From Patescibacteria group bacterium (GTDB lineage: Bacteria; Patescibacteriota; Microgenomatia; UBA1400; PJMF01): a stretch of 46,547 nucleotides of DNA. The notes under the pieces were generated by a model. That model saw only the letters and a program-made list of their open reading frames with translations, was not told the origin of the DNA and did not search any database. The translations under genes were made by a program, and so were the position numbers. The DNA is taken from assembly GCA_049322655.1 (NCBI GenBank), contig JBMORP010000006.1:79863-126409 (forward strand). Direction: 5' to 3'. Positions 1 through 46,547 of this stretch are shown here, one piece after another. How positions within the stretch are numbered: the stretch's first letter is position 1; each line of letters opens with the position of its first letter.

Positions 1-1
1 A

Positions 2-1291
2 GTTATTGCTGCCATTGATCTTGGCACAGAAAAATGTGTCACTCTGATTGCTGTGGTGGATGAAGAAACTGGAGAGTTGAAAGTAGTCGGTGTATCAGCT
101 GTACCCTCAAAGGGAATGAAGCGCAGTGTAATTGTCGACTTAGATCAAGTGCTAAACACCATTAGTCAAAGTTTGGATGCTGCTGAAAGAATGGCTGGTT
201 TTGATGTTAAAAGTGTCTATTTAGCTGTTTCTGGCACTCATGTATTGTCTAAAAACTCCAAAGGAGTAGTTGCTGTAGCAGCTCCAGATCAAGAAATCAC
301 TACTACCGATGTTGATCGAGTCATTGAAGCTGCTAGAGCTATTTCTTTGCCAGCTGATCGTAAAATTATGCATGTTATTCCTCGAGATTTTAAGGTTGAC
401 TCTCAAGAAGGAATTAAAGATCCAGTGGGAATGACTGGTGTCAGATTAGAGTCAGAGGCTCATATTATTACTGGGATGAGTACCTCTCTCAAAAATTTAG
501 AAAAAGTAATTAATGATTTGGGGTTAGAGGTTGATGGATTTGTTTTTGCTGGCTTAGCGGCTTCTGGTGTAGTCCTGACTGAAACAGAGAAAGAATTAGG
601 AGCAATTGTGGTTGATATGGGAGCTGGTACGACTTCTATTTCTGCTTTTGTTGAAGGTGCTTTAGAATATTCAGGCGCAGTACCGGTTGGAGCCAGACAT
701 GTTACTCAGGATATTGCTCTTGGTTGCAGGATCAGTTTGGATAATGCTGAAAAAGTAAAGATCTTACTTTCTGGTGAAAGTTTTGCTCCAATTAAGCCTA
801 GAGCTGGAGAGTCTAAAGAAGAACTAAATAAACGTCGTAAAAAAGCTGATATTTTAGATTTGGCCAGAAATGGTATTCAGGAGAGTGTTGAAGAACTATC
901 CAAACGAACTTTAGTTGAAGGCATTATGGTGCCCAGAATGAAAGAGATTTTTGAATTAATTAAAAAAGAATTAGCTAAACAAGATTTATTGGGTAAAGTT
1001 CCATCAGGAATTATTTTATGTGGTGGTGGTGCTCATACTGTAGGTATGGTTGATATTGCTAAGAGGGTTTTTAACTTGCCAGTTAGAATTGGAGAGCCAG
1101 AGGAACTAAAAGGACTAGTGGGTGATATCAAAGGTCCAGCCTACGCTACTAGTATTGGCTTATTAAAATATGGTAAAGCCAAAGATGGTGGAGTGGCGAC
1201 TGGAAGTGGGGTCGGTTCGATTTTAGAAAGTATTGATTTAAAGGGTTTTGGTGAAAAAATCAGAAGCCTATTAAAGTCTGTTCTTCCGTAA
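2..1291 (+). CDS. ftsA: Cell division protein FtsA (5'-truncated by the window edge)
   Basis: Frame is open from position 2 (VIAAIDLGTEKCVTLIAV...), giving the actin-like phosphate-1 motif upstream of the listed ORF start at 53. Also VVDMGAGTTS and ILCGGGA motifs. Directly upstream of ftsZ. Confidence 0.95.
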   Translation, partial: VIAAIDLGTEKCVTLIAVVDEETGELKVVGVSAVPSKGMKRSVIVDLDQVLNTISQSLDAAERMAGFDVKSVYLAVSGTHVLSKNSKGVVAVAAPDQEITTTDVDRVIEAARAISLPADRKIMHVIPRDFKVDSQEGIKDPVGMTGVRLESEAHIITGMSTSLKNLEKVINDLGLEVDGFVFAGLAASGVVLTETEKELGAIVVDMGAGTTSISAFVEGALEYSGAVPVGARHVTQDIALGCRISLDNAEKVKILLSGESFAPIKPRAGESKEELNKRRKKADILDLARNGIQESVEELSKRTLVEGIMVPRMKEIFELIKKELAKQDLLGKVPSGIILCGGGAHTVGMVDIAKRVFNLPVRIGEPEELKGLVGDIKGPAYATSIGLLKYGKAKDGGVATGSGVGSILESIDLKGFGEKIRSLLKSVLP

Positions 1292-1408
1292 AAATTGTCT
1301 GTTTACTTTGTTTCTAAAATCAATTATGGTGTGTGTTACACTTTGATAGTATAAGCAAGTAGTTTAGCCTACTAGTGGGTAATAACAGTAGGATAAGAAG
1401 CGAACAAC

Positions 1409-2695
1409 ATGGGATTAGTTAAACCAACAAATACAACTTTTGCCAAAATAAAAGTGATCGGAGTCGGAGGTGGTGGTGGTAACGCAGTCAACTCAATGGT
1501 TGAATCTAAGCAAATTAATGGAGTTGAGTTTATTACCGTTAATACTGATGCTCAAGCTTTACTAACTTCCAAAGCAGACACTAAATTGCAGATTGGTAGT
1601 AATTTCACTCGTGGTTTGGGAGCTGGGGCTGATCCTGATGTTGGGCGAACTGCTGCTGAAGAAAGCCGAGAAAAACTTAAAGATTTGCTTTTTGATACTG
1701 ATATGGTATTTATTACCGCTGGTATGGGTGGCGGAACTGGCACTGGAGCCTCCCCGATTATTGCTGAGATTGCCAAAGAAGTTGGTGCTTTGACTGTTTC
1801 TGTTGTGACCAAACCATTTGCTTTTGAAGGCATTCGTCGCATGCAAACCGCTGAAGAAGGCATCGAGATTCTTTCTGAGTCAGTGGACACTTTAATTGTG
1901 ATTCCTAATCAAAGATTAATGGAAGTAGTTGACAAAAAAATGACTTTTTTGGATGCTTTTCGGTTAGCAGACAATGTGTTGGGCCAAGGTGTAAAAGGGA
2001 TCTCTGATTTGATTACTTTACCAGGTTTAATTAATGTTGATTTTGCTGATGTCAGAACAATTATGCAGGATTCTGGGAGTGCTTTAATGGGAATTGGTGA
2101 AGCCTCTGGAGAAAACCGAGGCGTTACTGCTGCCAGAATGGCTATCTCCTCTCCTCTTTTAGAGGTGTCTGTCGATGGAGCTAAGGGAATTCTTTACACT
2201 ATTACTGGTGGTCCAGACATGACTATGACCGAGGTATCTGATGCTTCAGCTATTATTGCTGATGCAGCTGATCCTGACGCTAACATTATTTTTGGGGCTA
2301 ATATTGATGAAGACATGGGTAATAAGATTAAGATTAGTGTGATTGCCACCGGTTTTGATGAAAAAATGTATGGAGCTGGTCAACGCAGTATGTTTGGTTC
2401 TTTTAGCCGCAATTCTTTCAAGAAAATCAGAGAAGAAGATGAGGAAGAAGCGGTAGATTCAACCAGTATTGATCGCGCCCCAGAGGGTTATACCCAGCCC
2501 CAAACCAAGACTCAAGTTACTGGAAAAACAGATGCTGATGCCACTAGTCCATTTGTTCAATCTGATGCTTTTGTCAAAAAAGAGGCCAAGAAAACAGAAG
2601 AACCAGCTGACGACGATTTTGATTCTGGAGGTGGCATTGGCGATGATTTTGATGATGAATTTGAGATCCCGGCTTTTTTGAGACAAAGAAAATAA
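1409..2695 (+). CDS. ftsZ: Cell division GTPase FtsZ
   Basis: [12 protein letters not shown], tubulin signature [17 protein letters not shown], acidic linker and C-terminal [11 protein letters not shown] peptide. Confidence 0.99.
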
Positions 2696-2707
2696 GTTTG
2701 AAAATAT

Positions 2708-3544
2708 ATGGTTGATAACAACACAGAAACTGAAAAACTATATTTTGATGAATTAATGGATAAATTAGTTAATAGCTTGACAGCTCTTTTTGCTGATGGA
2801 AAATTAGATTTAAAAAAATTAGAAACCTTGATTGGTGGTTTTGTTAATCAGCCCAATGCAGAAAGTAATCACGACGTATCTAATCAATCTTTACCTCCAG
2901 ATTTAATGGAAAATCATATTAGAGGACATTTATCTAGAGTAAAAGCTGAGACATATTTTCCTGCTAAATTTACTGAGAAAATTGATTTCAATGAAGAACT
3001 TTTTTTGGCTGATATTAAATCTAGATCAGAAAAAATAATTACCAGCAGAGTTTTTGATTCTCAAGTTATTAATTCAAATAAATGGATATTTCTTGAAATT
3101 TATAAAGATCAAGCTTATGTGGATAAAGCTTTACCACTTTTTATAAATAATTTAAAAGATAATTTTGGTTCAAAATGGAATCAAGCTGATGTTGAGCCTA
3201 ATATTGATGAAAAAAAACACTTTAGTAGACTGGTTCAAGAACAAATGGTCAAACTATTTAAAGAAAATAACAAAGAAACTGAAAACTTAGATGATGAAGA
3301 AATTTGGAGCATTCTTTGTGACGGATACAGAGTAGGAGCTGATGTTTTTTCAAATTTATTAAGTAGAGCTATGGATAGTTCTGTTTATACAGATAGCGAT
3401 GTTACCGTAAAATCAAGATGTTTCACCATTTTTGATTCATTTAACAATAGAAGATCTATTTCAGTCCTTAATCTAGAAGTTACTTATTCAGAAAAAAAGA
3501 TGAGTGATTTGGCACAACAAAAATTAGATTCTTGGTCAAAATAA
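2708..3544 (+). CDS. Hypothetical protein, 278 aa, AT-rich, no recognisable motif
   Basis: Long open frame starting 12 nt after the ftsZ stop. Soluble-looking, acidic composition. Confidence 0.7.
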   Translation: MVDNNTETEKLYFDELMDKLVNSLTALFADGKLDLKKLETLIGGFVNQPNAESNHDVSNQSLPPDLMENHIRGHLSRVKAETYFPAKFTEKIDFNEELFLADIKSRSEKIITSRVFDSQVINSNKWIFLEIYKDQAYVDKALPLFINNLKDNFGSKWNQADVEPNIDEKKHFSRLVQEQMVKLFKENNKETENLDDEEIWSILCDGYRVGADVFSNLLSRAMDSSVYTDSDVTVKSRCFTIFDSFNNRRSISVLNLEVTYSEKKMSDLAQQKLDSWSK

Positions 3545-3549
3545 CTATC

Positions 3550-3558
3550 TGCTATAAT
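3550..3558 (+). promoter_or_regulatory. Extended -10 promoter (TGcTATAAT) for the ileS leader, TSS about 3565-3566
   Basis: TG-n-TATAAT at 3550-3558, immediately upstream of the T-box leader. No clear -35. Confidence 0.7.
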
Positions 3559-3675
3559 CACTTTCAGTTATTTAAAGTCGTTAGAGTTTGTCATCAGCAG
3601 ACAAGACGTTAGAAGAAATCCTTAACAGGAGATTAGACCTAACCGGGTAAGCCCGTAACAGCTGGAATTAAGTAT

Positions 3676-3840
3676 TAGACTTACTGCTAAATAAAAATCA
3701 TAGTTCTTTCACATCTATTTAAGAATTTATAGCATTTTCTTCTTTATCAAGGAGACATGGCTACTATCGGCATCAAAAAATGCCAAAATTCATTAAATAT
3801 ATGTAAAATTGACAATAATTTTTATTTAGCAGTAAGTCTA
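3676..3840. repeat. Perfect 23-bp inverted repeat enclosing 119 nt (Stem III position of the T-box)
   Basis: TAGACTTACTGCTAAATAAAAAT (3676-3698) is the exact reverse complement of ATTTTTATTTAGCAGTAAGTCTA (3818-3840). Confidence 0.95.
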
Positions 3841-3870
3841 TTGAGAGGTTGGTACCTTTCCTAAACCGGG

Positions 3871-3918
3871 AAGCCTTTTCATTTGATACTATTTAGTATT
3901 AGATGTAAAGGCTTTTTT
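3871..3918 (+). terminator. Intrinsic attenuator terminator of the ileS leader
   Basis: About 20-bp hairpin, arms 3871-3890 and 3895-3914 (one U-U mismatch, two G-U pairs), ending in a U-run at 3913-3918. Its 5' arm overlaps the antiterminator 3' strand. Confidence 0.85.
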
Positions 3919-3937
3919 AGTACTAGGAAAAACAACA

Positions 3938-6772
3938 ATGAAAAAACAATATAATTTCAAACAAACTCCAGACCTACCAAAGTTAGAAGAGGAAGTTTTA
4001 AAGTTTTGGGAAGAAAACAATACTTTTCAACGATCGATAGATCAACGAGATAAAAATAATGCTTATGTTTTTTTTGATGGACCACCTTTTGCCACCGGTC
4101 TACCTCACTATGGTCATATTGTTGCTAGTACGATGAAAGATATTGTACCTCGTTACTGGACCATGAAAGGTAAAAGAGTTGAACGCAAATGGGGTTGGGA
4201 TTGTCATGGTTTACCAATCGAAAACATCGCTGAAAAAGAGCTGGGAATTAAACGTAAAAAAGAGATTGAAGAGTTAGGGGTTGAGAAATTTAATGAGATT
4301 TGTCGATCCAAGGTTTTGTCTTATGTTGATGATTGGAAAAAAATCATTGCTCGTTTGGGCCGTTGGGCTGATATGGAAAACGACTATAAAACCATGGATT
4401 TGAGTTTTATGGAATCTGTTTGGTGGGTGTTTAAGCAACTTTATGATAATGATTTGGTTTATGAGGATTATCGTAGTTTGCATATTTGTCCTCGTTGTGA
4501 AACCACTCTTTCTCAATCAGAAGTAGCAGAAGGTTATAAAAATGTTAAAGACATTTCAGTCACAGCTGAGTTTAAGATTAAAGATTTTTCAAAGTTTCAT
4601 CATGGTGAAGAACAAGTCTTCTTTTTAGCTTGGACTACTACTCCTTGGACATTGCCAGGAAACTTTTTATTGGCAGTGGGGCCGGCAATAAATTATGTGC
4701 TAGTTAGGGGTAATGAAGATGGTAAATTATATGTGTTAGCAGAAACAAGATTGGCAGCAGTATTTGGTGAAGAAGATGACCATGAAATAGTGGCTAGTTA
4801 TCAAGGTCAAGAGTTAGAAGGTTTAAGTTATGAACCTTTATTTCCTTATTTTAAAGACACGGAAAATGCTTTCAGGGTAGTGGCGGCTGAGTTTGTAGCA
4901 ACTGAAGAAGGAACTGGGATTGTTCATATTGCTCCAGGTTTTGGTGAAGATGATTTTCGAGTTGGACAAAAAGAGGGCGTGAAACTAATTCAGCACGTTA
5001 ATATGGATGGCCGATTTATCGAAGCAGTTACTGATTTTCCAGATATGGAAGTTAAACCCAAGGAAGATCCTCAGCGGACTGATATTGAAATCATTCGTTA
5101 CTTGGCAAAAAAAGATTTGTTGTTTAGTAAGAAGAAACTTGAACATAGTTATCCTCATTGTTGGCGGTGTGATACCCCGCTACTCAACTATGCTACCGGT
5201 AGCTGGTTTGTGAATGTAAATAAAATTCACGAAAAATTACTCAAATTAGCTGATGATATTAATTGGTTCCCAGAGCATATTAAACAGGGACGTTGGGGAA
5301 ATTGGTTAGCCGGAGCTCGTGATTGGTCGATTAGTCGACAACGTTATTGGGCCAGTGTGATTCCAGTTTGGCGCTGTGAATGTGGGCAAACAAAAGTTTA
5401 TGGTAGTGTTAAGGATCTAGAACAAGATAGTGGTCAAAAAATAACAGATCTTCATAAACATACAGTTGATAAAATCACTGTCCCTTGTAGTTGTGGTCGA
5501 CAGATGAGACGTATCCCCGATGTATTAGATACTTGGTTTGATAGTGGTTCTATGCCATATGGTCAGGCTCATTATCCTTTTGAAAATAAACAAGAATTTG
5601 AAAACAATTTTCCAGCCGAGTTTATTGGAGAGGGAGTTGATCAAACTAGAGCTTGGTTCTATTACTTGCATGTAATTGCCGGAGGGATCAGAGAAACCAA
5701 AGCTTTCAAAAATGTGATTGTTAATGGGATTGTTTTGGCTGAAGATGGTAAGAAAATGAGTAAACGTTTGCAAAATTATCCTGATCCTGTTTTGCTAATT
5801 GATAATTATGGTACTGATAGTTTGAGAATGTATTTAGCTAGTTCCCCAGTGTTAAAAGCAGAAAATCTTAATTTTAGTGAAAAAGAAGTGGCCGATATTC
5901 GTCGTAAAACCTTTGTGATTTGGTGGAACATCATTGGCTTTTACAAAAGTTTTGTCAAAGATGAGGTTATTACTCGACCAGCTAGTCGACCAGTTCATCT
6001 TTTAGATCAGTGGTTATTGAGCAAAATGCAAACTGTGATCGAACAGGTGACTAAATATTTAGATGGCTATGATTTGGTCAGAGCTAGCAGAATTTTGTTG
6101 GATTTTGTTAACGAACTTTCCACTTGGTATCTTCGTTTGAGCAGAGACAGACTAAAAGAAGGTAATGATTCAGCTGCCGAACAGGTGTTTGGCTATGTGC
6201 TTTATACTCTGGCTCAACTTTTTGCTCCATTTGCTCCTTTTTTTGCTGAAATGGTTCATCATGCGTTAGTTGATGAGCAAACCTCAATTCATCTCACTGA
6301 TTGGCCAGGTTTTGACTCAGCTTTGCAGGATAGAGAGCTAGAGGAACAAATGAGTTTGGTTCAGAAAATCATTGAAGTAGGTCACTCAGCTAGAAAACAA
6401 CAGGGAGTTAGGTTGAGACAACCACTATCCCTAGTAACTGTGCGGTTGGCCAAAGAAACTAAGAGTGATGTGTTAGGTAAATTCACCGAATTAATAAAAG
6501 CAGAACTTAATGTTAAAAGCGTAAATTGGACAATTGCCTCTGATGATCAGTTAGTTGTTGAATTTTCTTGGGAGTTAACAGCTGAACTCAAGGCTGAAGG
6601 TGAAGCTAGAGAAATCATGAGAACGATTCAGAATTTACGCCGTCAAGCTGGTTTATCAATAAGTGAACAAGCTGTTGTTAGTTTGCCTGATTGGCCAGCT
6701 GTTTGGCAAAATGAAATCGAGACTAAAACCTCAACAAAACTAGTGAAAGGTGATAGAGTTGAGTTACAATGA
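3938..6772 (+). CDS. ileS: Isoleucine-tRNA ligase, type 2 (eukaryote/archaea-like, mupirocin-insensitive class)
   Basis: FFDGPPFATGLPHYGH, GWDCHGLPIE, WTTTPWTLP editing motif, GTGIVHIAPGFG, DWSISRQRYW, GKKMSKRLQNYPDP. Confidence 0.97.
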   Translation: MKKQYNFKQTPDLPKLEEEVLKFWEENNTFQRSIDQRDKNNAYVFFDGPPFATGLPHYGHIVASTMKDIVPRYWTMKGKRVERKWGWDCHGLPIENIAEKELGIKRKKEIEELGVEKFNEICRSKVLSYVDDWKKIIARLGRWADMENDYKTMDLSFMESVWWVFKQLYDNDLVYEDYRSLHICPRCETTLSQSEVAEGYKNVKDISVTAEFKIKDFSKFHHGEEQVFFLAWTTTPWTLPGNFLLAVGPAINYVLVRGNEDGKLYVLAETRLAAVFGEEDDHEIVASYQGQELEGLSYEPLFPYFKDTENAFRVVAAEFVATEEGTGIVHIAPGFGEDDFRVGQKEGVKLIQHVNMDGRFIEAVTDFPDMEVKPKEDPQRTDIEIIRYLAKKDLLFSKKKLEHSYPHCWRCDTPLLNYATGSWFVNVNKIHEKLLKLADDINWFPEHIKQGRWGNWLAGARDWSISRQRYWASVIPVWRCECGQTKVYGSVKDLEQDSGQKITDLHKHTVDKITVPCSCGRQMRRIPDVLDTWFDSGSMPYGQAHYPFENKQEFENNFPAEFIGEGVDQTRAWFYYLHVIAGGIRETKAFKNVIVNGIVLAEDGKKMSKRLQNYPDPVLLIDNYGTDSLRMYLASSPVLKAENLNFSEKEVADIRRKTFVIWWNIIGFYKSFVKDEVITRPASRPVHLLDQWLLSKMQTVIEQVTKYLDGYDLVRASRILLDFVNELSTWYLRLSRDRLKEGNDSAAEQVFGYVLYTLAQLFAPFAPFFAEMVHHALVDEQTSIHLTDWPGFDSALQDRELEEQMSLVQKIIEVGHSARKQQGVRLRQPLSLVTVRLAKETKSDVLGKFTELIKAELNVKSVNWTIASDDQLVVEFSWELTAELKAEGEAREIMRTIQNLRRQAGLSISEQAVVSLPDWPAVWQNEIETKTSTKLVKGDRVELQ

Positions 6773-7839
6773 GAACTCGACTTATTCCTTTAGTTTTACT
6801 GAGTTTTGCCGCTTTTAGTCTAGTGACCTTGAGTAGTGTTTCTCCTGAGTTGGCGCAGAGACAACTAATTTTTTGGTTTGGTAGTGCAATTATATTTTGG
6901 ATAATTACTAGAATTCCCACCGTTGTTTGGTGGCGGTGGGGAGATTTATTTTGGAAAAGCTTGGTTTTTCTTTTGCTTGGTTTGTTGGTATTTGGACAAG
7001 TGACTAGAGGTGCTACTGCTTGGATTGATTTGGGTTTTGGTTTCAAGTTTCAACCGTCTCAGTTTGCTTTACTAAGTTTTTTATTAGTAGCTCTTCCCCG
7101 ATTTTCTAGATACGAAATGCTTAAAGAAAGCGAACTAATCCAGCTATTTGTTTATCTATTAGTACCAGCTGTTTTGATCTTTTTGGAGCCAGATTTTGGC
7201 ACCGCTTTTTTGTACACCATTGCTGCTGGGGTAGTAGTGTTGTGGCAACGCATTCATCGACGTTATTGGCAGTTATTGGCTGGTGGATTATTGGTTATTT
7301 TACTAGGAGGCTGGTTTTTTGTTTTACAACCCTACCAGAAGTTAAGAATTACTAGTTTTTTTACTGGTTATCAGTTGGAAAAAAATGATGCTAGTTACAA
7401 CGCTAGACAGTCTTTGATTGCTGTTGGTTCTGGCCAAATTTGGGGCAAGGGTTTGGGCAAAGGAACTCAGTCGCAACTAAGGTTCTTACCAGAAAGACAA
7501 ACAGATTTTATTTTTGCTTCTCTAGCTGAAGAATCTGGCCTAGTTGGTTCACTAATTATTATTAGTTTATATGCCGTTTTATTTTTCTTTTTGTTAAATG
7601 AAGCTCAGAAGTTAAAAAGTAATAAAAGATTTTTGTTTATTTTAGCTGTTTTAGTTTACTTTTTTGTTCAGGTGTTAGTTAATATTGGGATGAATATTGG
7701 CTTACTTCCAATTACTGGAGTGACTTTACCTTTTGTCTCTTATGGTGGGAGTTCATTATTATCTTCGATGGTTTTATTGGCAATTATTCAAAGGATTTTA
7801 ATCGAAAGAGATGACAAAAAACATTTGCGCATTACTTGA
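6769..7839 (+). CDS. rodA: SEDS family peptidoglycan polymerase (RodA/FtsW)
   Basis: Multi-TM protein with RGATAWIDLG, FQPSQFA, EPDFGT, LPERQTDFIF, GLLPITGVTLPFVSYGGSS. Start overlaps the ileS stop (ATGA). RodA versus FtsW cannot be settled by eye. Confidence 0.85.
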   Translation: MRTRLIPLVLLSFAAFSLVTLSSVSPELAQRQLIFWFGSAIIFWIITRIPTVVWWRWGDLFWKSLVFLLLGLLVFGQVTRGATAWIDLGFGFKFQPSQFALLSFLLVALPRFSRYEMLKESELIQLFVYLLVPAVLIFLEPDFGTAFLYTIAAGVVVLWQRIHRRYWQLLAGGLLVILLGGWFFVLQPYQKLRITSFFTGYQLEKNDASYNARQSLIAVGSGQIWGKGLGKGTQSQLRFLPERQTDFIFASLAEESGLVGSLIIISLYAVLFFFLLNEAQKLKSNKRFLFILAVLVYFFVQVLVNIGMNIGLLPITGVTLPFVSYGGSSLLSSMVLLAIIQRILIERDDKKHLRIT

Positions 7840-7849
7840 GAAAGGATTG

Positions 7850-7858
7850 TGTTATAAT
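7850..7858 (+). promoter_or_regulatory. Extended -10 (TGtTATAAT) 7 nt upstream of the rplU ATG (leaderless signature)
   Basis: TGTTATAAT at 7850-7858, ATG at 7866, no SD in between. Confidence 0.65.
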
Positions 7859-7865
7859 ACCTCCC

Positions 7866-8183
7866 ATGTCTAAATATGCAGTTATTCAATTATTAGGTAA
7901 GCAACATCAAGTTACTGAGGGAGAAACCATTGTGGTTGATTCAGTTCCTCAAGAAGAAGGTCAAAAATTCGATGTGACTGATGTGTTGTTGGTAGTAGAT
8001 GGAGATAAGATCTCTGTTGGTCAACCAACCGTGGAAAAAGCAAAGGTTACATTGAGCGTAGTAGCTCAAGGGAAAGGCGACAAGATCCGTGTGGCTAAAT
8101 ACAAGTCCAAATCTCGTTATCGTAAGACCATGGGTCATCGTCAGCTTCAATCCACCCTCAAAGTTGAAAAAATCACTGCCTAA
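7866..8183 (+). CDS. rplU: 50S ribosomal protein L21
   Basis: YAVIQLLGKQHQVTEGETIVVD, KYKSKSRYRKTMGHRQ. The start is better placed at ATG 7866 than at the ORF-track start 7836. Confidence 0.95.
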   Translation: MSKYAVIQLLGKQHQVTEGETIVVDSVPQEEGQKFDVTDVLLVVDGDKISVGQPTVEKAKVTLSVVAQGKGDKIRVAKYKSKSRYRKTMGHRQLQSTLKVEKITA

Positions 8184-9316
8184 TGCAGTATTTACTCCAG
8201 CTTGGTAATACCCCTACTCTTTCAGTTGCTGAAGCCAAACAAGTGATTGGTGATAGTGTAGAACAACTTGATCAACATTTGGCTAAATTTGTATGTGATA
8301 CTGACGAAGAAGCAATTAAGTTATTTGAAAAACTTGGTGCCTCGATTCGGTTAATTAAACTCACTCAAGAAACTCAGCCTTTAGCTGATAAAACAATTGA
8401 AGAATTTTTGGCAGCATATCTAATCAGGTTAAATCAAGCTAAATTTAAGTTAGCTTGCGCGCAACTAGGTGATGAACAAACCGAGAGATTGGATTTTTAT
8501 CAGCTTAAACAACTACTTGAAGCTCAAAACATTAAAGTTCGCTTTGTTGAGGGTTCTCGTTTTGGCTTATCTGCTGCCGTTCTACTCCACCAAAAAATCG
8601 AAGAATTTGTTATTTATCAATTAGAAGATCAAGTGGCTATCGGTGAAACTATTGCGATTCAAAATATTGATCATTGGACAGACAAAGATAGAGCTAAACC
8701 TTATGCAGATCGTAAAAAAGGAATGTTGCCTCCCAAACTTGCCAGGGCGATGGTTAACTTAGCTATTGGGAACAAAACCAGTGGTTTAGTTTATGACCCT
8801 TTTTGTGGCACTGGAACTGTTTTAATAGAGGCTTTAGAGCTTGGTTTAGATGTGGTGGGAAGTGACTTAGATCAGCAAGCAGTGATTGGGGCTACAACCA
8901 ATTTAGCTTGGTTTAAGGATAAAGAACAACTAGCTGGCTCATTTGCGGTTTTTCATGCTGACGTGAGTCAAGTGAAACAGGATAGATTTAAGCAAAAAGT
9001 TGATTATTTAGTTACAGAACCATTTTTGGGTAAACCAAAACCAAAAATCGAACAGTTACCAGATATTTTTAAAGGTTTAGAAAAACTTTATCTAGGTGCA
9101 TTCAAACAGTGGAAGCAATTGCTTAATAATGGTAGTAAGTTAGTAGTGATTTTTCCCAGAGTTGAAACTGGTAAAAATGTTTTTGATCTCTCTGGTTTAA
9201 TTGACAAATTGTCTGGTCAAGGCTATACTCTTCTGGTTAATTTTGGTGAGCTAAGATATCACCGAAAAGACGCCGTGGTACAAAGAGATATTTTAATTTT
9301 TGAGTATCATCATTAG
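8183..9316 (+). CDS. Trm11/UPF0020-like class I SAM-dependent RNA amino-methyltransferase
   Basis: GMLPPKLARAMVNL, VYDPFCGTGTVLIEA, GSDLD, motif IV-like VTEPFLG. Start overlaps the rplU stop (TAATG). Confidence 0.8.
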   Translation: MQYLLQLGNTPTLSVAEAKQVIGDSVEQLDQHLAKFVCDTDEEAIKLFEKLGASIRLIKLTQETQPLADKTIEEFLAAYLIRLNQAKFKLACAQLGDEQTERLDFYQLKQLLEAQNIKVRFVEGSRFGLSAAVLLHQKIEEFVIYQLEDQVAIGETIAIQNIDHWTDKDRAKPYADRKKGMLPPKLARAMVNLAIGNKTSGLVYDPFCGTGTVLIEALELGLDVVGSDLDQQAVIGATTNLAWFKDKEQLAGSFAVFHADVSQVKQDRFKQKVDYLVTEPFLGKPKPKIEQLPDIFKGLEKLYLGAFKQWKQLLNNGSKLVVIFPRVETGKNVFDLSGLIDKLSGQGYTLLVNFGELRYHRKDAVVQRDILIFEYHH

Positions 9317-9340
9317 AATTTACATAAGGAGAAATTAATT

Positions 9341-9598
9341 ATGGCACACGTTAAAGGTTCAGGTAGTGTAACTCAACACAAACAAGGTAAAAGACATGGT
9401 AGAAGATTTGGTTTGAAGAAATCAGGTGGTCAAGCAGTCAAAGTTGGACAGATTATTGTTCGACAAAAGGGTGCTAAATATAAGTCTGGTAAAGGGACAA
9501 AAATGGGTAAGGATTACACCATTTTTTCCATGATTGATGGTGTGGTTGATTTTGGTAAAAGACTAGGCAAAACTGTAGTTAGAGTTGCTACTAAATAA
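9341..9598 (+). CDS. rpmA: 50S ribosomal protein L27 (no N-terminal Prp-cleaved extension)
   Basis: MAHVKGSGS, GLKKSGGQAVKVGQIIVRQKG, GKDYTIFSMIDGVVDF. SD AAGGAG upstream. Confidence 0.95.
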   Translation: MAHVKGSGSVTQHKQGKRHGRRFGLKKSGGQAVKVGQIIVRQKGAKYKSGKGTKMGKDYTIFSMIDGVVDFGKRLGKTVVRVATK

Positions 9599-9619
9599 AC
9601 ATCTATTTAATTGAAAGTG

Positions 9620-9649
9620 AAAAGCCGGACATTGCTGCCCGGCTTTTTT
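9620..9649. terminator. Bidirectional intrinsic terminator
   Basis: AAAAGCCGG-(10 nt)-CCGGCTTTTTT between convergent rpmA and the small minus-strand ORF. Confidence 0.85.
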
Positions 9650-9661
9650 AGTGCTCACTTG

Positions 9662-9793
9662 TCAGTGGTCTTCATCGTCTTCACAGGTACATTCTGCGAG
9701 TGTTTCGAAACATGTAGAACAGAGGAGAAATCCACATTTTGCACATGAATATCCTCCATTCTCTTGCCTCGGCACATGGACACAATCAGTCAA
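9662..9793 (-). CDS. 43-aa Cys-rich microprotein, putative zinc finger (not in the ORF track)
   Basis: TTG start, MTDCVHVPRQENGGYSCAKCGFLLCSTCFETLAECTCEDDEDH*. SD AAGGAGGTGA at 9808-9799, promoter upstream, terminator downstream. Confidence 0.75.
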   Translation of the reverse strand: MTDCVHVPRQENGGYSCAKCGFLLCSTCFETLAECTCEDDEDH

Positions 9794-9890
9794 GAAACTC
9801 ACCTCCTTCTTTTTACAGATTTTGAGAGCGTTTCCTTAACAATCTCCATAACTACCAATTGCAGAGACTTAAATTATTAAGGAAGAAGTT

Positions 9891-9919
9891 ATTATATCTT
9901 AAAAATCTCATATAATCAA
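9891..9919 (-). promoter_or_regulatory. sigma70 promoter for the microprotein gene
   Basis: TTGATT (9919-9914), 17-nt spacer, TATAAT (9896-9891). Confidence 0.7.
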
Positions 9920-11134
9920 TATTATGGGACTTTTTTTTCTTTTACTTAGTTTATAAATTCCAGCACTGAGGAGAATACTAGCGAGAATAAAAACGCCAAC
10001 ATAAGCATTAAACTCACCTATTTTATTATTTTCGGCAAACCTACCAGCCACCACTGCCAATAAAACATAAGGGATTTTACTGATCAAAGCCAAGGCAGAT
10101 AAAGTGGTTGCCCTATACTTTGACTCAATCTCTTTGTTTACGACCACAGAAATCCACGGATAAACTAGATAACCACTTAGTTCAATCATTAAGATACTAA
10201 CCAAACCCAACCAGCCAGCAAAATAGTAACTAGATAGATAGCCTAAGCCCAAAAGAACAGTAAGCAAATACAAACCTTTTTTATCAGAAATTTTTTTCCT
10301 TAACCAAGGAACTGCAAGTACAATGGTGGCGCCAATCATATAAAGAATAGTAAAGATTTGTGATTGTTCAAAAGGTGAAAAACCAAAAGTTTGCAGCATG
10401 GTTAATTTGAGAAAACCAAAATCATAGAGGTAGTAACCCCCTACTAAAGAAAAAATTACAACACTGTAAGCTAAAAGGCTTTTTTTAAATAAAGCCAAAG
10501 TACCAGTTTTTAGTTGTTGCCAATAATTAAGCCAAGAAAACTTGTCACTATCAATCTTTGGTTCTATTAGACGTAGAGCCATCAGGAAAGAAACGGCATA
10601 AGTTAATCCCCAAGCAACAGTTGGTAGTCTGAAGTGCCATTCATAAAGGTAGCCGCCGACAAAGACAGCGATAATCGTGATCCAACTAGCCAAAGAGCTT
10701 CCATGGCTAACTACTTTTTCGTATTCATCTGCTCGGTTTTTTTCTAGTAAAGTGTCATAAACCAGGGCTTCAACCGCTCCAGAATTTAGTGCCCAGCCAA
10801 TTAAGAGAAAAAGTTGTGCAAAAAAGAAAGTTGAGACATGACTAGCCTGTGACATTAACATAATACTGATAAAGGCAGTTCCAGTTCCCAGAACAATTGT
10901 TTTCTTTTTACCAAATAAATCAGAGATAGCTCCTGATGGTATTTCCATTAATAAACCGGCTCCAAAAGTTAAAGCATCGATGATGGCTAGTTGGTTGTAA
11001 TCCATGAATTTTAGCCAAAAAAAGAGCCAATTAGCAGATAGAAACCAAAAATTAGTAAAAACAACTAATAAGTAATAAAACTTAATATTATTTAAGTCAC
11101 TAGCTGGTAATAGATTTTTTAGTTTTTGGATCAT
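9908..11134 (-). CDS. MFS transporter
   Basis: About 12 hydrophobic segments, EIPSGAISDLFGKK (MFS motif A region), LNSGAVEALVYD, ESKYRAT. Likely start is ATG 11134 (ORF track extends to 11191). Confidence 0.85.
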   Translation of the reverse strand: MIQKLKNLLPASDLNNIKFYYLLVVFTNFWFLSANWLFFWLKFMDYNQLAIIDALTFGAGLLMEIPSGAISDLFGKKKTIVLGTGTAFISIMLMSQASHVSTFFFAQLFLLIGWALNSGAVEALVYDTLLEKNRADEYEKVVSHGSSLASWITIIAVFVGGYLYEWHFRLPTVAWGLTYAVSFLMALRLIEPKIDSDKFSWLNYWQQLKTGTLALFKKSLLAYSVVIFSLVGGYYLYDFGFLKLTMLQTFGFSPFEQSQIFTILYMIGATIVLAVPWLRKKISDKKGLYLLTVLLGLGYLSSYYFAGWLGLVSILMIELSGYLVYPWISVVVNKEIESKYRATTLSALALISKIPYVLLAVVAGRFAENNKIGEFNAYVGVFILASILLSAGIYKLSKRKKSPIILII

Positions 11135-11228
11135 CAAAATATAGTGGTTATTATATTGGTTTTTAAGAGGAATTGTCCGTGAAAAAAACACTGTGAAAAA
11201 TATAACAATCTATGTTACATTGGAGACT

Positions 11229-12050
11229 ATGAGTAAAATTTCCACTTTAGAAATCAATCAGCTACAAACTAATCCTTTTCAACCTAGAGAAAAAGTTAAA
11301 AAAGGAGAACTAGACGAGTTGGTTCAATCAATCAAAACCTATGGGGTACTTGAACCATTGGTTGTGGCTGAAACTCCAGCTGGTTACCAGATTATTGCTG
11401 GAGAAAGGCGTTGGCAAGCGGCCAAAGCTGCTGGTTTGACTGAAGTGCCAGTTCATATCAAAAAAACCACACCTCAAGGGATGCTGGAGATGGCTTTGGT
11501 AGAAAATGTCCAAAGAATTAACCTCAACCCGATTGAACGAGCTCAAGCTTTTGTTAGATTGACCAGAGAATTTACTTTAACCTTAAGTCAATTGGCTGAA
11601 AGAATTGGCAAGTCTCCGGCTTATATCAGCAATACAGTTAAGCTTTTAGAACTTCCTGACGCTATTACAGATGGCTTAATTAAAAGAGTTATTACTGAAG
11701 GTCATGCCAGGGCTTTGGCTAGTATTGAAAACGAAGAAGCCATGGTTGAGTGTTACAAGATTATTTTAAAAGAAAAAGCTTCAGTCAGAAGAACTGAAGA
11801 TTTGGCTAGAAGATTTAAAGAAGAGCTACAGAAAAAAGGAGCAACAGCACAAAATAGAACTCAACAAATTAGAGAAATCGATCAACAAGTTAAAACTTGG
11901 GAAAAAGAGCTCAACTCTGTTTTCCACGCTCCCGCCAAATTGAAACTTTCTAGATCAAAAAATCAAACTAGGGTCACAATTACTCTCAAAGGTTCTCCAG
12001 AAAAAACTCAAACAGATTTGGAAAAAATTATGGAGTTGGCGAAGTTATAG
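11229..12050 (+). CDS. parB: ParB/Spo0J chromosome partitioning protein
   Basis: NPFQPRE, LVQSIKTYGVLEPLVV, IIAGERRWQA, ALVENVQRINLNPIE, HTH region, GHARAL. Likely start is ATG 11229. The 3' end overlaps ftsI by 23 nt. No parA in the window. Confidence 0.92.
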   Translation: MSKISTLEINQLQTNPFQPREKVKKGELDELVQSIKTYGVLEPLVVAETPAGYQIIAGERRWQAAKAAGLTEVPVHIKKTTPQGMLEMALVENVQRINLNPIERAQAFVRLTREFTLTLSQLAERIGKSPAYISNTVKLLELPDAITDGLIKRVITEGHARALASIENEEAMVECYKIILKEKASVRRTEDLARRFKEELQKKGATAQNRTQQIREIDQQVKTWEKELNSVFHAPAKLKLSRSKNQTRVTITLKGSPEKTQTDLEKIMELAKL

Positions 12051-13794
12051 AGTCTGGTGGAATATTCAATAAAAGAAAGAGTTTTTCAGCCACCTTGTAC
12101 CACAAAGGAGCAGCTGTCTCTGCTGCCCAGGGGCTAGATTGAGGCTCATTGAGTTTTACTAACATGACGAACCTAGGGTTTTCGGCTGGGGCAAAACCAA
12201 TGAAACTAGCAATAGTGGCATCTTCTTTATATCCTCCTTTGACTGGGATTTGGGAAGTGCCTGTCTTTCCGGCCACGGTGTGAGTATCTTTGAAGATCCA
12301 TTGAGCTTCTCCATGTTGGGCTGAGTTAATCATCATTTCTGTGACCACTTGAGCTGTTTTGGTGCCAATGACTCTTCTCTCTTCGATTGGTTCTACAGTT
12401 AGAGTTTTACCAGTTTGGTGATCAATGACGCTTTTAATGATTTTGGGTCTCATCATGACACCTTGATTGGCTATTACAGAGACAGCCCTGACCATTTGTA
12501 AGCTGTTAGTACTAATGCCTTGGCCAAAAGAAGTGGTAGCTAGTTCTACAGGGCCCCATTTATCTGGAAAAGGGGTGTTGCTATCATCTTGAAGATCAAT
12601 TTTTATTTCTTCACCAATCCCAAATTTTTTTAAATATTCTACAAATTTATCTTTACCTAAAGCTTCAGCTACAAAAATCATGGCAGTGTTATCTGATTTA
12701 GCTAAGGCATCCCTAATGGTAATGTTAGGATGGTATTCATTATTCCAAGTACGAATCGTGTATTTTCCAATTTGTCTTGGTCCCTCACAGTTGGGACACT
12801 CAGTGTCTGGTTCTATCACACCAGCATCAATTCCAGCTGCCACCGTGAGTATTTTAAAAGTAGAACCTGGTTCATATAAATTGGCTAAACTGGGATTTTT
12901 ATAGAGTTCTGGAGCAAAAGTATAGTATTTAGTTTGATCATACTTAGGCCAAGCAGCTAGCCCGAGAAGATCTCCTGATCTTGGGTCAAGCACTATAATT
13001 TCTCCGGCAAAAGCACCATATTTCTGAATTCCTTTTTCTAGTTCTGTCTCTAGCAAAAACTGAACATCACGTCTGATAGTTAAAATAAAGTCTCTGCCAT
13101 CTAAGTTTTTATTTTCTAAAGTGTTTTCTCCACCTAATAAGTTGCCCAAGGCATCAGTAAAAAAATCTTTTTTTTGAAATTTTCCAGCAAGTTCTTTATC
13201 TAGAGCTCCCTCTAGGCCAAAATAGCCAATGTCTTGGCCTTGTTCATCTTTACCAACAAAGCCAGTGAGGTGAGCGGCCATAGAAGCCTCTGGATAATAA
13301 CGAACGTCATAAGGCTCAAAGTATAAGGCTGGTTCTTGAATAGTTTCGATCTTTTCTTTGAGGTTTCGATCAATTTTTGAACCTAGTCTGATCCAGGTGC
13401 TATTAAGAGCCAACCTGTTTTTTAGATAAGCTTCATTTTCTTGTTCTAAATCGCTGAGCTTAATTTGACTGGAGTCAGTTGCTTCGTTTAAGTCTTTGAT
13501 TGCTAGGATTGGTGCCAATTGGCGACTGATTTCTATTGGAGAACTTTTTAGTAAAGATTTATCGATCATCAAATGGTAAAGCTCTTTATTACCAACTAGC
13601 AGTTGTTGATCACTGCTAAATATTTGCCCTCTTTTACCCAGTTCTATTTTTTGTTGAGTGGCTTGGTTTTCAGCAATTTTTTTTAAGGAGTAGCCTTGGA
13701 CTATTTGCCAGTAAAAAAGTCGGAAATAAACGCCTATAAAGGCTAGTAAAAAGATAAGCAGTAGTAGTTTGGGTCTTAATGAAGAAGAGTTCAT
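12028..13794 (-). CDS. ftsI: Class B penicillin-binding protein (FtsI/PBP2-like)
   Basis: N-terminal TM, RGQIFSSD, RYYPEASMAAHLTGFV, EPGSTFK (SxxK), KSDN (SxN), GKTGT. Fourth gene of mraZ-rsmH-ftsL. Confidence 0.9.
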   Translation of the reverse strand: MNSSSLRPKLLLLIFLLAFIGVYFRLFYWQIVQGYSLKKIAENQATQQKIELGKRGQIFSSDQQLLVGNKELYHLMIDKSLLKSSPIEISRQLAPILAIKDLNEATDSSQIKLSDLEQENEAYLKNRLALNSTWIRLGSKIDRNLKEKIETIQEPALYFEPYDVRYYPEASMAAHLTGFVGKDEQGQDIGYFGLEGALDKELAGKFQKKDFFTDALGNLLGGENTLENKNLDGRDFILTIRRDVQFLLETELEKGIQKYGAFAGEIIVLDPRSGDLLGLAAWPKYDQTKYYTFAPELYKNPSLANLYEPGSTFKILTVAAGIDAGVIEPDTECPNCEGPRQIGKYTIRTWNNEYHPNITIRDALAKSDNTAMIFVAEALGKDKFVEYLKKFGIGEEIKIDLQDDSNTPFPDKWGPVELATTSFGQGISTNSLQMVRAVSVIANQGVMMRPKIIKSVIDHQTGKTLTVEPIEERRVIGTKTAQVVTEMMINSAQHGEAQWIFKDTHTVAGKTGTSQIPVKGGYKEDATIASFIGFAPAENPRFVMLVKLNEPQSSPWAAETAAPLWYKVAEKLFLLLNIPPDSITSPTP

Positions 13795-13820
13795 AACAGC
13801 TCTTCCCTCCCCTCAAGAGT

Positions 13821-14102
13821 TTAGCGTGAAGCCAAACTATTAGATTCTAGGAGGGTGATTGGTTTACCAATAGGATGATATGAATCATCCTCCCTGATTG
13901 CAAGAGCAGTTAGTGAGTAAGTTTGATATTTTTCTTCCTGAAGTAAAGAAAGTTGTTTTTCTTTACTTGCAACTGTTTGTTCCAATTTAGAGATTTTTTC
14001 ACCATGACCAATGGTGCTGCCCAGTTGATAGACAGTGGTGATTGCTTGAGCTGAAATGATTAAAGCTAACATGACATAATAAACTTTAACACTTAATTTC
14101 AT
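13821..14102 (-). CDS. FtsL-like small bitopic coiled-coil protein
   Basis: TM segment followed by a heptad stretch (ISKLEQTVASKEKQLSLLQEE), in the FtsL position between rsmH and ftsI. Confidence 0.65.
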   Translation of the reverse strand: MKLSVKVYYVMLALIISAQAITTVYQLGSTIGHGEKISKLEQTVASKEKQLSLLQEEKYQTYSLTALAIREDDSYHPIGKPITLLESNSLASR

Positions 14103-15002
14103 TTAATTAGTCCTTTCAAAAACTCTTAATTTGGCACTTCTACTTCGGGGATTACGAATAATTTCTTGGTCACTCGGTTTGATGGCTTTGCTGGTAATTT
14201 TTTTACCTCGATTGGTTGTTTCCCAGTCACTAAAGGTTTGTTTGGCCAGTCGATCTTCTCCTTCATGAAAGGCAATTGTGACGATTCTGCCTTGAGGTTT
14301 AAGATTAGCTAAGGCTTGAGGAAGAGCTTGTTCGATATTGGTTAGCTCATCATTAACCACGATTCTTAAAGCTTGAAAAACTTTGGTGGCAGGGTTCAAT
14401 TTACCTCTTTGGTGACCATAAGTTTTATTAATAGCAGCAACCAGGGCGCCTACTGTTTCTAGTGAGGTTGGGCTATCTGCTTTAATTCTTTCAATATTTT
14501 TGGCAATGCTTTTAGCCTTTTGTTCACCGCCATATTCCTTGAAAATTTGGGTTAGTTGTTTAGTAGTTAAAACTTTTAATAGATCAGAGGCTTTGACTCC
14601 CAGTCGGTTGTCCATTCTCATATCTAGTAAAGCGTTAGGATCTTCAAAACTAAAGCCTCTGTCAGTGGACATTAGCTGGTCAGTACTGGTGCCGAAATCA
14701 AACAAAATACCAGCGATTTGGCCAGTTTTGGCTTGTTTTTTTAAGATAGTATCAAGTTGACCAAAGTTTTCTCTGATTAAAATTAACTTACCAGCAGTAA
14801 TTTCTTGTGCAAATTTCTCTTGGCCTCTAATAATACTTTCTTGGTCAAAGTCTAAGCCAATGACGTTGCCACCTTTGGTTAAAATAGCTTGAGTATGACC
14901 GCCTCGACCAAAAGTACAATCTAAATACCACTCTCCAGGTTTAATTTGGAGGTAGTCGACTGCTTCTTGGAGCATGACAGTGATATGAGCGGTCTTGGTC
15001 AT
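14103..15002 (-). CDS. rsmH: 16S rRNA m4C1402 methyltransferase RsmH (MraW)
   Basis: HITVMLQE, DCTFGRGGH, RGFSF, LDMRMD, PATKVFQALRIVVNDEL, FHEGEDR, NPRSRSAKLR. Confidence 0.97.
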   Translation of the reverse strand: MTKTAHITVMLQEAVDYLQIKPGEWYLDCTFGRGGHTQAILTKGGNVIGLDFDQESIIRGQEKFAQEITAGKLILIRENFGQLDTILKKQAKTGQIAGILFDFGTSTDQLMSTDRGFSFEDPNALLDMRMDNRLGVKASDLLKVLTTKQLTQIFKEYGGEQKAKSIAKNIERIKADSPTSLETVGALVAAINKTYGHQRGKLNPATKVFQALRIVVNDELTNIEQALPQALANLKPQGRIVTIAFHEGEDRLAKQTFSDWETTNRGKKITSKAIKPSDQEIIRNPRSRSAKLRVFERTN

Positions 15003-15418
15003 GATACTTTCTCGGCTATTTCTTCAGCATTAGTTTCTAATTGATCGACATATTGGTGATAGAGATCTCGATCCCAAACTTCGAGGTAATCTAAACTACC
15101 CACGATCACTAAGTCTTTATTGAGGTGGGCAAATTTAATCAAGTAATCGGGCAGATTTACTCGGCCGTTGTTGTCCACCTCAATAGCTTGGGCTTCATTG
15201 GTCATTAAACGAACAAAATCACGGTGAGCTTTTTTGGTAAAAACATGATTTTCAGCAATCTTAGTAAGTTTTTCTTGAAAACTATCAGCCGTAAAAATAA
15301 ATAAACCTCCATCTAGACCCCTAGTCACAATCCAGTTTTCACTGATACTTCTAAAAGTTTTTGGCAAAGAAACTCTGCCTTGTTCTTCTAGTGTGTGGTA
15401 GTAAGTGCCGATAAACAT
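14999..15418 (-). CDS. mraZ: Transcriptional regulator MraZ
   Basis: MFIGTYYHTLEEQGRVSLP, TRGLDGGLFIF, DNNGRVNLP, VIVGSLDYLEVW. First gene of the dcw-type operon. Confidence 0.95.
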   Translation of the reverse strand: MFIGTYYHTLEEQGRVSLPKTFRSISENWIVTRGLDGGLFIFTADSFQEKLTKIAENHVFTKKAHRDFVRLMTNEAQAIEVDNNGRVNLPDYLIKFAHLNKDLVIVGSLDYLEVWDRDLYHQYVDQLETNAEEIAEKVS

Positions 15419-15427
15419 TTATAAGTC

Positions 15428-15445
15428 TTTTTACCAATTTTTACC
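15428..15445 (-). repeat. GGTAAAAA direct repeat, two copies at 10-bp periodicity, just upstream of mraZ (candidate operator)
   Basis: Plus-strand TTTTTACC at 15428-15435 and 15438-15445. Confidence 0.5.
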
Positions 15446-15542
15446 TAACATTAATATTGCCAGAATTTACTTGATGTGTAAAGGGGTAAAATAAGAAAAA
15501 AAACAAGTTTTAATTCACATATTATGGGTTTTATAATCTCAA

Positions 15543-15572
15543 TTGAGAAGTTAATTAAAAAAAAGCTATACT
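15543..15572 (+). promoter_or_regulatory. Putative sigma70 promoter for the 725-aa gene
   Basis: TTGAGA (15543-15548), 18-nt spacer, TATACT (15567-15572). Confidence 0.5.
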
Positions 15573-15587
15573 TAAGGGAAATTAGTT

Positions 15588-17765
15588 ATGTTAGAGGTTA
15601 TTAAACAAAGTACTCAAGAAAGAGAAAAACATCCAGAAACTTTTTCTTTAAACGAAAAAAAATTACTTTCTTGTATTGAAGAGATCAGAAAGTTAATTTT
15701 TGATTTTAACTCAGGTGTTCCAGCTAAAGGAGACACAGAAACAAGAAATCGTAATTTAATGATTTTAGTCCCTTGGTATAAATACTTAACTGAAGTTTTC
15801 AAACACCCAGAAGTTACTGATGGAAAAATTACTGAACTAATTAGCTTAACAGCTAATATTCTGGAGTTAGTAGCAACAGATGATATCACCGGGATGAAAT
15901 CTGGAACTGGGTTTTTTTATCAGTCTAGTGAAAATAGATCAGCCTATGTTAGACAAATGTCGGTGGATATATCGATAGGTCATCTAGAAGTTAAAAGTTA
16001 CAATTTTTTAGCTGTTAGTGAAATAGAAAAAATTTTTTCAGCAGCTAAAGAAAATGAAATATTGGTTCAGTCTATTGATGAATTAAGAAACTTATTAAGT
16101 GGAAAAAAGAGGCTAGATAAAACTGATAAAGTTACATTAAGACTAAGAGAACCGTTTATTGGTTTTGAAGCGTATGAGACTTTTTTATCTGAACTATTTA
16201 ATTTAAGAGGTAAATTAAATTTTCCAGTTTCAATTTATGGTTGGGTTAAATTAAATAATGAGATTGGTTATTTAGTTGGTTTTAGTAGGACTGGTAGTCA
16301 CTTTACCGATCAAAAAATGCCAGCAGTAATTGATACTCATGGAGTATCACAACCACTGTCAATGGTACCAAAGTCAGAAATTTGGCGAGCTAAAGTGCAG
16401 TCTCCTCTTGCCAAAAAAAAGTTGGCTCAAAGCAAAAAAGATTTTGAAGATGACCATCAACACCTTTTAGATACTTGGTCTCAGCCTGTAAAGAAATTAG
16501 AATTTGTTGGAGTCTGTGATGCTTTGGTTGAACAAATAGCTAATTTTAGTTTAGATGAATCTTTAACAGCCTTTTTATTTATTTTGAAAAATATTGATTT
16601 AGAATCGTGGCAGAAATCGATAATTTATAAAAAAGTTATTAGATTTATTCGGTATGATGGTAAAACCGATTCAGACAAACAAATATATTTAGAAAAAATT
16701 TTAGGAAGACATTTAGATCATTATCAAGAATTTTTTTCTGATCCAAATAATATTGGAAATAGACCAGATGTTTTTTTAACTAGAAGTGGCTTAAGTGCTA
16801 ATGGTGTCGCCTTAATGATAGCTAATGATTTATTTGATCCTGAGGATAGAAAATTTGCTGAGATGTATGGTTGGTATTATGAAAATAAACCACCGTCTGG
16901 ATGGAAAGAAACACCTGTTGATGAAGCAAATATCTTGCTAGTAATTAGTGAGCCAAATCCTCCATTAGCTGATAGTGATCCAGCTAGATATTTCAAACAA
17001 AGAAATCAAGACGTTAAGAGGTTTTTAGCTAGGGCTAAAGAAGAAAAGGAGCAAAGATTTGTAATTATTTTAGATAAGACGACAGACTTGTTAGATCATA
17101 GCCTTTTACCTAAAAATGATATTCCTCCCAATCTGCTAGTTATTGAAACAGCTAGTTTAACCAAACACCAAAGAGGTGGAAAATCATATTTTTATGGAGC
17201 AATCTCAATTTGGAATAATCAATTTGATCACAAGACAGTTAATTCATATATTGAAGCTGCTACTGGTTCATTAACTCCAGATGGTATTTTTGCTTTGCCT
17301 CGTTTAACTAAAACTGAGGTAAGTAGGGACCTTGAAAATTATCGTGAATTAGAAAAAGTATTTATGGATGTTTTACAAGTAAAGCAAGCTGATATTCCAG
17401 AAAATTATCGTTGGCAGTGGCAAAGTTATAATTACTTTGGTTATTTATTACCTCCAAAACAAATTTTAGAGAGATATTTTATAGGTAAAGAAGATAGTCT
17501 TAGGGGTTATGTAGATGGTCTTTTTAACACAAATGCACTTTACCATTTCTTTTTAAGAGAAGACGCAGAAGGTTTTGATAAAGGAGATAGCTTTGGAATG
17601 AATAACACCAGATTTACTCATTTTTTTCTTAAAGAAAACGATAGAAATATTTTTTGTTTAAGAATGGGTTTTGGGAGAAAAACTACCGTAGAACAAATGA
17701 AAAATTTTGCAAATTCTTTTTGTGATGAAATAGTTAGCGCAATTAGACAGTTAGTTGTTGAATAA
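15588..17765 (+). CDS. 725-aa protein: unknown N-terminal region fused to a divergent fold-type I PLP domain (cystathionine gamma-synthase/lyase-like)
   Basis: Ordered motifs RSGLSA (S400), GWYYE, SEPNPPL, ILDKT (D496) and SLTK (K526) followed by GG...YGAI parallel the Cys/Met-metabolism PLP family. AT-rich. Confidence 0.6.
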   Translation: MLEVIKQSTQEREKHPETFSLNEKKLLSCIEEIRKLIFDFNSGVPAKGDTETRNRNLMILVPWYKYLTEVFKHPEVTDGKITELISLTANILELVATDDITGMKSGTGFFYQSSENRSAYVRQMSVDISIGHLEVKSYNFLAVSEIEKIFSAAKENEILVQSIDELRNLLSGKKRLDKTDKVTLRLREPFIGFEAYETFLSELFNLRGKLNFPVSIYGWVKLNNEIGYLVGFSRTGSHFTDQKMPAVIDTHGVSQPLSMVPKSEIWRAKVQSPLAKKKLAQSKKDFEDDHQHLLDTWSQPVKKLEFVGVCDALVEQIANFSLDESLTAFLFILKNIDLESWQKSIIYKKVIRFIRYDGKTDSDKQIYLEKILGRHLDHYQEFFSDPNNIGNRPDVFLTRSGLSANGVALMIANDLFDPEDRKFAEMYGWYYENKPPSGWKETPVDEANILLVISEPNPPLADSDPARYFKQRNQDVKRFLARAKEEKEQRFVIILDKTTDLLDHSLLPKNDIPPNLLVIETASLTKHQRGGKSYFYGAISIWNNQFDHKTVNSYIEAATGSLTPDGIFALPRLTKTEVSRDLENYRELEKVFMDVLQVKQADIPENYRWQWQSYNYFGYLLPPKQILERYFIGKEDSLRGYVDGLFNTNALYHFFLREDAEGFDKGDSFGMNNTRFTHFFLKENDRNIFCLRMGFGRKTTVEQMKNFANSFCDEIVSAIRQLVVE

Positions 17766-17771
17766 AAATAG

Positions 17772-17797
17772 AAAAGGGAGGGTGTTACCCTCCCTTT
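17772..17797. terminator. Bidirectional terminator between convergent genes
   Basis: AAAGGGAGGGT-GTT-ACCCTCCCTTT, a perfect 11-bp hairpin. Confidence 0.8.
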
Positions 17798-17818
17798 AAC
17801 CTACAAATTTACTTAAAA

Positions 17819-18610
17819 TTATTTGATTACCACATACAACTGAGCTAAATCGACAGTAGCAGTTACCATTTTGCCATCAATTTGTCCTTCATAAGTGGTC
17901 CACTCTTCCCCTTTCCAAGCAGCAATCTTTAGGTCGCCCTCTTCAGTGCTTCTAATGGTTAATTCAGCTTCTCCAGTTAAAGTATTATTAGTTTCCAAAG
18001 AGTAAATTTCTGAAACAACTGTTCCTGGAACATTTTTAGGGTAGCCAGGAGTATTAAAAATCACTAAATATCGGTGGTTGGCCAGAGTTTTACCATCGAT
18101 TTGGAACTTGGCATCTTTGGAGCTAAAGGCAGTTTCTTTAGCTTTATTATCAATGTATTTCCAATCAGACTTTAGAGCATATGGTTCATTACCGCCTACA
18201 AATCTAGTTAGTAATGAGCCACCTTTAACATCTTCATGATAAGTACAAGCGCCACCAGCAGAGCAACTTCCCAAGAGAATTTTGGTTGTAGTTGGCAAAG
18301 TAGTGAGGTTCAGTTCACCAAAAGCACCTTGTAATAGTGTTCCAGCTTGATACTCCAATTCATATTCAACATTAGTTGCTTCTTTGGCCAAAGAGTAGAC
18401 AGTAATTTCTAGATTTCTGCCGTCAGCCAAAGGCTTAATAGCCAAGTATGGTCGTTCTTCAACTGGAATGATATTGGTCGGTAGACTTAATTTCTTTTTT
18501 TGCGTAGAAGTTTCTTGTTCGGTGGTTTTGCCTTTTTGAAGCAAGAAGAAACCACCAGTAAGAACTACTAAAACTAGTAGACCAATGATTACTAACTTTT
18601 TATTTTTCAT
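17819..18610 (-). CDS. Membrane-anchored extracytoplasmic hypothetical protein
   Basis: MKNKK followed by a hydrophobic anchor, then a beta-rich soluble domain with CSAGGAC. SD-like AGGAAGG upstream. Confidence 0.75.
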   Translation of the reverse strand: MKNKKLVIIGLLVLVVLTGGFFLLQKGKTTEQETSTQKKKLSLPTNIIPVEERPYLAIKPLADGRNLEITVYSLAKEATNVEYELEYQAGTLLQGAFGELNLTTLPTTTKILLGSCSAGGACTYHEDVKGGSLLTRFVGGNEPYALKSDWKYIDNKAKETAFSSKDAKFQIDGKTLANHRYLVIFNTPGYPKNVPGTVVSEIYSLETNNTLTGEAELTIRSTEEGDLKIAAWKGEEWTTYEGQIDGKMVTATVDLAQLYVVIK

Positions 18611-18651
18611 AAACTACCTTCCTGAAAAAAGTTTTGCTGGTTAATCTTTGT

Positions 18652-20043
18652 TTACGATAGCATACTTGTTAAATGTTGCTCAACTGCCTCAACAGTGAGT
18701 CGTTCTTGGTGAGTATTGTCTCTGTTTCTTAAAGTGACAGTGCCATCTTCTAAAGTTTGGTAATCAACTGTTAAACAATAAGGAGTCCCGATTTCATCTT
18801 GAGCTAGATAGCGTTTACCGATATTACCTCTTTCGTCCCAAGTGACATTGGTTTTTTTCTTTAATTGATCGAATATTTCTTGAGCCTTACTCACAATGTC
18901 TTCTTTATTTTTAACTAGAGGAAAAACAGCAATTTTATAAGGAGCAAATTTGGCTGGTAATTTTAAGTAAGTTCGGTTGTTTTCTTGATCAACAGTATAA
19001 GCTTGGGCTAACATGGCCAAGAAGATTCGATTAATGCCAAAAGTTGGTTCGATGACATGGGGAATAAATTTACGTTGTGGATCATATGGATCGGTATAGC
19101 GTAAATCAACACCAGATTTTTCCATGTGATTTCTTAAATCATAATCAGTTCGATAAGCTAAGCCGAACATTTCTTTGAAGCCAAAAGGAAATTCATAATC
19201 AAGATCTTCAGTTCTGGTTGAATAATGAGATCTTTCTTCGTCAGTGTGCTGACGCCAACGCAGGTTAGTATTACTTAGGCCTAGAGATAAAGCGAACTCT
19301 TGCATGACTGTTTGCCATTTTTCAAAGAATTTTTCCCAGTTTTCTTTTTCTGGGTCAAAAAAGTATTCAAATTCTGCTAGGTTAAACTCTAAGGTGCGAA
19401 AAATGAAGTTACCCAAAGTGATTTCATTACGGAAAGCCTTGCCAGTTTGGGCGATACCAAATGGTAACTTTGGCCTCATGGTGTTTAGGACATTCTTAAA
19501 GTTCACAAACATCCCCTGGGCAATTTCTCCACGCAGATAAGCCAAAGATTGTGATTCTTCAACAATGCCGATATTGGTTTCAAAGAGTAAGTTAAATGAT
19601 CTCACTTCTGTCCAGGCTTGGTTACCACAAGTCGGGCATTTGATTTTTAAATCATGAATAAGTTGAGTTAATTCTGCTGGAGTTTTTCCCTCAACTTTTA
19701 GTTCTTCACCTTGTTTGGCGGTAAAGTCTTCAATTAGGTGGTCAGCTCTAGTTCTAGTTTTACAAGTTTTACAGTCAATCAAAGCATCAGTAAAACTAGC
19801 AGTGTGACCAGAAGCCTCCCAAACTTTTGGACTCATTAAGATTGAAGTGTCTAAACCATACATATCCTGACGTTTAGTGACAAAAAACTGCCACCAGTGG
19901 TTAAGGATATTACGGAGTAATTCCACGCCCAATGGCCCAAAATCGTAAGTATTGGCTAATCCTCCATAGATCTCTGAACCAGGAAAAATAAAGCCTCTAC
20001 GTTTGGCTAAAGCGATGACATCATTCATGGTGGTTTTTGACAT
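18652..20043 (-). CDS. glyS: Glycine-tRNA ligase, alpha2 (eukaryote-like) type
   Basis: KRRGFIFPGSEIYGG, YDFGPLG, WEASGH, LRGEIAQG, GIAQTGKAFRNEIT, HVIEPTFG, QDEIGTPYCLTVD. Confidence 0.96.
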   Translation of the reverse strand: MSKTTMNDVIALAKRRGFIFPGSEIYGGLANTYDFGPLGVELLRNILNHWWQFFVTKRQDMYGLDTSILMSPKVWEASGHTASFTDALIDCKTCKTRTRADHLIEDFTAKQGEELKVEGKTPAELTQLIHDLKIKCPTCGNQAWTEVRSFNLLFETNIGIVEESQSLAYLRGEIAQGMFVNFKNVLNTMRPKLPFGIAQTGKAFRNEITLGNFIFRTLEFNLAEFEYFFDPEKENWEKFFEKWQTVMQEFALSLGLSNTNLRWRQHTDEERSHYSTRTEDLDYEFPFGFKEMFGLAYRTDYDLRNHMEKSGVDLRYTDPYDPQRKFIPHVIEPTFGINRIFLAMLAQAYTVDQENNRTYLKLPAKFAPYKIAVFPLVKNKEDIVSKAQEIFDQLKKKTNVTWDERGNIGKRYLAQDEIGTPYCLTVDYQTLEDGTVTLRNRDNTHQERLTVEAVEQHLTSMLS

Positions 20044-20091
20044 AATTAACTCCTTAATTTATTTATATCTGTTTTCTGGGGAATTAGCTAC

Positions 20092-20121
20092 AAAAAACCC
20101 CAGCAATTATTGTTGCTAGGG
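20092..20121 (-). terminator. Intrinsic attenuator terminator of the glyS leader
   Basis: 9-bp stem with a CAAUAA loop followed by UUUUUU. Its first four nucleotides (CCCU) are shared with antiterminator helix A1. Confidence 0.85.
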
Positions 20122-20231
20122 ACCCTACCGGGCGGTTCCACCCTGATTCTTCGGAAAACTCCAAAGCTCTTTAAGTTTTTTAGTATTGTTTTCCTGAATG
20201 TCAGGCTCGCTGGCCAAGGGCGAGCAATACT
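20092..20231 (-). promoter_or_regulatory. Minimal Gly T-box riboswitch (transcriptional)
   Basis: Canonical T-box AAUCAGGG-UGGAACC-GCCC (20148-20130) pairs with GGGU-CCCU. Terminator CCCUAGCAA/UUGCUGGGG plus U6. GGC in a hairpin loop (20215-20213). Lies upstream of glyS. Confidence 0.88.
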
Positions 20232-20237
20232 AGGGTT

Positions 20238-20266
20238 ATTATATTTTTTTCTTGTTAAAGAAGCAA
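20238..20266 (-). promoter_or_regulatory. sigma70 promoter for the glyS leader, TSS about 20231
   Basis: TTGCTT (20266-20261), 17-nt spacer, TATAAT (20243-20238). Confidence 0.8.
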
Positions 20267-20274
20267 GCTCTAGG

Positions 20275-21036
20275 TTATTTTAGTGCTTCAAAGTATTTTA
20301 TTAAGCCCTCATTTTCAACTGTATCGATTATTAAATCAGCAGCTTGTTTTAAGTCGTTGACAGCATTACCCATAGCGACTTTAGTAGCAACTGAGTTAAA
20401 AAGATGTAAATCATTATGTCCATCGCCTATGCCAATGGTATGCTCTTTTTTAACACCCAGCCTTGAAAGTAACTCAGTAATAGCATGTTCTTTAGTTGCT
20501 TCAACATTAACGATATGCAGATCTCTACAACCAGGCTTTTGTGAAACAACCATGACACAGGTAATTCCATCAACTAAATCTAGTTCATTACGAAGTTGGT
20601 TTGCTAATAAATAAGGAACAAAACTTTGAGATAACCAATTTACTTTTATTGAGAGGTCAAAATCTTTTGGATAAATTCCACCATTAAAATAATCATCTTC
20701 TGTGTAGTCATTAAAAATTAATTTCTGTTCACCATTTTTAGAAAAAATAGTAATTACTTTTTCTAAAGCTTGTTGAGTAATATCTTTTTGCCAGACAATT
20801 TCGCCTGTCTTAGGATTACAAATTTGTGTGCCACCGGAAATAATACATAAATCTTCTAGGTTGAGAGTTTGAATAATATCTTTGGCAAAAGTCCAGCACC
20901 TACCTGTCGCTGCAGCAAGAAAGTATTGTGATTTTAAATCATTAACTACAGAAACAAGTTTTTTACTTGGAAGTTTCTGTTCTGGAGAATCAACTGCTGT
21001 TCCATCTAAATCAAAGATTATAGCTTTAGTTTTCAT
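20275..21036 (-). CDS. Cof-type HAD-IIB hydrolase
   Basis: FDLDGT motif I, AATGR, ATKEHA, GIGDGHNDLHLF, VAMGNA. Confidence 0.92.
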   Translation of the reverse strand: MKTKAIIFDLDGTAVDSPEQKLPSKKLVSVVNDLKSQYFLAAATGRCWTFAKDIIQTLNLEDLCIISGGTQICNPKTGEIVWQKDITQQALEKVITIFSKNGEQKLIFNDYTEDDYFNGGIYPKDFDLSIKVNWLSQSFVPYLLANQLRNELDLVDGITCVMVVSQKPGCRDLHIVNVEATKEHAITELLSRLGVKKEHTIGIGDGHNDLHLFNSVATKVAMGNAVNDLKQAADLIIDTVENEGLIKYFEALK

Positions 21037-21080
21037 ATCAGGATTATAACTTTTATTAGTAAGGTTTGGAAAATAAAAAA

Positions 21081-21626
21081 CTATTTAATTCTTAAGTACT
21101 CAAAACTCTTCATTTCTTTTTCAGTAAGTTCAGCTACATAGTCCAAGATTGATTGGTGGGCAACCTCATTAAAACTTTGATAACCCATTCGTTCGATTAA
21201 CTCACTTAAAAGTGGTTGAATTTGTTTGTGACCTTGGTTGTTAATAATGGTTGCTCTAATTTTAAGAGCCAGTTGATAGCTTTCAATGTCTTCATCTTCT
21301 TCGACAAACAACCGGTCAAAAATCTCCAGGATTTGTGATAAGCTTCTGATCTTACCTAGAGAGCCTCTGATATCTTGATTAATATTCTCAATCAAACTAG
21401 TTTGAGTAATAATTGGTAAGGCTTTGGTCTTGATGGCAAAAAGTTTGACTAGATTGCCTGGCTCTAGATGGGCTCTTTGGCTGGATTTGAGCGTTCTGAC
21501 TCCTTTGGCTACGCCAACTAATTTGCCAAAATCTTGAGTGATAAAAGTAATAATCCGATCTGTTTCACCAGTGTTGCTTCGTTTAAGCACTAGGCCCTGA
21601 GTAATGAAGGTTTTAGCTTTTGACAT
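21081..21626 (-). CDS. recO: DNA repair protein RecO (short, 181 aa, no C-terminal Cys zinc motif)
   Basis: GLVLKRSNTGETDRIITFIT, GKLVGVAKGVR N-terminal OB-fold pattern. Confidence 0.8.
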   Translation of the reverse strand: MSKAKTFITQGLVLKRSNTGETDRIITFITQDFGKLVGVAKGVRTLKSSQRAHLEPGNLVKLFAIKTKALPIITQTSLIENINQDIRGSLGKIRSLSQILEIFDRLFVEEDEDIESYQLALKIRATIINNQGHKQIQPLLSELIERMGYQSFNEVAHQSILDYVAELTEKEMKSFEYLRIK

Positions 21627-21632
21627 GATTGA

Positions 21633-23645
21633 TTAGAAAGGAATCTCGACCAAGGTATCTTTATTAACTATGACTTTCTCTTCTCCTCCATTAACATCAA
21701 ACAAAGTTTCAAAATTATCCACTCCCCCTTGTTTCCACAAAGTGACTCGATACATTTCCTGATCAGTATAAGGAATGGTATAAGTGAGTTTAAGCTTGGC
21801 TACGCCCAGTGGCTCCAAAGAGAAAAAACCATCAATCACAGTAAAGCCAGCCTCATCATAAAGGGTTGGTTCACTAGTAAAACCTTGAGCTGAGATTAGT
21901 TCTGCTCCAGATGGGAGATAAAGTCTAGTCCAGTCTTTGAGGGTGGAGTTGAGACATAGTAAGCCAGCTTCTAGATTACAGTTATCAGCTTTTCTAGTGT
22001 TACGATAGGTAATTTCTACGGTTTTTTCTAAGCGACCATCGGTTGGGATAGTAATCTCTTGTTTGACATCGTAGTTAATAAACAAGTTAGATTTAGCTCC
22101 AGCCAGATTAGCATTCACAATAGCTAAGAAATCAGTTTCAGTTGGTTGTAGTCTGCCGGCAGCATTGACTGTTTCAGCAGCTTGTTGGGCTTGTTCATCA
22201 ACAAAATAAAGTTGAATATGTTTGGCCTCTAGGTCTTGCCACATGTATTGAAAGAGTTCTGGCCATTTTTCTTTTGGTGCAGAGTAGGCTTTTTGGAGGG
22301 TGGCTTGCATTAGTGGGCCAAGGATTCCTTTTCTATCTTCACGAATGTAAGGAGTTGGTTTGGTAATAATTTCTGATAAAGCGTAAACCACTTGAGCACA
22401 ACCACCACAGCGATCATCTGGCTCGGCACTAAAGTTCCCATAACCAGGAAGTTGAACTGGTCCCAAAGCTGTTAATAAATCAGTTAAGACTTGGGTATCG
22501 ATCGCAATAATGCCGTCTATATCAGTTGGTTCTCCTCTCACGGTTTGGTAGTTAGCAAAGAACTCGTCCATTGAAGTTTTAAAATCTGGCGAGATGTTCA
22601 TGTCTCTTAGATTCCAGTATCTCTCGGTGGTCAAGTATTTTCCTAAAGATTCTGGAATAGCGATTTTTTTAGTGAATTTTTGATCTAACTCATAGATATC
22701 GTCAGATTTTTCTGGAGTAATTTTGCCATTTTCTACATAAATAACTGCATAAGCGGTTAAGAAACCGCCGGTTGGTCTAAGCTCATTATCGTTTTGGAAA
22801 AGAATTAAGTATTTTTTTCGTTCGCCTTTTCCACCGGCTAGTTCTGGCAGTTGTTCTAGCACAGGTCTAAATTCCAAAAAGCCAGTCACTGTGTTTTCTA
22901 ACATGGTTTGGCCTGCAATTAGGTTCTCCCTGATGAGAGTCGAGCCGATTTTTTCTGGATAACGCTTGGGGTTAATAGCCATAATTTCATCTTTAGCTAG
23001 TCTTAAATCTTCAGCAATAGCATCAAAAGACGGCATGACTTTGTCCAAAGTCTCAATCAGTAATTTAATTCTGTCTTCGGCTGTGCCACCACTAAAAGAA
23101 CCTTCTCCCTGGAAACCAAGAACATCAGCATAGGGAGTAAGTTCAGTTAGAGCTTTTTCAGCTGCCGCCAAACCAGCTTGTCCACCATTAAAAGCATGTT
23201 CTCCATCTTGATAGTATTTATTGAGGAAGGGAACATAGTTATAGAAACTAAGTTTGCGGTAAGTTTGGTGTAATTCATCCACTTGGCTTGTTAGTTTTTT
23301 CAATTCTTCTTGAGCTGCTGGCAAGTTTTGTGTTTTAAAAATGGTGTAAGTTTGAGCAGCAGTTTCCTTGGTAGACATAGCTTGAGTTTGTAGTTGTTTG
23401 CCAATCACTGCAGTATAAATCCCAGCAATAACTAGCAAGCTAATGATTAGGCCTAGGCCAATCTTGACTGCTAGCGGGAGTTGTTTTTTGGGCTTATTTT
23501 GGGTATCAGTTGGGTGAAGTTCCACGGTTGATTGAGTCGTTGATTTGGTTTCTTTTTTCTTGAAGATTGCAGCCAAAAGTTCATTGGTAGCTGCTGTTTT
23601 TTGAGCTTCTTTGGCAACTGGCTGATGAGGGCTATTTTCAGTCAT
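21633..23645 (-). CDS. DUF4012 domain membrane-anchored protein
   Basis: Single TM, coiled region, YLILFQNDNELRPTGGF and WNLRDMNISPDF signature motifs. Confidence 0.85.
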   Translation of the reverse strand: MTENSPHQPVAKEAQKTAATNELLAAIFKKKETKSTTQSTVELHPTDTQNKPKKQLPLAVKIGLGLIISLLVIAGIYTAVIGKQLQTQAMSTKETAAQTYTIFKTQNLPAAQEELKKLTSQVDELHQTYRKLSFYNYVPFLNKYYQDGEHAFNGGQAGLAAAEKALTELTPYADVLGFQGEGSFSGGTAEDRIKLLIETLDKVMPSFDAIAEDLRLAKDEIMAINPKRYPEKIGSTLIRENLIAGQTMLENTVTGFLEFRPVLEQLPELAGGKGERKKYLILFQNDNELRPTGGFLTAYAVIYVENGKITPEKSDDIYELDQKFTKKIAIPESLGKYLTTERYWNLRDMNISPDFKTSMDEFFANYQTVRGEPTDIDGIIAIDTQVLTDLLTALGPVQLPGYGNFSAEPDDRCGGCAQVVYALSEIITKPTPYIREDRKGILGPLMQATLQKAYSAPKEKWPELFQYMWQDLEAKHIQLYFVDEQAQQAAETVNAAGRLQPTETDFLAIVNANLAGAKSNLFINYDVKQEITIPTDGRLEKTVEITYRNTRKADNCNLEAGLLCLNSTLKDWTRLYLPSGAELISAQGFTSEPTLYDEAGFTVIDGFFSLEPLGVAKLKLTYTIPYTDQEMYRVTLWKQGGVDNFETLFDVNGGEEKVIVNKDTLVEIPF

Positions 23646-23677
23646 AGGTATTCAGTATAACAAAAAATCACAGAAAG

Positions 23678-24304
23678 TTACCACTTCGAGATCATGGCTT
23701 TGGGAGTTTTTAGAATAATCTTGATATCATTTAAAATATCTCTCTTTTTGGCATACTCTGCATCCATTTTAGCTCGTTGGTTAAAAGGAATCTCATTGCG
23801 ACCACTAGTTTGCCATGGTCCAGTAATGCCGGGTTTAACCGATAAAATATCTTTAATATATTTTTTGGTTGTTGGGTATTTCTTGGTTTGTTCTTCCAAC
23901 TCTTTTTTAACGTAGGCTCTGGGGCCAATCATACTCATTTCGCCTTTGATCACATTGAAGATTTGTGGGAATTCATCAATGGTTAATGATCTTAAAACTC
24001 TGCCCAACTTAGTGATTCTAGGATCTTCGTGAGCAGCAAACTTCCAATCACCATTTTTAAATTTTTCTAATAATTCTGGATTACGCTCGTGTAAAATCTT
24101 ATCGGCGTCTTTAACCATGGAGCGAAATTTTTTAATATAAAACTCTTTACCATCTTTTCCGATTCGTTTATGGTCGAAGAAAACTGGCCAGCCATCATCG
24201 AGTAAAATCAAGATGGGAACAATAATCCAAAAAGGTAAAAAAGCAATTAACAAGGCAAAAGCTACTACTAGATCTAGAATTCTTTTTTGTTGGTCGTAAT
24301 TCAT
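23678..24304 (-). CDS. Sugar transferase (PglC/WcaJ/CpsE-like initiating phosphoglycosyltransferase, minimal form)
   Basis: KRILDL, GWPVFFDHKRIGKDGKEF, KFRSM, DPRITKLG, DEFPQIFNVIKGEMSMIGPR, KPGITGPWQ. Confidence 0.93.
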   Translation of the reverse strand: MNYDQQKRILDLVVAFALLIAFLPFWIIVPILILLDDGWPVFFDHKRIGKDGKEFYIKKFRSMVKDADKILHERNPELLEKFKNGDWKFAAHEDPRITKLGRVLRSLTIDEFPQIFNVIKGEMSMIGPRAYVKKELEEQTKKYPTTKKYIKDILSVKPGITGPWQTSGRNEIPFNQRAKMDAEYAKKRDILNDIKIILKTPKAMISKW

Positions 24305-24306
24305 TT

Positions 24307-25410
24307 TTATAAATATTCTTTACGATTGTCGGCTTTAATTTTTTCTACAATTTTCTTAACATCTTGGCTTTTTTCTTTGGGACAAACCATTAAGATTTCG
24401 TCTGTGTCTACCACGATTAAATCCTTCAGGCCAATCAATGCTACTAGTCTACCATTGGTGTGAATGAGATTACCTTCTGAATTAACAGACATCGTTTTGA
24501 CTTCTTCATCATCTCCCACTACCACGTTGTTATCTTGGTCTTTATCCCCCAAGTCATAAACAACTTTCCAGTCGCCGACATCACTCCAACCAAAATCACC
24601 TGGAATAAGCAATAAATTGTCGGCTTTTTCACTAATGGCGTAGTCAATCGAGATTGCTTCAGCATCATTATAGATTTCTGGCAAAGCTTGGTGAAAGGCC
24701 TCACTATTCAAACTATCCAGTTCTTTAGTTTTTTCGTACAGATTTTTTTTATGAAGTTTAAAAGCATTTTTTAATGCTGTAGCTGACCAAACATACATGT
24801 TGGCATTCCAATAATATTTACCAGTCGCAATGAATTTTTTGGCGGTGGCTTTATCTGGTTTTTCAGTGAAACTATCAACTTTTAATAATGGTAAGTTTTT
24901 GCCAAGTTTGTCTAGTTGTCCAGCCACTTTGATATAACCAAAAGCACTGGTAGGATAAGCGGGAGTAATGCCGACTGTTAACAAGTGGTCTCCTTCAGCT
25001 GCTACTTTGGTAGCGGCATACATTACTCTGACAAATTCATCTTCGTCAGTCAGAGTATGGTCAGAGGCAGCATTAATAATAATGGCATTAGGATCTTTGC
25101 TTTTGGCGAATAAAGCTCCCACCAACATTGCGAGGGCAGTGTCTTTTTTTTCTGGTTCTGCCAAGATATTTTCAGTTGGAACCTGAGGTAACTGCTTTTG
25201 CACTTCAGCGGAATAAAGTTGGTTGGTAACAACAATGATTTTATCCCAATCAACAATTTTCGCCACCCGGTCGGCGGCGATTTGAATCATGGTTTTAGCT
25301 CCTGCTAATTTTAAAAATTGCTTGGGAGTTTTGGTTCTAGACTTTGGCCACAACCTAGTCCCTCCCCCTCCTGCCAAGATAACTGCGTAGATGTGTTGAT
25401 TGGTTTTCAT
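24307..25410 (-). CDS. manC: Mannose-1-phosphate guanylyltransferase (no PMI cupin)
   Basis: VILAGGGGTRLWPKSR, PKQFL, EPEKKDTA, FTEKP, YYWNANMY, ISIDYAISEK, GWSDVGDW. Confidence 0.92.
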   Translation of the reverse strand: MKTNQHIYAVILAGGGGTRLWPKSRTKTPKQFLKLAGAKTMIQIAADRVAKIVDWDKIIVVTNQLYSAEVQKQLPQVPTENILAEPEKKDTALAMLVGALFAKSKDPNAIIINAASDHTLTDEDEFVRVMYAATKVAAEGDHLLTVGITPAYPTSAFGYIKVAGQLDKLGKNLPLLKVDSFTEKPDKATAKKFIATGKYYWNANMYVWSATALKNAFKLHKKNLYEKTKELDSLNSEAFHQALPEIYNDAEAISIDYAISEKADNLLLIPGDFGWSDVGDWKVVYDLGDKDQDNNVVVGDDEEVKTMSVNSEGNLIHTNGRLVALIGLKDLIVVDTDEILMVCPKEKSQDVKKIVEKIKADNRKEYL

Positions 25411-25416
25411 AAAACT

Positions 25417-26562
25417 TTACTTTCTATGCTTGTTCCACAAGGTTGTAACTAATTGGTCGAATTTATTGATAAATGTATTTGTATCATATTTTTTCATATT
25501 TTTGAGCAAGCGAGTTGATTCAAAGTTGGTTTTACCAAATAACTTGAGAGATTGTTTAATATTTTCGGCTTTTTCTTGGGAGATATGACAGCCGTGGAGG
25601 GTATGATCAATACATTCAGCCGCTCCGCTTTTGCTGTTAATCAATACTGGTTTGCTATAACTATTAGCTTCTAGAGCGACAAGTCCAAAGTCTTCTTCTC
25701 CTGGCATTAGTAAGGCTTGGCAATGTTGATAGAGGTAGGCTAGTTTTTCAGGGCTAATATCTTGGTAAAAAATAATTTGCTTGGTTTTATTTAACTGTTT
25801 AACCAATTTTTTTAAGGTGTTTTTTTCTGGTCCACTACCCACGATCACTAGGTTTTGGTTCAACTCTGCACAAGCTAGAATAGCCTGGTCAAGGTGTTTA
25901 TAAGAAACTAATCTAGAGTTAATCAAGAAAAAATCATGAGGAATTGGTAAGGCCGTGGTTTTGCTTAAAGCCTGGGCAACTGGTGGGTAAATCACTGCTG
26001 TTGGCTTAATAGTTGGATAGTAAGTTCTGATGCGTTGGGTGACTCGCTGAGAGATGGGAACAATTATATCTGGTCTGAGAATGGCTTGTTGATCCCACCA
26101 GGTTAAATAATTGAGAAGTAATTTAGCTAGCCACTTAATTGGTGGAATTTTAAATAGCCAATGAGATTGAAGACTGTGTTCCCTATCTTGGTATAAGTAT
26201 CTAGGTGGAGTCAATAAATAGCAAAGATGAAGTTGAGCTGGTTTGGTGATCACTCCTTTAGCCTCAGCACTTGTAACAGAAATAATAATGTCATAAGCAC
26301 CAAGATCAAAACCTTCAAAGGCTAATGGCATCAGAAAAGGAATCCAACGATGAAGCTGATTGAAAAATGGGATTTTATTTAAATCACTGGCAATAACTTG
26401 GGGAAAGACTTTAGCCCATTTGGCTTTGTTGGGGTCGTAAACAGCTGTAAATAATGGTGCTGTTGGATAAAGCTGATGAAGGGCTAATAAAACTTGTTCT
26501 GCACCACCGTAAGGTGTGTTAACTCGATCATAAACAATGGCGACAGCTGGTTTTTTAATCAT
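25417..26562 (-). CDS. Glycosyltransferase family 4
   Basis: GGAEQVL, SRLVSYKHLD, EEDFGLVALEA. Confidence 0.92.
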   Translation of the reverse strand: MIKKPAVAIVYDRVNTPYGGAEQVLLALHQLYPTAPLFTAVYDPNKAKWAKVFPQVIASDLNKIPFFNQLHRWIPFLMPLAFEGFDLGAYDIIISVTSAEAKGVITKPAQLHLCYLLTPPRYLYQDREHSLQSHWLFKIPPIKWLAKLLLNYLTWWDQQAILRPDIIVPISQRVTQRIRTYYPTIKPTAVIYPPVAQALSKTTALPIPHDFFLINSRLVSYKHLDQAILACAELNQNLVIVGSGPEKNTLKKLVKQLNKTKQIIFYQDISPEKLAYLYQHCQALLMPGEEDFGLVALEANSYSKPVLINSKSGAAECIDHTLHGCHISQEKAENIKQSLKLFGKTNFESTRLLKNMKKYDTNTFINKFDQLVTTLWNKHRK

Positions 26563-26566
26563 AAGT

Positions 26567-27646
26567 TTAATAATGAGCTAGTGTTTGTTTTGCCATTTCA
26601 TCCCAACTATAATTTGAAACTAATTCTTGACCAGCTTTGATTAGGGTTTTTCTAGATGGTTCTAAGACCAAAATCTTTTCAACTAATTCTTCTGCGGAGT
26701 GAGGATCAAAATAAGCAGCAGCATTTTGGTAAATTTCTCTAAAAATAGGAATATCGGAGGCAATGACTGGCAGACCAACCGCCATGGCTTCTAAGCCTGG
26801 TAAACCAAAACCTTCAGAAAGCGAAGGAAAAACTAGGGCAAAAGATTTTTGGTAAAGTTTGCTCAAAGCTTGATCATTAAGTCTACCTAGAAACTCAACT
26901 TGCTGACTAACTTGATGTTTTTTGGCTAAAGCCATAGTTTGTTGTTGAAAAATATTTCTCGAGCCTACTAGTTTTAAACTGAAAGCCGGTAGTTTTTTTA
27001 AAGCTTTAAAAACGACCTCAATGTTTTTATGTGGGTATAAAGAGCCGGTATAAACTAATTGTTTTTTAATTGATTTGGGTTGACTGTGTTGCTGAAGAAA
27101 AATAGTCTCTACGCCCTCGTAAGTGACGACGATTTTAGTTTTATTTTTGGGATAGTGTTTTTTGATAATGTTACCAACTGTTTGACTTGGTACAAAAATA
27201 GTTTTGGCTCGATTAACTGCTTGTTCAACCGTCACCATATAAGCACCATATTTTAGCCAGTATTGCCAGGCTGGTAAGGTAGTAACGTGACTTCCCCGTT
27301 GTTCATGCCAGAGCAAGTCGTGAATCGTTACCACTATTTCGCCTTTATAGAAAACTGGAATATTAAAGTGAGGAACGTGTAGTATATCTAATTTTTCTTG
27401 ATTAAAGGCGATTGGTAACAGTAATTGTTCTTTGAGTGAATAATGTTTGACCGGGAGAAGAACAATTTTGACATTATGAGGATTTTCTCCTAAAACTTCT
27501 TGAGCTTGTTGTTGACTATAAAAAAAAGTAACCCAAGTAAAATCCTGATTCTCAACTAGTCTTTGCACTAGATTCTGGGTATAACGACCAATGCCAGCAT
27601 GTTCTTTTCCAGCTAGCCGACAATCGATGCCAATACGTTTCTTCAT
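26567..27646 (-). CDS. Glycosyltransferase family 4
   Basis: GIGRYT, TIHDL, PHKN, PSLSEGFGLPGLEAMA, SDIP. Confidence 0.93.
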   Translation of the reverse strand: MKKRIGIDCRLAGKEHAGIGRYTQNLVQRLVENQDFTWVTFFYSQQQAQEVLGENPHNVKIVLLPVKHYSLKEQLLLPIAFNQEKLDILHVPHFNIPVFYKGEIVVTIHDLLWHEQRGSHVTTLPAWQYWLKYGAYMVTVEQAVNRAKTIFVPSQTVGNIIKKHYPKNKTKIVVTYEGVETIFLQQHSQPKSIKKQLVYTGSLYPHKNIEVVFKALKKLPAFSLKLVGSRNIFQQQTMALAKKHQVSQQVEFLGRLNDQALSKLYQKSFALVFPSLSEGFGLPGLEAMAVGLPVIASDIPIFREIYQNAAAYFDPHSAEELVEKILVLEPSRKTLIKAGQELVSNYSWDEMAKQTLAHY

Positions 27647-27660
27647 AGTTGTTTCAAAGT

Positions 27661-28587
27661 CTATAAACCACCTTTTTTGATAAATAAAAAGGTCTTGAGT
27701 AACGTTCTCATGAATTTGGGATATTTATCTCCATACCATTTGTCGTAGTACATCAACATGGTGTCATAAAACATGTTATGAACTTTTTTAGCTAATCTAG
27801 TGGAAGAACTTTTAATTCCTGATTTATATTTATGGTGAATGATCTTAACTCCTGGATGGAAAACGACTTTTTTTCCAGCTTCACGGAATCTTCTACACCA
27901 GTCAATGTCTTCAGCATACATAAAGAACATTTCATCTAAGTAGCCTACTTTTTGTTGCATAAACTTAGTGGGAAAAATCATAGCAGCCCCGGTACAAGCA
28001 TCGATCTCATGGATTTCATCTAGGTTCTTAAAAGTTTGGTGGTACTGGCCAAAAAGTGGGCTGTTGGGAAAAAGTTTTTCTAAACCAGCAAAATAGGTGA
28101 GTGAGGCCCAGGGGGTTGGTTCACCACGGTGAGAAGCAGGATCTAAAGTGCCATTGGGTAGTTCTACCCGAGGTGAGATCAAGCCAATATCAGGGTTGTC
28201 ATCTAGATATTTGATAATAATATCTAAGTTAGAGCCATCATGAAACTCGGTATCTGAATTGAGTAACATACTATATCTAGATTTAATTTCTCTGAGAGCA
28301 ATATTATTGCCAGCGGCAAAACCAATATTACCACCAGAACGAATCAGCTTGGCCCATTTAAACTCTTTTTCAACCATTTCTGGAGAGCCATCGTTACTGT
28401 TATTGTCGACTACTGTTACCTCGACTTTATATTTAGTGCGATCAAGATAAAAATCTTTCACACTTTGGAGAGTTTTCTTGAGCCAGAACTGAGTATTAAA
28501 ATTCAAAATCACAATAGTCAGATCTGTTTGTTTAGTCATTAGTTTTTTTTTGTTTGAGTTATTTTTTTTCTTAACTTTTTTTGTCAT
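27661..28587 (-). CDS. Glycosyltransferase family 2 (rhamnosyltransferase-like)
   Basis: IVILNFNT, VVDNNSNDGS, NIGFAAGNN, LLNSD, FFMYAEDIDWC. Start is ATG 28587 or 28539 (ORF track starts at 28608). Confidence 0.92.
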   Translation of the reverse strand: MTKKVKKKNNSNKKKLMTKQTDLTIVILNFNTQFWLKKTLQSVKDFYLDRTKYKVEVTVVDNNSNDGSPEMVEKEFKWAKLIRSGGNIGFAAGNNIALREIKSRYSMLLNSDTEFHDGSNLDIIIKYLDDNPDIGLISPRVELPNGTLDPASHRGEPTPWASLTYFAGLEKLFPNSPLFGQYHQTFKNLDEIHEIDACTGAAMIFPTKFMQQKVGYLDEMFFMYAEDIDWCRRFREAGKKVVFHPGVKIIHHKYKSGIKSSSTRLAKKVHNMFYDTMLMYYDKWYGDKYPKFMRTLLKTFLFIKKGGL

Positions 28588-29788
28588 GAGTTGTTCCTTT
28601 TTTACCAATTTCCTTATAAATCATATCAAGTTTTTGAGAAATTTCTTTCCAATCAAAGTTTTCTGAGACAAATTTTTTGCCATTAGTTGATAGTTTTTGC
28701 CAAAGTTGGTGGTCTTTGATTAATTCTACCGTGAGTTGGGCTAATTCTTTAGCTGAGTTACTGGTTAAGACATGTTCACCATGACGAATATTCAGCCCTT
28801 CTACCGCAATTTTACTAGCCACTACTGGAGTGCCACTGGCCATGGCTTCCAAAATTTTATAACGAGTTCCTTTACCGCTGAAAACTGGAGCAACTAAAAC
28901 ATGAGCACTTTTGAAAGCTTCTCTGATGTCTGCGACTCTCCCCAAGACCTTAATTTGTGGGTCTTTTTCTCCATAGGCAATCACTTTATTAGTTGGGGCA
29001 TTACCGACAATCCAAAGTTTAGTATTAGGTAAAAGTTTTTTAATTTCTGGCCAAATTTTTTGCACTAAGAAATCAACTGCTTCTTGATTGGGTAACCACT
29101 TAAACGTTCCTACCGAAAGAATGGTTGGCTCACTAGCCAATTTTCTAGGTAGTTGATTAAACCAAGCAGAATCTACGCCATTAGCAACCACGTCGATTTT
29201 TTGGTCATTATTAATCTGTTTGGCAATGAAATCCTTATCTTCATCACTCATGACAATTAGTTTGTCACAAGCTCGCCAGTAGTGACGCTCCCATTTACGA
29301 ATTTTTTTAATATCTGATTCCAAGAATGGCTTTAGTAAAGCGGGGGCTTTTTTTGCATAGCTTTCATAGCCTAAGTATTCAATGGTTTGTTCAACCAAAA
29401 TGGTAGGAATATCATTGGCTGGTAAGTGAGGCATCATGTAAAAAGTTTCGGCGTGAATGAGGTCATATTTTTCTGCTGCTAGTTCTTGCTCGATCGCCCC
29501 AATAGTTTCTGGGACATAGTTGCGAACGACTAGAAAAGGTAAGGAGGAAAAGATCGCTTTAAAGATATTTTTAAGAGTAAAAGGTTTTTCAGAACGTTTA
29601 AAAACTCTCACTTTTTGACAATATTTTTCTAGTTCTGGGATATATTGTTGTTCTTGTTCATTTTTGATCAAAGCAAATAAAGTAATCTCATGTTTGGTGG
29701 CAAGTTTTTTGAGTAAGTTATAAGTTCTGATTTGTCCACCTGATAGTAGTGGGTACGGTAAATAAGGAGTCAACATTAAGATTTTCAT
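28571..29788 (-). CDS. Glycosyltransferase family 4
   Basis: PYLPYP..SGGQIR, NGVD, GKGTRYKILEAMASGTPVV. Confidence 0.92.
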   Translation of the reverse strand: MKILMLTPYLPYPLLSGGQIRTYNLLKKLATKHEITLFALIKNEQEQQYIPELEKYCQKVRVFKRSEKPFTLKNIFKAIFSSLPFLVVRNYVPETIGAIEQELAAEKYDLIHAETFYMMPHLPANDIPTILVEQTIEYLGYESYAKKAPALLKPFLESDIKKIRKWERHYWRACDKLIVMSDEDKDFIAKQINNDQKIDVVANGVDSAWFNQLPRKLASEPTILSVGTFKWLPNQEAVDFLVQKIWPEIKKLLPNTKLWIVGNAPTNKVIAYGEKDPQIKVLGRVADIREAFKSAHVLVAPVFSGKGTRYKILEAMASGTPVVASKIAVEGLNIRHGEHVLTSNSAKELAQLTVELIKDHQLWQKLSTNGKKFVSENFDWKEISQKLDMIYKEIGKKGTTHDKKS

Positions 29789-31251
29789 TATTTAGTTTCC
29801 CTTAAATCTAAAAGTAAATATTGCTTGGTTTTTTCCAGAGTTTTATATTTTTTTTCTAATTCCCTAGCCTCATCATCATAGCTAGTAGTGACATAATGAG
29901 TAGCTCCCAACTCGATTTTTTTATCGATTTCAAAACCAATTGGCCAACCAGTACGATTGGTTTGGAATAAAAAGATGGTGTCACCAAAGGCTGGAGCAAT
30001 CACTTTGGCATCTGCTGGAACAAGTCGATCGACGACTTGACCGGCCTCAACATACTCCCAATGATTAACATTAAAATAACCACCCAAGTTTTTCCAAGAA
30101 TCAGCCAGCATGATTGTTACTAGGAAAATTAAAATAACTTGTTTAATTAGTTTTAAATTCTTTTTTTCAGCTTGAGCCTTACTCCACAAAGAACTAAAAC
30201 CAAAGCCAAGTAAGATGGCGATGAATGGAATGAAAATCACTTGGTAGTAGTCATGTTGAACATTGCCTGTAGCAATTATGGCAAGGTAGGCAAAAAGTCC
30301 CACTCCCCAGCTCCATAGGAGGTAATTGATTTTTTTGTGGTTATTCAGTAAACCTTCAGCAACAAAAATTAAACCAGTAAAACCGAGGATTAATTTGGTA
30401 AATCTTTCATAGAATAACCAACGAAACCAGGCTGGACGAAAACGAATCTGATTACTGTTAAATAACCAATCAGAAGCGGGAATGCCACTGGGAAATTGAA
30501 GAATCCATTGTCGCCACCACCAGAAAGGGAGTAAGGCAATGACAATAAAAACCAGCCAACTCCAATGGAAGATTTTTTTCCAGGATTGATTTTGGAAAAA
30601 CAACACTAGATAAACTGGAGCTAAAAAAACCACAAAAGGTTTAAGTAAGAAAGCCAAACTTAAAAAGATTGCCGATAAATAAAAACTTGGCTGAATAGCA
30701 AAGTTTTTTTTTGTCAAAGCTGTGGCAAAGAAACTTAAAGAGCCCATACTAAAAAATAGAAAAAATGGCTCTGGCAAAATTACTCTAGAGTAATAAATGC
30801 TATAAGGTAATAAAGCAAACCACCAGCCGCTGAGTAAAGCAATTTGTTTATTGTGACTGATGGTGATAGCAAACCGATAGATAAAAACTAAAGTACCCAG
30901 TGAAGCTAAAACAGAGATAAGGCGACTAGTGGTGACTAGGGGTAAGAATGGCAAAGCCCTAATTAGACTGGCAATCAAGCCATTAATCAAAGGAAACTCC
31001 ACCATCCGATAGCCAGAGAGATTATCTTCTCCAGATTGAATATTAGACAAGTCATGATACTTAGGTTCAAGTAAATTAACACCATGTTTTACATATTCAC
31101 GGGTTACCGAAGCAGTATCTGCCTGTCGAAAAGCATGCCAGTCAGCAACTGGATTATCGATTCTATAGAGTCTGACTAACAGGGCTACCAAGATTAACAA
31201 AATTAATTGTTTATTAGCTAACTTCCAACTTTTGCAGTTCGCAAGTATCAT
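29788..31251 (-). CDS. GT-C fold (ArnT/PMT-like) membrane glycosyltransferase
   Basis: WHAFRQADTA loop, EFPLIN, YSRVILPE, many TM helices, HDYYQ. Confidence 0.8.
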   Translation of the reverse strand: MILANCKSWKLANKQLILLILVALLVRLYRIDNPVADWHAFRQADTASVTREYVKHGVNLLEPKYHDLSNIQSGEDNLSGYRMVEFPLINGLIASLIRALPFLPLVTTSRLISVLASLGTLVFIYRFAITISHNKQIALLSGWWFALLPYSIYYSRVILPEPFFLFFSMGSLSFFATALTKKNFAIQPSFYLSAIFLSLAFLLKPFVVFLAPVYLVLFFQNQSWKKIFHWSWLVFIVIALLPFWWWRQWILQFPSGIPASDWLFNSNQIRFRPAWFRWLFYERFTKLILGFTGLIFVAEGLLNNHKKINYLLWSWGVGLFAYLAIIATGNVQHDYYQVIFIPFIAILLGFGFSSLWSKAQAEKKNLKLIKQVILIFLVTIMLADSWKNLGGYFNVNHWEYVEAGQVVDRLVPADAKVIAPAFGDTIFLFQTNRTGWPIGFEIDKKIELGATHYVTTSYDDEARELEKKYKTLEKTKQYLLLDLRETK

Positions 31252-31256
31252 AGTTG

Positions 31257-32957
31257 TTATTTTTTCTTTGGTTTCAGTAGTGGCTTGTTCTTATTAGGCA
31301 AAGCCAGGACAGTTAGAATAAAACCAACGATTCCCCAATAAGTAAAGGCGACTTTAGAAGCAGCATAGACATCAATATAGGAGGCATTGGCCAGTAAGCC
31401 GATCGAACCAGCCACTAAACCAATAGCAGCTGCGGCCTTGAAGAATTTTTTATCATTAATATGTTGCCAAGCTTGTTGGATGGCTACTACGATAATGCCA
31501 AAGAAGGTCAAAAAGCCCAGCAAACCAGTCTCACCTAAAACCCTGAGGAAGTTATTATCGGTGCTTTCTGCTTCGGTAAAATGAAAGGCCGTTTCTTTAT
31601 TTAGGGTGGCATAACCACTACCAAATAAAGGATTGTTCATGAAACCTCTAATGGCATTGGGCCACAAAGTATCCAAGCGAATGCCCATGGAAAGACCATA
31701 TTTTAAGGCATTATCTGACCAGGTACGTTCTTTTTGGATTTGAATAGTAGCGGAAGATCCGTCTGCTGAAATAGTGGCTACTTCAACAAGATCAGGAATG
31801 TCTTCATAGACATCACTGGGTCTAACGGTCGTTGGTTTTGGTTGTTGATCGGTAGCGGTGAGGACTGGTTCTAAGCCAGAATTATCAAAGCCGATTGAGT
31901 TTTTAGGAGGCTCTAGTTCAATAATACCCAACCAGTCGTAAACTTGATCTCTGGTTTTTTTGCGTTGAGCATTAACTTCATCATAAGCAACTTTAATTTT
32001 TTCATAGCTTGCAGCAAGAGTTGGATAACCTTCAATCACTTGTAAAAATCTTTCATACATATCACTGCCAAAAGCTAACAATAAAATAACGGTCATTAGA
32101 CCCAAAGCTAGTGATTTTTTAATAAAGGTAATTAGTCTTTTTAACCAGGTTTGTTCTCTCCAGGCTACTAAACTAATAACAATGAGGGCGGCCAAACCAT
32201 AGGCTCCAAAAGGAGTTCTGGAAGCACTCATGATTAGTAACCACAAGCCAAAAGCATGAGTGAGATGAAGTAGCCATTTTTCCCATTTTTTTTCTGATAG
32301 ATAAGCAAAACTTAGCAAGATTGGTAAGACAATGACTAAATAAGCGCCCAGGTCATAGTGACCGCCAAAAGTCGATTGAACTCTGGCATGCTCTGTGAGG
32401 TAAAGTCTAACGCCTTTGCTGAATTCACGATTCATAGTGGAGTAAACTGGCCAGTACCAATATTTTTGGCCCAGGCCATAAAAACCGATTAAAATAACCG
32501 TAGCAACAATTGTCCAGAGAACAGTTTTGGCTTGTTTTTCGGTTTTAATACTGGCATACATCAGGAAAAACAGTAGAAAATACTCTAGGTATCTAAATAA
32601 ATGTAAGGCTGATTTACCAACATGAATTAGTTCTAACGGAATGGTTTGGCTGATAAACATGGCAGAGAGTAGGGAGAAAAACCCCACTGCCACATAGCTA
32701 CCAATTAATTTAAATAAAGGTGATTTCCAAGTGATTTTTTTTCTTAGTAACTGAATTAGCCAAATCAGACCGCCCAACCCCATCAAGACATCTTCAACTC
32801 TGACTCTGACAATGTAACCTGGGATAATATCAAACAAGGGAATCTTGGGATAAAGTGGGATAAAAGCTAACAAAAAAGTACTGACCACAAAAAGTAAGTT
32901 GTCATCAGTCCAACTGATGAATTTTTGCCACCAGGAAAGTTGTTTTTTTTCAGGCAT
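31257..32957 (-). CDS. O-antigen ligase/Wzy_C-like membrane protein with a large soluble loop
   Basis: RVQSTFGGHYDLGAY, SASRT, NPLFGSG, STDNNFLRVLGETGLLG. Confidence 0.8.
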   Translation of the reverse strand: MPEKKQLSWWQKFISWTDDNLLFVVSTFLLAFIPLYPKIPLFDIIPGYIVRVRVEDVLMGLGGLIWLIQLLRKKITWKSPLFKLIGSYVAVGFFSLLSAMFISQTIPLELIHVGKSALHLFRYLEYFLLFFLMYASIKTEKQAKTVLWTIVATVILIGFYGLGQKYWYWPVYSTMNREFSKGVRLYLTEHARVQSTFGGHYDLGAYLVIVLPILLSFAYLSEKKWEKWLLHLTHAFGLWLLIMSASRTPFGAYGLAALIVISLVAWREQTWLKRLITFIKKSLALGLMTVILLLAFGSDMYERFLQVIEGYPTLAASYEKIKVAYDEVNAQRKKTRDQVYDWLGIIELEPPKNSIGFDNSGLEPVLTATDQQPKPTTVRPSDVYEDIPDLVEVATISADGSSATIQIQKERTWSDNALKYGLSMGIRLDTLWPNAIRGFMNNPLFGSGYATLNKETAFHFTEAESTDNNFLRVLGETGLLGFLTFFGIIVVAIQQAWQHINDKKFFKAAAAIGLVAGSIGLLANASYIDVYAASKVAFTYWGIVGFILTVLALPNKNKPLLKPKKK

Positions 32958-32960
32958 GGT

Positions 32961-33974
32961 TTAAAAGCTCCAGATTTTTCCTAAGATTCTGTGATAAATA
33001 CCAGCACGTCGTTCGTCGTGAGTGAAAAACTTATGAATAATCATTCTAAGCAAAGTGCCCTTCCACAAGATCATTCTGACAATTGGTAACTGCCAAGTTG
33101 GTTTGAATTTGGACCATAAGTAAATATAGCCCTTCATTTCACCGGTATAGGCATTTTCTGAACCAGCACTAACATTGCCAAGATGGATAATCTTAGCTTG
33201 AGGTTGAATAGCAATATCCCAGTGATGTCTGCGAGCTCTCATACAATATTCGATATCTTCGCCATACATAAAAATACCATCATCCAATAAACCAATTTCA
33301 TCAAGCACTTCTCTTCTAATCATCATGGCAGTCCCACCCAACCAGTCAACCGGAGTAAGTTTGGTAGCTGATTTTTTCATGCGTTCATTACGCCCGGTGT
33401 GTTGGGTGGAGGGTAAAAACTTCCCGATGATTGGCAAGTCATCAAGAAATAACATTTGTGACGTTAATGACAACAAAGTTGGGAAATTCCCCCCTTGGGC
33501 TTGTAAAGTTTTGTCTTTATTAAGTAACATCGGAGCAATAATTCCCAATCGATCTTGAGCATTATTGCTTTCAGAAGACAAGTGGGCAGAGGCTTCAGCA
33601 ACGGGATGGTTGTCAAAAGTCTCAAGTAAAGTTTTAAAAGCTCCGCGCAAGGTAATCGTGTCTGAGTTGAGCAAAATCACGGCTTTAGCCTCTGATTGCT
33701 TGATAGCTTGGTTATTAGCCCAAGCAAAACCATTATTATCTTTATTGGCAATGACAGTGTATTTGACATTTTGTTTGGCCATGAATTGTTTGATAGCTGG
33801 CACCGAACCATCCTGAGAATTATTATCAACAATAAAAAACTCAACTCGAGAAAGTAATTGGTCAGCTTTGAGGTCTTTGATAGCGGTTTCTAGAGTTTGA
33901 AGAGTAATATCCTTAGTGTTGTAAGACACCACAATAATTGACAGATCTAAGGAAGTTGAAGATTTTTTTGCCAT
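32961..33974 (-). CDS. Glycosyltransferase family 2
   Basis: IIVVSYNT, VDNNSQDGS, NNGFAWANN, LLNSD, FMYGEDIEYC. Confidence 0.92.
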   Translation of the reverse strand: MAKKSSTSLDLSIIVVSYNTKDITLQTLETAIKDLKADQLLSRVEFFIVDNNSQDGSVPAIKQFMAKQNVKYTVIANKDNNGFAWANNQAIKQSEAKAVILLNSDTITLRGAFKTLLETFDNHPVAEASAHLSSESNNAQDRLGIIAPMLLNKDKTLQAQGGNFPTLLSLTSQMLFLDDLPIIGKFLPSTQHTGRNERMKKSATKLTPVDWLGGTAMMIRREVLDEIGLLDDGIFMYGEDIEYCMRARRHHWDIAIQPQAKIIHLGNVSAGSENAYTGEMKGYIYLWSKFKPTWQLPIVRMILWKGTLLRMIIHKFFTHDERRAGIYHRILGKIWSF

Positions 33975-33983
33975 AAGCCCAAT

Positions 33984-34607
33984 TTATTGAAACAGACGAG
34001 GTCGTCCTAACTTATACGAATAGTTCTTGGTTTTTCTGGTGCCGATTTCTTTGGCTGGAGTGCCAGCAACAATTACTCCTGGGGCAATATCTTTGGTGAC
34101 GATTGAGCCAGCAGCAATAATGGCCCCTTTGCCGACAGTTACTCCAGGTAAAATAATGGAACGAGGGCCAATAAAGACGTAGTCACCAATGGTAACTTTG
34201 GCTTCGATAGTTTGCATATTTTCACTATGAATATCATGTTGGCTGGTCCAGATCATCACTTCTGAAGCAATATCAACGTGACTACCGATTTCCAAACCAC
34301 CCTGAGAGTTTGGAAGTTGCTTACGGCCATCTAGGGTGACTTTTTCACCAATTAAAGTGCCTACTCCGATAGTGATGTGGCGAGGATCGTAGATCCGAGC
34401 CATCATGTGAATGGTGGAGTTGAGACCGATCTTCATCCCAAATAAACGATAAAAGAATTTTCTGAAAAAATGACAAGGAATCATACCTACAAACCACCAT
34501 AGAAATCCAGTGATGAATTCAAGATAAATTGCTTCAAGGCGACCAAGCACTTTTTGTTTAACTTGGTCTGGGGTTAAAACATTACCATCTTTATCAGTTA
34601 ATGACAT
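33984..34607 (-). CDS. Hexapeptide-repeat (left-handed beta-helix) O-acetyltransferase
   Basis: [40 protein letters not shown]. Confidence 0.9.
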
Positions 34608-34651
34608 GTATTAAGTAGTATACTTCAGACTTGAACGTCGAGCAAAGGTGA

Positions 34652-35644
34652 TTAAATAACCTGAGTTATTTCTTTTCTGGTTAGTTCCATTAAAGCTTCG
34701 CTCTTATCAGTTTTGTTTAATAAACCATCCAGATTCAGTCCAGCTAAGTTTCTTTCTAAAAAGGCTAAGTTTAATAATTTTAAATCATGTTCGTTTTGAG
34801 GAATTATTGCCAGAATATAATCTTTCCAATTTTTTCTTTGGGTAAGGAGAGTTTGTAGATCTATTTCGCTATTAGCTAAATCGTATTGATACCAATGGAA
34901 ACCAAAAACAGCATCATAAAAAGGTTGACGCCATGACCAATAGAGATTGGAGAGCAAAATAACTTGCTCATCAGCCCGATGTAAATCATGGGTAGAAAAA
35001 TGGCCGTGCATGAATTGCCAATCAACTTCGGCTAATCGATCACATAAAACCTTAACCCCTTTTTCTAAAAGTTGCTGATCAGTTTCTTTTTTGAGGGGGT
35101 GGTGAGGATGAAGTTCTGACCTGATTTTTTGCCAATGAATAAGGTTCTTAGCCGTTTGTTTGGCCAAAGAAACAGATGGTTTATCTAACCAAGAAGTTTT
35201 GAGACAATTAGTTTTGTACTCATGAAATAGCTCAAAGAATTTTTCGATTTCTCCTGTTTTGGCTGGCAAAGAAATGATTTTTTCTCGACTCACATCTTCC
35301 ATAATGAAAGCCTCAAACTCTAACTCTTGATTCCAAGGCAAAGAAAAATATAGGTGAGGAGGACGAATGATTTTACTTTGATTTTGGTTATTAAAAGCTT
35401 CAATCATCACTACTTCACTAGTAGTTGGTTTGACTCCCTGAATTTTGAGAATGGCTGGTTGTTGTTGATAAGTACCACGATAGAGAATGGCTCCGATTTT
35501 TTCCGAATTCCACCAGCTACTTTGTTGGACTAGCTTTTCGATTTTAAAATCTGTTTGTTTGACAACTAACTCTAAAAATTTTTCTACTCGTTCAGCTAGA
35601 TTTGAGTTATTAAAGTAAAAAGCTGAGACAAAGTTTTGTTTCAT
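34652..35644 (-). CDS. Protein-kinase-like (APH/choline-kinase) fold protein with non-canonical catalytic motifs
   Basis: AILK67, E77, FIMEDV hinge, HGHFSTHD catalytic-loop equivalent, LLSNLYW, PFYDAV. Confidence 0.6.
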   Translation of the reverse strand: MKQNFVSAFYFNNSNLAERVEKFLELVVKQTDFKIEKLVQQSSWWNSEKIGAILYRGTYQQQPAILKIQGVKPTTSEVVMIEAFNNQNQSKIIRPPHLYFSLPWNQELEFEAFIMEDVSREKIISLPAKTGEIEKFFELFHEYKTNCLKTSWLDKPSVSLAKQTAKNLIHWQKIRSELHPHHPLKKETDQQLLEKGVKVLCDRLAEVDWQFMHGHFSTHDLHRADEQVILLSNLYWSWRQPFYDAVFGFHWYQYDLANSEIDLQTLLTQRKNWKDYILAIIPQNEHDLKLLNLAFLERNLAGLNLDGLLNKTDKSEALMELTRKEITQVI

Positions 35645-35648
35645 GGAG

Positions 35649-36659
35649 TTATTTTTTTACTGGATAACTGATACCTAGATGCTCATAAGCTTTTTTACTC
35701 ACGACTCTCCCCTTGGTGGTTCTTTTTAAGAAACCAATTTGTAGTAAGTAAGGCTCGATCACTTCTTCAATGGTGCCAGGATCTTCGTGAATCGTGGCGG
35801 CAATGGTACTCAAACCGACTGGACCCCCATTATGTTTATCGATCATCTCTATTAAGAACCGACGGTCGTTATGATCTAAGCCGAGGGCATCGATCGCAAA
35901 CAAGTTGAGAGCTTTTTCTACAGAGCTAGGATTAACATCACCTCCATTTTCAATCTGTGAATAGTCACGTACTCGTTTGAAAAGTTTTAGGGCAATTCTT
36001 GGTGTACCTCGTGATCTTTTGGCAATCGAAAGTGCTGCTTGAGGATCGAGTTTGACTTTAAGTTTTTCAGCGCCATTGGTGATGATTTTTTGCAGACCTT
36101 CAGTAGGATAAAACTCAAGTCTTTGAATAAGGCCAAATCGATCGCGAAAAGGCCCAGCCAATAAACCAAAGCGAGTGGTAGCCCCAACCAAAGTGAACTT
36201 GGGTAAATCAATGCGGACAGTTCTGGCTGAAGGGCCCTTACCAATCACAATATCCAAAGCATAATCCTCCATTGCTGGATAAAGAGTTTCTTCTACCGCT
36301 TTGGATAAACGATGAATTTCATCAACAAACAAAATATCACCATCCTCTAGATTGGTCAGAATGGCAGCTAAATCACCGGTTTTAGTTAAGGCTGTACCAG
36401 AAGTAATCTTGATATTAACCCCCATTTCTTTGGCGATAATGTGAGATAGTGTGGTTTTACCCAACCCTGGTGGTCCATAAAGCAGAATATGATCCATGGT
36501 TTCATGGCGTTGTTTGGCAGCCTCAATCGCGATTTGTAGTGATCTCTTGGTAGTGTCTTGACCAAAAAACTCGGCCCAATCCTGAGCTCGGAGTGAAGTA
36601 AAAAGAATCTCTTCATCAACATTTTGTGGTTCGTTTTGTAAACTGATTGGTTCGATCAT
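35649..36659 (-). CDS. ruvB: Holliday junction branch migration ATPase RuvB
   Basis: HILLYGPPGLGKTTL, LFVDEIHRL, LYPAMED, GATTRFG, DRFG, RGTPRIA, EPYLLQIG. Confidence 0.97.
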   Translation of the reverse strand: MIEPISLQNEPQNVDEEILFTSLRAQDWAEFFGQDTTKRSLQIAIEAAKQRHETMDHILLYGPPGLGKTTLSHIIAKEMGVNIKITSGTALTKTGDLAAILTNLEDGDILFVDEIHRLSKAVEETLYPAMEDYALDIVIGKGPSARTVRIDLPKFTLVGATTRFGLLAGPFRDRFGLIQRLEFYPTEGLQKIITNGAEKLKVKLDPQAALSIAKRSRGTPRIALKLFKRVRDYSQIENGGDVNPSSVEKALNLFAIDALGLDHNDRRFLIEMIDKHNGGPVGLSTIAATIHEDPGTIEEVIEPYLLQIGFLKRTTKGRVVSKKAYEHLGISYPVKK

Positions 36660-36662
36660 AAG

Positions 36663-37232
36663 TTAGTTTTTGGATAGTTTTTTTACTGCTTCTTTCAAAA
36701 CTTTTTCCACGGATTGTTGTGTATCCAAGGTTTTGAGAACTTCTTGAACATGATGTTCAGCAAAGCCTAAACCGAGCAAACCATCCAGTACGTCTTGCTC
36801 TGTTTGAGAGAGAGGGCTGAGATCTAGGTCTTTCAGTCCGCCTAGTTTTGATTTCAATTCAATGATGATTTTTTGGGCAAGTTTTTTACCTACTCTAGGG
36901 ATAGAACTAAAAAAACTAACATCAGCATTTTGGACAGCAGTGACCAATCGCTCTGCCCCAGCATCGATAATCGCCAAAGCCGTTTTGGGGCCAACCCCAG
37001 AAACAGCTAGGATTAATTCAAATAAGGACAAGTCTTTGTGAGTTTGAAAGCCAAAAAGCTTCAAAGCATCTTCTTTGACATGAGTATAAATAAATAACTC
37101 AACTTGGTCTTGGTCTTGTAAACGCAAAAATAAGGTAGAACCTATTTCTACTCGATAGCCCACTCCTCCAGTAGTCTGAATAAGAATAGAATTAGTAAGT
37201 TTGTGGATAGTACCTGAAAGAAACCCGATCAT
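36663..37232 (-). CDS. ruvA: Holliday junction binding protein RuvA
   Basis: GGVGYRV, YTHVKED, LFGF, VSGVGPKTAL, IPRVGKKLAQKIIIELK. Confidence 0.96.
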   Translation of the reverse strand: MIGFLSGTIHKLTNSILIQTTGGVGYRVEIGSTLFLRLQDQDQVELFIYTHVKEDALKLFGFQTHKDLSLFELILAVSGVGPKTALAIIDAGAERLVTAVQNADVSFFSSIPRVGKKLAQKIIIELKSKLGGLKDLDLSPLSQTEQDVLDGLLGLGFAEHHVQEVLKTLDTQQSVEKVLKEAVKKLSKN

Positions 37233-37256
37233 GTTAAGGTTATTTGTATCACGTTT

Positions 37257-37757
37257 TTAGAGTGCCAACAACTTACGTTGAGTTTGGTAAGTCATCATTA
37301 CTGCCAAAGCATCGATGGCATCATCAACGATTTTATCCTTGGGTAAATTCAGCTGAAGTCGAACCATTTTTTCAATACTTTTTTTGTCAGCTCGACCATA
37401 GCCAGTTACGGCTTGTTTAACTTGCAGTGGAGTAAATTCATGAAGTTGTAGGCCAGCCGTAAAACAAGTACTTAAAATCACTCCTCTGGCCTCACTGACT
37501 TTCAATGCAGTTTTTTGGTTTTTGAAAAAAAACAGTGACTCAATGACTGCAACTTCAGGTTTATAGTGGTTAATAATTTGGCTTAATTCTTCTTGGAGAA
37601 GTTTATAGCGATCAAATAACTCTGTTTGTTTGGGCGTTTCGATACAACCATAATATAGCTGAGACCAGTGCTGGCCATTAGTGGTGCCGGCTGCCCAACC
37701 AAGACGATCATAACCAGGGTCAATGCCAAGAATAGTAAGTGATGATGATTTAGTCAT
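37257..37757 (-). CDS. ruvC: Holliday junction resolvase RuvC
   Basis: ILGIDPG, IESLFF, EARGV, KQAVTGYGRADK, DDAIDALA. Confidence 0.96.
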   Translation of the reverse strand: MTKSSSLTILGIDPGYDRLGWAAGTTNGQHWSQLYYGCIETPKQTELFDRYKLLQEELSQIINHYKPEVAVIESLFFFKNQKTALKVSEARGVILSTCFTAGLQLHEFTPLQVKQAVTGYGRADKKSIEKMVRLQLNLPKDKIVDDAIDALAVMMTYQTQRKLLAL

Positions 37758-38982
37758 GGCGGTTAAATGGATCTTGGAGTTTTAGAGTTGGTTTTTGTAG
37801 TGCAACGACTTCAAATAAGGTGGCTAAGATTTTTTCAGCGGTTTTTTGCCAAGAAAAATTACTCAAATGCCGGGCCATTCTTCTTTTCAAGACTTTTTGT
37901 CTGAGTTTGGGAAGTTGCCAAACTTCAAGCATAGTGGTGGCAATTTGCCCTGGATCGGTGGCCTCAACTTTAAAACCAGCGGAACCAACTGCTTCTGGCA
38001 AACTACTATTGTTGGCAACAACAGCTGGCGTTCCAACAGCAAAAGATTCTAAAGGAGGAATGCCAAAACCCTCATAGAGGCCAACTAGGAATGAAGCTTT
38101 GGCATGTTCATAAAGAGGTTTTTTGAGTGAGTCATCGACAAAACCAATCAAGATAATTTGGTCTTTAATCGGAGATTGGGCTACTCTTTTTAATACCCCA
38201 TCAGCTAACCAACCAGTTTTACCAGCAATGACTAGTTGAGGTGGGGCGGTTTTTTCAATAGTTTTGGCTTGAGCGGTTTTGAGTTTTAGGGCGGCCAGTT
38301 TGTGGTTAAAAATCTCAAAAGCTTCAATCAAGTTAATCAGATTTTTTCTGGGCTGGATGGTACCGAGATATAAAAAATAGTTATTTGGGTCCAAAGAGTT
38401 ATTTTTAATAAACCTTTTCCAACGAAGTTTGGAGTACTGGTTTTTAAGAGCCACAGAGGGGTAGGCTACTTTAATACGATTAGCAGCTAGACCATACTTT
38501 TTACTGATTTCTTGTTTGGAAAATTCACTGATGGTGATTACTTGTTGGGCATGTTTGACACTGTAGGCAGTCCAGTGTTTAAGTTGAAAAGCATCCATGC
38601 CCGTAAATTGGTCAGGAAATTCTAGAAAAGCCAAGTCCATGATGGTGCTAACATAAGGAATAGGTGAAAACCGAGGTGCATAGTGACCGGGGGTATAAAA
38701 CAAATCGTAGTGACCAATATTTTTGAATAAATGGAGTGGTAAAGCCCACTGAGTCCAGAACTTACTTGGTTTAACGACCTGATATTGCCAGTTGGCAGTA
38801 GCGGGCGGAAAATCAGCTTGTGGTGGTTGAGACAGCAACACTGTCCAACTGAGTTGGTGGTGATTTTTGCTTAACTGCTGAAGCGCTTTTAAAACTTCAA
38901 AAGCATAAACATTACTGCCCACTCTGTTTTTAACATTAGCTTCATTGCCATCAAGCGCAAAATGTAAAAGTTGGTTAGTCAT
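37750..38982 (-). CDS. Glycosyltransferase family 4
   Basis: RVGSNVY, LGTIQPRKN, YEGFGIPPLES. Likely start is ATG 38982, overlapping the upstream stop (ORF track starts at 39027). Confidence 0.92.
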   Translation of the reverse strand: MTNQLLHFALDGNEANVKNRVGSNVYAFEVLKALQQLSKNHHQLSWTVLLSQPPQADFPPATANWQYQVVKPSKFWTQWALPLHLFKNIGHYDLFYTPGHYAPRFSPIPYVSTIMDLAFLEFPDQFTGMDAFQLKHWTAYSVKHAQQVITISEFSKQEISKKYGLAANRIKVAYPSVALKNQYSKLRWKRFIKNNSLDPNNYFLYLGTIQPRKNLINLIEAFEIFNHKLAALKLKTAQAKTIEKTAPPQLVIAGKTGWLADGVLKRVAQSPIKDQIILIGFVDDSLKKPLYEHAKASFLVGLYEGFGIPPLESFAVGTPAVVANNSSLPEAVGSAGFKVEATDPGQIATTMLEVWQLPKLRQKVLKRRMARHLSNFSWQKTAEKILATLFEVVALQKPTLKLQDPFNRHD

Positions 38983-40111
38983 AGTTGGCGATAGCCTTTT
39001 TATAAACTTCCACTGTTTGTTCAGCAACCAAATGCCAACTAAACATGTGCATGCGGATAATCATTCGTTGTAGACGTTGTTGTTGCTCTGGTTGATTTTC
39101 ATTCAAAATCAATCTAATGCCTCGATTGATATCAGCGACATCTTCTGGGTTAACTAGTTCAGCAGCATTGCCGGCTACTTCAATGAGAGCAGAAACATTA
39201 GAGGTTACCACTGGTGTACCATGGTAAAAAGCCTCTAGAATTGGTAGGCCAAAACCTTCATCTAGACTGGGATAAACAAAAGCTTCTGCTTCAGCATATA
39301 AAACATTGAGTACTTGGTCAGAAACTTTGCCTAAAAATCTCAAACTGGGATCTTGAACGCTGTCACTGTTGTCCCAACCACTCTCTCCTACAATAATTAA
39401 ATCTAGATTGTTTTTTAGAGGGAGCCAAGCCTCAATCAGTCTTGCCAAATTTTTTCTAGGTTCACGAGTGCCAACAAATAATAAGTAGGGTCGTTGAAGG
39501 TTAAACTCTAACTTAATTCTTTCCGCTAGTTCTTCTGAAAGTAGTTCATTAACCAAGCGAATTTCTCTGGGCAATGCTTCTGGGATGACATGAATTTTGT
39601 AGCTGGGAATATCCAATAAACGAATAATATCTTTTTTGGTGGCTTGAGAAACAGCAATAATCTCGGCCTGACGGTCTTTGAGAACACGCCAAGATTGTTG
39701 ATGAGCTTTGACAACTTTGGGGTGAGCTACTTCCGGGTATTTGATGATAGCTAGATCATGGATAGTAGAAACTAACGGCAGATCTTTATCTGGTGGTTGC
39801 AACCAATCCCAGCTATGAAAGACACTGAGATCTTTGATTTTTTTACTAACCGGATTTAAGCCTAGTTGCCATAATAATTGTAGGGCTGTGGGTGGATATT
39901 TTTGCCAGGCTAATTCCACACGATCCGCGGTCATGGTTTGGTCAATTAATTCTTGAGCCGTGCGTTGAAGTTTATCTTGTTGGCGAAAAGATGAGCCATA
40001 TAAAGCCAGTTGATGGTTGGTATTTTCTAGTAAACTGCGAACCAAGTTTTTAGTGTAACGAGAAACTCCTCGGTCATAAATTGCGGCAGTAAAATCGATT
40101 CCAATTTTCAT
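38975..40111 (-). CDS. Glycosyltransferase family 4
   Basis: GVSRYT, TIHDL, VGTREPRKN, PSLDEGFGLPILEA. Confidence 0.93.
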   Translation of the reverse strand: MKIGIDFTAAIYDRGVSRYTKNLVRSLLENTNHQLALYGSSFRQQDKLQRTAQELIDQTMTADRVELAWQKYPPTALQLLWQLGLNPVSKKIKDLSVFHSWDWLQPPDKDLPLVSTIHDLAIIKYPEVAHPKVVKAHQQSWRVLKDRQAEIIAVSQATKKDIIRLLDIPSYKIHVIPEALPREIRLVNELLSEELAERIKLEFNLQRPYLLFVGTREPRKNLARLIEAWLPLKNNLDLIIVGESGWDNSDSVQDPSLRFLGKVSDQVLNVLYAEAEAFVYPSLDEGFGLPILEAFYHGTPVVTSNVSALIEVAGNAAELVNPEDVADINRGIRLILNENQPEQQQRLQRMIIRMHMFSWHLVAEQTVEVYKKAIANYD

Positions 40112-40146
40112 AACAGTTGTGGTTATTATTCCTTATTTATTGATTT

Positions 40147-41640
40147 TTAAAAAGTCGAGAGTCCCAAAGCATAGTTGCTTCTAGTATAAATTCTGACAAA
40201 ACCAATCCCAGGATAGTCAATGACTCCTCTGCCTACAAAGCCAAAATCTGTCAGAGTAGTCAAGATTTTATCTTCTGGATCAGTTAATGTTCTGAGATAA
40301 TCAAAGACTAGCACATATTTTTTATCAAAAGCAGGCTTGAGAGTTTGAGTGAGATTTTCTACATCACTAATGTGTCGTTTACCAGTCACTAAGGTAGGAT
40401 AATCTGGTTCATACCAGCGCCAAGGAGCAAATGGCTCGTCAAAAGACATAATCACGAGCGTTTCAGCTCTGGGAAAAGTAGTGGTAATCTCATGTTTTAA
40501 GGCTCGCCAGTTTTCTCTTTGTAAAGAAGCATCATGCCAATAACTGACAATGCCCCAGAGATTAATAAAAATTAAAGTTAACAACAAATAAGTGGCTAGC
40601 ACAGTTTGTTTTTGGGTCTTGAGCCAAGAAGCAGCTAACATCAAGAAAAATGGAAGTAAAAACAACAGCCGTTTGGGTCGGACAACTGGAACGGCAAAAG
40701 AAATCAGCCAAGCAGTTAAGAGGGGCAGAATTAACAACACTAGTAACTGAAGAGTAGGAGTCATTTTGCTGAAAAGTTTTGGGAATTGGTCAAGATTTTT
40801 TATGAGGTTTTTCCACAATAATTTGGCTGAAACCCAAAAGAGTTTTGCACATAGAAAAGTAATTAATAGCAGTGATAATAAAAATGGCCAGGTCAATTCT
40901 AGATTAAGCACGCCAAAAATAAACTTGAGCGGTACTAAGGCCAATGCCTTTAATTGCGGAATACTGACAACCGTTTCCCAACCAGGAAGCTCGGTTCTGA
41001 GGTTTTGCCCTGCTTGAAGTTGTTGCAAAAACATTGGTAACCAAGGAGCAACAGCCAAACCAATGATGAAAGAACTGTGGAGAGTTTTTTGCCAGCTGTG
41101 TTGCTGCCAAAGAATGACTAGTTGGGCAAATAATAAGAATGGATAAAGATAAGATGAATAAAGACCGGCAACTGAGAGTAAAACAAACTGCCAAGTTTTG
41201 AATGGCTTAGTAACCAGCACCAATGTAGCCAACAACCCCCACATGGCTGGCAAACTATAAGGTCGCAGTTCTTGGGAATAAAAAATATGAAAGGACGAGC
41301 TAGCCAACAGCAAAGCAGTCCAGAGTGCCACTTTGTCAGAAAAAAGCTTTCTGGCTACGTGATAACTAGCCCAAATGGTTACTAAACCCGGAAGTAAAGC
41401 TCCCCAGAGTCTGAGCCACCACTCGCCTTGAGAAAAATATTGGGCGAAATGAACGATGTAATGTAATAAGGGTGGTTGAAAATCAGGCACAATATCAAGT
41501 TGTTGACTGAAAGTTCGACTGCTTTCGATAGCTTGAGCAGCTTCATCTAGCCAAAAAGAACCACTAAGCAAAGGTAAGCGGAGGGCTAAAGCAAACAACA
41601 AAATTAACCACAGGGGGTGAGTAAACACAAATTTTTTCAC
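40147..41640 (-). CDS. GT-C fold (GT39/ArnT-like) membrane glycosyltransferase
   Basis: SFWLDEA, DFQPPLLHY, YSQELRPYS, many TMs. True start is probably GTG 41640. The ORF-track extension to 41964 runs through a terminator and another gene. Confidence 0.82.
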   Translation of the reverse strand: MKKFVFTHPLWLILLFALALRLPLLSGSFWLDEAAQAIESSRTFSQQLDIVPDFQPPLLHYIVHFAQYFSQGEWWLRLWGALLPGLVTIWASYHVARKLFSDKVALWTALLLASSSFHIFYSQELRPYSLPAMWGLLATLVLVTKPFKTWQFVLLSVAGLYSSYLYPFLLFAQLVILWQQHSWQKTLHSSFIIGLAVAPWLPMFLQQLQAGQNLRTELPGWETVVSIPQLKALALVPLKFIFGVLNLELTWPFLLSLLLITFLCAKLFWVSAKLLWKNLIKNLDQFPKLFSKMTPTLQLLVLLILPLLTAWLISFAVPVVRPKRLLFLLPFFLMLAASWLKTQKQTVLATYLLLTLIFINLWGIVSYWHDASLQRENWRALKHEITTTFPRAETLVIMSFDEPFAPWRWYEPDYPTLVTGKRHISDVENLTQTLKPAFDKKYVLVFDYLRTLTDPEDKILTTLTDFGFVGRGVIDYPGIGFVRIYTRSNYALGLSTF

Positions 41641-41677
41641 TTTCCCATCATAACCCGAGACTGGCAGAGAGTGAAGT

Positions 41678-41706
41678 AAAAAAAATCCCTCGCCGTAGCG
41701 AGGGAT
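41678..41706 (-). terminator. Intrinsic terminator after the 100-aa membrane gene
   Basis: AUCCCUCGC-UACG-GCGAGGGAU (cUACGg tetraloop) followed by a U-run. Confidence 0.9.
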
Positions 41707-41723
41707 CTCATTGGTGGCACCAC

Positions 41724-42026
41724 TTAGAACCAGAAAATAGTGCCGGTGAAGATGAACTGGATAACCGCCCAGGCGCTGAGAGGAATAGCGACCAAGCCAG
41801 TCCAGAACCACCAGCCTTTCAGCTGAATGGCACTGAAGAAGCCCAGGAACGCATAGACCGCCCAGAACAGGGGGTATAACATGCTTCCGACAGCCACTGA
41901 ACCGACTGCCAACCCGCCAAAGACGAGCAAACAGTAGTAAAACAAGGGCTTGCCGAATTTCCACATGAAGATGCCAGGAATGACCCAGGCAGCCAGGTGG
42001 ATCGCAATTGCTAACCAGTTAGGCAT
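41724..42026 (-). CDS. 100-aa, about 4-TM hydrophobic protein of unknown function
   Basis: ATG 42026 preceded by SD AGGAGGTGA (42042-42034). MPNWLAIAIH...TGTIFWF. Has its own promoter and terminator. Confidence 0.8.
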   Translation of the reverse strand: MPNWLAIAIHLAAWVIPGIFMWKFGKPLFYYCLLVFGGLAVGSVAVGSMLYPLFWAVYAFLGFFSAIQLKGWWFWTGLVAIPLSAWAVIQFIFTGTIFWF

Positions 42027-42162
42027 GAATTCTTCACCTCCTCTCTTTGTGAGTTTGGTTTTCAGCCACCACTTGGTTTGGCGCGAAGCCAAATAGTGAT
42101 GACTGAGTTGACAAACTCAGTTGTTAAAGAACTTAGTAATAAAATAAATAATTTCTCGAGAG

Positions 42163-42191
42163 AGTATAGCAAAAAATTTGGTTATAGTCAA
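42163..42191 (-). promoter_or_regulatory. sigma70 promoter for the 100-aa gene, TSS about 42156
   Basis: TTGACT (42191-42186), 17-nt spacer, TATACT (42168-42163) with an extended TG. Confidence 0.8.
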
Positions 42192-42266
42192 TCTTATAGG
42201 ATAATTTTTGACTAGTTAGTTTTCTTCTGATTACTGAGTCAGGATTGTTTGTTACAATGTTTTTAT

Positions 42267-43238
42267 ATGTCAGATCGTTTTAGTGGTCAAAAAGTGTTAA
42301 TAACTGGTGCGGCAGGGTTTTTGGGTTCTCATTTAGTCGAGACGTTGCTAAAAGAAGGAGCGATCGTCTTGGGAGTGGATAATTTTATTACTGGTAACGC
42401 TGACAACTTGGCAGAGATTGATACTGATCGGTTTGCTTTTGTGGAGGCTGACGTCACTCAACCAGCTGGCAACTATTTACATGGTGAAGTCTTTGATTAT
42501 ATTTTTCATTTTGCTTCACCTGCTTCTCCACCCTGGTACCAAAAATATCCACGCGAGACTTACTTGGTAAATACTGTGGCTACTGATCACTTATTGAAAT
42601 ATTTACAAGCTACTAATCCAGCCGGTCGGTTTATTTTTGCTGGTACCTCTGAGGCTTATGGTGACCCCTTAGAACATCCTCAAAAAGAAACTTATTGGGG
42701 CAATGTTAATCCAAATGGGGTGAGGTCTTGTTATGACGAAAGTAAACGGTTGGGTGAAACAATTACTGGGGTGTTTTACCGTAACTTTGGTCTAGATACT
42801 AGAATTGTCAGAATCTTTAATACCTATGGGCCAAGAATCGGAGTTGATGACGGGCGGGTTATTCCTAGTTTCATTATGTCAGCTTTGAAAAATCAACCAA
42901 TGAGAGTGTTTGGTGATGGTTCACAAACCAGATCTTACTGTTATGTCAGTGATCTAATCGAAGGAATTTTACGTTTGGCAACAGTGCTAGAAGCCGAGGG
43001 TCAAACCGTTAATTTGGGTAATCCAGTGGAATATACTGTCAGAGAAACAGCCGAGATAATTTGGCAGGCTGTTTATGAACAGGTGTCTTCAGCCAAAATC
43101 GAGTTCCAAGAGTTACCTGGAGATGATCCTACTCGCAGAAAACCTGATATTAGCAAAGCCAAAGAGTTGTTGGGTTGGGAGCCCAAAGTGAGTTTCACCG
43201 AGGGACTGAGAAAAACAGTCGAGTGGTTTGCTAGATAA
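42267..43238 (+). CDS. UDP-glucuronate decarboxylase (UDP-xylose synthase)-like SDR
   Basis: GAAGFLGSHL, HFASPASPP, TSEAYGDP, YWGNVNP, SCYDESKR, RIFNTYGP, DDPTRRKPDI. Likely start is ATG 42267. Confidence 0.9.
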   Translation: MSDRFSGQKVLITGAAGFLGSHLVETLLKEGAIVLGVDNFITGNADNLAEIDTDRFAFVEADVTQPAGNYLHGEVFDYIFHFASPASPPWYQKYPRETYLVNTVATDHLLKYLQATNPAGRFIFAGTSEAYGDPLEHPQKETYWGNVNPNGVRSCYDESKRLGETITGVFYRNFGLDTRIVRIFNTYGPRIGVDDGRVIPSFIMSALKNQPMRVFGDGSQTRSYCYVSDLIEGILRLATVLEAEGQTVNLGNPVEYTVRETAEIIWQAVYEQVSSAKIEFQELPGDDPTRRKPDISKAKELLGWEPKVSFTEGLRKTVEWFAR

Positions 43239-43254
43239 CTAGAAGGCCCTACCT

Positions 43255-44229
43255 ATGTCAAGACAGCCACAGCAGGAACGAATTTTAGTCACTGGAGCAG
43301 GTGGTTTTATTGGTCAGCAGATGGTTAGTTTTTTGAAAAACAAAGATTATTGGGTTCGTGGGGTTGATCTCAAAACTCCAGAATACTCGCCTTCCCAGGC
43401 TGATGAGTTTTTATTGCTAGATCTAAGAGACCCACAAAACGCTTTGCAAGTAACCCAAGGAATTGACAAAGTTTATAATTTTGCCGCTAACATGGGTGGC
43501 GTGGGCTTTATCGAGACCGTCAAAGCAGCCGTGATGCATGACAATGTTTTGATTAATGTTAATCTAGCTGAAGCTTGCAAACAAAACCAAGTTAAAAGAA
43601 TCTTTTTTGCTTCATCTGCCTGTATCTACCCGATCTCCAAACAAACAACCACCCAGGTGCTTGCCTTGAAAGAAGCCGAGGCTTATCCAGCTGAGCCAGA
43701 TAACGAGTATGGTTGGGAAAAGCTTTTTTCTGAGCGATTGTTTACGAGTTATGCTCAAGATCATGGTTTGGAGGTCAGAATTGCCAGATACCATAATATT
43801 TATGGCCCAGAGGGAACCTATACTGGTGGTAGAGAAAAAGCGCCAGCTGCCATCTGTCGAAAAATAGCCGAGGTTGAAACTGGCGGGCAGATTGAGGTTT
43901 GGGGTGATGGTGAACAAACTAGATCTTTTTGTTATATCGATGATTGTTTGGAGGGAAGTTATCGCTTAATGGAATCTGCTTGTGATTTTCCCTTAAATAT
44001 TGGTTCTGATCGATTGATTTCAATTAAGCAAATGGTAGAGTTGGTGGCGACAATTGCTGGTAAAAAAATCAGGATCAAACACTTGCTAGATAAACCACAG
44101 GGAGTGAGAGGCAGAAACTCTGATAATACTCTGCTCAAAAAGACTCTACACTGGGAGCCACAAGTAAGTTTGGAAGTTGGTCTCAAAAAAACCTACCATT
44201 GGGTGAAGCAAGAACTTAATAAAAAATAA
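43255..44229 (+). CDS. NAD-dependent epimerase, GDP-mannose 3,5-epimerase-like
   Basis: GAGGFIG, AANMGGVGFI, ASSACIYP, YGWEK, HNIYGP, GGREKAPAAICRK, GVRGRNSDN. Confidence 0.85.
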   Translation: MSRQPQQERILVTGAGGFIGQQMVSFLKNKDYWVRGVDLKTPEYSPSQADEFLLLDLRDPQNALQVTQGIDKVYNFAANMGGVGFIETVKAAVMHDNVLINVNLAEACKQNQVKRIFFASSACIYPISKQTTTQVLALKEAEAYPAEPDNEYGWEKLFSERLFTSYAQDHGLEVRIARYHNIYGPEGTYTGGREKAPAAICRKIAEVETGGQIEVWGDGEQTRSFCYIDDCLEGSYRLMESACDFPLNIGSDRLISIKQMVELVATIAGKKIRIKHLLDKPQGVRGRNSDNTLLKKTLHWEPQVSLEVGLKKTYHWVKQELNKK

Positions 44230-44271
44230 CCACTTGCTCTTTATTTTTAAATGACTGATAAAATACCACTT

Positions 44272-44496
44272 ATGGCAGAAAAACATTCAGGTGATAAAAA
44301 ATTTTGGCAAATGGAACGAATTTGGCGACAAATGAAAGCCAAGCAAGAACCCGGCATGTTTCAAGAAACTCGCGCTTTAGCAGAAATTACTGATCGTTTA
44401 ATGATTCATATGCCTCTAAGAGAAGCAATTAATGTTTTATCTCGTTGGAATTGGTGGCGTAATGGTGATGATCCAGCTGAGGCTGATGTTGAATGA
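44272..44496 (+). CDS. Small hypothetical protein (74 aa from ATG 44272)
   Basis: Open frame. TGaTAAAAT lies 7 nt upstream of ATG 44272 (ORF track starts at 44251). Confidence 0.5.
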   Translation: MAEKHSGDKKFWQMERIWRQMKAKQEPGMFQETRALAEITDRLMIHMPLREAINVLSRWNWWRNGDDPAEADVE

Positions 44497-44498
44497 AT

Positions 44499-44981
44499 TT
44501 AACGCCGACCTTGACCAAAACGACCCTGGCGTTGATCATGGTCTACTCTGCCCTCAGCCTGCCTGACGGCAATTCTCTTTTCTCTCCTAGCTTGACGTTT
44601 AGCCCGATTGCCTTTGAGTTTTTCCCCAGAATTAAGTGGTAACTGCTTGCATGTAACAGGCTGGTCAGCCAGGTGATGAGTAGCGATCCTGCTATCTGGC
44701 ACAAAAACCACTTCAGCAAAAGTAGTGGTGCCAAAGAGATCAATCATAACCGGTGAGAGATTTCGATATTTGGGGTGATTGGCCAGAAAAATAATGAAGT
44801 CTTGGAATTCTGCTAAAGTCAACGCTTCTCGTTGACCCTCATAACCTTTGAACCGTTGGCCCATAAAACCATTCAATGGCCCAGCGTGTTGCATGTAGGC
44901 TTCAACAATATTGGAACCATTATCGTCATGACGACGAAACTCTAGGTGCATACCTGGGGGAATTTTGATGGTTTCAGCCAA
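44499..44981 (-). CDS. Hypothetical protein, 160 aa, with an Arg-rich C-terminal tail
   Basis: Open frame filling the gap between neighbouring genes. TTG start is uncertain. Confidence 0.6.
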   Translation of the reverse strand: MAETIKIPPGMHLEFRRHDDNGSNIVEAYMQHAGPLNGFMGQRFKGYEGQREALTLAEFQDFIIFLANHPKYRNLSPVMIDLFGTTTFAEVVFVPDSRIATHHLADQPVTCKQLPLNSGEKLKGNRAKRQARREKRIAVRQAEGRVDHDQRQGRFGQGRR

Positions 44982-45068
44982 AAAACAATCTTTCCGTTGG
45001 TTGATGTCACCTTAGTTAAACACGTCATACCATGTAGTTACAACTAGCATTTAGTGGATCAGAAAAAG

Positions 45069-46547
45069 TTATGGTTTTAACTGAAGTTGATAAATATTGC
45101 AGGCTTGTTCACAACCATTAGCTATCAAAATTAATGAAAAATTTTGTTTGTATGTTTCAAAATCTTTAATCACATTTTGGTGATGAGTAATATAGGCATT
45201 AGAAATATAAACAGTCTTGTCCTCATCAAGCCAGCTTTGATAAGTTGCTAATAGGTCTTCATAATTAAGATCATTGCCCCACAAGTATTGTTTTTTGTTC
45301 ATAAATTCTTGAGTATACGACAAAGGCAAAACTCGATAAGCTTTTGTTTGATAAGTATCAACTAAAAATGGCGGTAAGGCAGTAATTAATAGGTCTCCAT
45401 CATTTAAGTTATTATTAAAATGAAGAATGGCCTCATATTGCCAGGCTGTAGATTTCCCCAATAAGTTATCGGCAATAATTTGTTTAACTAAAGTTCGTTG
45501 CATAAATAATTGCAACACAATGCCAAAAATGGCTAATGGTATTAAGAGTTTTTTCTTTTCTGGCAAAGCATCAACCAACCAAGCCACACCTAAGACAACT
45601 AATGGCAGGGTGTAAATTAGATAACGAGCATCAGCTACATAAAAAACTAACTGAAGTGGTAATTGTGCTATGAACAAGACAGTTAAGATCCAGAATTTTG
45701 GCCAAAGTTTCTTTTTCCACATGACTACCCAGCTAGCGAGGAAAAGACCGAAAAAGATAAAGTTGGTTAGCCCAACATTGAGCCATAAGAAGAGGCCCTT
45801 ATTAAATAACAGCATTTTGTAATAAGTAATGAAATTGGGGTAAATAAAGCGAGTTCCCTGCCATGAACTTGAATTACTCATTACTGAGTGCAAAAAACTA
45901 TAAGCATTAATTTTGGCAAGTGATAAAAATAATAAAGCCAGTAAAAATAAAGCTAGAGTAAAGAAAATAATGATTAATTTTTTCTTTAAAGCTACTTTTT
46001 GTAAAAATAACAGCGGGATGATTAAAATACCAGCCATTATAATTGGCAAAATAGAATAACGGGTAAATAAGGCACCAATAAAAGCTAAGGTTAATAACGT
46101 ATATTTTTTGTAACCATCAATAAAAAAACTAGTAATTATTGTTGTAAAAAATAATAAAGTTAAATTTTCTGTCATTGGGATGGTGGGTAAAAAAAATAAC
46201 AAGCTATGACTTAATAGAATTAGCATGGCCAAAATTTGGGATAATTTGTTTTTAGTGGTTTTAGTTAATAACCAATAAAAAACACTTAAAAAGCCAACTC
46301 CAATGAGGATATTCATCAAATAAAATGCTATAGGTTGAACAAAGAATAATGCTGGTAAGCCGAGCAACATTGAATAGATAGGTGGTACCCATTGAGTTTT
46401 TTCACCAAATTCAAAAATTAATTTTAATCCATTCCCTAACCAGAAGTTTTTACCACTTAATGCATAAAGAATTCCGTCTGGATATGGCTCTAGATTAAAT
46501 AAAAAATGATTTGGATCAAATAAAGCTGGAAGAGTAATTAGTAAATA
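45069..46547 (-). CDS. GT-C-like polytopic membrane protein (5'-truncated by the window edge)
   Basis: Frame is open to the window end (YLLITLPALFDPNHFLFNLEPYPDGILY...). Many TMs, PMTENL, RYSI, DARY, C-terminal soluble domain. Confidence 0.75.
   Translation of the reverse strand, partial: YLLITLPALFDPNHFLFNLEPYPDGILYALSGKNFWLGNGLKLIFEFGEKTQWVPPIYSMLLGLPALFFVQPIAFYLMNILIGVGFLSVFYWLLTKTTKNKLSQILAMLILLSHSLLFFLPTIPMTENLTLLFFTTIITSFFIDGYKKYTLLTLAFIGALFTRYSILPIIMAGILIIPLLFLQKVALKKKLIIIFFTLALFLLALLFLSLAKINAYSFLHSVMSNSSSWQGTRFIYPNFITYYKMLLFNKGLFLWLNVGLTNFIFFGLFLASWVVMWKKKLWPKFWILTVLFIAQLPLQLVFYVADARYLIYTLPLVVLGVAWLVDALPEKKKLLIPLAIFGIVLQLFMQRTLVKQIIADNLLGKSTAWQYEAILHFNNNLNDGDLLITALPPFLVDTYQTKAYRVLPLSYTQEFMNKKQYLWGNDLNYEDLLATYQSWLDEDKTVYISNAYITHHQNVIKDFETYKQNFSLILIANGCEQACNIYQLQLKP

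Follow-up and report, generated by a model that had tools for sequence, protein, structure and literature searches.

The leader of the isoleucyl-tRNA synthetase gene ileS in the analyzed window, i.e. the whole DNA stretch of 46,547 nucleotides, is very probably an isoleucine-specific T-box riboswitch, which belongs to a Patescibacteria-wide family and would act as a tRNA-dependent transcription switch. The leader element (3574-3918; like all features described here on the + strand) is located upstream of ileS (3938-6772, or 3925-6772 including the Shine-Dalgarno sequence), which starts with an ATG at 3938 and encodes an IleRS of 944 aa with the Pfam domains tRNA-synt_1 and Anticodon_1. All parts of a T-box were read from the sequence, and each of the five features that the original prediction had assigned to this leader, from the Stem I hairpin to the terminator, is present where it was proposed. 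The decoding half appears, by its published features, to match the ileS T-boxes with an ultrashort Stem I found in Actinobacteria, and the combination of such a module, known from mycobacterial translational switches, with a transcription terminator appears to be new. That an aptamer of the actinobacterial type is wired to an intrinsic terminator, as originally predicted, is supported by the individual parts, their covariation and the presence of a terminator/antiterminator pair, a design that would allow transcription attenuation in dependence on tRNA-Ile.

A covariance model of the decoding module built from 15 leaders matched 36 of 81 Patescibacteria ileS loci, in all cases on the coding strand and upstream of ileS, and gave exactly one match in the window. 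In the alignment fitted to this model, on which covariation was counted, 95% of the 617 base-pair cells of the 36 leaders were paired compared with 26-41% in slid-partner controls. Compensatory changes were observed in 17 of the 18 pairs, including those of the IIA/B pseudoknot, and none of 500 shuffles reached the observed values. Six relatives with 77-93% IleRS identity retain the leader, and the conservation of Stem II, IIA/B and the loop AUC in relatives, on which the original prediction had staked itself, was observed across the family. In addition, a crude script detected a hairpin of -7 kcal/mol or lower directly before a T-run in at least 26 of the 36 members.

At its gathering threshold of 93 bits, the Rfam model RF00230 returned no ileS T-box match in the whole window or in 19 related loci, and at E <= 10 it did not match positions 3500-3960 or the insert-less leader of L001. 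We read this silence as a limit of the model and not as the absence of a T-box. The discriminator half of the glyS leader in the window gave a match to RF00230 below threshold (26.7 bits). The suggestion of a lineage-wide reduced T-box system is therefore supported for ileS, as 36 of the 81 Patescibacteria loci share this design, while glyS with its 26.7 bits represents the only other amino acid. Nothing relevant on T-boxes was found in the literature for Patescibacteria or the candidate phyla radiation. The family would extend T-boxes to a phylum where standard Rfam annotation finds none, and many aminoacyl-tRNA synthetase leaders of candidate phyla are probably regulated but unannotated. The host of the leader described here is a tiny uncultivated bacterium of the Patescibacteria, and the T-box of its subclade has neither elbow contact nor Stem III, apart from the 165-nt insertion detailed below.

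Transcription of the leader probably starts near 3565, where it would be driven by an extended -10 promoter element TGCTATAAT (3550-3558) that was read from the sequence and had been missed in the original prediction. This element escaped the generic promoter scan because a good -35 hexamer is absent; TGNTATAAT is found at an equal offset in the relatives L082, L001, L083, L085 and L086, in which the ftsZ stop codon precedes the -10 box by approximately 5-20 nt (L082: 5 nt). With the -10 box 19 nt and the presumed transcription start about 12 nt ahead of the closing helix, and with ftsZ ending just upstream in the relatives, a long Stem I cannot fit. The closing helix GUC/GAC (3577-3579 with 3605-3607), which had also been overlooked, encloses an asymmetric loop as well as Stem I. 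Its three pairs were 95% paired among the 36 leaders and carried compensatory changes at all three positions, and GUC/GAC is replaced by AUC/GAU in L082 (93% IleRS identity). The conserved asymmetric loop (3580-3585 GUUAGA opposite 3603-3604 AA, 6 nt vs 2 nt) is K-turn-like. Its form in the window, G3584.A3604 then A3585.A3603 with a 4-nt bulge, is non-canonical, while the canonical tandem G.A/A.G form is exhibited at this position by some members only (L005, L028, L057).

The ultrashort Stem I GUUUG[UCAUCAG]CAGAC (3586-3602, -2.8 kcal/mol) consists of 5 bp and a 7-nt apical loop with the specifier AUC (3593-3595), next to which stands the conserved purine A3596. The hairpin had originally been drawn 2 nt further downstream as UUGUC[AUCAGCA]GACAA (3588-3604), a register that can form (-3.6 kcal/mol) and likewise places AUC and A3596 in the apical loop. 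Among the six close relatives, however, 73% of the cells were paired in this register with zero compensatory changes, compared to 100% (24/24 cells) and two compensatory pairs for 3586-3602; the loop content of the predicted hairpin therefore stands, while its register is disfavored. U3588.G3600 is changed to C-G in L082, L083 and L085, and a G-C to A-U change is also found in the Stem I of close relatives. At least 32 of 37 family leaders carry AUC at loop positions 3-5, on stems of unrelated, covarying sequence. A second AUC (3618-3620) was ruled out as the specifier; it sits in the S-turn/upper-helix strand, and the triplet is not kept as AUC in the family. Also ruled out was the non-Ile specifier that the covariance-model alignment suggested for L042 and L053, which arose from an additional hairpin wrongly assigned by the model. 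The true Stem I of L042 is GGUGG[CUAUCA]CCAUU with AUC, and a comparable AUC hairpin was picked in L053.

Stem II (3608-3643) is composed of a lower helix GUUAG/CUAAC (3608-3612 with 3639-3643), an S-turn-type internal loop (AAGAAA 3613-3618 opposite GAUUAGAC 3631-3638) and an upper helix UCCU/AGGA with the loop UAAC. The lower helix was paired in 100% of the cells over the 36 leaders and showed compensatory changes in all five pairs. In agreement with the S-turn-like internal loop proposed originally, AAGAAA / GAUUAGAC corresponds to GAAGAAA / AGUAGAAC in the family consensus, the 3' strand of which carries AGUAGA and with it the GUAGA published for G67-A71 in the S-turn of N. farcinica. The window carries a U where the bulged G stands in the consensus; in N. 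farcinica, the G67U mutation reduced tRNA binding only 2.4-fold (PMC7583486). Judged by its letters, the purine string of the S-turn is present, with the U of the window as the likely equivalent of the tolerated G67U.

Stem II is followed by an H-type IIA/B pseudoknot of 20 nt (3644-3663), in which S1 (3644-3646/3653-3655) was 99% and S2 (3650-3652/3661-3663) 89% paired over the 36 leaders. The third S2 pair is represented by AU (13), GC (5), CG (3), UA (2) and GU (1), thus by all four Watson-Crick types, and is unpaired in 10 cases; longer covarying S2 helices are found in L004, L012, L058 and L025. The predicted pseudoknot between AGC 3650-3652 and GCU 3661-3663 was borne out by this pairing and covariation, but its third pair is not retained in the closest relatives, being A.C or A.A in L082, L001, L083 and L085. 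An F-box-like CCGUAA (3653-3658) lies within the pseudoknot, and L006, L014 and L027 carry the F-box CCGUCA. The spacing from S-turn to F-box is 16 nt, equal to the published N. farcinica numbering. A purine-rich linker GGAAUUAAGUAU (3664-3675; family consensus AAUUAAG) follows and is conserved in the alignments.

The ileS T-boxes with an ultrashort Stem I known from Actinobacteria include those of M. tuberculosis (PDB 6UFG), M. smegmatis and Nocardia farcinica (PDB 6UFM) (PMC7583486), and this type was described by Sherwood, Grundy and Henkin in 2015, as summarized in PMC7583486. Their published features are a purine 3' of the codon, a GUAGA S-turn strand, a 21-nt pseudoknot and the F-box CCGUCA (PMC7583486). 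The leader in the window has in common with them the regulated gene, the AUC-purine specifier in the loop of a very short Stem I, the lack of any distal T-loop platform that could contact the tRNA elbow, an asymmetric loop in K-turn position at the base (non-canonical here), the Stem II S-turn GAA... / (G/U)UAGA, the 16 nt from S-turn to F-box and the bulge UGGN-ACC. The compact IIA/B pseudoknot measures 20 nt here and 21 nt there, with the F-box CCGUAA instead of CCGUCA. The two differ in phylum (Patescibacteria and Actinobacteria, respectively), in the absence of Stem III from the host subclade save for the insertion in the window species, as well as in their output, which consists of an intrinsic terminator and antiterminator here and of a Shine-Dalgarno sequestrator and antisequestrator in Actinobacteria.

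The antiterminator (3843-3879, -8.5 kcal/mol) is formed by helix A1 GAGAGGU/GCCUUUU (3843-3849 with 3873-3879) and helix A2 UUUCC/GGGAA (3857-3861 with 3868-3872), between which lies the 7-nt T-box bulge UGGUACC (3850-3856). This bulge is the sole motif match in the window that falls in the ileS leader. As predicted, the antiterminator contains UGGUACC, which is carried by 33 of the 36 family members, and AGGUUGGUACCUUUCC of the antiterminator is invariant in the six relatives. UGGU can pair with the ACCA terminus of a tRNA that carries A73, as established for bacterial tRNA-Ile. No tRNA-Ile gene was found in the window, which is without any tRNA gene, or in 60 loci, where only tRNA-Ala was detected. 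The intrinsic terminator comprises a hairpin (3871-3914, -23.6 kcal/mol, z = -7.4) and a U6 tract (3913-3918). The hairpin has 19 bp by our count and not the 20 bp originally given, while the overlap with the antiterminator was confirmed, and in the six relatives it was 100% paired (114/114 cells) with two compensatory and seven one-sided changes. Positions 3873-3879 are common to the 3' strand of A1 and the 5' arm of the terminator, and the two helices are mutually exclusive. In the OFF fold, 3843-3860 forms a hairpin of its own.

In the mechanism we propose, the nascent RNA would first form the 3-bp closing helix with its K-turn-like loop and the 5-bp Stem I showing AUC and A, and Stem II with its S-turn and the IIA/B pseudoknot would complete a compact decoding module. 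By homology to the ileS leaders of Nocardia and Mycobacterium, the purines of the S-turn may clamp the AUC:GAU codon-anticodon duplex of tRNA-Ile, with the tRNA elbow presumably left uncontacted in decoding, while the 165-nt insertion would fold up in place of Stem III and rejoin the halves of the leader. The ACCA end of an uncharged tRNA would pair with UGGU (3850-3853) and stabilize the weak antiterminator, allowing the polymerase to read into ileS. When the tRNA is charged or absent, the terminator would capture 3873-3879 and transcription would stop near 3916-3918. Binding of the tRNA, sensing of its charge and termination in vivo are steps that we infer from the sequence.

Control could also be exerted on translation, alone or besides termination, if in the OFF state the pyrimidine strand UUUCCUA (3857-3863), with the 5' strand of A2, paired with UAGGAAA (3924-3930) including the Shine-Dalgarno sequence, similar to the actinobacterial sequestrator mechanism that is usual with an ultrashort Stem I. 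This 7-bp complementarity, seen in the sequence as well as in the mir-3910 pseudo-alignment, brackets the terminator, 8 bp of complementarity are kept in L082, and the literature ties a short Stem I to translational control (PMC7583486). However, only 4-5 bp (UUUCC/GGAAA) are left in L001, L083, L085 and L086, and any purine-rich Shine-Dalgarno sequence would yield as much. Moreover, the Shine-Dalgarno sequence AGGA (3925-3928) is located 7 nt downstream of the U-tract and outside the conserved hairpin, whose end is a U6 like that of an intrinsic terminator, and 3843-3860 is engaged in its own hairpin in the OFF fold. Hairpin and U-run are found family-wide, while their distance to the start codon varies from 20 to 730 nt. 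A translational contribution is therefore unlikely, and transcription attenuation is the reading we prefer.

Compared to canonical transcriptional T-boxes (RF00230; B. subtilis tyrS and ileS; glyQS), the leader exhibits the same specifier-anticodon pairing, the UGGN-NCCA pairing of a 7-nt bulge and the competition of an antiterminator with a terminator of higher stability that ends in a U-tract. Like the majority of non-glycine T-boxes, it possesses Stem II and IIA/B. In contrast, Stem I consists of 5 bp and shows the codon in its terminal loop, whereas the canonical one spans approximately 90 nt with a specifier bulge, an AG bulge and a distal loop. The distal interdigitated T-loops for elbow stacking that characterize the canonical T-box are lacking, and A1 ends in a U.G pair (GGU/UGGUACC rather than GGG/UGGUACC). 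According to reviews, a long Stem I is generally required in transcriptional T-boxes, where its elbow contact speeds tRNA capture before the terminator, while in Actinobacteria the ultrashort Stem I is associated with translational control, which is slower and reversible (PMC7583486; PMC11297988). The kinetic grounds on which this elbow contact is held to be required (PMC7583486) argue against attenuation by the leader described here. The rule of a long Stem I would be contradicted by the Patescibacteria family, since this conserved and covarying group couples the ultrashort module to an intrinsic terminator, and the kinetic hypothesis becomes directly testable with short natural RNAs.

At the Stem III position, a near-perfect palindrome of 165 nt (3676-3840), which the original prediction had not mentioned, separates the IIA/B element from the T-box core. 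It has a 23-bp perfect outer helix, folds with -56.7 kcal/mol (z = -11.2) and stands between two copies of the direct repeat TAT (3673-3675 and 3839-3841). The palindrome is absent from every relative (L082 with 93% IleRS identity, L001, L083, L085 and L086/L081). Its empty insertion site was seen in relatives in the metagenome runs X9, X12 and X13, while the insertion itself was found in the runs X1, X2, X3, X4, X6 and X10. The organism occurs in biofilm, bioreactor or activated-sludge samples. The insertion is recent and restricted to this species. It separates the decoding module from the T-box core by 177 nt, the largest distance in the family, which is 11-33 nt in 26 of 33 members and 65-94 nt in six, and a distance of this size could impair function. 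Expression of ileS must still be possible, because the insertion-bearing species is abundant, with 73x depth in run X1, and the core motifs are unchanged in six metagenomes.

The recent origin of the insertion, its absence at 93% IleRS identity, the longest linker in the family and the interior substitutions (three of the five SNPs listed in the strain variant fall within these 165 of 651 nt) would fit a relic T-box, in which the insertion has parted the decoding module from the discriminator, tRNA sensing is disabled and ileS is expressed via leakage of the terminator or from another promoter. Promoters predicted inside the insertion were, however, at chance level (4 vs 3.3 expected), and the insertion closes on itself as a hairpin, with the original junction re-established at its base. 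Elements of 65-94 nt occupy Stem III in six other members, and Stem III is a common insertion site in T-boxes (PMC7583486). The core motifs are all identical to those of the insert-less L082 and none of the SNPs falls in them; for an aminoacyl-tRNA synthetase gene, a disabled antiterminator before a terminator of -23.6 kcal/mol should be strongly counter-selected. We regard a relic as very unlikely and favor a working switch in which the insertion is probably tolerated.

The insertion also contains most of a 35-codon ORF (3757-3864) with four Ile codons, which as a leader peptide would add ribosome-mediated attenuation. AAGGAG (3749-3754) is located ahead of its ATG (3757), and its stop codon (3862-3864) falls inside the antiterminator, within helix A2. 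The spacing between this Shine-Dalgarno-like sequence and the ATG is just 2 nt, though, and T3758C in the strain variant of X3, X4 and X6 turns the ATG into ACG. The ORF is missing in all relatives because the entire insertion is missing there. Such a leader peptide is extremely improbable and was rejected on account of the lost start, the poor spacing and the lack of the ORF in relatives.

For the tRNA-dependent switch itself, it is rather doubtful that the palindrome has been retained as a substitute Stem III, a 165-nt transcription delay or an RNase III site in a family that needs no Stem I platform. If this were true, a hairpin resembling a mobile element would have landed exactly at the usual place of Stem III, which stacks there on the antiterminator, supplying the missing helix, or the extra 165 nt of transcription time would let the slow elbow-independent module capture tRNA-Ile, or the 23-bp perfect duplex would provide an entry for RNase III and set the turnover of the leader and the ileS mRNA. 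The Patescibacteria family would then represent co-transcriptional tRNA sensing without the Stem I platform held to be kinetically required. The two leaders at 93% IleRS identity, with and without the 165-nt hairpin at the Stem III site, constitute a natural experiment.

Palindromic MITE-type insertions in bacterial leaders include the Correia elements of Neisseria and the enterobacterial ERIC sequences. The insertion in the window is similar in being a palindrome with short direct repeats (TAT) whose location is a transcribed leader, where it gives a long RNA hairpin. It differs in being single-copy in the window, loci and metagenomes covered, in having no known transposase link and in its exact placement at a riboswitch site that is structurally permissive. 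A multi-copy MITE was rejected, as no second copy with at least 80% likeness was found in the window, 87 loci or six metagenomes. One short diverged look-alike of the insertion is present on a 294-nt contig in run X9.

Sequence comparison indicates that the ileS leader at 3574-3918 is a genuine, predicted Ile-specific T-box and a member of a large Patescibacteria family that is unannotated and, it appears, undescribed, in which an ultrashort-Stem-I decoding module is coupled to an intrinsic terminator. All elements named in the original prediction were found in place: the Stem I loop specifier AUC (3593-3595) followed by A3596, Stem II (GUUAG/CUAAC and UCCU/AGGA flanking AAGAAA and GAUUAGAC), the IIA/B element CGGG-UAAG-CCCG-UAAC-AGCU (3644-3663), the T-box bulge UGGUACC (3850-3856), and a terminator (inverted repeat I3) whose long hairpin, followed by U6, folds at -23.6 kcal/mol (z = -7.4), a stability matched by 0 of 200 shuffles. 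The Rfam scan of the whole window returned no family at the gathering threshold, and no T-box match was obtained for 3500-3960 at E <= 10, for the insert-less orthologous leader L001, or for 19 related ileS loci at gathering. The T-box lies in a 393-nt spacer (window G+C ~37%) between a 278-aa ORF (2708-3544, + strand) and ileS (3938-6772), which encodes a 944-aa IleRS with its nearest relatives in Patescibacteria MAGs labelled Pacebacteria, of Microgenomates type.

Relatives were gathered by an IleRS scan with one genome per species, giving 80 Patescibacteria loci (designated by L numbers), about 30 of which had, ahead of ileS, a TGGTACC core and after it a hairpin with a T-run. The common layout comprises AAAGCG..., a 4-6-bp hairpin with the loop NNAUCAN, GAGCU, a Stem II helix bearing GAAGAAA and AGUAGAAC, CGGG-NNNG-CCCG-UAAYAGC, AAUUAAG, an optional hairpin and RGGUGGUACC. 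An alignment of 15 simple family members (A2) served to build a covariance model, R1, for the decoding half (99 positions, 15 pairs). Searched against both strands of the window and the full set of 80 loci (627 kb), R1 yielded 36 matches at E <= 0.005, all upstream of ileS and on its strand, with a single match in the window (3574-3672, 94.3 bits).

For the covariation counts the pseudoknot was added to the alignment derived from the model. Standard pairs occupied 95.0% of the 617 cells in the 36-leader alignment and both-sided changes occurred in 17 of 18 pairs, counts that lean toward the structure because the leaders had been aligned by fitting them to the model. Pairing was 72% with shuffled partners (0 of 500 shuffles reached the observed value) and 26-41% when partners were slid by 1-3 columns; the slid controls and the range of pair types both speak for a real covariation signal. 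Pairing was complete in lower Stem II (100% of cells, both-sided changes in 5/5 pairs), and reached 95% in the closing helix (3/3) and 99% in IIA (S1; 2/3). For IIB (S2), originally proposed as an AGC:GCU pseudoknot, 89% of cells were paired and all three pairs changed on both sides, which supports the proposed pseudoknot, although the nearest relatives have A.C or A.A as its third pair; across the family this pair was AU in 13, GC in 5, CG in 3, UA in 2, GU in 1 and unpaired in 10. Longer covarying pseudoknot stretches were present where loops were unusual, namely ACGGAA:UUCCGU (L004), AGCAU:AUGCU (L012) and GCGA:UCGC (L058). The conserved motif UGCUAAAGCUACG recurs at the tips of extra hairpins in L002, L009, L026, L031 and L076, located atop Stem II or in the stretch linking Stem I to the closing helix, and could provide an added tRNA contact replacing the missing elbow platform.

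Two registers of Stem I were compared. Folding energies of -3.6 kcal/mol for UUGUC[AUCAGCA]GACAA, the register first proposed, and -2.8 kcal/mol for GUUUG[UCAUCAG]CAGAC left the choice undecided on thermodynamic grounds, whereas comparison among leaders decides for the latter. Of 37 leaders, at least 32 have exactly two loop nucleotides ahead of AUC, the loop being 7 nt long in 23 and 6 nt in 9. In six close relatives all 24 cells of the GUUUG[UCAUCAG]CAGAC register were paired, including U3588.G3600 replaced by C-G in L082, L083 and L085 and a G-C replaced by A-U in L086, while in the earlier register only 73% of cells were paired and three of the five pairs were broken.

The second feature specific to the window, besides this corrected register, is the insertion of a palindrome at the Stem III site, which was absent from the original prediction. 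The IIA/B element and the T-box core are separated by 177 nt, most of which is a near-perfect palindrome of 165 nt (3676-3840) with one pair of 29-nt arms (93% complementary) and another of 32-nt arms (78% complementary), folding at -56.7 kcal/mol (z = -11.2). We compared the close relatives L082, L001, L083, L085 and L086 (93%, 81%, 78%, 77% and 77% IleRS identity, respectively; the L086 leader is identical to the metagenome match L081), in which the leader measures about 230 nt, TGNTATAAT stands at the same offset and no Stem III is present. Their junction reads AAG-UAAA-GAGAGG and that of the window AAG-UAU-[3676-3840]-UU-GAGAGG. A TAT direct repeat bounds the insert (3673-3675 and 3839-3841), and if these repeats are taken on each side the ancestral site has the length of the L082 site. 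Among the metagenome runs (designated by X numbers), same-species contigs from X1, X2, X3, X4, X6 and X10 carry the insert; the site is empty in L082-like relatives in X9 and X13 (joint 3674>3843, AA between the sides), and another relative in X9 and X12 likewise has no insert (joint 3672>3862). No second copy was detected in the window or the other loci, nor, at a likeness of at least 80%, in those metagenomes. Because of this distribution across relatives and metagenomes, the insert is judged, from sequence, to be a MITE-like hairpin present in single copy, inserted recently and confined to this species. In a strain variant (X3, X4 and X6) three of the five listed SNPs fall within the insert, and one of these changes, T3758C, destroys the ATG of the sole insert ORF (3757-3864), thereby ruling out a leader peptide. 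A 294-nt contig in X9 matches 39 nt of the insert interior (3737-3775), with flanks loosely resembling the adjoining insert sequence (CATCTATTTAA... and ...TTAAATATATG), and may represent a diverged second member of a palindromic-element family at another locus or in another organism.

Insertions are known to be tolerated at the Stem III position, from which this stem ordinarily stacks against the antiterminator (PMC7583486; bioRxiv 10.1101/2023.02.28.530422). Elsewhere in the family the site holds 65-94-nt elements in six other members and 11-33 nt in 26 of 33. The L086/L081 leader (L086 800-830) contains a lineage-specific hairpin insertion, GUCACUAAUUAGUGAC, in helix A2 rather than at Stem III, a further case of insertion at permissive sites of the discriminator. 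A species-specific insertion also adjoins the leader: the 278-aa ORF, without a Pfam or PHROG match, separates ftsZ from the ileS promoter in the window, and since ftsZ directly abuts the leader in four relatives with gene calls (L082, L083, L085 and L086; 77-93% IleRS identity), this ORF would be such an insertion, side by side with the 165-nt palindrome.

The modelled geometry of the expression platform is that of transcription attenuation, not Shine-Dalgarno sequestration. The antiterminator consists of A1 (GAGAGGU/GCCUUUU) and A2 (UUUCC/GGGAA) around UGGUACC, together -8.5 kcal/mol, and the A1 3' strand falls within the 5' arm of the terminator. All 114 cells of the 19 terminator pairs were paired in six relatives (slid controls, 36-57%), with two compensatory and seven one-sided changes. 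The shared A1 3' strand, the U6 tract and the position of the Shine-Dalgarno AGGA (3925-3928) outside the hairpin, 7 nt 3' of U6, bear out the attenuation geometry originally proposed, from which we infer termination. A translational component might be added by pairing of UUUCCUA (3857-3863, the A2 5' strand) with UAGGAAA (3924-3930), 7 bp that cover the Shine-Dalgarno sequence and would bracket the terminator, and 8 bp are kept in L082; this addition to attenuation is rated improbable, however, as the complementarity decays to a generic 4-5 bp (UUUCC/GGAAA) in farther relatives. Across the family a crude script recovered hairpins of <= -7 kcal/mol with a T-run immediately 3' of them in 26 of 36 members, most of the remainder also having such hairpins by eye, and in 23 of 36 the best-scoring hairpin with a T-run covers the inferred A1 3' strand. 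The bulge is UGGUACC in 33 of 36 members and UGGUAAC or UGGUAUC in three (L010, L024 and L043), in which the decoding module is intact.

Actinobacterial ileS T-boxes combine a short Stem I bearing the specifier in its apical loop (A16-U17-C18 and the purine A19) with an S-turn formed by G37-A38-A39 and G67-(U)-A69-G70-A71 and a pseudoknot of 21 nt that includes the F-box 87-CCGUCA-92 (PMC7583486). Their GUAGA lies within the family consensus AGUAGA, the last S-turn A and the first F-box C are 16 nt apart in both (A71-C87; A3637-C3653 in the window), and CCGUCA is found in L006, L014 and L027. UUAGA of the window corresponds to G67U, a change that lowers tRNA binding only 2.4-fold (PMC7583486). 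The likely homology to this ultrashort-Stem-I class is drawn from published feature descriptions, not alignment. Transcriptional T-boxes generally have a long Stem I and translational ones mostly an intermediate or ultrashort one, a division for which a kinetic rationale has been offered (PMC7583486) and which was restated in 2024 (PMC11297988). The TBDB translational Ile model was searched in Actinobacteria only, and our full-text literature search returned no relevant account of T-boxes for either Patescibacteria or the candidate phyla radiation.

The leader of glyS (18652-20043), on the - strand at about 20086-20250, fits the second reduced T-box originally suggested for the window. It has a hairpin CUCGC[CCUUGGCCA]GCGAG with GGC in the loop, AGGG-UGGAACC-GCCC preceded by a 7-bp Stem III, and a terminator ending in a U6 tract, without Stem II and IIA/B. 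RF00230 matched it below threshold (26.7 bits, E = 2.3e-4; gathering 93), over Stem III and the antiterminator half only.

The position of the Ile T-box relative to ileS varied among loci. It lies about 500 nt upstream in L023, L028, L057 and L020 and 720-730 nt upstream in L053 and L042 (1535-1770); the L042 T-box stands ahead of a 181-aa ORF (1860-2405) and appears, from gene order, to control a two-gene operon. In L010, L043 and L045 the region upstream of ileS holds a tRNA-Ala(UGC) gene on the opposite strand, about 1,160 nt (L010) and about 280 nt (L043) 5' of the decoding module.

Follow-up and report, generated by a model that had tools for sequence, protein, structure and literature searches.

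A conserved cysteine-rich microprotein gene in a strain-variable slot beside rpmA of Patescibacteria

The window, that is, the whole 46,547-nt stretch of Patescibacteria DNA that was analyzed, carries on its minus strand a short gene situated between rpmA (9341..9598, plus strand) on one side and a gene for an MFS transporter (9908..11191, minus strand) on the other, with parB, a PBP gene, rsmH and mraZ beyond the latter. A sequence-only reading had proposed that the open reading frame at 9793..9662 encodes an unannotated microprotein with its own expression signals. The translation obtained here agrees, giving (M)TDCVHVPRQENGGYSCAKCGFLLCSTCFETLAECTCEDDEDH, 43 aa, from a TTG start to a TGA stop; the gene and its product are referred to below as type A. 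Homologs of the neighboring genes bear the names Candidatus Pacebacteria (Microgenomates) or Patescibacteria, in keeping with the CPR origin that the sequence-only reading had assumed. The window's own type A protein is absent from a collection of 5.8 billion proteins, in which its ortholog is named "hypothetical protein". The locus comprises the following features:

9662..9793, minus strand: type A coding sequence, an acidic microprotein with seven Cys and one His; TTG start at 9793..9791, stop at 9664..9662.
9799..9808, minus strand: Shine-Dalgarno (SD) sequence AAGGAGGTGA; 8 nt separate GGAGG from the TTG; invariant in three orthologous loci.
9832..9884, minus strand: 5' leader stem-loop of 53 nt, where the transcript is predicted to begin; -19.8 kcal/mol, z -4.65, with 0 of 200 shuffles as stable.
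9891..9919, minus strand: sigma-70-type promoter, -35 TTGATT at 9919..9914, 17-nt spacer, -10 TATAAT at 9896..9891; 10 of 12 matches.
9612..9647, both strands: intrinsic terminator hairpin with flanking A and T tracts, common to the microprotein gene (minus) and the convergent rpmA (plus).
9653..9932, minus strand: variable cassette of 280 nt, made up of promoter, leader, coding sequence and 9 nt past the stop; present, absent or replaced as a block in relatives.

Across lineages, the neighbors are rplU, a Trm11-like methyltransferase (MTase) gene, rpmA, the MFS gene, parB, the PBP gene, rsmH and mraZ, and this context offers no functional clue to type A. The MTase of the window (7869-9598) is a Trm11/RlmKL-like SAM methyltransferase of 377 aa that matches PF01170 and PF01555, and its placement between rplU and rpmA is kept across more than 1200 Patescibacteria homologs. 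In Firmicutes, the position between rplU and rpmA is held by ysxB, the gene for the L27 protease; the L27 of the window has no N-terminal extension. At gathering thresholds, Rfam returned no family, tRNA included, anywhere in the 46.5 kb (window 1-46547).

Relatives of type A were sought by a word-indexed search of 5.8 billion proteins, an exhaustive HMMER scan of 1.84 billion representatives, and scans of contigs. The first of these matched a single cluster, P0001 (42 aa, 81% identical, on contigs of up to 609 kb), which corresponds to the locus L001, and the HMMER scan returned P0001 and P0002 only. The latter was rejected as spurious: it is a 373-aa translation of a DNA repeat, in which "LCSTCF" was matched four times. 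A scan of species-representative genomes added one locus, L010, in which the protein is 93% identical (90% over the best tblastn segment), and a scan of metagenome contigs brought in L011, the 609-kb contig that belongs to the P0001 lineage. Both of these scans used two narrow peptide patterns, which could miss distant uncalled relatives, and the search was therefore extended by a synteny walk via the neighboring MTase. L010 (CAYSQA010000006.1) is titled "uncultured Pseudomonadales bacterium" and is syntenic with the window, with proteins 89-100% identical; to judge by its sequence, the Pseudomonadales label looks wrong.

Where does the coding sequence begin? Mechanically, the longest ORF in the type A frame starts at GTG 9802 and spans 46 aa. 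This start was rejected in favor of TTG 9793, because the GTG sits within the SD sequence and the ATG of an ortholog aligns with the TTG. Indeed, the start codon occupies the same aligned position in all three lineages, as TTG in two and ATG in the third. The encoded peptide has a pI of about 4.2 and a net charge of about -7, and lacks both a signal sequence and a transmembrane segment. Its ligand pattern had been given as C4-x-H6 ... C17xxC20-x4-C25xxC28-x6-C35xC37, which is correct for the peptide as translated here. All seven Cys codons of the window ORF are TGT, as had also been pointed out; this usage is not kept in the relatives, which have TGC at four of the seven positions.

The signals for expression were found where the sequence-only reading had placed them. 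A promoter scan returned TTGATT-17-TATAAT at 9919..9891, the SD sequence lies at 9808..9799, and the A-tract of the terminator starts 13 nt past the type A stop, with the hairpin at 9647..9620. Promoter-like matches as such are no commoner in the window than in shuffled sequence (2 found, 2.9 expected). Promoters with 10 of 12 matches occur at the aligned position in L001 (TTGACT-16-TATACT) and L010 (TTGATT-16-TATAAT). At all three type A loci, the leader folds as a stem-loop of 50-60 nt (z -4.65, -5.22 and -4.59) that begins about 7 nt past the -10, at the predicted transcription start. When the hairpins were aligned, 95% of the cells were paired and three pairs had compensatory changes, a result that 94 of 500 shuffles equaled and that, with n = 3 sequences, is not significant alone. 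The ompA, ermC and aprE leaders contain 5'-terminal stem-loops that serve mRNA stability, and by analogy the type A leader stem-loop probably stabilizes its mRNA. A 16-codon upstream ORF in the leader was rejected, as its frame is not kept in relatives. The terminator hairpin folds at -18.7 kcal/mol (z -4.1) on the minus strand and at -17.2 kcal/mol (z -2.7) on the plus strand; a simple terminator scan missed it because its U-run is interrupted. Its equivalent in L001 is a clean bidirectional terminator, which the scanner flagged on both strands.

Transcripts of the L001 ortholog are represented in two independent seawater samples, where metatranscriptome contigs cover 3933-4143 and 3991-4231, both 100% identical, over an ORF at 4001-4129. 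No other RNA contigs fall within L001:3600-4600 in these two metatranscriptomes, in which the parB stretch is bare, as is rpmA apart from its last 32 nt. This argues that the small type A RNA is more abundant than the neighboring ribosomal-protein mRNA, with the proviso that the RNA contigs are those of the ortholog, are unstranded, and have ends that are perhaps assembly-graph branch points. The window's own sequence had no match in the RNA runs searched. From the conserved signals and the RNA contigs over the ortholog, type A would form a self-contained transcription unit, consisting of a sigma-70 promoter, a 5' stem-loop, a strong SD sequence, a TTG start and the terminator that rpmA also uses.

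Is the product of this unit a protein? Cys density was discarded as evidence, since seven Cys in 43 residues arise in 35 of 100 shuffles (35%) of the window read in six frames. (The other Cys-rich frames of the window are off-frame, within a large membrane-protein gene.) With both the promoter-like matches and the Cys density at chance level, the case rests on conservation in relatives. All seven Cys and His6 are invariant in the three orthologs (window, L001/P0001 and L010). Differences at codon positions 1, 2 and 3 number 4/1/20, 1/0/7 and 3/1/16 in the three ortholog pairs. Between the window and L001, pN is 0.074 versus a pS of 0.79 in the Cys frame, with the pattern reversed in the other two frames; between the window and L010, the values are 0.011 and 0.29. 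Indels in the acidic tail are of whole codons (EDDEDH, EDHDDDEYH and DDEDD). In two activated-sludge runs, a strain was found that has 30 differences over the 1227 nt around the locus and none in the 132-nt ORF. Compared between the window and L001, type A is 81% identical at the protein level, which is close to the figure for L27, L21 and ParB (85-86%) and above those for the MTase (70%), FtsW (75%) and the PBP (76%).

The sequence-only reading had held that this is a genuine small protein, had named Cys conservation and dN/dS as checks on it, and had added that frame-disrupting changes in close relatives would speak against it. The claim is borne out. Both orthologs (93% and 81% identical) keep all eight putative ligands, no frame-disrupting change occurs among the three sequences, with all indels multiples of three, and purifying selection on the peptide is accompanied by a promoter, SD sequence and terminator kept in three lineages and by RNA over the ortholog. 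Type A is a real protein-coding gene for a very acidic peptide of 43 residues. A conserved small RNA or a chance ORF would be compatible with the Cys density and promoter-like motifs, which are within chance, and with the conserved leader hairpin. On the other hand, codon periodicity and a pN far below pS are seen in the type A frame only, the start codon switches in frame, the indels come in threes, and there is no Rfam match. A non-protein origin is thus scarcely conceivable, being effectively refuted by the codon-position and pN/pS result.

How stable is the gene within its clade? Walking the homologs of the adjacent Trm11-like MTase allowed the states of the slot between parB/MFS and the rpmA terminator to be compared:

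Window and L010: MFS gene and type A.
L001: type A, without the MFS gene.
L013, L017, L020 and L021/L022: an unrelated protein of 54-63 aa, type B, with the pattern CPGxCGG...WLQCSQ...H.
L012: MFS gene and about 150 nt of unrelated AT-rich DNA.
L016: MFS gene and a Cys-free ORF of about 115 aa.
L018: MFS gene only.
L019 (MTase 95% identical): a contig that breaks off shortly after the terminator, ahead of which lies something other than the type A tail.
L014 and L015: nothing.

In a contig about 90% identical to the window, from a subsurface metagenome (run X5), the 280 nt between 9652 and 9933 give way to 59 different letters. The homology of the window to L012, L016 and L019 ends at the same two breakpoints, and these three, whether the slot is empty or holds something else, show no remnant of type A. 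The clearest exchange is that between L001 (type A) and L017 (type B), whose flanks agree at about 90-91% of positions over 2.1 kb in either direction and which differ only from L001 3892 to 4143; the swapped segment extends from just past the common -35 to just before the common terminator. On the MTase tree, two separated subclades have type A, at least two have type B, and the slot differs between sister taxa. These sequences cannot be explained without at least one recombinational replacement. The divergence of type A (78% at the nucleotide level) equals that of the flanking genes (72-81%), so that type A would be old rather than recently spread. Judged by these genome comparisons, the type A gene is dispensable and strain-variable.

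Several further observations concern the borders and occupants of the slot. The last seven codons of the MFS gene (SPIILII*, window 9908-9932) lie inside the variable cassette and carry the -35 of the microgene promoter, and the MFS C-termini of relatives diverge past a common KRKK motif. The third occupant, the Cys-free ORF of about 115 aa (L016:4468-4820, minus strand; MHEVEGKWEHDPFWGG...), has a start that overlaps the end of the MFS gene and has no Pfam match; in a low-depth contig of run X5, a similar ORF (MHEEIEGKW) begins at the window 9933 breakpoint. In run X6, the sequence of another strain ceases to match the window at 9649/9650 and is unrelated from there on (TGGTATTTCCTATAGAAAAACTTG...), which may represent a further slot variant. 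Upstream of parB, the heptamer TTTTCAC occurs twice in the same orientation, with about 14 nt from one copy to the other (L001:3820-3850, with equivalents in L013, L014, L015, L017 and L021). This pair is kept in all lineages, including those free of a small gene, and resembles half a parS site or some other operator; it could be a binding site for ParB or another regulator.

Type B genes (L013:5485-5649, minus; L017:2165-2356, minus; L020:1768-1956, plus; L021:4501-4680, minus; proteins P0123-P0127) encode peptides of 54-71 aa with a conserved D.CPG.CGG.L...WLQCSQ.(P).H and a single C-x3-C ... C-x5-H site, and form only four clusters among the 5.8 billion proteins. The predicted structure is a helix and a zinc-ribbon hairpin (pLDDT 86.8), for which no significant structural neighbor was found in the PDB. 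Like type A, type B occupies the slot between parB and the rpmA terminator, has a promoter, a leader with a conserved hairpin and a strong SD sequence, encodes a Cys/His protein and is confined to the same Pacebacteria clade. Unlike type A, it has a single metal site and a confidently predicted fold. Homology between the two was considered and rejected, the hhalign probability being 0.2%.

It is tempting to see in this slot an exchangeable "microgene socket" of the Pacebacteria clade, in which recombination between lineages exchanges unrelated and mutually exclusive metal-finger cassettes (A and B), and now and then a 115-aa ORF or an empty state. A and B might then be functional alternatives for the same cellular or host-interaction target, maintained as a long-lived polymorphism, in the manner of alternative immunity, anti-defense or partner-recognition alleles, in bacteria with an episymbiotic way of life. 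This is speculative, and we consider it unlikely in its full form. Were A and B indeed functional alternatives, the locus could mark a variable interaction surface of episymbionts.

What kind of protein is type A? Its eight ligands, C4, H6, C17, C20, C25, C28, C35 and C37, would suit two tetrahedral metal sites, most likely for Zn(II). At 81% overall identity, 23 of the 27 non-ligand residues of the core are identical; with only three orthologs, conservation does not separate ligands from other residues. The three aromatics Y15, F22 and F29 are invariant. No known family among the databases searched includes type A, as far as its sequence tells. In Pfam-A, hmmscan at E<=10 found only C1_2 (E=0.0014-0.013, 16.3-19.3 bits against a gathering cut-off of 26) and DUF4637 (E=0.009-0.014, 15.6-16.2 bits against 27), both below cut-off, and the L010 ortholog, whose core differs at residue 2 only, matched neither. 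NCBIfam gave nothing significant. Among defense and phage families, PADLOC had no match and the best PHROGs hit had E=0.36, and no type A relatives were found in IMG/VR or among GenBank phages. A profile search of the PDB produced matches at the level of single knuckles only (MsrB1, E=0.028; YfgJ, 0.52; zf-HIT, 2.6; PML B-box1, 3.5), in which the YsCakCGf segment matches classical zinc knuckles. The AlphaFold2 model from the three-sequence alignment is too poor to test a cross-brace (mean pLDDT 56.6, pTM 0.27), and Foldseek with this low-pLDDT model had no match below E=8.

The sequence-only reading had called the peptide B-box-like. B-boxes have the ligand pattern C-x2-C ... C-x2-C-x4-C-x2-C/H ... 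H ... H. The central CxxC-x4-CxxC of type A, with a spacer of about 10 residues ahead of it, does fit B-box type 1 (PF00643; PML B-box1, PDB 2mvw), with which type A also shares a set of eight ligands for two Zn, its own metal binding being predicted. This much of the claim stands. The rest does not: only the two central pairs fit, the outer ones being CxH and CxC; zf-B_box is not matched at E<=10; no profile or sequence match is significant; and type A is bacterial and stand-alone. The B-box likeness of the sequence is thus a partial motif resemblance only. Could type A nevertheless be a true cross-brace member of the B-box (or RING or C1) type, a bacterial homolog of the eukaryotic domain? 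Apart from the spacing, such a relationship could draw on the hits to PML B-box1, zf-HIT, C1_2 and DUF4637. However, all of these are weak, the Pfam ones lie below their cut-offs and vanish with the L010 ortholog, PML B-box1 appears amid equally weak matches to unrelated zinc knuckles, and HMMER over 1.84 billion proteins yielded the ortholog alone, besides the spurious P0002. True membership is therefore very improbable.

The same knuckles also invite comparison with small redox or iron proteins, such as a rubredoxin- or desulforedoxin-like Fe(Cys)4 protein or an Fe-S carrier in an anaerobic fermenter. Type A is acidic, of about 45 aa, and has a Y-x-C-x-x-C-G-F knuckle, which the first knuckle of rubredoxin resembles; its C20-x4-C25-x2-C28 has the CX4CX2C spacing of plant-type [2Fe-2S] ferredoxins. 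However, Pfam rubredoxin (PF00301) and ferredoxin models are not matched at E<=10, the second knuckle follows 4 residues past the first, as against about 29 in rubredoxin, and no redox partner genes adjoin. This makes a redox role quite improbable. Small size, richness in Cys and residence in a hypervariable slot that other small genes take in other lineages would be expected also of a RiPP or bacteriocin precursor, that is, a modified or secreted Cys-rich peptide. Type A, however, lacks a signal or leader-like region, has a strongly acidic tail, and is conserved over its whole length rather than in a core alone; its neighborhood in the three lineages contains neither a maturase nor a protease, ABC exporter or immunity gene. 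The earlier judgment that a RiPP precursor is less likely, for want of a maturase in the neighborhood, thus holds, and we would call such an origin highly unlikely.

The main alternative is a metallothionein-like buffer or chaperone, in which the thiolates of the Cys7His peptide would sequester Zn, Cd or Cu(I) as a cluster; its gene would be an accessory one for metal tolerance that strains gain or lose. The bacterial metallothioneins SmtA/BmtA (PF02069) and MymT are likewise small and Cys-rich, with a His ligand and CxC or CxxC motifs. Cys makes up 16% of the residues of type A, in CxC, CxH and CxxC motifs, and the gene is accessory, being present or absent among wastewater, bioreactor, subsurface and marine strains. 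However, type A matches neither PF02069 in Pfam nor any model in NCBIfam. Its non-Cys residues are nearly as conserved as the Cys, and it keeps three aromatics and a hydrophobic mini-core, which to our knowledge the classical metallothioneins lack. Its eight ligands would fit two discrete, isolated tetrahedral sites, not a cluster. Moreover, no metal-responsive regulator or transporter is linked to the gene, L001 keeping the microgene without the MFS gene. Such a role therefore seems rather unlikely.

On balance, it appears probable that type A is an acidic microprotein with two metals (probably Zn), dispensable to the cell yet abundantly transcribed, which acts through a partner that it binds. 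With two tetrahedral metal ions, Zn(II) being the likeliest, bound by the eight invariant ligands, the peptide would form a compact mini-domain of two knuckles, in which V5, V7, Y15, F22, L24, F29 and L32 make up a small hydrophobic core; the acidic tail beyond it, which varies in length, would be disordered. The protein would thus be a non-essential zinc-finger micro-protein, presumably a small regulator that binds a cellular partner, either protein or nucleic acid. Such a partner-binding regulator is to be preferred over a housekeeping factor or a passive metal sponge; a simple sponge is disfavored because the non-ligand residues are near-invariant, the aromatics are kept, and the ligand count fits two discrete sites.

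Why should so small a gene matter? Small proteins are systematically missed in annotation, and the genomes of CPR/Patescibacteria are tiny, so that a conserved, abundantly transcribed gene of unassigned function is of consequence for the workings of these cells. With its 43 residues, the peptide is within reach of chemical synthesis and of a size suited to metal titration and NMR. The locus also provides a clear case of non-homologous microgene replacement between flanks that are about 90% identical, and the slot is a tractable system in which to study the gain, exchange and loss of orphan microproteins in reduced genomes.

The closest counterparts to type A are the one-domain zinc-finger micro-proteins of haloarchaea, namely the C(P)XCG mu-proteins of Haloferax volcanii (HVO_0758 and HVO_2753) and Brz of Halobacterium salinarum (PMC10716476, PMC11241148, PMC6562870, PMC2253796). 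As portrayed in these reports, they are, like type A, stand-alone proteins of <70 aa with Cys knuckles and a small transcription unit of their own, often acidic, non-essential, either regulatory or partner-less so far, and often missed by annotation. Some of the predicted zinc fingers among the haloarchaeal C(P)XCG micro-proteins are reported to bind no zinc (PMC11241148). By the definition of the C(P)XCG group given there (PMC11241148), type A falls outside it, having one CxxCG (C17-A-K-C-G21) and CSTC-F as its second knuckle. Unlike the haloarchaeal proteins, type A is bacterial (CPR), shares no detectable sequence homology with them, packs eight ligands for two putative metals into 34 residues with CxH and CxC ends, and resides in a strain-variable cassette. 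The kind is thus already known, that of stand-alone prokaryotic zinc-finger micro-proteins, and type A is, by its sequence, a very narrow new family of that kind; what is new here is its location, in a slot whose microgene varies from strain to strain.

Follow-up and report, generated by a model that had tools for sequence, protein, structure and literature searches.

A probable glycine T-box riboswitch with a 50-nt decoding domain in the glyS leader of a Pacebacteria-like CPR bacterium

The closest family to the leader described here is that of the glycine T-box riboswitches preceding glyQS and glyS in Bacillota (B. subtilis, G. kaustophilus, O. iheyensis; RF00230). According to current models, transcriptional T-boxes need a platform on the tRNA elbow, short Stem I's need Stem II, and a K-turn is needed by nearly all T-boxes (PMC7583486). 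In T-boxes of the B. subtilis type, disabling the elbow platform abolishes readthrough and is accompanied by a 60-fold loss of affinity, and truncated Stem I's that are devoid of Stem II bind tRNA poorly (PMC7583486). Concerning glycine, the GC-rich codon pairing probably makes Stem II unnecessary, and a K-turn-free glycine T-box is regarded as conceptually plausible, because a flexible linker follows Stem I (PMC7583486). The translational ileS T-boxes of Actinobacteria (M. tuberculosis, N. farcinica) possess an "ultrashort" Stem I and need Stem II with its S-turn, the IIA/B pseudoknot and a K-turn to hold the tRNA (Sherwood 2015, reviewed in PMC7583486). In TBDB, the class II model is used for Actinobacteria and, beyond these, solely for class-I hits the Stem I of which is truncated. 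Our full-text literature search, the coverage of which is incomplete, such that absence is unproven, returned no T-boxes in CPR/Patescibacteria and no glycine T-boxes with a short Stem I.

The window, i.e., the whole stretch of DNA that was analysed (46,547 nucleotides of contig JBMORP010000006.1), contains on its minus strand a gap of 231 nt between the gene for a Cof-type HAD hydrolase and that for a glycine--tRNA ligase, in which the glyS leader is situated. All elements of the original prediction are present there base for base, between 20266 and 20092. Together with the flanking genes, these are:

21036-20275, minus strand: upstream gene, Cof-type (HAD-IIB) hydrolase
20261-20266, minus strand: -35 hexamer TTGCTT, matching TTGACA at 3/6 positions
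20238-20243, minus strand: -10 hexamer TATAAT, 17-nt spacer after the -35; predicted transcription start at about 20231
20225-20231, minus strand: 5' strand of the junction-closing helix P1, AGUAUUG; all 7 pairs change on both sides among 10 leaders
20206-20224, minus strand: specifier hairpin P2, CUCGC / loop CCUUGGCCA / GCGAG; all 5 pairs covary
20213-20215, minus strand: specifier codon GGC (Gly) in the apical loop of P2; invariant in the 9 protein-found leaders
20193-20205, minus strand: hairpin P3, CCUGA-CAU-UCAGG; the stem covaries, the loop is not conserved
20189-20192, minus strand: junction strand AAAA between P3 and P1; AAAA in 4 leaders, AAAC in 1, UUAC in 1
20182-20188, minus strand: 3' strand of P1, CAAUACU; covariation among 10 leaders
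20167-20181, minus strand: single-stranded linker AAAAAACUUAAAGAG, 15 nt, with a purine-rich 3' end (AAAGAG); matches the Rfam consensus before Stem III
20149-20166, minus strand: Stem III, CUUUGGA-GUUU-UCCGAAG, aligned to Stem III of RF00230; 4/5 modelled pairs covary
20118-20144, minus strand: antiterminator AGGG[UGGAACC]GCCC-GGUA-GGGU-CCCU; high-posterior match to RF00230, invariant in 10 leaders
20092-20121, minus strand: intrinsic terminator CCCUAGCAA-CAAUAA-UUGCUGGGG followed by U6, 9-bp stem; CCCU is common to helix A1
18652-20043, minus strand: regulated gene, dimeric-type glycine--tRNA ligase of 463 aa (NF003211, 615 bits; TIGR00389, 522 bits)

A scan of the whole window with Rfam at curated thresholds gave no match. 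When the check with Infernal that had been proposed for the leader was carried out as a local RF00230 search with permissive filters, the 3' half of a T-box was recognised at 30.8 bits (E = 3.5e-5), i.e., below the gathering threshold of 93; Stem III, the T-box sequence and the antiterminator were aligned with high posterior, and the Stem I part of the alignment failed. The glyS leaders of four Clostridia, taken from the same protein scan as positive controls, scored 99-118 bits, whereas minimal leaders of the kind described below reached 32-45 bits in the same test, such that the low score of the window leader is attributable to its 5' domain. Since canonical glyS leaders pass at thresholds that the window leader does not reach, standard annotation misses the design. 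The four Clostridia controls (L057, L060, L064, L069) possess specifier strands of the GAA-GGA-G type, not GGC.

The antiterminator is composed of helix A1 (AGGG/CCCU), a 7-nt bulge UGGAACC (20140-20134) and helix A2 (GCCC/GGGU). With -19.5 kcal/mol for the terminator plus A2 hairpin versus -9.7 kcal/mol for the antiterminator, the terminator is favoured by about 10 kcal/mol, and the energies in the window fit the usual default-off logic of T-boxes. Codon and bulge are 74 nt apart, a distance similar in magnitude to that of canonical leaders. The portion UUAAAGAG of the linker is conserved in the clade of the window, and an AAGGAG lies about 40 nt further downstream of the terminator.

The organization of the leader agrees with that of the Bacillota glycine T-box in the gene target, the glycine specifier, the lack of Stem II, the single-stranded linker of about 15 nt, the Stem III with flanking purines, and the A1/UGGA-bulge/A2 antiterminator that competes with an intrinsic terminator. 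Despite this similarity, the entire decoding domain differs: Stem I comprises about 100 nt in Bacillota, whereas the whole decoding domain of the window leader consists of 50 nt, arranged as a three-way junction of P1, P2 and P3 with the codon in an apical position. Within P2, CUCGC (20224-20220) pairs with GCGAG (20210-20206) and encloses the 9-nt loop CCUUGGCCA (20219-20211); P1 is also present in the single-sequence minimum free energy structure of the leader. The Bacillota codon is situated in a side loop with an S-turn, whereas that of the window lies in the apical loop and is followed by C, not by the usual purine. The Bacillota domain further possesses an AG bulge, a distal loop platform and a K-turn; in the 50 nt of the window domain there is no AG bulge, and the internal specifier loop with S-turn and the distal double T-loop platform are likewise absent. 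Concerning the K-turn (GA motif) at the base of Stem I, neither a 3-nt bulge nor tandem G.A pairs occur at the P1/P2 junction of the window; the same parse finds the K-turn in 14 other minimal leaders. Only the 15-nt unstructured linker separates P1 from Stem III, with no Stem II or IIA/B pseudoknot. The window leader accordingly has the discriminator-side features by which T-boxes are recognised, departs from three of those on the Stem I side, and remains under the Rfam threshold.

With the actinobacterial ileS T-boxes the leader has in common an apical specifier on a short hairpin and the lack of an elbow platform; those T-boxes, however, sequester the Shine-Dalgarno sequence, whereas the window leader has no sequestrator and ends in a terminator with U6. 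A K-turn elaborated into a three-way junction is known as the k-junction (Lilley laboratory), in which the tandem G.A pairs are kept. In the window, too, a three-way junction is found where a K-turn is expected, but tandem G.A pairs cannot be drawn in it, and a hidden, reversed or k-junction K-turn was therefore rejected for this leader. Two further candidates concerning the loop were discarded as well: it is not an anticodon-like 7-nt U-turn loop, since the loops comprise 8-9 nt and GGC does not occupy positions 34-36, and UGGCCA does not act as a self-complementary dimerisation loop, since the palindrome is gone in leaders with UUGGCAA.

Relatives were reached via similarity of the GlyRS protein alone, i.e., independently of the RNA. 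The amino acid identity of GlyRS to that of the window amounts to 89% in L001, 83% in L082 and L083, 82% in L086 (a protein named Candidatus Pacebacteria in NCBI), and 81% in L087. All five exhibit the same layout directly after an invariant TATAAT, and UGGC, UGGA and the antiterminator are unchanged in them. The helices, by comparison, are altered on both strands: among the orthologous leaders, GUAUUG/CAAUAC of P1 changes to GUGUUG/CAACAC, GUCU/AGAC or GUUUCU/AGAAAC, CUCGC/GCGAG of P2 to CUCAC/GUGAG or UCGU/ACGA, and CCUGA/UCAGG of P3 to CUGG/CCAG, CUAAUUU/AAAUUAG or UCUGAA/UUCAGA, with a long hairpin in L087.

In an alignment of ten leaders, which was fitted to the model, all modelled pairs of P1, P2 and P3 carry compensatory changes, 95.7% of the cells are paired (79.8% with shuffled and 33-53% with slid partners), and double changes occur in 20 of the 29 pairs, a number reached by none of 500 shuffles. 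A MAFFT alignment of four leaders, which was not fitted to the structure, yielded 95.9% paired versus 30-49% slid; with six leaders, MAFFT misplaced P3 and P1 of L086 and L087, and the covariance-model alignment was used instead. The covariance model built from four leaders recovers leaders on which it was not trained, namely L087 (87.5 bits) and L086 (74.4 bits), as well as L124, L092 and L211 (53-72 bits). The three-way junction of the original prediction is thus upheld by covariation in all three helices across the glyS leaders of relatives, and conservation both of GGC and of the helices, which was looked for in the orthologous leaders, was found.

Concerning the promoter, TTGCWT-17-TATAAT is kept in all five orthologous leaders of which the -35 region was read (window, L001, L082, L083, L086), and TATAAT is invariant, 7-9 nt before P1, in all six (6/6). 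Of the consensus promoter that had been claimed, TATAAT, the 17-nt spacer and the conservation are borne out, whereas "consensus" is an overstatement for the -35 hexamer with its 3/6 matches; the latter is also the reason why the promoter scan did not list it. In each ortholog, the upstream coding sequence stops a few bases before the conserved -35, although the gene itself differs: a HAD hydrolase in the window and in L001, RecO in L082-L086, and neither of these in L087. Given the different upstream genes and the conserved promoter immediately next to the junction, a long Stem I can be excluded. The claim that no room is left for a normal Stem I therefore stands, the promoter being followed so closely by P1 and preceded by the ends of different genes, and the objection of a start far upstream of the predicted one (about 20231) fails on comparative grounds. 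A search for transcript evidence of the start or of termination returned only sequencing runs of DNA or of unrecorded type. In the window and L001 alone, RecO and the glyS leader are separated by the HAD-IIB hydrolase gene, whereas RecO abuts the leader in L082-L086; 471 bases of the hydrolase gene (20495-20967) are missing from a related strain in run X5.

The apical loop has the consensus YN(U)UGGCMA in the nine leaders that are free of loop bias, among which U-GGC and the final A are constant. In 8/9 leaders, a second U precedes GGC; L211, with the loop CCUGGCAA, possesses one U only, and a 5-bp helix with the anticodon loop is therefore not universal. ARAGORN did not find a tRNA-Gly(GCC) on the examined loci, and the E. 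coli tRNA-Gly(GCC), used with 100% identity to annotated genes, serves as stand-in for that of the host. Its anticodon loop is UUGCCAA and its discriminator base U73, such that UUGGC of the leader is complementary to G34-A38 and UGGA to the UCCA end. By nearest-neighbour energies, UUGGC/GCCAA amounts to -5.2 kcal/mol, compared to -2.6 kcal/mol for GGC/GCC alone; the gain is of the order of the 60-fold affinity that is lost on disabling the platform (PMC7583486). The assignment as a glycyl T-box agrees with the downstream gene for GlyRS, with the invariance of GGC in nine leaders, and with the UGGA bulge, which calls for a tRNA with U73, as possessed by the E. coli tRNA-Gly(GCC).

The design is not restricted to the three-way junction. 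A search of metagenomes with the pattern TTGGCMA-N45-75-GGGTGGAACCGC returned 120 stretches, 17 of them real leaders and most of them chance matches in GC-rich coding DNA. Since the search pattern biases the loops, pattern-found loops were not used to judge loop conservation, and GGC in the minimal leaders of CPR bacteria from this search is to be read as the only codon that it could find. A textbook K-turn is present in 14 leaders (13 pattern-found ones and L007), and in addition in the protein-found L213; besides a C-stem that covaries and a bulge of 3 nt, it has tandem G.A pairs as well as an A.G or U.G pair, and above it a 3-bp stem is capped by CUUUGGCAA. These K-turn minimal leaders, among them L007, L213, L091, L108 and L129, correspond to a Stem I cut off just above the K-turn. 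They share with the window leader the loop (of the CUUUGGCAA type), the linker, Stem III, the discriminator, the terminator and the downstream glyS, whereas the clade of the window has neither the bulge nor the G.A pairs and possesses an insertion on the 3' side that forms a third helix.

Within this clade, P2 directly adjoins P1 at the 5' side; the insertion on the 3' side folds into P3 in six members, whereas it is a single strand of 7-11 nt in L124, L211, L127 and L092; P3 is absent from these four leaders and hence dispensable. The same loop is kept in protein-found leaders of both further forms, i.e., in L211 (bulge form) and in L007 and L213 (K-turn form). In the GlyRS tree, which is not a species tree, the junction form constitutes one clade (100/99 support), the leader was lost in its sister, L002/L003, L124 with its bulge form takes the outgroup position in the Pacebacteria clade (100/99 support), and the K-turn forms L007 and L174 are placed in neighbouring CPR clades. 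The Pacebacteria clade has replaced the K-turn by a 3'-side bulge or a third hairpin, and L127 and L092 suggest a second, independent loss of the K-turn. The proposal of a possibly undescribed class survives the literature search, with the refinement that the window leader belongs to a wider family of minimal glycine T-boxes, the majority of which keep a K-turn, and represents a variant specific to its clade.

The majority of CPR GlyRS loci are devoid of any T-box. In L002, L003 and L212, glyS directly follows RecO after spacers of about 7-28 nt and the leader is absent, from which it follows that the T-box was deleted more than once in the Pacebacteria clade, and, these being close relatives, that the leader is dispensable.

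Other readings of the locus have to be weighed against these data. Transcription could begin further upstream and include a conventional long Stem I with sequence in or beyond the upstream gene, as the Stem I alignment of cmscan, stretched up to 20300, might be taken to indicate. This is very improbable: in its stretched part, the alignment is of low posterior and contains mispaired positions, the HAD gene stops at 20275, and orthologs with RecO or other upstream DNA share the promoter and the junction. Just as little credence is given to a leader that senses tRNA-Ala by means of the overlapping alanine codon GCC/GCA and the conserved A (GCM-A), although GCM is followed by A in every leader and fits the rule of codon plus purine better than GGC-C does. 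Here, the regulated gene is that of GlyRS, and reading both GCC and GCA would take two different tRNA-Ala isoacceptors, whereas GGC is constant; moreover, the UGGA bulge needs U73, which tRNA-Gly has, whereas tRNA-Ala carries A73.

The remaining explanations accept the T-box discriminator and dispute what the 5' junction does. The leader has no parts for binding the tRNA body, it is wholly lost in the close relatives L002, L003 and L212, and C takes the place of the purine after the codon of the window, as might be expected of a decaying T-box, the 3' part of which would persist as a constitutive or weakly tRNA-responsive attenuator while the junction no longer reads the anticodon. An unselected domain would not covary, however, whereas the junction helices are kept by compensatory changes, UGGC is invariant in every leader, and the same loop is found on the K-turn hairpins of distant lineages; decay is thus unlikely. 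Alternatively, the junction, which is unlike any described Stem I and the A-rich strand of which is conserved in the clade, might bind a protein or a small ligand instead of the anticodon, alongside a normal discriminator. Since L124, L127, L092 and L211 either lack P3 and the junction strand or have unrelated ones, whereas the GGC loop is what all forms conserve and complements the anticodon loop of E. coli tRNA-Gly(GCC), we consider such a ligand decidedly improbable.

On the basis of the sequence comparisons, we consider it very probable that the glyS leader of this Pacebacteria-like CPR bacterium works as a T-box riboswitch that senses tRNA and reads it with an arm of 50 nt, and we regard it as likely that it is, more precisely, a transcription-attenuating glycine T-box with a minimal decoding domain. 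Concerning its mode of action, we infer tRNA binding, extended pairing and the role of the junction as follows. Transcription would start at about 20231, and the first 50 nt would fold into the three-way junction, in which the P2 arm presents GGC in its 9-nt apical loop. The anticodon of tRNA-Gly(GCC) would pair with this loop, and A37/A38 of the tRNA would probably add one or two A-U pairs with the conserved U or UU that precedes GGC. The free UCCA end of an uncharged tRNA would pair with the UGGA bulge and stack on helix A1, whereby the weaker antiterminator would be stabilised and RNA polymerase would read into glyS; with charged tRNA, the terminator (20121-20092) would form. The junction, or the 3'-side bulge in the relatives, presumably takes over the job of the K-turn, i.e., aims the linker and the discriminator at the acceptor end.

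More tentatively, and with somewhat less than an even chance in our estimation, these leaders may be fully functional co-transcriptional sensors of about 110 nt, in which tRNA-Gly is held by two contacts and the junction or bulge fills the geometric role of the K-turn. The two contacts would be a loop-loop helix extended from 3 to 4-5 bp via A37/A38 and the bulge that binds the NCCA end. Against this design stands that, in T-boxes of the B. subtilis type, loss of the platform abolishes readthrough, and that truncated Stem I's bind poorly when Stem II is lacking (PMC7583486). If true, a T-box would for the first time be shown to work although elbow platform, Stem II and K-turn are all absent, and this would answer the question, raised in PMC7583486, whether any T-box functions without a K-turn. 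A conserved natural leader that does without all three would set a lower bound on the RNA needed to sense tRNA charging during transcription, and would offer structural studies and synthetic biology a scaffold of small size. Apart from this, the leader indicates that T-box regulation exists in CPR/Patescibacteria, where the standard models miss it.

Some further leaders were noticed along with those described above. A K-turn minimal glycine T-box in L129 (546-700, plus strand) precedes the gene for a GlyRS that groups with Bacillota (100/100 support; about 58% amino acid identity to Clostridia-type proteins), such that the minimal design occurs outside the CPR bacteria as well. Another one, in L100 (913-1130, plus strand), with the loop CUUUGGCAA, a UGGA bulge and a terminator, does not precede glyS, but the gene for a formyltetrahydrofolate deformylase (PurU, TIGR00655, 397 bits), which suggests that the minimal design also controls one-carbon/glycine-linked metabolism. 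In L104 and L174 there is no obvious U-tract terminator after the antiterminator, and a hairpin is situated near AGGAGG and the start codon; these K-turn leaders may act on translation rather than on transcription.

Within the window itself, the leader of an isoleucine--tRNA ligase gene (3550-3937, plus strand; the gene starts at 3938), in which no T-box was found with Rfam at E = 0.1, contains the T-box-like sequence GGUUGGUACC at about 3848-3857, with UGGU fitting A73. A short hairpin with AUC-A in its loop occurs at about 3588-3604, and a 23-bp inverted repeat is situated between the two. Given this hairpin and GGUUGGUACC, the genome seems to use apical-loop specifiers in two T-boxes.

Follow-up and report, generated by a model that had tools for sequence, protein, structure and literature searches.

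A covarying, strand-specific RNA rod ahead of unrelated small membrane-protein genes in a surface-glycosylation locus of Patescibacteria

The DNA analysed here, called the window below, is a stretch of 46,547 nucleotides from a patescibacterial (CPR) genome of 0.93 Mb. Positions 41682-42191 of its minus strand make up a compact transcription unit in which a promoter, a leader, a Shine-Dalgarno (SD) sequence, an ORF and a terminator follow one another (Table 1). The promoter is of the sigma-70 type and is also kept in the relatives L004, L014, and L019; transcription probably starts near position 42156 and the leader is about 130 nt long. With its own promoter and a strong terminator, the unit is monocistronic. 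The 100-aa product shows about four hydrophobic segments, as judged by eye, and the many synonymous differences between the window and L004 copies indicate a real coding gene under purifying selection. GC3 in this gene reaches 0.71 (GC 0.53), against 0.31-0.36 in four flanking genes and an overall GC content of 37.5% in the window; the bias is retained in the orthologues (0.57-0.67), L014 excepted (0.42).

Two neighboring genes deserve mention. The PMT_2/GT-C-like gene has a GTG start located a few nucleotides past a promoter-like TTCACT-N17-TATGAT (window 41640-41680, minus strand). The arrangement TTACTTCACT ... GGTTATGATGGGA..GTGAA is common to L004, L019, and L020, and this conservation suggests that the mRNA is leaderless or near-leaderless. 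Further upstream, a 160-aa protein (window 44499-44981, minus strand) belongs to no Pfam family and ends with a very basic tail rich in Arg, Lys, and Gln; the protein at the equivalent position of the related loci L004 and L014 has about 150 aa. The 160-aa protein may bind nucleic acid.

Table 1. Features of the transcription unit of the 100-aa gene, in window coordinates unless a locus is named, and products encoded downstream of the motif.
Feature	Position	Strand	Remarks
Promoter TTGACT-N17-(TG)TATACT, sigma-70-type	42163-42191	-	10/12 consensus matches, TG extension
Single-stranded 5' box GUUCUUUAA	42124-42132	-	conserved in most instances
Alternative 5' hairpin ACUGAGUU-UGUC-AACUCAGU	42102-42121	-	MFE only for nascent RNA of at most about 60 nt
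P1, 5' strand UGAGUUUG	42112-42119	-	folding and alignment; 8/9 P1 pairs compensatory
J1/2 internal-loop strand UCAAC	42107-42111	-	AAC conserved 12/12, 11/12, 10/12
P2, 5' strand UCAGUCAUCACU	42095-42106	-	12 bp, two conserved U-G wobbles; folding and alignment
Apical P3 hairpin UUUGGC-UUCGC-GCCAAA	42077-42093	-	folding and instance comparison
P2, 3' strand AGUGGUGGCUGA	42062-42073	-	RNAalifold and alignment
J2/1 internal-loop strand AAAC	42058-42061	-	A-R-A conserved: 11/12 A, R, 12/12 A
P1, 3' strand CAAACUCA, long-range partner	42050-42057	-	folding and alignment
Shine-Dalgarno GGAGGUGA	42034-42041	-	outside conserved helices
Small membrane-protein gene, 100 aa	41724-42026	-	ATG 42026-42024
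Intrinsic terminator	41682-41709	-	12-bp stem then U run; only site found by terminator scan
Type-2 hairpin	L003 1788-1885	-
Type-2 hairpin	L007 200-298	+
Type-2 hairpin	L021 1953-2050	-
Gene 1 family, downstream of motif			97-100 aa
Gene 2 family, downstream of motif			100-124 aa
gX family, downstream of motif			83 aa
gY family, downstream of motif			108 aa

The original prediction had described in this leader a 5' hairpin, ACUGAGUU-UGUC-AACUCAGU, a long stem (G)UCAUCACU / AGUGGUGG(C) capped by UUUGGC-UUCGC-GCCAAA, and a perfect complementarity between UGAGUUUG and CAAACUCA. All of these are found on the minus strand where they had been placed, and the 5' hairpin and the long-range helix are indeed mutually exclusive, as both use UGAGUU(UG). 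The folding energy of the 141-nt leader is -40.4 kcal/mol, compared with -26.0 +/- 3.6 for 200 dinucleotide shuffles, none of which equals it (z -4.06). For the 73-nt core, the z-score against shuffled sequence reaches -6.55. Both the minimum free energy (MFE) structure and the centroid correspond to a single nested rod, P1-loop-P2-P3, in which the long-range complementarity forms the basal helix P1. The 3' strand of P1 ends 8 nt upstream of a GGAGG located at 42041-37. An in-frame TTG at 42092, inside P3, would lengthen the ORF to 122 aa across the hairpin (window 41724-42092, minus strand), and an analogous 112-aa call was made by the gene caller for L007 (P0002); from the SD spacing and the conservation of the N-terminus, we favor the ATG at 42026.

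The 100-aa protein is rare. It forms two clusters at 90% identity, has 2 representatives among 1.84 billion proteins, and occurs in one other species among 60 relatives. The leaders of the orthologous genes in L004 (93% amino acid identity) and L014 (45%) align with that of the window, and L004 carries a second, orphan copy of the motif upstream of the gene. From these four gene-1-type leaders, RNAalifold returned the nested rod, and a covariance model (R1) was built. R1 found gene-2-type leaders on which it had not been trained, with scores of 61.9 bits (G002/L003), 46.8 (L007), and 29.6 (L004). Models R2 and R3 were then iterated over 151 relatives, 140 family genomes, and 151 class-level genomes, giving 12 instances in seven genome or contig types.

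These instances share the same nested architecture in all 12 cases: a P1 of 8-9 bp, a 4x3 A-rich internal loop, a P2 of 12 bp, a second A-rich internal loop, and a variable apical P3. The base of P1 is separated by 0-8 nt from the strong SD downstream of it, which is mostly unpaired. In the 12-row alignment, 94.7% of the pair cells hold standard pairs, and compensatory changes are observed in 18 of the 24 pairs (8/9 in P1, 8/12 in P2), values that none of 500 shuffles reach; pairing falls to 28-45% when the partners are slid by 1-3 columns. The alignment was fitted to the covariance model, a procedure that favors the structure. Independently of it, the 12 cores were folded one by one, and each yields the same P1-loop-P2-P3 rod, both as MFE and as centroid, with z-scores from -3.6 to -7.6. 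Covariation among homologous leaders, whose absence would have spoken against the original prediction, is strong. Moreover, the antisense strand scores 23 bits versus 91-97 bits for the sense strand, and two positions of P2 retain U-G pairs, so that the motif is an RNA on the sense strand. Thus, the leader rod is an evolutionarily maintained, strand-specific structured RNA element.

Within this element, the helices vary freely in sequence but are fixed in length, as is their total duplex of 24 bp. P3 differs in length and loop from one instance to another, and a single instance (L020 978-1049) lacks it. The unpaired consensus is N-A-A-C in J1/2 and A-R-A in J2/1 (frequencies in Table 1), to which two adenines of J3/2 and the last GC of the apical loop can be added. 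On the 5' side, a box reading RGUUCUUUAA is found in 8-9 of the 12 instances, 3-24 nt ahead of P1; in five copies, it doubles as an imperfect U-tract for the terminator hairpin of the preceding gene. A role of this box as a promoter -10 element was considered and rejected, since the critical A2 and T6 are missing in several copies and a strong promoter lies upstream in the window, L014, and L019.

The motif has a narrow distribution. R2 and R3 matches occur in four of the five species of one Pacebacteria-like CPR genus and in one species of a sister genus (G089). It is found in 5 of the 140 family genomes, and none of the 149 class-level genomes sampled outside the genus gave a match. Beyond the genus and G089, the sole match in the sampled genomes is a marginal one of 28 bits in G136, from another family of the order. 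There, a shorter hairpin (L022 69-126, plus strand) with the same P1 (GAGUUUGG/CCAAACU) and with AUGAAAA stands directly 5' of AAAGGAGGUG and of a gene for a signal-peptide protein; it may be a minimal or diverged relative. The source genome contains one copy only, a 20.6-bit match at 11310-11393 of the window being a false positive within a ParB-like coding sequence. Degenerate pattern scans of metagenome and genome contigs gave at least five true matches, all identical to the G002 copy, the matches listed otherwise being mostly chance. Samples that contain the locus include SRR9016298, SRR35206414/16, and JGI 3300009868 and 3300008018.

All loci are syntenic: NAD-dependent sugar epimerases/dehydratases are followed by one or several small membrane-protein genes, next by a PMT_2/GT-C-like glycosyltransferase, and last by a GT4. 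In this glycosylation locus, the motif precedes four mutually unrelated families of small membrane proteins (Table 1), for which no Pfam family was found and the ESM Atlas gave nothing usable. It is repeated up to two or three times per locus, ahead of successive cistrons, and five instances directly follow a terminator hairpin with a weak U-tract. In G004 (L019 1245-1493, minus strand), the 83-aa ORF that follows the first copy of the motif crosses the 5' box of the next copy and enters P2 of that copy before a stop is reached; coding sequence and RNA may overlap here, or the protein may end elsewhere. One copy has no ORF after it: this orphan of L004 (2569-2651, plus strand) is followed by no SD-start pair or recognizable ORF. 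About 230 nt of non-coding sequence and then a terminator-like hairpin (2650-2900) come next, with no remnant of any small gene 3' of the copy. Compared with the window, L004 has an insertion of about 550 nt between promoter and gene. The orphan could represent either a decayed cassette or a small RNA.

In G002, L007, and G089, a different hairpin, unrelated to the rod and named type 2 here, is present before the orthologues of the 100-aa gene (Table 1). Its outer helix AGGAUGU/ACAUCCU is conserved and its inner helices covary; its 3' strand contains UCCU and could alternatively pair with the nearby SD. This replacement suggests that selection at this position acts for a stable hairpin beside the SD.

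The original prediction had recognized no known riboswitch class in the leader, and this assessment can be extended. With Rfam 15, the leader matches no family at E <= 10, the 46.5-kb window contains no match that reaches a gathering score, and in seven related loci no match overlaps the motif. Signals that act directly on the SD or on transcription were also compared with the rod. The SD lies outside P1 in 12 of 12 instances, contrary to what a ROSE or fourU RNA thermometer would require, and a purine-rich stretch, then the SD, come after P1 instead of the U-tract of an intrinsic terminator or attenuator. The 4x3 loop, inspected by eye, does not have the tandem G-A layout of a K-turn. The rod belongs to no described RNA class and is an undescribed, narrowly distributed structured-leader motif.

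What function can be proposed for such a motif? The comparative data, with no conserved alternative and no U-tract, support a single constitutive fold, the base of which adjoins an extended SD that is mostly free. We infer, with a probability of roughly 0.4, that this fold is recognized in trans, most likely by the RNA-decay machinery, and is not a self-switching sensor. An RNase Y guide, a 5' protector, or an RNase III site would be candidate roles. Several features favor such a processing or stability module over a sensor: conserved alternative pairing, U-tract, and SD sequestration are all lacking; the helices are free in sequence and fixed in length, and the apical part is dispensable; the element is repeated before each cistron, often after a leaky-looking terminator; and an unrelated hairpin of similar size replaces it in orthologues. 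The source genome encodes RNase III (129.9 bits), RNase Y (PF12072, 92.8 bits, in a 528-aa frame), and RNase J (TIGR00649, 428.7 bits), and RNase E/G was not found in it, which points to a decay system of the Bacillus type. In systems of this type, 5'-proximal hairpins and strong SDs protect mRNAs.

According to this processing model, read-through or primary transcripts would be cut endonucleolytically in the A/U-rich single strand immediately 5' of the hairpin, whose duplex of about 24 bp would guide the cut. RNase Y would make it, as at the intergenic site of S. aureus saePQRS; alternatively, RNase III would nick the hairpin itself. The downstream cistron would then carry a 5'-proximal hairpin and a strong ribosome-binding site, and both would shield it from 5'-to-3' decay by RNase J. 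The yield of each small membrane protein would thereby be set independently of its neighbors. As for RNase III, the two flanking internal loops may spare the hairpin from destruction by this enzyme.

A close likeness is with the RNase Y structure between saeP and saeQ. In S. aureus, cleavage of saePQRS requires a 24-bp double-stranded element; the cut lies between an internal terminator and this element, 6 nt upstream of the latter, and the fragment downstream of it is stabilized (PMC5449607). The CPR rod likewise provides a duplex of about 24 bp (24 consensus pairs) in an intercistronic or leader region, with A/U-rich unpaired sequence upstream in all instances. Many of these follow an internal terminator belonging to the upstream gene; the gene they precede codes for a membrane protein, and the host has RNase Y and RNase J. 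Unlike the sae structure, to which it is unrelated in sequence, the CPR rod shows conservation in its internal loops and in a 5' box placed at variable distance, its window copy sits in a monocistronic leader, and its role in cleavage is predicted from the analogy.

RNase III signals of the T7 R1.1 type are hairpins located between cistrons, just upstream of ribosome-binding sites. The rod resembles them as a hairpin of about two helical turns (20-21 bp for P1 and P2, plus P3), split by an asymmetric internal loop and repeated between cistrons near ribosome-binding sites, in a genome that encodes RNase III. However, it is cellular and not from a phage, it is a candidate substrate, and its 12-bp helix is surrounded by two internal loops, an arrangement reminiscent of a bulge-helix-bulge. 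An RNase III substrate is about two helical turns long; internal loops confine cutting to one strand, and a bulge-helix-bulge can leave the enzyme able to bind but not to cleave (PMC1540722). A third likeness is with mRNA stabilizers. The aprE and ermC leaders, made of a 5' stem-loop and a strong SD, stabilize mRNAs in Gram-positive bacteria. A stable hairpin near the 5' end, an extended SD (AAAGGAGGUGA), and a Bacillus-type RNase J/Y decay system are found here as well. In contrast with these leaders, the window hairpin lies about 35 nt from the predicted primary 5' end and would be 5'-terminal only after processing. Moreover, a stabilizer role leaves the CPR loop nucleotides unexplained.

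It should be noted that some features sit uneasily with the processing or stability module. A plain stabilizer needs neither invariant loop adenines nor fixed helix lengths, both of which fit a specific binding partner, and this could as well be a protein as a ligand. The distance between the 5' box and P1, from 3 to 24 nt, fits poorly with a cut made at the box by a fixed ruler, and in B. subtilis only weak, distributed determinants are described for RNase Y (PMC11780869). The window unit being monocistronic, uncoupling from a neighboring cistron is not needed there, which speaks against the model. Since the loop adenines, the variable box distance, and the monocistronic use are poorly explained, a protein operator and a riboswitch were kept as rivals. 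The broader idea that the rod represents a new ligand- or protein-sensing RNA class of Pacebacteria-like CPR, with the A-rich loops as a binding pocket co-ordinating the translation of a changing set of small membrane proteins tied to a cell-envelope glycosylation locus, is tentative and appears somewhat doubtful.

As a translational operator, the rod would bind an RNA-binding protein on its A-rich internal loops. With P1 abutting the SD, this protein would block, or recruit, the 30S subunit and co-regulate the cistrons of the locus. Loop nucleotides that are invariant while the helices covary, fixed helix lengths, a rod base 0-8 nt from the SD, and the regulon-like presence of the same element ahead of several unrelated genes would all be accounted for. 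However, no RNA-binding protein was identified in the conserved neighborhood, where neighbors without Pfam matches occur, and orthologous genes in other species use an unrelated hairpin. In addition, adenine is the commonest base in these AT-rich leaders, and the conservation of the loops may be partly compositional. An operator of this kind is unlikely.

A hairpin-type riboswitch, in which a small molecule or an ion bound at one or both internal loops would stabilize P1 and alter access to the SD, seems still less probable. It would be in line with a covarying multi-helix leader of no known class that displays conserved unpaired nucleotides and precedes small membrane-protein genes, whose products are possibly transporters or flippase-like subunits. 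Rods in which an internal loop binds the ligand are found in several known riboswitches, such as the translational riboswitches THF-II, associated with folE, and NAD+-I, in its domain 1. The likeness extends to the position of the small hairpin, with its internal loop, directly upstream of the SD. In contrast with THF-II and NAD+-I, the CPR motif has no Rfam match, its P1 excludes the SD, its phylogenetic range is very narrow, and the downstream genes belong to four mutually unrelated families without assignable function. The strongly conserved unpaired positions (>=10/12) number only about seven and are for the most part adenines, within a leader that is AT-rich; the fold amounts to a simple rod, which an unrelated hairpin can replace. 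Finally, no expression platform was found across the instances, whether as a conserved exclusive helix, a terminator, or a pairing that sequesters the SD.

The switch put forward in the original prediction is a different matter. There, temperature, ligand, or transcription kinetics would shift the leader between the 5' hairpin (42121-42102) and the helix 42119-42112/42057-42050. Both mutually exclusive pairings do exist in the window, the 5' hairpin is the MFE structure of the nascent RNA up to about 60 nt, and GAGUU/AACUC is kept in gene-1-type copies. However, the 5' hairpin takes the 5' strand of P1 and the first bases of P2, and at equilibrium the nested fold of the window is favored over the alternative one (-35.0 versus -29.1 kcal/mol). 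The hairpin is thus penalized by 5.9 kcal/mol and accounts for about 6e-5 of the ensemble. In the 12-row alignment, it is paired in 53% of cells, a value equaled by 431 of 500 shuffles, without excess covariation; only P1 and P2 covary. The hairpin is missing in all gene-2-type copies, and neither fold touches the SD. A two-state switch is therefore very improbable. Control of the SD by other pairings was also considered. A cis anti-SD interaction of the 5' box UUCUUU with AAAGGA was rejected, the MFE folds pairing the SD with differing partners or none across instances. For the 30 nt located 5' of P1, duplex energies with the SD region are no better than those of shuffles (mean z -0.38). Hence, the cis-regulatory reading is retained insofar as a genuine structured cis-element lies beside the ribosome-binding site, and abandoned as to the alternative folds.

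Lastly, the element might be thought to act at the DNA level or to be selfish, whether as operator palindrome, attC-like recombination site, or REP/MITE-like repeat: the palindrome, although imperfect, recurs ahead of one small gene cassette after another, their content varies, and the cassette is odd in composition. This reading can hardly be entertained, given the strand asymmetry (23 vs 91-97 bits) and the conserved U-G pairs, a single copy in the source genome, copies confined to one syntenic locus with the same epimerases and glycosyltransferases as flanks, a P1 that differs between instances and lacks the RYYYAAC/GTTRRRY consensus of integron attC sites, and no match in phages or plasmids that would indicate a mobile origin of the cassette.

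Post-transcriptional control in Patescibacteria is almost unexplored, and a perspective published in 2024 mentions riboswitches only as a possible engineering tool (PMC11665869). The finding reported here is that of a covarying, lineage-specific RNA module reused before several unrelated small membrane-protein genes of a surface-glycosylation locus; the narrow range of the motif limits its immediate impact. If the rod binds a protein or a ligand, it would define a class of regulatory RNA that is new and might give CPR genetics a native tool for expression, and as a sensing RNA it would be among the first native RNA regulators defined in Patescibacteria. If it acts as a nuclease guide or protector, it would show by what means a genome of about 0.9 Mb, poor in regulators, adjusts the stoichiometry of tiny membrane proteins, and it would extend to a distant phylum the idea, drawn from S. 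aureus, that a downstream structure guides RNase Y.
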